Assembly (NCBI RefSeq): GCF_009914755.1
Contig: NC_060936.1
Direction: 5' to 3' (one strand)
Length of the DNA stretch: 64,000 nucleotides
Origin: the human T2T-CHM13v2.0 reference genome, Homo sapiens
Numbering within the stretch: the first letter of the stretch is position 1; each line of letters opens with the position of its first letter. Both the position numbers and the translations under genes were made by a program. Positions 1 to 64,000 of the stretch are shown piece after piece. Below the pieces are notes generated by a model, which saw nothing but the letters and a program-made list of their open reading frames with translations, did not search any database and was not told where the DNA came from.

Positions 1-6278
<6,278 letters not shown>

Positions 6279-6743
6279 GGTACTGTGGCAGGCAGAAATG
6301 GGAGAAGGTGGCGTCGCGCGTGTCGGAGGGAACGGCAGAACGCACGCTTGGCGTATTATAGTGGGAAAGGGCACAGCCTCAACTCAGCACCCGCAACTCA
6401 CTCAGCACTCCCGACTCAGCACCCGCGACTCAAGCACCCCCGCTATCCCCCTGGAGGCCCGACCGAACGCCCTCCCACCTGAAACCCAGGTAGCGCACCC
6501 TTCTCCCCACGTCCCAGACCAGGTCAGTGCTGCCACTCTTCGTCCCCCAATTTCCTCTAGACCCACCAGAATGCGGGTTAATGTCCGAGAGTGCCCTTCG
6601 GGCGGCCCTCCACGTGCAATCCGGACCTAGCTTTCGGCCGGCACTCGCCACAGAATCGTTCCACGCAGGCGCACGGGTAGCGCTAGCCTCGCGGCCCCGC
6701 CTCTTCCTGTTGCGCCTAGTCGGCCGCCGCACCCGGAACTTAC

Positions 6744-6850
6744 GCTCGCCCTGGGAACGCCAGCGGAGCCGGCGGCGGCGAGTAGGGGGCAATTCGAAGG
6801 AGACGCGCAGCTTACACCCGCGGCGGGTGGAGGGAGCAATGTGACGAAAC
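6744..6850 (-). other. NOP2: NOP2 non-coding exon 1 (5' end approximate)
   Basis: GTAAGT donor at 6738-6743 inside the CpG island; exon 2 acceptor CAG lies 4 nt before the ATG (exon 2 starts at 6282). Confidence 0.7.
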
Positions 6851-7001
6851 CATTGAGCTTGACCGACCTTCCCTCATGGAGTTGGCTTTTAGCCTCACGG
6901 CCGGTTTCTGTTGGGTGAAAGCCGCACCTTCTCCTCGAACCAGGGCCCGACATTGGAGCCCTCTCCCTCGCATCCACTGCCCTAGTCCAGCGTCAAGATC
7001 A

Positions 7002-7790
<789 letters not shown>

Positions 7791-8442
7791 CCAGCACCTT
7801 CCTTGATGCTGACCCCTGCTCAGCCCCTCAATTAAGGTGCTGCACTGCACCTCATTCGCAGGGGGCCTCTTCGCCGGAACTCGCTTTCAGGTGGGTCTAC
7901 AATTAGTTGGGAAACAACGGGTTGCAAGGCTGACCTGGTCTGGGACATGAGAAGGGGTGAACTACAAGGGTTTCAAGGTTGGAGGACGTTAGGTCGGGCC
8001 TCCGGGGGTGTGGGATTGAGGCTGTGTTCTTCCACAAATTGCATCCCAATTTTGCACAACTTAGCAAGAAAACCCCCCTCAGCCTTCCTAGAAACTAACA
8101 TTAAGGTAGTGGTTAGGTGTTAAAACCGTTCCATGTACTTCACTGGTTTAACTTGACAACCGTATGAGGTATACATGAGATATCTGCATCCCACCAAAGT
8201 TAAACAACTTGCTCAAGGTCACAGAGCCATTAAGCGGCGGTGCCCGCAGTTTTGCAGCCTCTCATTTTCCACAGGTGGAAGTCAACGTTGGCAAGGCACA
8301 TACTGCACCCACACACAGAACCCAGTTACTCAGTGGGGTATCAGGACACCACGTAGCCCTTAATTTTCAACTATACAGGTGCCAGGCTCCTGCCGCACAC
8401 ACTCATCCACCTGCACCTACACCCACACTGAACCAGAGCACT

Positions 8443-9035
8443 AAAATACAAGGAAACTTTTATTTTCAATTTTCATCAAGAAATTTGCTGTGGTTTTTTA
8501 TGCTTTTGGTTTTTTCCTTTTTTTTTTTTTCCACTTTATTTCATTTAGCCGCTCAGTGGCTAGAGCCGCTGGGTTCCTGGTATTAAAAAGATGCCAACAG
8601 AGGTAGCTGTGTCTCGCCCAGGGGCCCAGCCCACTCTGAATACCCCCCAAAAAGGAGAAAAGAAAACACAAAATAAACCAACAAAATAAAACCAAAAGGA
8701 GGAAAAAATTCAGATCATTTTCTTCAAGCCTGGCAGGAACCCACAACAGTTTGTGTGTAACAGGCGTTACAGTGGGGAGAAGCCAGGGTCCAGAAGGCCA
8801 GCCCGCCAGCTCCTGCAGATGGCGCCAGCGCTACTGCTGCATGTCTCTTCTGCAGGAAGGGCACCACTGCCCCTCACTCCCTCCCCTCCCCCAGTGCACT
8901 GGGGCTGTTCCTTTACAACATGGAAGATGGGCAGAAGGAAGGTGAGGGTCTCTCAGGCCCCCAGGGGAGAAGCTGGGACAAGAGAAAGTGAGGAAGGTCA
9001 CTGCTCAGCGGTGGAGGTGGTATCAGTCTGCATCT
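8443..9035 (-). terminator. CHD4: CHD4 3' UTR with two AATAAA polyadenylation signals (8535-8540, 8459-8464)
   Basis: Both hexamers are present on the minus strand downstream of the TGA, with U-rich UTR tracts. Cleavage site is approximate. Confidence 0.8.
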
Positions 9036-44795
<35,760 letters not shown>

Positions 44796-45661
44796 CTACA
44801 CTGGCCCGAGTCACTGTGCGGGGGAGGGGGGAGAAACACAGAACAGTCAGTGACGCGCACTGTCCCCCTCCCCCACACCCACCCGCTCTTTCCGCCCCCC
44901 ACCCCAGCCACCCTAGCAGGGCACCCGAACCGCTCAGGCTGAACTTAGTTCCACACTCCTCGGGGGCAGCCCGGAAGCCGGCTCCCCGGCAGGCGCCCCC
45001 ACGGAGCGAGGGAGCGACGCCTCCGAGGGCAGGCTGGTGCAAGCGCGGGGAGGGGAGACGCGGGGCTGGACCGAGCGGGGTGTGACGGGGGAGGGGGTCC
45101 GAGTGGCAGCGGCGCGGGGGGGCCAGGGGAGGCCGCAGGCGGCGAGGCGCTCGGGGACACAAGGTCACTTGGGGGTGGGGGGGCGCCTCCCTGCGCCCGG
45201 GGAGGGGCCAGTCCCCAGACAGGGCAGCTCTCCAAAGGCTGTCCTCTGGGACAACTCAGGTTCTCCTCAAGAGCTGCGGGGACGAGGGGGCGTGGAGGCT
45301 CGGGCGCTGCGGGGGGCCGGAGGCAGGGACGCGGGGGGCGAAAGCGTCCCACCGGGAAGGGGGCCGGGCCACGTGTCCCGGGGGGCAAGTGATCAAAGGG
45401 CGAGGGGGTGGGCGCCGGGCATTGTGGGAGACCAAGCCGGAGGCGGGGGGTCGCGGGGAGCAAGACTCCGGCAGGGTTAGGGCGGGGGCTGGGGAGGAGG
45501 CCGGGCGCCCTGCAGGGCCAGGAAAGGAAGGGTCGGCTCCTCTGGGCAAGGGGCGGTCCGCGGGTCCGGAGACGCCTGAGGAAGGGGCGGGTGACGGGAT
45601 GACCCTCGGGGCTGGTAGGGCCGTGAGGGGCGTCTCTTTGGGAACCCCGCGCTCTCCTCAC

Positions 45662-45745
45662 CCCGGAGCCGCCGCAGGTCGCGCTGGGTCCGGCTCGGTG
45701 TCACTCCCGCTCCGGCTCCTCCTCGCCGCGGCCGAAGGGGGGAAA
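45662..45745 (-). other. CHD4: CHD4 non-coding exon 1 (TSS approximate); exon 2 begins at 44813
   Basis: GTGAG donor at 45657-45661; YY1-like GCCATTTT at 45743-45750 with TTTAAG about 25-30 bp upstream; exon 2 acceptor ACAG ends at 44814. Confidence 0.75.
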
Positions 45746-45955
45746 ATGGCTCCGGCTCCAGCGTCGCCTCTTAAAGGGCCTGAAACACCGGCCGGGAAAT
45801 CCCACCGCACAGGCCCCGCCCCCCCACGGACAGCCCATAATAACCTCAACCAACTCCAACCCCCCCCTTCCACTACCGCCACCCTCCTCCCCAGGTCTCC
45901 CGGGCAACCCCCGCCCCCTCGTCGCTCAGGCAACCACTGGCCACGCCCCCTTCGA

Positions 45956-45972
45956 GCGCGCGCGCGCGCGCG
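45956..45972. repeat. (GC)8 alternating tract
   Basis: gcgcgcgcgcgcgcgcg seen directly. Confidence 0.9.
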
Positions 45973-46030
45973 TCACCTGGGCAACCGCCCACCTCCTGGC
46001 CATCCCATAATACACACGGACACCCCCCCC

Positions 46031-46031
<1 letters not shown>

Positions 46032-46071
<40 letters not shown>

Positions 46072-46082
46072 CACACACACAC
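46032..46082. repeat. (CA)n microsatellite
   Basis: Seen directly, with one interruption. Confidence 0.95.
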
Positions 46083-47993
46083 CCTGCCCCCCCACATTTC
46101 ATACACATATGCCAGAGACTGCTGACATCTCAAAATATTGCAGACCTTTTGCAACTAACCCTCTTAGACATCCCATAATAGACATCCTTTGCCAACTTCT
46201 TCTTCACTCTTGGACCTAATGCTAACATCCCATAATAATTCATCACCCCTCCCTCCCCATGGCCATCCCATAATAAGCACCCCTCGCAGCACTTATGCCT
46301 CATATCCCATAATATTCAGCCCCATCCCCCACAGACATCCCATAATAACCATCCTTCATCCACCCCCAGTTTGATATCCCATAATAGTCAGAAACTCACC
46401 CCCCCCCATACTACAACAACGGACACTCGGCCTCCTCCCACACACATCCCGTAATAATCAGTCTCCCACTTTCTATACTGACATCCCATAATAACTAACC
46501 CCCTAGAGCTGCCCTCAGTCCCTGCAGGCCAGGGTCTAGAGGCTCACATCACCCCCAGCCTTCCCTCTTCTAGCTCCACAGCCTATAGTAAGTACCCCTC
46601 CTCTATCAAAAAGATAACCCATAATGATCAACAGCCCTACTGTCGCCCCACAGATGGACATCTAATCTCTTTTCCTCTAACACTGGAAAGCTATCCCATA
46701 ATAATTTTACTCTCCTACCCACATCCTGACATCCCATAATAATTGCAAGGAGCCCGTGGTCAACCAAACATACCATAATACTCCCAACACAACCCAGTGT
46801 CACATCCCATAATGCTTCATCTCCACTCTACCACCCCTATACCCTTCGAGCCAGGCATCCCATAATATTCATATTCTTCCCACCCCCATCTCCAGGCGCT
46901 GTCAGTCTATTCTAACACCCAGAGCAGGGAGGGCCAGGCAGGCTACCCACGCTTCCTTGTCCCCGCCCCCACTTGCACACACCTTAATCCCTTTCTGGGC
47001 CAAAGTAGTATCCTGGCAAAAAGCCTCCTGATGTCTGGGACCCCAGCTTCCCTCATACCATCATTTCCAGACACTCGGGGGCTGGGAGCCCACCTAGGGC
47101 CCCACCCAGTCCCACCAAAATCTAGGTATTTTCCAGATGCTTACCTCCAGCTCCTAAGTTTTGAGGAACACCAACCAACCAAAATACCAAGCTGACAGAT
47201 GAAACATTTACATGAAGTCTAATTCACCCTACAGCATCCCATAATAATTACCAACTCCCATCCAAAGACTATCTCTCAACATTCTAGCAATCCTCCCCCT
47301 CACCACATCCCCAGGTCAGGGATCTTTCACCAACACCCCCAGGCCATTCCTGGGGATGGACATCCCATCACGATGTGAACTCAGGTTCCTGCTCTATACA
47401 CACCAAGAGTGAAGGCCTGCCCTCCCGCTACTCACCACTACTCATGTTCATTCAACCTGTGTTGACAGAGTACCTAGCAAGGCCGAGCTCCGCACCATGG
47501 AGAATCAAGGAAGACCAGGGGGCCTCCCTTCAAAAAGCATAAGCAACCAAGCAAACTATGATACACGACAGAATGGTGCCAAGGGAGAACTGCTGAGCAC
47601 TGTTTCCCAATTTCCTGTTACAGAAAATAAAATCCCACTGGTTCCAAGAGAGAACATATCCCAATAAGATTTATCGTGGTCCTTCTAGAGGCTGGAAGAT
47701 GATACTTAAAGGATTTATGGGTATAGACCATAGTCAACATGATCTCCTATCTGTTCCCTACTTACTAGGGGATTTTTCTTGGAAAGCAATGTTCATCCAT
47801 CCAGCATTCCTAATACTGAAATCCTATAATATGTTCATGTCCTTCCTTCTTAAGAGACTCCACAATATACCAGCATTGTTTCCCTCATTCTTGAACACCA
47901 AATCCTGCTTATCCTCAATGTCCCATATTTTTCAGGCACTTTCCCATTTTATATCCTGAAGTCTCATAGTATCTCCAATGGCCTCCATCCTCA

Positions 47994-48149
<156 letters not shown>

Positions 48150-48755
48150 TCACAAGGTCAGGAGTTCAAGACCAGCCTGGCCAAAATGGTGAAACCCCGT
48201 CTCTACTAAACATACAAAAATTAGCCTGACATGGTGGCACGTGCCTGTAATCCTAGCTACTCAAGGGCTGAGGCAGGAGAATTGCTTGAACCCAGGAGGT
48301 AGAGGTTGCAGGGAGCTGAGATTGCACCACTGCACTACAGCCTGGGCAACAGAGCAAGACTCTGCCTCAGAAAAAAAAAAAAAAAAAAAGAAGTCAGCAG
48401 TCCAGGAAACCTTCTACATTGAATTATGCCCCAAGGTAGCCCTCCAGCGTATACCATCTCCTTCCCTTATTATGCATACCCTCCAGCCACCCTATGGACC
48501 CAATCCTAGAAGCTGAAATAACCGAATTTTTTTTGTTTTGTTTTTTGTTTTTTTGAGAGACAGGGTCTCAGTGGCGCAATCACAGCTCACTGCAACCTCA
48601 ACCTCCTGGGCTCAAGTGATCATCCCACCTCAGCCTCCCACCTGTAGCTGGAACCACGGGCATACACCACCACACCCAGCTAATTTTTAAATTTATTGTA
48701 GAGACGGGGTTTCACTATGTTGCCAGGCTGATCTTGAACTTCTGGACTCAAGTGA

Positions 48756-48964
<209 letters not shown>

Positions 48965-50883
48965 TAGTAGAGACGGGGTTTCTCCATATTGGTCAGGCTG
49001 GTCTCGAACGCCCAAACTCAGGTGATCCGCCCGCCTCGGCCTCCCAAAGTGCTGGGATTACAGGCGTGAGCCACTGCGCCTGGCCAGGAAAGAGCCCAAT
49101 CTTAAAACCCTTTGGCCCTCAGAAAACCTAACCCATCAGCCTGTCACTTTTCCCTTTTCCTGACTCCCAGAGATTCAGGACCTGAGTGAAAACCAATGTC
49201 CCAGCACCACTGCCTTGCTGCCCTAACCCCAGGCCAAGGATAATGTCTCCCTCTGCTCATGTACCTTTTTTGCATGGGTCCAAGACCTATGGAAGTGGGA
49301 CGAGTTGAAAAGAAACTTGGACTTCCTTGTAGAAAGGGCCCTTTACTAACCAGTAGTGAGTGGGATGAACCTCATGCCATCTCTGCATTACCCTTCTCAT
49401 CTCATTTTCCTAGAGGAAGGCCTGGCCAGATGGCTCTCCCCTTCTCTAGGATCCAAGGGACTGGAGAACTGGTACAAAGAAATGAGTTCAGGGAAGGCAA
49501 GAGCTTGCCTCAGGGAATTACAATCCCCCTGCTCCTGAGCAGAGCACCAGGGATGCAGACAAGTCTTCCGCTAGCTCCTGGCTGACTCTGTAGACCCACT
49601 AGCATTCCACATTTAACTCTCCTCATCTTAGGACTGGAGTTTTTGGCATCAAAGACATCAGGTCCTGTCAAAAGCTCCCTGTCACCTTTGAAGTAGGTGT
49701 TTTCTTTTTCCAACCTTCCCTTCAGCTCCCTGGCCCACCCTCTTGCTGCACTCATTGTGGCAAGCGGGCCATTCTCCCCCGTTCTGCAAGGCTTCCAGTT
49801 TCCCTCGTTAAATGCTCTCGACATCAAGACTGGGCCCCATTTACTTACCCAAGCCCTCTCCCATACTTACTCTGAGTACTAAGAATGAAACTTGTGTTCC
49901 ACAATGGGGGGTGAGGAGGCAGCTCTTTTCAGATACCATGATGTGGGGACACCTCCTTTCAGGGAAGTTTCTCCTTCCTACAGAGGGCTGCCAGATGCCT
50001 ATTGTGCGCTCTTCTACCCTCATTTCTCCAGGGGATCCAGCCTGTCTCTGGGCCTCAAATTCCCTTCTGCAATATCTCCATCTGCCCATACCCATACTCT
50101 CATTTCCACAGTGATCTGTCCATATAAACCAGTAAGAGAGCGTTTGGGTAGTCACAGCCTCCTGCCTGTGACTAAAAATATCCACATTTTATTTATCCAT
50201 ATATCCTTTGTCCACTACTCACCCTGTGTCCCTATTCCTGTAGGTTCTACCCACTTCTTCCTTTGCTGCTCTTGCTCCCCACCTCTCCCTAACACCACAA
50301 CAAGGAGAAAGTTAAAATCCCTTCCTCTCTTCTTGAGTTCCAGAAAGGGCTCGGAGGTGTGTGCTGGTGTGTTGCTTTGTAGTCCTTATGCTTCTACGCT
50401 TCCCCTCCCTCCTCTAGCCCCGTGCTACCCTCCCAGATAAATTATAAATAAACCACTAGCATGACTGGCCCAGGGAGACTAAGGGTGGCATAATCTCCTA
50501 ATTAATGCACCCAGGAGGGCAGCCTCTCTAGCCAGTTACCTTAGAGTTCTGTTTTCATCCCATGGTACAGAAGAACCTAGAACAACACTCAGAGTGGGTT
50601 GTTCATGGAGTTTTTAGCATTTGCTCTATAATTCCTCTCCTTACACCTCTGTTTTGTGTGAACCTGAAAAACTCTGTTCATAAGAGGTCCAAGGGGCCAC
50701 AGTGTTCTCCTGCTCTGTCTGAAAAGGGGATTTTGGGAGACAACGAGGGAAGCAAAGCCACAGTGACAGTGCACTCCAAAGGCTAGACAGGATGCAGATC
50801 ACGTGGGGCTTGGGGGTGACATGCCAGGTGTTTGTATCTCAGGAGGCAACCTACTATCTGTTTTTTGGGTGTGACTGCAAGGT

Positions 50884-50985
50884 AGCAAAGCGCTCCGTGC
50901 ACAACCCCCCAACCTAAGCAAAGTGCTCCGTGCACAACCCCCCAACCTAAGCAAAGTGCTCCGTGCACAATCCCCCAACCTGAGC
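50884..50985. repeat. 33-bp minisatellite, 3 copies (AGCAAAGTGCTCCGTGCACAACCCCCCAACCTA)
   Basis: Units start at 50884, 50917 and 50950, with 1-2 mismatches each relative to the middle unit. Confidence 0.95.
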
Positions 50986-51402
50986 TATGGTCCCCAGGCT
51001 CAAACCCAGGAAGACAAAGATGGAAGGGAGACGGGTACTATCGCCATCCATGACTACTACTCCCTTTGGTATGCCACCCGGCCAGAACATCTCAGTTCTC
51101 ATTTGCAGTGCAGCTCTGCAGGCCCCGGACTCACAGGGCAACCCTGTAGCGCACAAGCTGTTTAAAGGACCCAGGTGTCCAGGGTTCAGATTTGGCTCGC
51201 TGGAGCCTGCCCCAGGGGCCCCTTCAAACAGCTGTCACCAAAGAAACCTCTCCAGCCAGTTACTCCTGCCAGGCCTCAGGTCCGACTCCAGGGCTCACCC
51301 TACCCTCCCCAGCTCCTTCCCTCCCTCTTCCTTCCCTCCCCCTCCCCACCCCTCCCTAGAGTTTCACCTCTCCTGGACAGCCCCACCCAGCTGTGCAGGG
51401 CA

Positions 51403-52420
51403 CATCCCATAATAATCCTCCTCGCTAGCCTTACCCCCCCAAAAAAAGAGAGGCGGCCATCCCATAATAGCCACCCACAAGAGACATTCCGCGGTGACCG
51501 CCCCCTCCCTGCAGAGCTGCTGGGAGCAGCCATCCCATAATAGCTGGCCGCCTGTTTTACTGGTTACGGCTGTGGAGGGAGCTGGAGAGGAAATGGAGGG
51601 GAGGGGGGAGGGGAGAAAGATCCAGGGCCCCCACTTTGTGGGATGCAGGGAGAAGGGGAAGGACGGTGGTATAAGGGGCTAGGGTGCAGAGGAGGCCGTC
51701 GTGCAGGTGGAAGGTGTGATCCACTGGCCACCACCACCCTGCTTTAGGGCTTTCTCCCCATTCGCCAGGGGCTACTTTTCTCCTCAGCACCCCGGAGGTG
51801 GCTGCTAGTTAGGGGAGAAGCCCGGGATGGGTTGAGGTGCCCAAAGTCTGTGTGTGTAGGGAGATGGGTTTCAGGTGTTCCTCTTGGGGAGTCTGAGAGA
51901 GGACGGTGACCTTAGAAAGGATGGTAGGCGAGTAAGGGTTGAGGAGGTGGGGGGGCTGGAGAAGAGCTCCTCAGGCCCTCCCCATTCTGCACCACCATCC
52001 CATAATAATCCCCCCAGCCCCACTCCCCCTCCCACACACGACATCCCATAATATCTTCTGGAGAAGCAGTCCCCGCAGTAGGTACAAAGAGCTATCCCAT
52101 AATAAGCTCCCCCACCCCCACTCACCACCCCCCCCAACTTGGCCCCCCCTCAGTCACATGCAGCCGGTGCCATCCCCCGCTGCTCCCCCCTCTGGCCACC
52201 GAAGGCCTTGCCAGCCCATAATACTCTTGCCTCTGGTCGCAGGAGGCCTCCAGCCCATAATACTCCCTTCCACCACCACCCCCCCTTCCCGCCCCGCACC
52301 CCTTCCTCCCGCCTCCAGTTGGAGCCGGGCCTCACCAACCCATAATATTCCCCAGTCTCCTAAGGCTGTTCCAGCCCATAATACTCTCCCTGTCTCCTAA
52401 GGCCTCTCCATCCCATAATA
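51403..52420 (+). promoter_or_regulatory. Distal (about -6 kb) CHD4 enhancer: cluster of 11 CCCATAATA (ZNF410-type) motifs
   Basis: Copies start at 51403, 51458, 51531, 51996, 52042, 52093, 52212, 52251, 52336, 52372, 52409; same orientation as the proximal cluster. Confidence 0.92.
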
Positions 52421-52999
52421 CTGCCAGACGCCTGACCTGTGGGCCAAACCCCAGCCAGTTCCACACATCGAGGCTGTGTCAGCGCCGCAGGCCTCCCTCC
52501 CTGTCCCTCCTCCCTCCCTGGTCGGCGCTTTCCCTCCCAGGCTTTCTCCCGCCCTCCTGCCCTGGGCCCCTCTCCCAGCCCCACCCCGTGCCTGCCTGGG
52601 CCCTCGCTTCCCCTCCAGCCTCCTCCCTTGCCCTTTCTCCATTGCTTGGTTCTCCAGCCAGCTTCCCCCTGTCTTGCACTTTCCTACCTCCTCCTTGGTC
52701 TGTGGGATGGACATGGGCCTAGTGGGGAGAGAGTGCCCCCAGAGGGCAACAGGCCAGTCGCTGCCCCTAAAGACTGCCTGCTTGACCTAGCACCGTGGAA
52801 ACCTGCCCAGCCTGCCTTGCTCACCACCTCCCGTGGTCCTACGTCTGATTGCTGGCAGAGCTCTGTCTGGGTGAGGAAAGAGCCCTTCAGGTCTTCGGGA
52901 AACACTCCCCTTGGGCATCACTGGCAGAGTTGATCAATGGCCTCGCCTCCCCATGCTCTTGTTGGAAAGAAGGAGCTCCCACTTATGGGGCATCTAGAG

Positions 53000-53180
53000 T
53001 ACCTTTCAAAGGTGGGCTCCTTGACCCTCACAATAACCCAATAAGTGGATATTATGAGCCCCATTTCACAGAGAAATGGGAGAAAACAGAGGCTCAGAGA
53101 GGTCAAGAAATTTGTTGAAGCCACATTGCCAAGAAGTGAGAGAGTTGAAATTAATGCCCAGATTTGTTTGATTCCAAAGT
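53000..53180 (-). mobile_element. MIR fragment
   Basis: ccccatttcacaga...gaaaacagaggctcagagaggtcaag MIR core. Confidence 0.7.
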
Positions 53181-53447
53181 TCTGGAGCCTTTGGGATTCC
53201 CCAAACCCTGAGTGAGAAAGTTCACCTTCCAGGACTTTCCGTGCTCCTCTGGCAAGGACAACATGGTGAGAATTACCCCAACTTGTCCAGGGCCTTCCTG
53301 TGTGAGATTAACCTTCCGTTCCCCGTTTCTTCCATGGGACTCCAGGTGGCAGCCTCGAGGGAATTCCATCTTCAGGATGGTTGAGGACCAAGAAGGAAGA
53401 ATCTCTGCCCTCCTTTGATATCCCTTACCTCTGCCCTGGCTCTCCTA

Positions 53448-53777
<330 letters not shown>

Positions 53778-53875
53778 TTAAGGCCAGGAGCGGTGGCTCA
53801 TGCCTGTAATCCCAGCATTTTGGGAGGCCGAGGTGGGCGGATCATGAGGTCAGGAGACGGAGACCATCCTGGCTA

Positions 53876-54109
<234 letters not shown>

Positions 54110-55699
54110 TCACCATGTGGAGGGACCATCCTACCGAGGAGACAGACTTTGAGGAAGGGTGAACCAAGGGATGGTCCCTGCTCAGTGTACACAATCAGGA
54201 GTGCTGCCTTGGAGATGTAGGGTACATCACAGGCTGGGGGAGGGGAGTCATGGCCAACTGCCTGAAGTCTTAAGGCATTCTGCCTGTGTGTGGGCCCTCG
54301 ATGTGGTGTATTTTAGGGCCCAACACAATTAGAACCTTGAGTGAGCCAGCTCTCAACCTCCCCAACCCCTACAGCCACATGGTGTTCAATAAACAGGGGG
54401 CTGAGACAAACGGAGAGGGAAGGGGCGGGTGTGCTGTAGGGCAAGTGGATTAGGGGCATGGAGGAAGAACTGGGAAGAGGAGGACCAAGATGATGCAGCA
54501 GATTCAAGGCAAGCCAGGCAGTTGAAAGAGGTGGCTACATGAGGAGGGGAGGAGAAGGAAGGAAACCCGGGGTGGTATGTAACAGGAAAGAAAGTCCCAG
54601 GAAGGAGAGGTATACTGCAAAAAGCAGGAGTTTGGGAGCCAAATTACAGACTGAGCCACTTTCTAGTTGTGTGACCTTAAGACCTCAGATTCTCCAGGGT
54701 GTTTCATCTGTAAAAGGGATGAACATCATCTCCAACTCAGATTATATTATTTAATATAATAAAGAAGATAATGCATCTTAAGCGCTAACTTGAAATCTTG
54801 GCATACAGAAGAGTATTTTTTAAACCTGCTAAAAGGCCGGGTGCAGTGGCTTACGCCTGTAATCCCAGCACTTTGGGAGGCCGAGGTGGGTGGATCACCT
54901 GAGATCAGGAGTTCAAGACCAGCCTGGTCAACATGGTGAAACCCTGTCTCTACTAAAAATACAAAAATTAGCCGGGCATGGTGGCGGGCGCCTGTAATCC
55001 CAGCTACTCAGGAGGCTGAGGCAGGAGAATAGCTGGAACCTGGGAGGCGGAGGTTGCAGTGAGCAGAGACCACCAACTGCACTCCAGTCTGGGCAACAAG
55101 AGTGAAACTCCATTTCAAAAACAACAACAACAACAAAAACTGCTAATGCTCATTCCCGTCTGTCTAAGATTTTCCCCTTCTCTATCTTTGGATTTTCATA
55201 GACCTTAAATAGAGCAGCTTCAGGGCATGGGGTGAGGGCTCTGGACTTCATATTGCTCTCTTAGTCTTGGGGAACCCTATGAAAATGGCCTAATCTATTC
55301 TTGCCTCTCTGTTCTCTTGATGGAAAGCCTTTGGATATCTGAATGGGGGGAAATAGTCCACCAGGGCTTTGACACCAGAGATTTCACATCAGAGACAATG
55401 TATTGCCATCTAGCTCTTCCACAGGCCATGGCCACACTTGTCCTGGGCTATTGTAATGGCCCCCTGACCAGTCTTTCGTTTCTTTAGACTTTCCCCCCCC
55501 ATCATTTTCCTACAGTTTATTCCACACAGTTTGTCAGTGTGAGCAAAACCTCACTCAGGAGCCTCCGTGGGCTTCCCATTGCCCACTAAACCAACTGCCA
55601 GCACCTTACCCTGCATTCTTGTGTTTTCTGCCTGGCATTATAGTTTTTGTTTACTTGTTCTATGGTTCTCACTAGATTGTAAACTACTTCACAGCAAGA

Positions 55700-55830
55700 T
55701 CTGACTGTTCATTCATTCAACAAATATTTACTGAGCACTTTCTCTGTGCCAGGCACTGTTTTAGATGCTGGGGATCATCAGAGAATCAAGCAAAAATCCA
55801 TGCCCCCACAGAACTTACATTCTACCTAGG
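55700..55830 (-). mobile_element. L2 3' end fragment
   Basis: ttcattcattcaacaaatatttactgagcact...tgtgccaggcactgtt is the L2 terminal signature. Confidence 0.75.
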
Positions 55831-56346
55831 ATATAGGACGGGGTGGCGGAGATGATAAACTATAAAAATTAGAATAAATAAATTATATAGTATGTTGAAA
55901 AGTGATACATGCCGTGAGTTGTAATTACTTTGGAACTCACGTACCTGCCTATAAAAGTACTCAAGTAATCTTTAAAAATTGTGTTTGATTCTGTTTGAAT
56001 AGGGCAAAGTGCTAAGATTTTGGACTACGAGGTTTGGCGCTGCCAGTGCTCTCAGGACAGGAAGGGCACAGGTCTTGAACCCTGAAGATGAAGAGAGATG
56101 GAGCAGGTGCTAATCACCAGGCCTCTTCCAGAGCGGCTGGAGGTAAGTGCCGGGCTCCAGGCTCCAATCTCCACCCAGATGGAGAAAGGCCCAGATTTCA
56201 TGGCTATCCCTGAGGAATCTGGGTCAGTTCTCTGATTTGGCCACCAGGGGTCATTTTACCCCTGTAAATCACCATCTGGAGCACTTGGCATAAAGGCACA
56301 CACAAAAGGCTACCCTGGACTAAAACAGACACAAACGGAGAACCCT

Positions 56347-56347
<1 letters not shown>

Positions 56348-56413
<66 letters not shown>

Positions 56414-56432
56414 TTCTCTCACACACACACAC
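56348..56432. repeat. Compound (CA)n(CT)n(CA)n microsatellite
   Basis: Seen directly. Confidence 0.95.
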
Positions 56433-56719
56433 AGAGTGCGTGCACACACAGATAAAAATACAGTATTGAGACATAGGGACAGAAATGCTATAGGACGCAC
56501 ACAGGGCAACAGCTCCTTCAGTAATGCCAGGGTCTGAAGATGTCCACAAGTGCCAACTCTGCAGCCCCTCCGAGCCCCCAACTTGGGTGAAGAGGGAAGG
56601 AATAGCCGGGCACAATGGCTCATGCCTGTAATCCCAGCACTTTGGGACGCAGGCAGATTTACCTGAGGTCAGGAGTTCGAGACCAGTCTGGCCAACATAG
56701 TGAAACCCTATCACTACTA

Positions 56720-57154
<435 letters not shown>

Positions 57155-57194
57155 CTACTCCTAGGGCCGCAGGAAAACCCTGAGCCATGAAGAC

Positions 57195-57216
57195 TATCAG
57201 TAGTGATTAATTTATT
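57195..57216 (-). terminator. LPAR5: LPAR5 polyadenylation signal AATAAA (57211-57216)
   Basis: Hexamer about 1.27 kb downstream of the stop codon. An earlier AATAAA lies within the hAT remnant near 57512. Confidence 0.65.
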
Positions 57217-57304
57217 TAGCACTGCCCTCTCCCCACAGTAATAAAAAGCACTGTACATAATGCCCTGGGAAGAAGTTAGACATGAACTCCAATACTTCAG
57301 GACA

Positions 57305-57641
57305 AGTATGGTTCTCAAAGTGTGATCCAGGGACCAACCCTCTGAGGAAGTCCACGAGGTCAAGCTATTTTCATAATACTGCTACACAGATGTTATTTGT
57401 CCCTTTCACTCTCATTCTCTCACAAGTATACTGTAGAGTTTTCCAGAGGCTTCATGAAGTGTGTGTGGTGACATTATTGCTCCCATGGCTAATGTAATGT
57501 GTGCATGTGTATTTATTTTAAAAATGTATTCGCTTTAATTTCTAGTATGGTAAGTATCAAAAGAACAAAATATAAGCAAAGCTCTTTGAGATCCTCAATT
57601 TCTAAGAGTGGGGTCTGAGACCAAAAAGTTTGAGAACCAGT
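57305..57641. mobile_element. hAT-Charlie DNA transposon remnant within the LPAR5 3' UTR
   Basis: tggttctcaaagtgtgatcc ... tttgagaaccagtg inverted termini. Confidence 0.6.
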
Positions 57642-57679
57642 GCTTTAGTAGAAAGAATTTTATCCTTACTCTGGACAAA

Positions 57680-57763
57680 GGAGAGAGAGGGAGAGAGAGA
57701 GAAGAGGAGAAGAGAGAGGAGAGGAGAGAGAAGAGAGAAACGAGAGAGAGAGAAAAAGAAAGA
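57680..57763. repeat. GA-rich low-complexity tract in the LPAR5 3' UTR
   Basis: Almost pure purine run on the plus strand. Confidence 0.85.
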
Positions 57764-58429
57764 ATATTAAGGACCTAAAATGGAGGAGGCCTGGAAAAGG
57801 GGATGTGATGGAAGAAAGGATAACCTAAAAAGGGTTTGGACTTGGATGTTGTTGAGGGGGAAACTCTAAGTTAGTTTTGCCTTGCCCCAACTATCCCATG
57901 CTGGATGCCAAGTCTAAATTGTCACAAGTCACTATGCGAGAAAGAATGTAGTTCTGTCCATAGGAACTCTTGTATTAGGCCTCAGTGGTGAGCAGGGGAA
58001 GCCTAGGCCGAAATGAAAGGGGGTGGCATCCATGAGCCTAGACAGAAGTCAGCAGATGAACAGGCATCTCAGTAGCTTTGTCCACCAAACCTGGTGCTCT
58101 TCAGCTCTCAGGCCCCTGTGGCGGTTTAGATCCAGAATGCCCATTTTCTGTTCCATCTAACCAGCTTTTAGCAGTTTAATGCCCTGCCCACCCAAAGGCA
58201 TTTCGTCCTCTTCTGCCCTCTGCACGGGTGGGCTCTCTGCATCACTTCCCACCGCTGGAGAAGGGGTGCTCTGCGTGCTCACAGTTTAAAGAAGCCATTT
58301 CCAGCAGCACTGCCTTCCCTGGGCCCTGGCTTCCACACTTTGTACTCTTCTGCGTTGCTAAGCTGGAATTGCCACCCAAAGGTCCAAGTGCCCAGCCCAC
58401 CTTCTTGTGTGTACACCCTGTAAGCCTCC

Positions 58430-59570
58430 CAGAACGAGAGGCGTTGGGAGTCGGGCACGGACAGCGCAATGGCATGTGTGTTCAGAGGGCGGAATCCTGG
58501 GGACACTGTGTGAAGGAAGACAGAGAGTGGGAGTCGGAGGGTCGGAGCAGCCCCTGACTGGCGGCATCCGGCCTGGTGGCGTCGGTGGTGACGGCGGACC
58601 TTTCGGATTGCGCGAGCGCCGCCCGCGTCCCGTTGGTGGCCGAGGTCCTGGCCCGGTGCGGAGTGCCCAGGCCGCGCAGGGTGTTGCGGAAGCCCTCGGC
58701 GCTAAAGTAGTACACCAGCGGGTCCAGCACGCAGTTGGCGCCGGCCAGCAGCACCATCACCATCAGCACCCCGCGCACGCGATCGCGGGCAGGCACGCTG
58801 GCCGCCACCAGCTTGCTCCGCAGCAGCCCGTAGACCGCCAGCGTGCTGTTGTAGGGCACGAAGCACAGCAGGAAGATGACGAGGTTAGCCAGCAGGAGGC
58901 GCACGGTCTTCCGCCGCCGCTGGCTCTGCGTGGCGTCGGGGCGCGCCAGCGTCCAGAAGACTCGGCCCGACGAGTAGACCACCGCCGCCAGGGGCAGCAG
59001 GAAGCCCAGCGCCTCGGCCAGCAGCACGAGGGGCAGCAGCCTGCCTTTCCACAGCTCGTCGCTGAAGCTCTCGAAGCATAGGCGCACCTCGAGGTCCCGG
59101 TAGCGGCAACGCGAGGGCCTGTGCACGCGGGCGGCGGGCACGGCAAACACCAGGATGAGCGCCCACACGCCCAGGCAGAGCAGCCGCGCCACGCGGGGCC
59201 GCCGCAGGTGGCGCAGTCGCAGCGGGTGCACGATGGCGGCGTAGCGGTCCACGTTGATGAGCATCAGGAAGATGCAGCTGCCGTACATGTTCATCTGGAA
59301 GATGGCGCCCGTCGTCTGGCACAGGAGGTCGGGGAAGGGCCAGTGGTGCAGTGCGTAGTAGGAGAGACGAACGGGCAGCGAGAGGGTGAAGAGCAGGTCG
59401 CTGGCCGCCAGGTTACACATGTACACGCTCACCACCGAGTGCACGCGCAGCGCGCGCAGGAAGACCCAGAGGGCTAGCGCGTTGAGGGGGAGCCCGGCAG
59501 CCAGCACCAAGCTGTAGACCACCAAGTGCAGGCGGTGGGTAGGTCGGTAGTCAGGACACGGGAGAACAGA
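58430..59570. other. Intragenic CpG island over the LPAR5 coding sequence
   Basis: Dense CpG and very high GC at third codon positions. Confidence 0.8.
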
Positions 59571-59600
59571 ACTGTTGGTTGAGGAGCTGTTGGCTAACAT
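58482..59600 (-). CDS. LPAR5: Lysophosphatidic acid receptor 5 (GPR92), class A GPCR, 372 aa, single coding exon
   Basis: [25 protein letters not shown]...; seven hydrophobic helices, LAASD (TM2), DRY, CFVPYN (TM6) and DPLVY (TM7). Confidence 0.98.
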
Positions 59601-59816
59601 CGTGCCAAAGTGGGATTGGGAGCTAGGCTGGGGATGCCATGGAGCACACCAGAATCATGGCATGGCATTCACCTCCGGGGCTGGGGCCTAGAGGCTGTAC
59701 AGACATGGTCCCAAAACAAGCAGAGGGAGGTCATGGGAATGTGGGCTATGGCTGCAGGGACAGATGGCTGCCAAGGGTTGGGTGCGTTTGGTCACAGCTT
59801 CATCAGCAGCAGAGAC
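59601..59816 (-). other. LPAR5: LPAR5 5' UTR portion of the coding exon (acceptor at 59817-59818); no upstream exon identified in the window
   Basis: CCTTCCTATTCCAG|GT acceptor 216 nt upstream of the ATG. Confidence 0.75.
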
Positions 59817-60067
59817 CTGGAATAGGAAGGCAAGCCGGAAGTTATACAGAGACAGGGCTGCACACACAAATGTTTAGCTCCACTGGCAGGCCTTCTGAAT
59901 CTTTTCTCAGCCTCAAGTCTGCCATTGGGCTAGAATAGGTTCCTACGGCAGGACTATATAGTATAGTGTTAAACACCCAGGTTTGAAGGCAGGGACTCGG
60001 ATGCCTAGGTTTAAATCTTGGTTTTGCTAACTTGCCTAGTTGTGTGACTTCAAAAAAATTAATCTTG

Positions 60068-61912
<1,845 letters not shown>

Positions 61913-62699
61913 TCATGAGGTTTGGAGATTAAGATGACGTGTGTAAAACGCTTAGGTTGCTGTTACTATCTCAAGATCTCTTCCTTCCTTCTTTCCTTGC
62001 TTACTGAGCTCATAGAAAGTTCCAGGCATGTTCACAGCAGGGAACAAAGCAAAAAGTCTTTGCCCCCACCTCCTTTACATTCCATTGGAGGGAGACAGAT
62101 AATAAGCACAAATCAATAGGTGGTCTTATGGAGCACCTCCTTGGACCAGGTGCTAGGCTAGCTCCTCATTATCCAAAGAATAAAGGTCAAACTCTTTGAG
62201 TACATGGGAGGCTGCAGCAGGAGAGTCCTTGAACCCGGGAGGCGGAGGTTGCAGTGAGCCGAGATCACGCCACTGCACTCCAGCCTGGGTGACAGAGTGA
62301 GACTCCATGTCAGACAAGCAAACAAGCAAACAAAACTCCCAAATACAGAACAACATCCCAGCCTTACGCATCACATGCATCACTGCGCCTGTGAGGGCTG
62401 GATTTGTGGTCAAAGCAAACTGGGTTCAGCTTAATGGTTTGACTTCTCAGTTTCTTCATCTGTAAAATGGGAATAATAATATAATAATGCCCTCATAGGC
62501 TGATTGCATGCTAGTCTTGACCAGAGCCACATGTGAATAAATTTGACAGCACAGTCTTGCTAGGCAGGGGAAGGCCCTGTGGGTTGAGTTTTGCCAAGTG
62601 CTCCCCTAGCAGGTCTAATCCATCGCACTCCGGCCTGGGAGACAGAGTGAGAGTCCGTCTCAAAAACAACAACAACAACAAAAAAGACCAAGACAGTGT

Positions 62700-63405
<706 letters not shown>

Positions 63406-63495
63406 CTAGATGTCATCTTAGGGAGAGAAGTTGTCTGAGACCCTGAGCAATTATCCCAAGACACCGAGCTTATTACTTTCAAAAGGAACTGTTTA

Positions 63496-64000
<505 letters not shown>

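What the first reader, a model, noticed from the sequence alone, without database searches (positions are those of the whole stretch)
45831..46867. Promoter array of 16 co-oriented CATCCCATAATA motifs: a one-factor/one-gene control element
Seen: the 12-mer recurs 16 times in about 1 kb with non-identical spacers and no reverse copies, and I found it nowhere else in the window apart from the outlier and the distal array. Established (from memory): this is the ZNF410 motif, and two such clusters make CHD4 the near-exclusive ZNF410 target, controlling NuRD dose and fetal haemoglobin silencing. It is the standout system in the window, but it has been described.
Basis: partly seen in the sequence, partly recalled or inferred. 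Interest (0 to 1): 0.85.

Follow-up and report, generated by a model that had tools for sequence, protein, structure and literature searches.

The report
Known ZNF410 site array at CHD4
This is the already published cluster of ZNF410 binding sites just upstream of the CHD4 gene, which lets one transcription factor control essentially one gene and so helps keep fetal haemoglobin switched off.

Summary
No copy lies on the - strand. One more site is at 47235 and 11 are at 51403-52420, giving 27 of 27 sites at up to one mismatch on one strand.

In T2T-CHM13 there are 423 exact 12-mers, and all 10 pairs lying within 300 nt of each other are at this locus. Only the shorter 9-mer core has a rival in density, a chr22 minisatellite.

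Consensus, counts (15 or 16, plus 11), position (promoter and -6 kb) and the published deletion guides, which bracket all 27 sites, identify it as the ZNF410 motif clusters of Lan et al., Vinjamur et al. and Xu et al. Occupancy, deletion, HbF read-out, co-orientation and conservation are all in print.

Small additions here:
- a preferred 33-39 bp pitch;
- spacers with no sequence homology but extreme C-over-G strand bias;
- a local 36-37 bp tandem duplication under the distal "switch" motifs.

Verdict: observation confirmed, interpretation supported, already known, low interest.

The parts
45831..46867 (+). Proximal ZNF410 motif array, -90 to -1126 from the CHD4 TSS. It holds 8 exact 12-mers, 7 one-mismatch variants and 1 three-mismatch variant, all on the + strand, i.e. 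antisense to CHD4.
   Evidence: TSS from the hub's annotation (exon 1 45662-45741, - strand)
45831..46012 (+). Two TSS-nearest sites (45831 CAGCCCATAATA, 46001 exact), 170 bp apart, in the CpG-rich part. By my inference they lie outside the five published ChIP peaks.
   Evidence: inference from the counts (22 motifs in 5 peaks, 5 outside)
46169..46493 (+). Dense sub-array of 8 sites (46169, 46226, 46264, 46303, 46336, 46375, 46445, 46482) with gaps of 57, 38, 39, 33, 39, 70 and 37 bp. Probably the published 'peak1' (inference).
   Evidence: peaks 1-2 are proximal
46615..46626 (+). Weak site TAACCCATAATG, the likely 16th motif. Its three deviations each occur singly in other array members, and the two central adenines (12-mer positions 9-10) are intact.
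   Evidence: tolerance of the last-position A-to-G change in EMSA is reported
46692..46867 (+). Sub-array of 5 sites (46692, 46730, 46769, 46803, 46856) with gaps of 38, 39, 34 and 53 bp. Probably the published 'peak2' (inference).
47235..47246 (+).
51403..51542 (+). Distal array, first sub-array: 3 exact sites (51403, 51458, 51531).
51996..52104 (+). Distal array, second sub-array: 3 sites (51996, 52042, 52093).
52212..52262 (+). Two CAGCCCATAATA sites 39 bp apart. TRF reports 52189-52265 as period 39, 1.9 copies, 84% matches.
52336..52420 (+). Three sites at a 36-37 bp pitch (52336, 52372, 52409). These are the three 3' 'switch motifs' of published peak5. TRF calls 52328-52422 a 37-bp repeat (2.6 copies, 79% matches). 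Units 52336 and 52372 share the spacer 12-mer GTCTCCTAAGGC; unit 52409 shares only the box and the sequence upstream of it.
   Evidence: the 200-bp nucleosome fragment printed starts at the core at 52254 and covers these three sites (compared by eye)
45662..45741 (-). CHD4 exon 1; TSS at 45741, the gene controlled by the arrays.
   Evidence: hub annotation; published dependence of CHD4 on the arrays
45791..45810 (-). Target of the published CHD4-proximal guide, the left edge of the 6.7/6.9 kb deletions.
   Evidence: guide sequence
52469..52714 (+). Targets of the two published distal guides (52469-52488 and 52695-52714), the right edges of the 6.7 and 6.9 kb deletions.
   Evidence: guide sequences
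45956..46082 (.). Two microsatellites inside the proximal array, between sites 46001 and 46169: (GC)8.5 at 45956-45972 and (AC)26 at 46032-46082.

Best explanation
The interval is the proximal ('promoter' or 'proximal enhancer') homotypic cluster of binding sites for the five-finger protein ZNF410. Its partner is the distal array at 51403-52420, the '-6 kb enhancer'.

Shown in print:
- Each box is read by ZF5 to ZF1 along a 15-bp element.
- ZNF410 occupies essentially only these two clusters in the genome.
- It keeps them accessible and H3K27-acetylated.
- The two arrays add up to supply about 57-60% of CHD4 transcription (proximal about 32%, distal about 20%).
- The resulting CHD4/NuRD dose silences the gamma-globin genes.

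Shown here:
- the sites, their strict common polarity and their extended consensus;
- their genome-wide uniqueness as a cluster;
- their exact match to the published guides and counts.

Inferred: specificity comes from site multiplicity plus cooperation in chromatin, since single sites elsewhere are mostly unbound. The preferred 33-39 bp head-to-tail pitch is the geometry in which neighbouring ZNF410 molecules help one another to keep nucleosomes off.
For: Sequence:
- 15 exact 12-mers in the window against 0.00 expected.
- 27 of 27 sites at up to 1 mismatch lie on the + strand, binomial p 1.5e-8.
- The two central adenines (12-mer positions 9-10), which Xu et al. report as essential, are present in 27 of 27 sites. 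Flanks extend the consensus to about 17 bp, g-M-[12-mer]-a-T-Y. This agrees with the 15-bp crystal element, whose numbering is the 12-mer position plus 1.

Genome (T2T-CHM13):
- 423 exact 12-mers, 15 of them in 6.6 kb here, about 16,800-fold enrichment.
- 10 of 10 co-oriented exact pairs within 300 nt are here, and there are no convergent or divergent pairs anywhere.
- 15 of 34 pairs of the contact-defined 10-mer ATCCCATAAT are here; no other locus has more than 3 copies.

Identity with the published element:
- The guides map at 45791-45810, 52469-52488 and 52695-52714.
- Counts of 15 or 16 plus 11 match.

Published function (passages or sections read):
- ChIP-seq and CUT&RUN occupancy with knockout controls, mouse conservation, and CHD4 rescue.
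- Deletion lowers CHD4 by 56-79% and induces gamma-globin.
- Accessibility is lost on ZNF410 knockout; the enhancers act additively; single-site edits are ineffective.
- Relative orientation of the boxes matters, and the 3' motif helps binding at the others in cells.
Against: - Nothing here tests occupancy or function; all of that rests on papers.
- I read preprints and one NAR paper. The journal versions (PMC8180380, PMC8556680) are not held, and I saw no figures or supplements.
- Half of the proximal copies are variants, not the exact 12-mer.
- Clustering is not sufficient: a six-motif cluster in GALNT18 intron 1 is unbound and closed.
- The 9-mer core alone reaches 11 copies in about 525 bp in a chr22 minisatellite.
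- Cooperativity was not seen on naked DNA, and ZNF410 did not bind nucleosomal sites in vitro, so how the sites cooperate is unresolved.
- About 40% of CHD4 expression is independent of ZNF410.
- Sole-target status has been shown only in erythroid and K562 cells.
Confidence: 0.95

Rival explanations
1. The array is only a decayed minisatellite: a roughly 38-bp unit amplified by slippage, with the recurring 12-mer as its best-preserved part and no function of its own.
For: - 11 of 24 neighbour gaps are 33-39 bp against 1.8 expected, a figure reached in none of 20,000 random placements.
- All copies are head-to-tail.
- At the distal 3' end TRF finds true 39-bp and 37-bp repeats, with a shared spacer 12-mer.
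- A real 45-bp minisatellite carrying the 9-mer core exists on chr22.
Against: - Proximal spacers show no homology beyond composition, and TRF finds no unit there. Yet the box is kept at 8-12 of 12 positions in 16 copies, which is the signature of selection on the box and not of recent amplification.
- Published occupancy, deletion and point-mutation effects and mammalian conservation exist.
- An origin by duplication is compatible with the best explanation; 'no function' is not.
Confidence: 0.02
2. The boxes are bound mainly by a factor other than ZNF410, for instance a homeodomain-type protein reading the ATAAT part, and ZNF410 is incidental.
For: The 3' half of the box is A/T-rich and resembles many homeodomain half-sites (my own knowledge, not tested). 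ZNF410 is not a pioneer in vitro, and the authors themselves invoke unknown co-factors.
Against: - All 12 positions, not only the A/T half, are conserved across 27 sites.
- The 12-mer was derived de novo from ZNF410 ChIP peaks with knockout controls and matches SELEX.
- The crystal structure shows base contacts across 10 bp.
- ZNF410 knockout closes the chromatin and phenocopies the deletion.
Confidence: 0.02
3. The motif acts at the RNA level. Because all copies are on the + strand, an upstream antisense or enhancer RNA would carry repeated CAUCCCAUAAUA elements for an RNA-binding protein.
For: - There is strict strand polarity, and the spacers show extreme strand asymmetry (C 0.44, G 0.12).
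- The annotated + strand lncRNA LOC105369631 starts at 52790, 370 bp beyond the distal array (hub annotation).
- Putative eRNAs are reported from the region.
Against: - Inverting whole peak5 in a reporter changes nothing, whereas flipping boxes relative to one another abolishes activity and ZNF410 binding. So polarity matters between boxes on DNA, not relative to transcription.
- No Rfam family matches in 44000-54000.
- No annotated transcript covers the proximal array on the + strand (hub annotation).
Confidence: 0.02

Closest known systems
ZNF410 homotypic motif clusters at CHD4 (Lan et al. 2020/2021; Vinjamur et al. 2020/2021; Xu et al. 2024 preprint)
   Same: It is the same locus and the same element. 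The consensus, the counts (15 or 16, plus 11), the positions (promoter-proximal and -6 kb), the common orientation and the deletion guides all coincide.
   Different: Nothing essential differs. The assembly here is T2T-CHM13, with 423 exact genome-wide 12-mers against the 434 reported.
ZFP64 motif cluster at the MLL/KMT2A promoter (cited by both 2020 preprints)
   Same: A multi-finger protein is concentrated on one chromatin-regulator gene through a dense homotypic site cluster near its promoter (passages).
   Different: ZFP64 has thousands of further ChIP peaks and some additional targets. It involves a different protein, motif and gene. Not examined here.
GALNT18 intron 1 cluster of six ZNF410 PWM matches (Vinjamur et al.)
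   Same: It is the only other 3-kb genomic window with more than two PWM matches.
   Different: It is neither occupied nor accessible in erythroid cells. No chr11 locus appears among the co-oriented triples of the exact 9-mer core within 300 nt, so its sites are more degenerate, more widely spaced or mixed in orientation.
chr22 45-bp minisatellite (G000:C22:50114554-50115078, locus L031)
   Same: 11 co-oriented copies of the core CCCATAATA in about 525 bp at a 37-45 bp pitch, a density like that of the CHD4 proximal array.
   Different: It is a true tandem repeat (15.5 copies, 86% matches). Every copy reads ACACCCATAATA, i.e. 3 mismatches to the 12-mer. It lacks the A at 12-mer position 2, which is invariant in 27 of 27 CHD4 sites and is contacted by ZF5. 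It was not reported as a peak in the passages read.

Membership tests
ZNF410 motif cluster of CHD4 (proximal array) | Sites match the ZNF410 consensus (12-mer from ChIP/SELEX; 15-bp crystal element) | tested here: met
   8 exact and 7 one-mismatch sites in 45831-46867. The logo extends to the flanks as in the 15-bp element. Consensus taken.
ZNF410 motif cluster of CHD4 (proximal array) | Lies directly upstream of the CHD4 TSS, with a second cluster about 6 kb upstream | tested here: met
   The arrays lie at -90 to -1126 and at -5662 to -6679 from the TSS at 45741 (hub annotation). The published deletion guides bracket them.
ZNF410 motif cluster of CHD4 (proximal array) | 15-16 motifs proximal and 11 distal (26-27 in all) | tested here: met
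   15 + 1 (47235) + 11 = 27 at up to 1 mismatch, plus the weak site at 46615.
ZNF410 motif cluster of CHD4 (proximal array) | Cluster density without counterpart elsewhere in the genome | tested here: met
   Exact 12-mer pairs within 300 nt: 10 of 10 are here. For the 10-mer ATCCCATAAT, no other locus has more than 3 copies. Qualification: for the bare 9-mer core a chr22 minisatellite has 11 copies.
ZNF410 motif cluster of CHD4 (proximal array) | All boxes in the same orientation | tested here: met
   27 (+) and 0 (-). Noted in print.
ZNF410 motif cluster of CHD4 (proximal array) | Occupied by ZNF410 in cells | not testable with these tools
   Published ChIP-seq and CUT&RUN with knockout and IgG controls (passages; section 6).
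ZNF410 motif cluster of CHD4 (proximal array) | CHD4 expression and gamma-globin silencing depend on it | not testable with these tools
   Published deletions lower CHD4 by 56-79% for both arrays. Separately the figures are -32% proximal, -20% distal and -57% both.
ZNF410 motif cluster of CHD4 (proximal array) | Conserved in mammals | not testable with these tools
   No vertebrate genomes other than this one are held. Published: phastCons and mouse ChIP, human/mouse/pig/dog patterns, boxes upstream of CHD4 orthologues across vertebrates.
Minisatellite / tandem repeat | Head-to-tail units that are homologous over their whole length | tested here: not met
   There is no TRF row in 46100-46900 even at minimum score 30. 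Flank identity equals that of shuffles, and the unit alignment is conserved only over the box. The feature is met only locally, at 52189-52265 and 52328-52422.

The most novel reading that the evidence does not exclude
The two arrays are the eroded remains of an ancient minisatellite of about 37-39 bp, whose unit was one ZNF410 box plus a C-rich spacer. Selection has since kept four things while spacer sequence drifted freely:
- the box;
- its polarity;
- the 33-39 bp pitch;
- the C-over-G strand bias.

Pitch, polarity and the stiff C/G tracts, rather than any second sequence motif, would then be what lets a non-pioneer factor cooperate head-to-tail and keep the arrays nucleosome-free. The 36-37 bp duplication under the distal 'switch' motifs would be the least eroded piece of that repeat.
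Probability: 0.3. Interest if true: 0.35.

Novelty: already known. Interest (0 to 1): 0.15.

Why it matters
The element matters biologically. [quoted passage not shown]

As a scan finding it adds nothing new. The motif, counts, uniqueness, orientation, conservation, occupancy, deletions and point mutants are all published. The value of this check is that a tool-less reader recognised a real, functionally validated element at exact coordinates.

It also adds a few descriptive details for anyone modelling why clustering works:
- a quantised pitch;
- spacer strand bias without spacer homology;
- a local tandem duplication under the switch motifs;
- a chr22 look-alike for the core.

Tried and rejected
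- **Composite-element idea.** I asked whether each ZNF410 box is paired with a CACCC/KLF-like or C-tract motif. CACCC, a KLF-like 8-mer (recalled from memory, not from a tool), CCCCNCCCC and C runs of 5 or more are all confined to the + strand. None of the three motifs is commoner than in dinucleotide-preserving shuffles of the arrays: 10 vs 9.8, 2 vs 1.6, 2 vs 1.1 proximal; 4 vs 3.6, 1 vs 1.1, 1 vs 2.6 distal. Only C runs of 5 or more in the proximal array are modestly high (24 vs 14.9; 12 of 300 shuffles reach it). Rejected: the signal is composition skew, not a second motif.
- **General spacer homology across all 27 units.** Not found (alignment).
- **G-quadruplex potential on the - strand.** One candidate in the proximal array (45882-45918) and six in 51300-52600, out of 13 in the window. 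Suggestive for the distal part only; not pursued.
- **Rfam over 44000-54000.** 0 matches.
- **Pair patterns with gaps up to 1000 nt.** Repeated with 300 nt, so pairs 301-1000 nt apart elsewhere in the genome were not counted.
- **Journal versions of the two founding papers.** Not held.
- **Library searches for 'ZNF410' with 'tandem repeat' (5 papers) and 'tandem duplication' (1 paper).** By title and abstract, none concerns the origin of the CHD4 arrays. In the Xu 2024 text, 'duplication', 'spacing', 'C-rich', 'GC content', 'KLF' and 'SP1' occur 0 times.
- **Mixed-orientation triples of the 9-mer core.** Not searched.
Full report
**Observation**

The + strand of 45831-46867 carries the exact 12-mer CATCCCATAATA 8 times and its 9-mer core CCCATAATA 12 times. 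At up to one mismatch there are 15 sites.

It has three mismatches, each of which occurs singly in another member of the arrays. The 2-mismatch hit at 46126 is a 12-mer that also occurs at 24757 and 60775, so it is probably chance.

Elsewhere in the 64-kb window the motif occurs only at 47235 and at 11 sites in 51403-52420. At up to one mismatch the tally is 27 on the + strand and 0 on the - strand. If the sites were independent, that would have a two-sided binomial probability of 1.5e-8. Shuffles of the window give 0.00 exact copies against 15 observed. 'The 12-mer recurs 16 times' should read '8 exact copies and 8 variants'.

T2T-CHM13 holds 423 exact 12-mers, 224 forward and 199 reverse; the reversed-sequence control gives 166. 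Fifteen of them lie in the 6.6 kb spanning the two arrays, about 16,800 times the genomic rate.

- **Exact 12-mer pairs within 300 nt.** There are 10 co-oriented pairs and all 10 are at this locus. No convergent or divergent pair exists anywhere.
- **Contact-defined 10-mer ATCCCATAAT.** 15 of 34 co-oriented pairs are here, and no other locus chains more than three copies.
- **Bare 9-mer core.** 20 of 128 co-oriented pairs are here (100 of the 128 were listed, and all chr12 rows were among them). So are 17 of 35 triples.

The core has one true rival in density. Nine triples fall at C22:50114554-50115078, a 45-bp minisatellite (15.5 copies, 86% matches) with 11 co-oriented cores in about 525 bp. 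Every copy there reads ACACCCATAATA, three mismatches from the 12-mer. It lacks the A at 12-mer position 2, which is invariant in 27 of 27 CHD4 sites and which ZF5 contacts in the crystal structure.

Pairs more than 300 nt apart and mixed-orientation triples of the core were not searched.

**Anatomy**

- **Consensus.** Aligning the 27 sites extends the consensus by two positions on the 5' side (G 15/27, then A or C 25/27) and three on the 3' side (A 12/27, T 17/27, C or T 26/27). This fits the 15-bp element of the crystal structure, whose numbering is the 12-mer position plus one. The two central adenines, reported as indispensable for binding (abstract; passage), are present in 27 of 27 sites.
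- **Spacing.** It is not random. 11 of 24 neighbour gaps are 33-39 bp against 1.8 expected, a count reached in none of 20,000 random placements, and no gap is shorter than 33 bp.
- **Spacers.** They are not homologous. In-register identity of the 21 nt beyond the footprint equals that of shuffled flanks (z -0.8 downstream, -0.1 upstream). TRF finds no unit in 46100-46900, and an alignment of 12 proximal units is conserved only over the box.
- **Exception at the distal 3' end.** TRF reports 52189-52265 (period 39, 84% matches) and 52328-52422 (period 37, 2.6 copies, 79% matches). Units 52336 and 52372 share a 12-nt spacer word, and the sequences upstream of boxes 52372 and 52409 are 15 of 21 identical.
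- **Composition.** The spacers do share composition. With the 17-bp footprints masked, the proximal array is C 0.44 and G 0.12. It has 20 runs of four or more C and none of G. The twelve most negative 1-kb GC-skew windows of the 631 in the window all start in 45501-46601 (minimum -0.58; window mean -0.078, sd 0.116). The distal sub-array 51996-52440 behaves alike (skew -0.53; 14 C runs, 0 G runs).
- **No second motif.** No specific second motif explains this (see Tried and rejected).

**Identity with the published element**

Lan et al. (2020 preprint, passages) derived the 12-mer CATCCCATAATA from ZNF410 ChIP-seq peaks. They counted 15 and 11 motifs under the CHD4 promoter and enhancer peaks and 434 perfect instances genome-wide, and found no comparable cluster elsewhere.

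Vinjamur et al. (2020 preprint, passages) counted 16 and 11 motifs (27 in all) using the JASPAR matrix in 3-kb windows. They deleted both clusters with guides whose sequences they print. Those guides map uniquely to 45791-45810 (- strand), 52469-52488 and 52695-52714. That is 21 bp left of the first box and 49 bp and 275 bp right of the last, giving the published 6.7 and 6.9 kb.

The 200-bp fragment that Xu et al. used for nucleosome reconstitution of 'peak5' begins at the core at 52254 and covers boxes 52336, 52372 and 52409 (compared by eye). Their 'switch motifs' are therefore the three boxes at the 36-37 bp pitch described above.

Their statement that five peaks hold 22 motifs, each peak at least three, with five motifs outside the peaks, fits the sub-arrays found here: 8 + 5 + 3 + 3 + 3, with 45831, 46001, 47235, 52212 and 52251 outside. 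This assignment is my inference, because the figures were not visible.

**Mechanism**

Shown in print:
- The five fingers read the major groove with ZF5 on the 5' triplet and ZF1 on the 3' triplet, with base-specific contacts over 10 bp and a Kd of 22 nM for the finger domain.
- ZNF410 occupancy in human and mouse erythroid cells is essentially confined to the two CHD4 clusters. CHD4 is the only bound gene that responds, and CHD4 re-expression rescues the phenotype.
- ZNF410 knockout nearly closes both arrays but not the core promoter.
- Deleting the proximal array lowers CHD4 by about 32%, the distal by about 20%, and both by about 57%. Editing a single box does little.
- Flipping boxes relative to each other abolishes reporter activity and binding, whereas inverting the whole fragment does not. 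The 3'-most box of peak5 promotes binding at the other two in cells, but not on naked DNA. ZNF410 does not bind nucleosomal boxes in vitro.
- The full-length protein binds DNA less tightly than the isolated finger domain, which the authors attribute to a DNA-mimicking N-terminal domain (title and abstract).

Inferred: because single high-affinity sites are mostly unoccupied, multiplicity and chromatin-level cooperation create the specificity. The 33-39 bp head-to-tail pitch and the stiff C/G-tract spacers found here may be part of that geometry. This last step is untested.

**Rivals**

- **A functionless decayed minisatellite.** It explains pitch and polarity. It does not explain the preservation of the box against freely diverged spacers, nor the published perturbation data.
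- **A different binding protein.** This is contradicted by knockout-controlled ChIP, the crystal structure and the knockout phenotype.
- **An RNA-level role.** The strand bias and the + strand lncRNA starting at 52790 suggest it. It is contradicted by the whole-fragment inversion result and has no Rfam support.

**Comparison and novelty**

The element is not merely like the ZNF410 clusters of CHD4; it is them. Every sequence-level defining feature was tested and met. Occupancy, function and conservation could not be tested with these tools and rest on the papers.

Common orientation has been in print since 2023 (Kaur et al., NAR, passage) and was tested experimentally in 2024. Motif distances and their human-mouse similarity are also reported. 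A 2026 methods paper uses the locus as its benchmark.

I did not find the following points in the texts searched:
- the statistical preference for a 33-39 bp pitch;
- the absence of spacer homology together with extreme strand bias;
- the tandem-duplicate nature of the distal 3' units;
- the chr22 core look-alike.

These are descriptive footnotes, and supplements and figures that I could not see may already contain some of them.

**Verdict**

The element is already known, and interest as a new finding is low.

Noticed in passing
L031 (G000:C22:50113500-50116500); array at C22:50114554-50115078, - strand: A 45-bp minisatellite (15.5 copies, 86% matches) carries 11 co-oriented ACACCCATAATA units. 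It is the only locus outside CHD4 with a comparable density of the ZNF410 9-mer core, but it lacks the 5' part of the box. It was not mentioned as a ZNF410 peak in the passages read.
   Followed up: partly
window 45956-45972 and 46032-46082: A (GC)8.5 tract and an (AC)26 microsatellite sit inside the proximal array, between boxes 46001 and 46169. Both are likely length-polymorphic and would change the box-to-box distance there.
   Followed up: no
window 50884-50985: A 33-bp tandem repeat (3.1 copies, 95% matches) lies between the two arrays. It has no ZNF410 box.
   Followed up: no
window 51546-51990: The 445-bp gap between the distal sub-arrays has the opposite strand bias (GC skew +0.34; 9 runs of four or more G against 4 of C), flanked by strongly C-biased box-bearing stretches.
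   Followed up: no
window 52790 (hub annotation): The predicted + strand lncRNA LOC105369631 starts 370 bp beyond the last distal box, on the same strand as the boxes. This fits the enhancer-RNA output reported for the region.
   Followed up: no
many loci, e.g. L013, L016, L017, L020: About 22 of the 100 listed genome-wide core pairs are one dispersed 32-nt element with two CCCATAATA cores 23 nt apart. It recurs on many chromosomes (chr2, 3, 4, 7, 9, 11, 12, 13, 14) and is presumably part of an interspersed repeat family.
   Followed up: no
G000:C23:577251-577759 and C24:592525-592844: A tandem repeat near the starts of contigs 23 and 24 (presumably X and Y) carries up to three copies of the 10-mer ATCCCATAAT, interleaved with ATCCCACAAT variants.
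   Followed up: no
window 45770-45776, - strand: A TATA-like CTTTAAG lies 29-35 bp upstream of the annotated CHD4 TSS on the sense strand, between the TSS and the first ZNF410 box (read; interpretation is mine).
   Followed up: no

What the first reader, a model, noticed from the sequence alone, without database searches (positions are those of the whole stretch)
51403..52420. Second, distal array of 11 motifs split into 3 + 8 sub-clusters
Seen: 11 copies with an invariant CCCATAATA core, the same polarity as the promoter array, 5.7-6.7 kb upstream of the TSS. The sub-clusters are separated by a ~450-bp G-rich spacer, whereas the motifs sit in C-rich sequence. The far end favours CAGCCC/CAACCC variants. 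Established (from memory): this is the ZNF410-bound CHD4 enhancer.
Basis: partly seen in the sequence, partly recalled or inferred. Interest (0 to 1): 0.75.

Follow-up and report, generated by a model that had tools for sequence, protein, structure and literature searches.

The report
Known ZNF410 enhancer upstream of CHD4
This is the already published cluster of eleven ZNF410 binding sites about 6 kb upstream of the human CHD4 gene, an enhancer that helps this factor switch on CHD4 and so keep fetal haemoglobin silent; the sequence pattern is real but not new.

Summary
There are 11 exact CCCATAATA cores at 51406-52412, with their 12-mers spanning 51403-52420. All 11 lie on the + strand, as do the 13 cores of the promoter array: 24 of 24 in the window, against 0.36 expected by shuffling. 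The sites lie 5662-6679 bp from the CHD4 TSS. A 453-bp spacer (G 181, C 93) separates 3 sites from 8, and the site-bearing blocks are C-rich. Four of the last five sites are CAG/CAA variants.

The interpretation also holds. Three preprints describe this element as the ZNF410-bound CHD4 -6 kb (distal) enhancer with 11 motifs. They already report occupancy, footprints, deletions, single-motif mutations and motif inversions.

- The "8" is really 3 + 2 + 3.
- The five far-end sites sit in 37-39-bp tandem units, so their variants are probably inherited together.
- All variation falls at positions that the crystal structure reads weakly.
- A chr22 minisatellite carries 11 same-strand copies of the core with a different 5' triplet.

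Verdict: real, functional, already known. Interest is low.

The parts
51403..51542 (+). Near sub-cluster: three consensus 12-mers CATCCCATAATA at 51403, 51458 and 51531 (start-to-start 55 and 73 bp). By inference this is ChIP 'peak3' of Xu et al.
   Evidence: The peak assignment is inferred.
51543..51995 (.). 453-bp spacer with no ZNF410-like site. It is G-rich on the + strand in two blocks (51543-51700, 51801-51960) around a neutral middle.
   Evidence: The only hit at 3 or fewer mismatches is CATCCCACAAAG at 51634 on the - strand, with 3 mismatches.
51996..52104 (+). Middle group: CATCCCATAATA at 51996 and 52042, TATCCCATAATA at 52093 (spacing 46 and 51 bp). By inference this is 'peak4'.
   Evidence: The peak assignment is inferred.
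52105..52211 (.). C-rich tract between site groups. It contains the RefSeq 'silencer' feature 52117-52186 listed in the hub's table.
   Evidence: (sequence) and the hub annotation. Not studied further.
52189..52265 (+). Two CAGCCCATAATA sites (52212, 52251) inside a 39-bp tandem unit of 1.9 copies. By inference these are the two distal motifs that lie outside the ChIP peaks.
   Evidence: TRF score 108, 84% matches; family D10.
52328..52422 (+). Far-end triplet CAACCCATAATA (52336), CAGCCCATAATA (52372) and CATCCCATAATA (52409) inside a 37-bp tandem unit of 2.6 copies. By inference this is 'peak5', the published 'switch' motifs.
   Evidence: TRF score 120; D10. The peak5 assignment is inferred: a 120-bp probe is said to hold all three peak5 motifs. 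This triplet spans 85 bp, while the triplet at the other end spans 140 bp.
45831..47246 (+). Partner array at the CHD4 promoter (the proximal enhancer). It has 13 exact cores plus 3 one-mismatch 12-mers (46445, 46769, 46803), 16 sites in all, on the same strand.
52790..52870 (+). First exon of the predicted lncRNA LOC105369631. Its TSS lies 370 bp beyond the last motif and points away from CHD4. It is a possible enhancer-derived transcript.
   Evidence: Hub annotation. Xu et al. mention putative eRNAs from CAGE at the CHD4 regulatory regions. The link between the two is my inference.

Best explanation
This is the distal (-6 kb) enhancer of human CHD4, a homotypic cluster of 11 same-strand binding sites for the five-finger protein ZNF410.

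From the papers: ZNF410 binds each roughly 12-15-bp site as a monomer through fingers 1-5. Single sites elsewhere in the genome are hardly occupied. The local density of sites here and at the promoter array gives high, cooperative occupancy, which keeps the chromatin open and H3K27-acetylated. The element adds about 20% of CHD4 mRNA in K562 cells, additively with the promoter array. CHD4/NuRD dosage in turn keeps the fetal globin genes silent. Three motifs at one end ('peak5') control occupancy of the whole distal element.

Shown here from sequence:
- the number, strand, spacing and variants of the sites;
- the rarity of such clustering in the genome;
- all site-to-site variation falls at positions 1, 2, 4, 14 and 15 of the 15-bp element, while positions 3 and 5-13 are invariant in 11 of 11 sites.

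Inferred here:
- peak5 is the far-end triplet 52336-52420;
- the five far-end sites arose by tandem duplication of a 37-39-bp unit, so the shared CAG/CAA variants are inherited rather than independently favoured.
For: Sequence in the window:
- 24 of 24 cores are on the + strand against 0.36 expected, and 11 of them lie at 51403-52420.
- 27 sites match the 12-mer with 1 or fewer mismatches, 16 in the promoter array and 11 distal. This equals the 16 + 11 = 27 of Vinjamur et al..

Genome:
- The assembly holds 423 exact 12-mers, against 166 for the reversed control. Fifteen of them lie in these two arrays.
- There are 34 same-strand core pairs 20-50 bp apart genome-wide, and 12 of them are at CHD4, 6 in each array.

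Position profile: positions 3 and 5-13 are invariant in 11 of 11 sites, and position 4 is T in 7, G in 3 and A in 1. Lan et al. report base-specific contacts from A3 to T12. T4 has only a weak serine hydrogen bond, and they say serine may accommodate other bases. Xu et al. find A10 and A11 essential.

Function, from the papers:
- ChIP-seq and CUT&RUN occupancy.
- Distal deletion lowers CHD4 mRNA by 20%, proximal deletion by 32% and the double deletion by 57%.
- Motif mutation, motif inversion and peak5 'switch' experiments.

Tandem origin of the far end: TRF finds 39 bp x 1.9 copies and 37 bp x 2.6 copies. Flanks of the five far-end sites average 0.44 identity, against 0.31 for all pairs, and only 5 of 10000 random groups of five reach that value.
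Against: Nothing contradicts the identification. Several limits apply.

- Binding, accessibility and enhancer activity are taken from preprint text. Figures were not held and bioRxiv supplements were closed, so probe and peak coordinates could not be checked.
- The effect of the distal element alone is modest (20%).
- Xu et al. found that deleting peak5 had little effect on peaks 3 and 4, although mutating its motifs did. The 'switch' mechanism is therefore unsettled.
- Cooperative binding was not reproduced on naked DNA or on a reconstituted nucleosome.
- Motif density alone is not sufficient. GALNT18 intron 1 has 6 motifs and is unbound, which Xu et al. attribute to an A10C variant.
- The flank-similarity test for tandem origin is ungapped and could be inflated by the shared C-rich composition.
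Confidence: 0.97

Rival explanations
1. The array is a decayed minisatellite. On this view the repeated core is a by-product of tandem duplication, with no sequence-specific function of its own.
For: Five of the 11 sites sit in recognisable 37-39-bp tandem units. A true 45-bp minisatellite on chr22 carries the same 9-mer core 11 times.
Against: The core is invariant in 11 of 11 sites, while the flanks have drifted to about 31-44% ungapped identity. That pattern points to constraint on the core. Six sites show no tandem unit. The papers report ZNF410-dependent accessibility and reporter activity, with loss on AA-to-GG mutation. They also report conservation of motif number and spacing in mouse, pig and dog.
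Confidence: 0.01
2. The element is chiefly the promoter of the + strand lncRNA LOC105369631 (TSS 52790). On this view its effect on CHD4 is secondary, and the far-end triplet acts as the promoter-proximal element of that transcript.
For: The TSS in the hub table lies 370 bp beyond the last site and on the same strand as the motifs (hub annotation). Xu et al. note putative eRNAs by CAGE at the CHD4 regulatory regions. The site group nearest this TSS is the one inferred to be the 'switch'.
Against: The lncRNA model is only predicted. Lan et al. report that CHD4 is the only gene measurably activated by ZNF410. Distal deletion lowers CHD4 mRNA. Deleting peak5 left peaks 3 and 4 open. No transcription data were available here.
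Confidence: 0.05
3. A different factor that reads the A/T-rich half (ATAATA / TATTATGG) is the real activator, and ZNF410 is only a passenger.
For: None from the calls. The idea is raised only because short A/T-rich cores are shared by many factors (general knowledge).
Against: Invariance extends over the C-rich half as well, with positions 5-7 CCC in 11 of 11 sites. This matches the ZF3-ZF4 contacts in the crystal structure. The ZF1-5 domain has a KD of 22 nM for the consensus. Reporter activity of every peak depends on ZNF410, comparing wild-type and knockout cells.
Confidence: 0.01

Closest known systems
CHD4 -6 kb / distal enhancer bound by ZNF410 (Lan et al. 2021 Mol Cell; Vinjamur et al. 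2021 Nat Genet; Xu et al. 2024 preprint)
   Same: It is this element: the same gene, distance, number of motifs (11), motif sequence and orientation.
   Different: Nothing of substance differs. The window is the T2T-CHM13 copy, whereas the papers used hg19 or hg38. The journal references are known to me only from a reference list; I read the preprint versions.
CHD4 promoter / proximal ZNF410 array (window 45831-47246)
   Same: Same motif, same strand and C-rich setting, with runs of sites 33-39 bp apart. It is bound by the same factor and acts additively with the distal element.
   Different: It has 16 sites and abuts the TSS (90-1505 bp). It has a stronger effect on CHD4, a 32% loss against 20%. 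It carries TAT and internal variants rather than CAG/CAA, apart from CAG at 45831. No long alignable homology to the distal array appears beyond the sites themselves: the families are 18-50 nt long and centred on the motif.
GALNT18 intron 1 ZNF410 motif cluster
   Same: It is the only other multi-motif window reported by PWM scan, with 6 motifs in 3 kb.
   Different: Each motif carries A10C, which nearly abolishes reporter activity. In keeping with that, it did not appear in my search for exact CCCATAATA pairs.
ZFP64 site cluster at the MLL (KMT2A) promoter
   Same: It is a homotypic cluster of sites for one C2H2 zinc-finger factor that gives strong occupancy at one chromatin-regulator gene. 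Both 2020 preprints cite it as the nearest analogue.
   Different: ZFP64 has thousands of further ChIP-seq peaks. I did not examine it.

Membership tests
ZNF410-bound CHD4 distal (-6 kb) enhancer | Lies about 6 kb upstream of the CHD4 TSS | tested here: met
   The sites lie 5662-6679 bp from the TSS at 45741 (the TSS comes from the hub's gene table). Vinjamur et al. place it '6 kb upstream'.
ZNF410-bound CHD4 distal (-6 kb) enhancer | 11 ZNF410 motif instances within about 1.5 kb | tested here: met
   11 sites with 1 or fewer mismatches to CATCCCATAATA lie in 1018 bp. The papers give 11 motifs.
ZNF410-bound CHD4 distal (-6 kb) enhancer | Sites keep the bases needed for binding (A10 and A11; base-specific contacts A3 to T12) | tested here: met
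   Positions 3 and 5-13 are invariant in 11 of 11 sites, and only T4 varies within the contacted stretch.
ZNF410-bound CHD4 distal (-6 kb) enhancer | All motifs have the same orientation as the proximal array | tested here: met
   24 of 24 cores are on the + strand. Xu et al. state that the clusters have the same orientation.
ZNF410-bound CHD4 distal (-6 kb) enhancer | Motif density has no counterpart elsewhere in the genome | tested here: inconclusive
   12 of 34 same-strand core pairs (20-50 bp apart) genome-wide are at CHD4. However, a chr22 minisatellite holds 11 cores as ACACCCATAATA, which differs at three 5' positions.
ZNF410-bound CHD4 distal (-6 kb) enhancer | ZNF410 occupancy in vivo | not testable with these tools
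   Reported by ChIP-seq and CUT&RUN, with 77-fold enrichment.
ZNF410-bound CHD4 distal (-6 kb) enhancer | Enhancer activity on CHD4 | not testable with these tools
   Reported: 20% loss of CHD4 mRNA on deletion, additive with the proximal element, and ZNF410-dependent luciferase activity of the peaks.
ZNF410-bound CHD4 distal (-6 kb) enhancer | Conservation of the cluster in mammals | not testable with these tools
Conservation is reported for mouse, pig and dog, and not for zebra finch, frog or zebrafish.

The most novel reading that the evidence does not exclude
The far-end triplet (52336-52420), which I infer to be the published 'switch' motifs, may act as the promoter-proximal element of the divergent + strand transcript that starts 370 bp away (LOC105369631, TSS 52790). 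ZNF410-driven transcription from there would then open the remaining eight sites. This could explain two published results: mutating the triplet closes the whole distal enhancer while deleting it does not, and motif orientation matters. Separately, the five far-end sites would be one tandem-duplication lineage that carries its T4 variants by descent.
Probability: 0.1. Interest if true: 0.35.

Novelty: already known. Interest (0 to 1): 0.08.

Why it matters
The element matters biologically. According to the papers read, it is half of the only known case of a mammalian activator with a single measurable direct target gene (Lan et al.). [quoted passage not shown]

As a scan finding it adds nothing new. 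The motif count, position, orientation, sub-clusters, per-motif mutations, inversions and deletions are all in print.

- the 3 + 3 + 2 + 3 anatomy;
- the tandem-unit origin of the far-end variants;
- variation confined to the weakly read positions.

Tried and rejected
- **Inverted or degenerate sites in the G-rich spacer.** I scanned 51000-53000 on both strands with up to 3 mismatches. The only extra hit has 3 mismatches, at 51634 on the - strand. Rejected.
- **Spacer as an inverted copy of the C-rich flanks.** The only match is a 20-nt, 80% low-complexity pair, 51338-51357 with 51588-51607. No support.
- **Distal array as a segmental copy of the promoter array.** The repeat families shared between the two are 18-50 nt long and centred on the motif. 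There is no evidence of a larger duplication.
- **Full genome-wide cluster scan.** Not possible, because the assembly gives no file. I used gapped pair patterns instead. The reversed-pattern controls give similar genome totals (46 and 24), so pair counts as such are not enriched. Only their concentration at CHD4 and chr22 stands out.
- **Affinity as the explanation for the critical 3' motif of peak5.** The idea is that this motif is critical because it is the only consensus 12-mer of that triplet (52409). It is weakened by the report that the 3' motif is also the critical one in peaks 3 and 4. There, all three motifs are consensus, or the 3' one is the TAT variant.
- **Supplements.** bioRxiv supplements and all figures were unavailable, so peak and probe coordinates are inferred.

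Full report
**Observation**

- The 9-mer CCCATAATA occurs 24 times in the 64-kb window. All 24 are on the + strand and none is on the - strand. Dinucleotide-preserving shuffles give a mean of 0.36, and 0 of 100 shuffles reach 24.
- Thirteen copies lie at 45834-47238, just upstream of the CHD4 TSS. The TSS is at 45741 on the - strand, from the hub's table.
- Eleven copies lie at 51406-52412. Their 12-mers span 51403-52420, which is 5662-6679 bp from the TSS.
- With one mismatch allowed to CATCCCATAATA, the counts become 16 in the promoter array and 11 distal.
- No further site with 2 or fewer mismatches lies in 51000-53000 on either strand.

**Anatomy**

Three consensus sites (51403, 51458, 51531) are followed by a 453-bp spacer, 51543-51995.
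- The spacer has G 181 and C 93. Its G-richness sits in two blocks, with GC skew +0.52 and +0.59, around a neutral 100-bp middle.
- The site-bearing blocks and both outer flanks are C-rich, with skew from -0.37 to -0.55.

The remaining eight sites fall into three groups, not one:
- 51996, 52042 and 52093;
- 52212 and 52251;
- 52336, 52372 and 52409.

Variants of the first triplet of the 12-mer are TAT at 52093, CAG at 52212, 52251 and 52372, and CAA at 52336.

**What it is**

A literature search (71 papers hold both 'ZNF410' and 'CHD4') leads to three preprints that describe this element directly.
- Lan et al. (10.1101/2020.08.31.274324; passages only) derive the motif CATCCCATAATA from ChIP-seq. 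They count 434 perfect instances in the genome. [quoted passage not shown]
- Vinjamur et al. (10.1101/2020.08.31.272856; passages only) name it the CHD4 -6 kb enhancer. They report 11 motifs (16 at the promoter, 27 in all), 77-fold CUT&RUN enrichment and open chromatin, and a figure legend lists a cleavage-frequency (footprint) track. The only other window with more than two motifs is GALNT18 intron 1, which has 6 and is unbound.
- Xu et al. [quoted passage not shown]

My counts of 16 + 11 match. The journal versions (Mol Cell 2021; Nat Genet 2021) are known to me only from a reference list. I saw no figures or supplements, and bioRxiv supplements were closed.

**How it works (from the papers)**
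- ZNF410 is a monomer in solution (section heading).
- Its five fingers read a 15-bp element, with ZF5 on positions 1-3 and ZF1 on positions 13-15. Base-specific contacts run from A3 to T12, and the KD for the consensus is 22 nM. A10 and A11 are essential.
- Single sites in the genome are almost never occupied, whereas the clusters are.
- In K562 cells, deleting the distal element lowers CHD4 mRNA by about 20%. Deleting the proximal one lowers it by 32%, and deleting both by 57%, which is close to ZNF410 loss.
- Disrupting any single motif has minimal effect.
- Within a three-motif peak the 3' motif matters most. Inverting the motifs abolishes reporter activity, but inverting the whole fragment does not.
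- Mutating the three motifs of 'peak5' collapses occupancy and accessibility over all 11 sites, yet deleting peak5 does not.
- Cooperativity was not reproduced on naked DNA or on a reconstituted nucleosome, so its basis is open.

1. *Position profile.* In the 15-bp register, positions 3 and 5-13 are invariant in 11 of 11 distal sites. Variation is confined to positions 1, 2, 4, 14 and 15. T4, the position hit by the CAG/CAA variants, is the one contacted only by a weak serine hydrogen bond in the structure. The authors say serine may accommodate alternative bases. The variants are therefore expected to remain binding sites. This is inference, and no affinity data were seen.

2. *Tandem origin of the far end.*
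   - TRF finds a 39-bp unit of 1.9 copies at 52189-52265 and a 37-bp unit of 2.6 copies at 52328-52422.
   - The repeat finder groups four of these sites in a 35-nt family, D10.
   - Flanks of the five far-end sites, with the motif excluded, average 0.44 ungapped identity against 0.31 for all 351 pairs of the 27 sites. Only 5 of 10000 random groups of five reach that value.
   - The far-end preference for CAG/CAA is thus most simply inheritance within one duplication lineage.
   - Caveat: shared C-rich composition may inflate this test.

3. *Matching the groups to the ChIP peaks.* The 3 + 3 + 2 + 3 grouping fits Xu et al.'s account: three distal ChIP peaks with at least three motifs each, 22 motifs under peaks and 5 outside. 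I infer that peak5 is 52336-52420. It is at an end of the element, and a 120-bp probe is said to hold its three motifs. That triplet spans 85 bp, whereas the triplet at the other end spans 140 bp.

4. *Genome-wide rarity in this T2T assembly.*
   - The exact 12-mer occurs 423 times, against 166 for the reversed control. Fifteen of those are in the two CHD4 arrays.
   - Same-strand core pairs 20-50 bp apart number 34 genome-wide. Twelve are at CHD4, 8 are in one chr22 locus and 14 are scattered.
   - Pairs 51-81 bp apart number 23, of which 6 are at CHD4 and 7 at the chr22 locus.
   - The reversed controls give 46 and 24. The genome totals are therefore unremarkable, and only the concentration stands out.

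**Noticed on the way**

The chr22 locus (chr22:50114554-50115078; L001) is a 45-bp minisatellite of about 15.5 copies. It carries 11 same-strand copies of ACACCCATAATA.
- It keeps positions 5-13, including the AA dinucleotide, but lacks A3, the ZF5 contact.
- Lan et al. report that ZF1-4 alone still binds in EMSA, so weak binding is conceivable.
- None of the passages I read mentions this locus. The Motif-Cluster paper has 0 occurrences of 'chr22' or 'minisatellite'.
- Lan et al. say that including multi-mapping reads revealed no further sites.

**Rivals**
- A functionless minisatellite is excluded by the invariant core amid diverged flanks and by the published mutagenesis.
- A promoter role for the predicted + strand lncRNA LOC105369631 (TSS 52790, 370 bp past the last site) is not excluded. 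Xu et al. mention putative eRNAs. There is no direct evidence for it.
- A different activator reading the A/T-rich half is countered by the invariant CCC and by the ZNF410 knockout data.

**Verdict**

Novelty: already known. Interest: low.

Noticed in passing
L001 (G000 chr22:50113800-50115800), array at chr22:50114554-50115078, - strand: A 45-bp minisatellite of about 15.5 copies holds 11 same-strand copies of ACACCCATAATA. It has the exact 9-mer ZNF410 core, including the essential AA, but a different 5' triplet, so the A3 contact is lost. By exact core, it is the only locus in the pair searches with several chained core pairs, apart from the CHD4 arrays. It is not mentioned in the passages I read.
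   Followed up: partly
window 52790-52870 (+): The predicted lncRNA LOC105369631 starts 370 bp beyond the last ZNF410 site and points away from CHD4. It may be the enhancer's own transcript. Xu et al. mention putative eRNAs by CAGE.
   Followed up: no
window 50884-50985: A 33-bp tandem repeat of 3.1 copies with 95% matches lies about 400 bp before the distal array. It is unrelated in sequence to the ZNF410 units.
   Followed up: no
window 46032-46082: An (AC)26 microsatellite lies inside the promoter ZNF410 array, directly after the site at 46001.
   Followed up: no
window 48000-49100: Several long inverted repeat pairs (arms of up to 86 nt, 73-92% complementary) lie between the two arrays. 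The hub lists 48657-49093 as masked repeat. By recall the sequence looks like Alu elements in opposite orientations.
   Followed up: no
window 52117-52186: The RefSeq 'silencer' feature in the hub table falls in the C-rich tract between the middle site group and the CAG pair, inside the enhancer.
   Followed up: no
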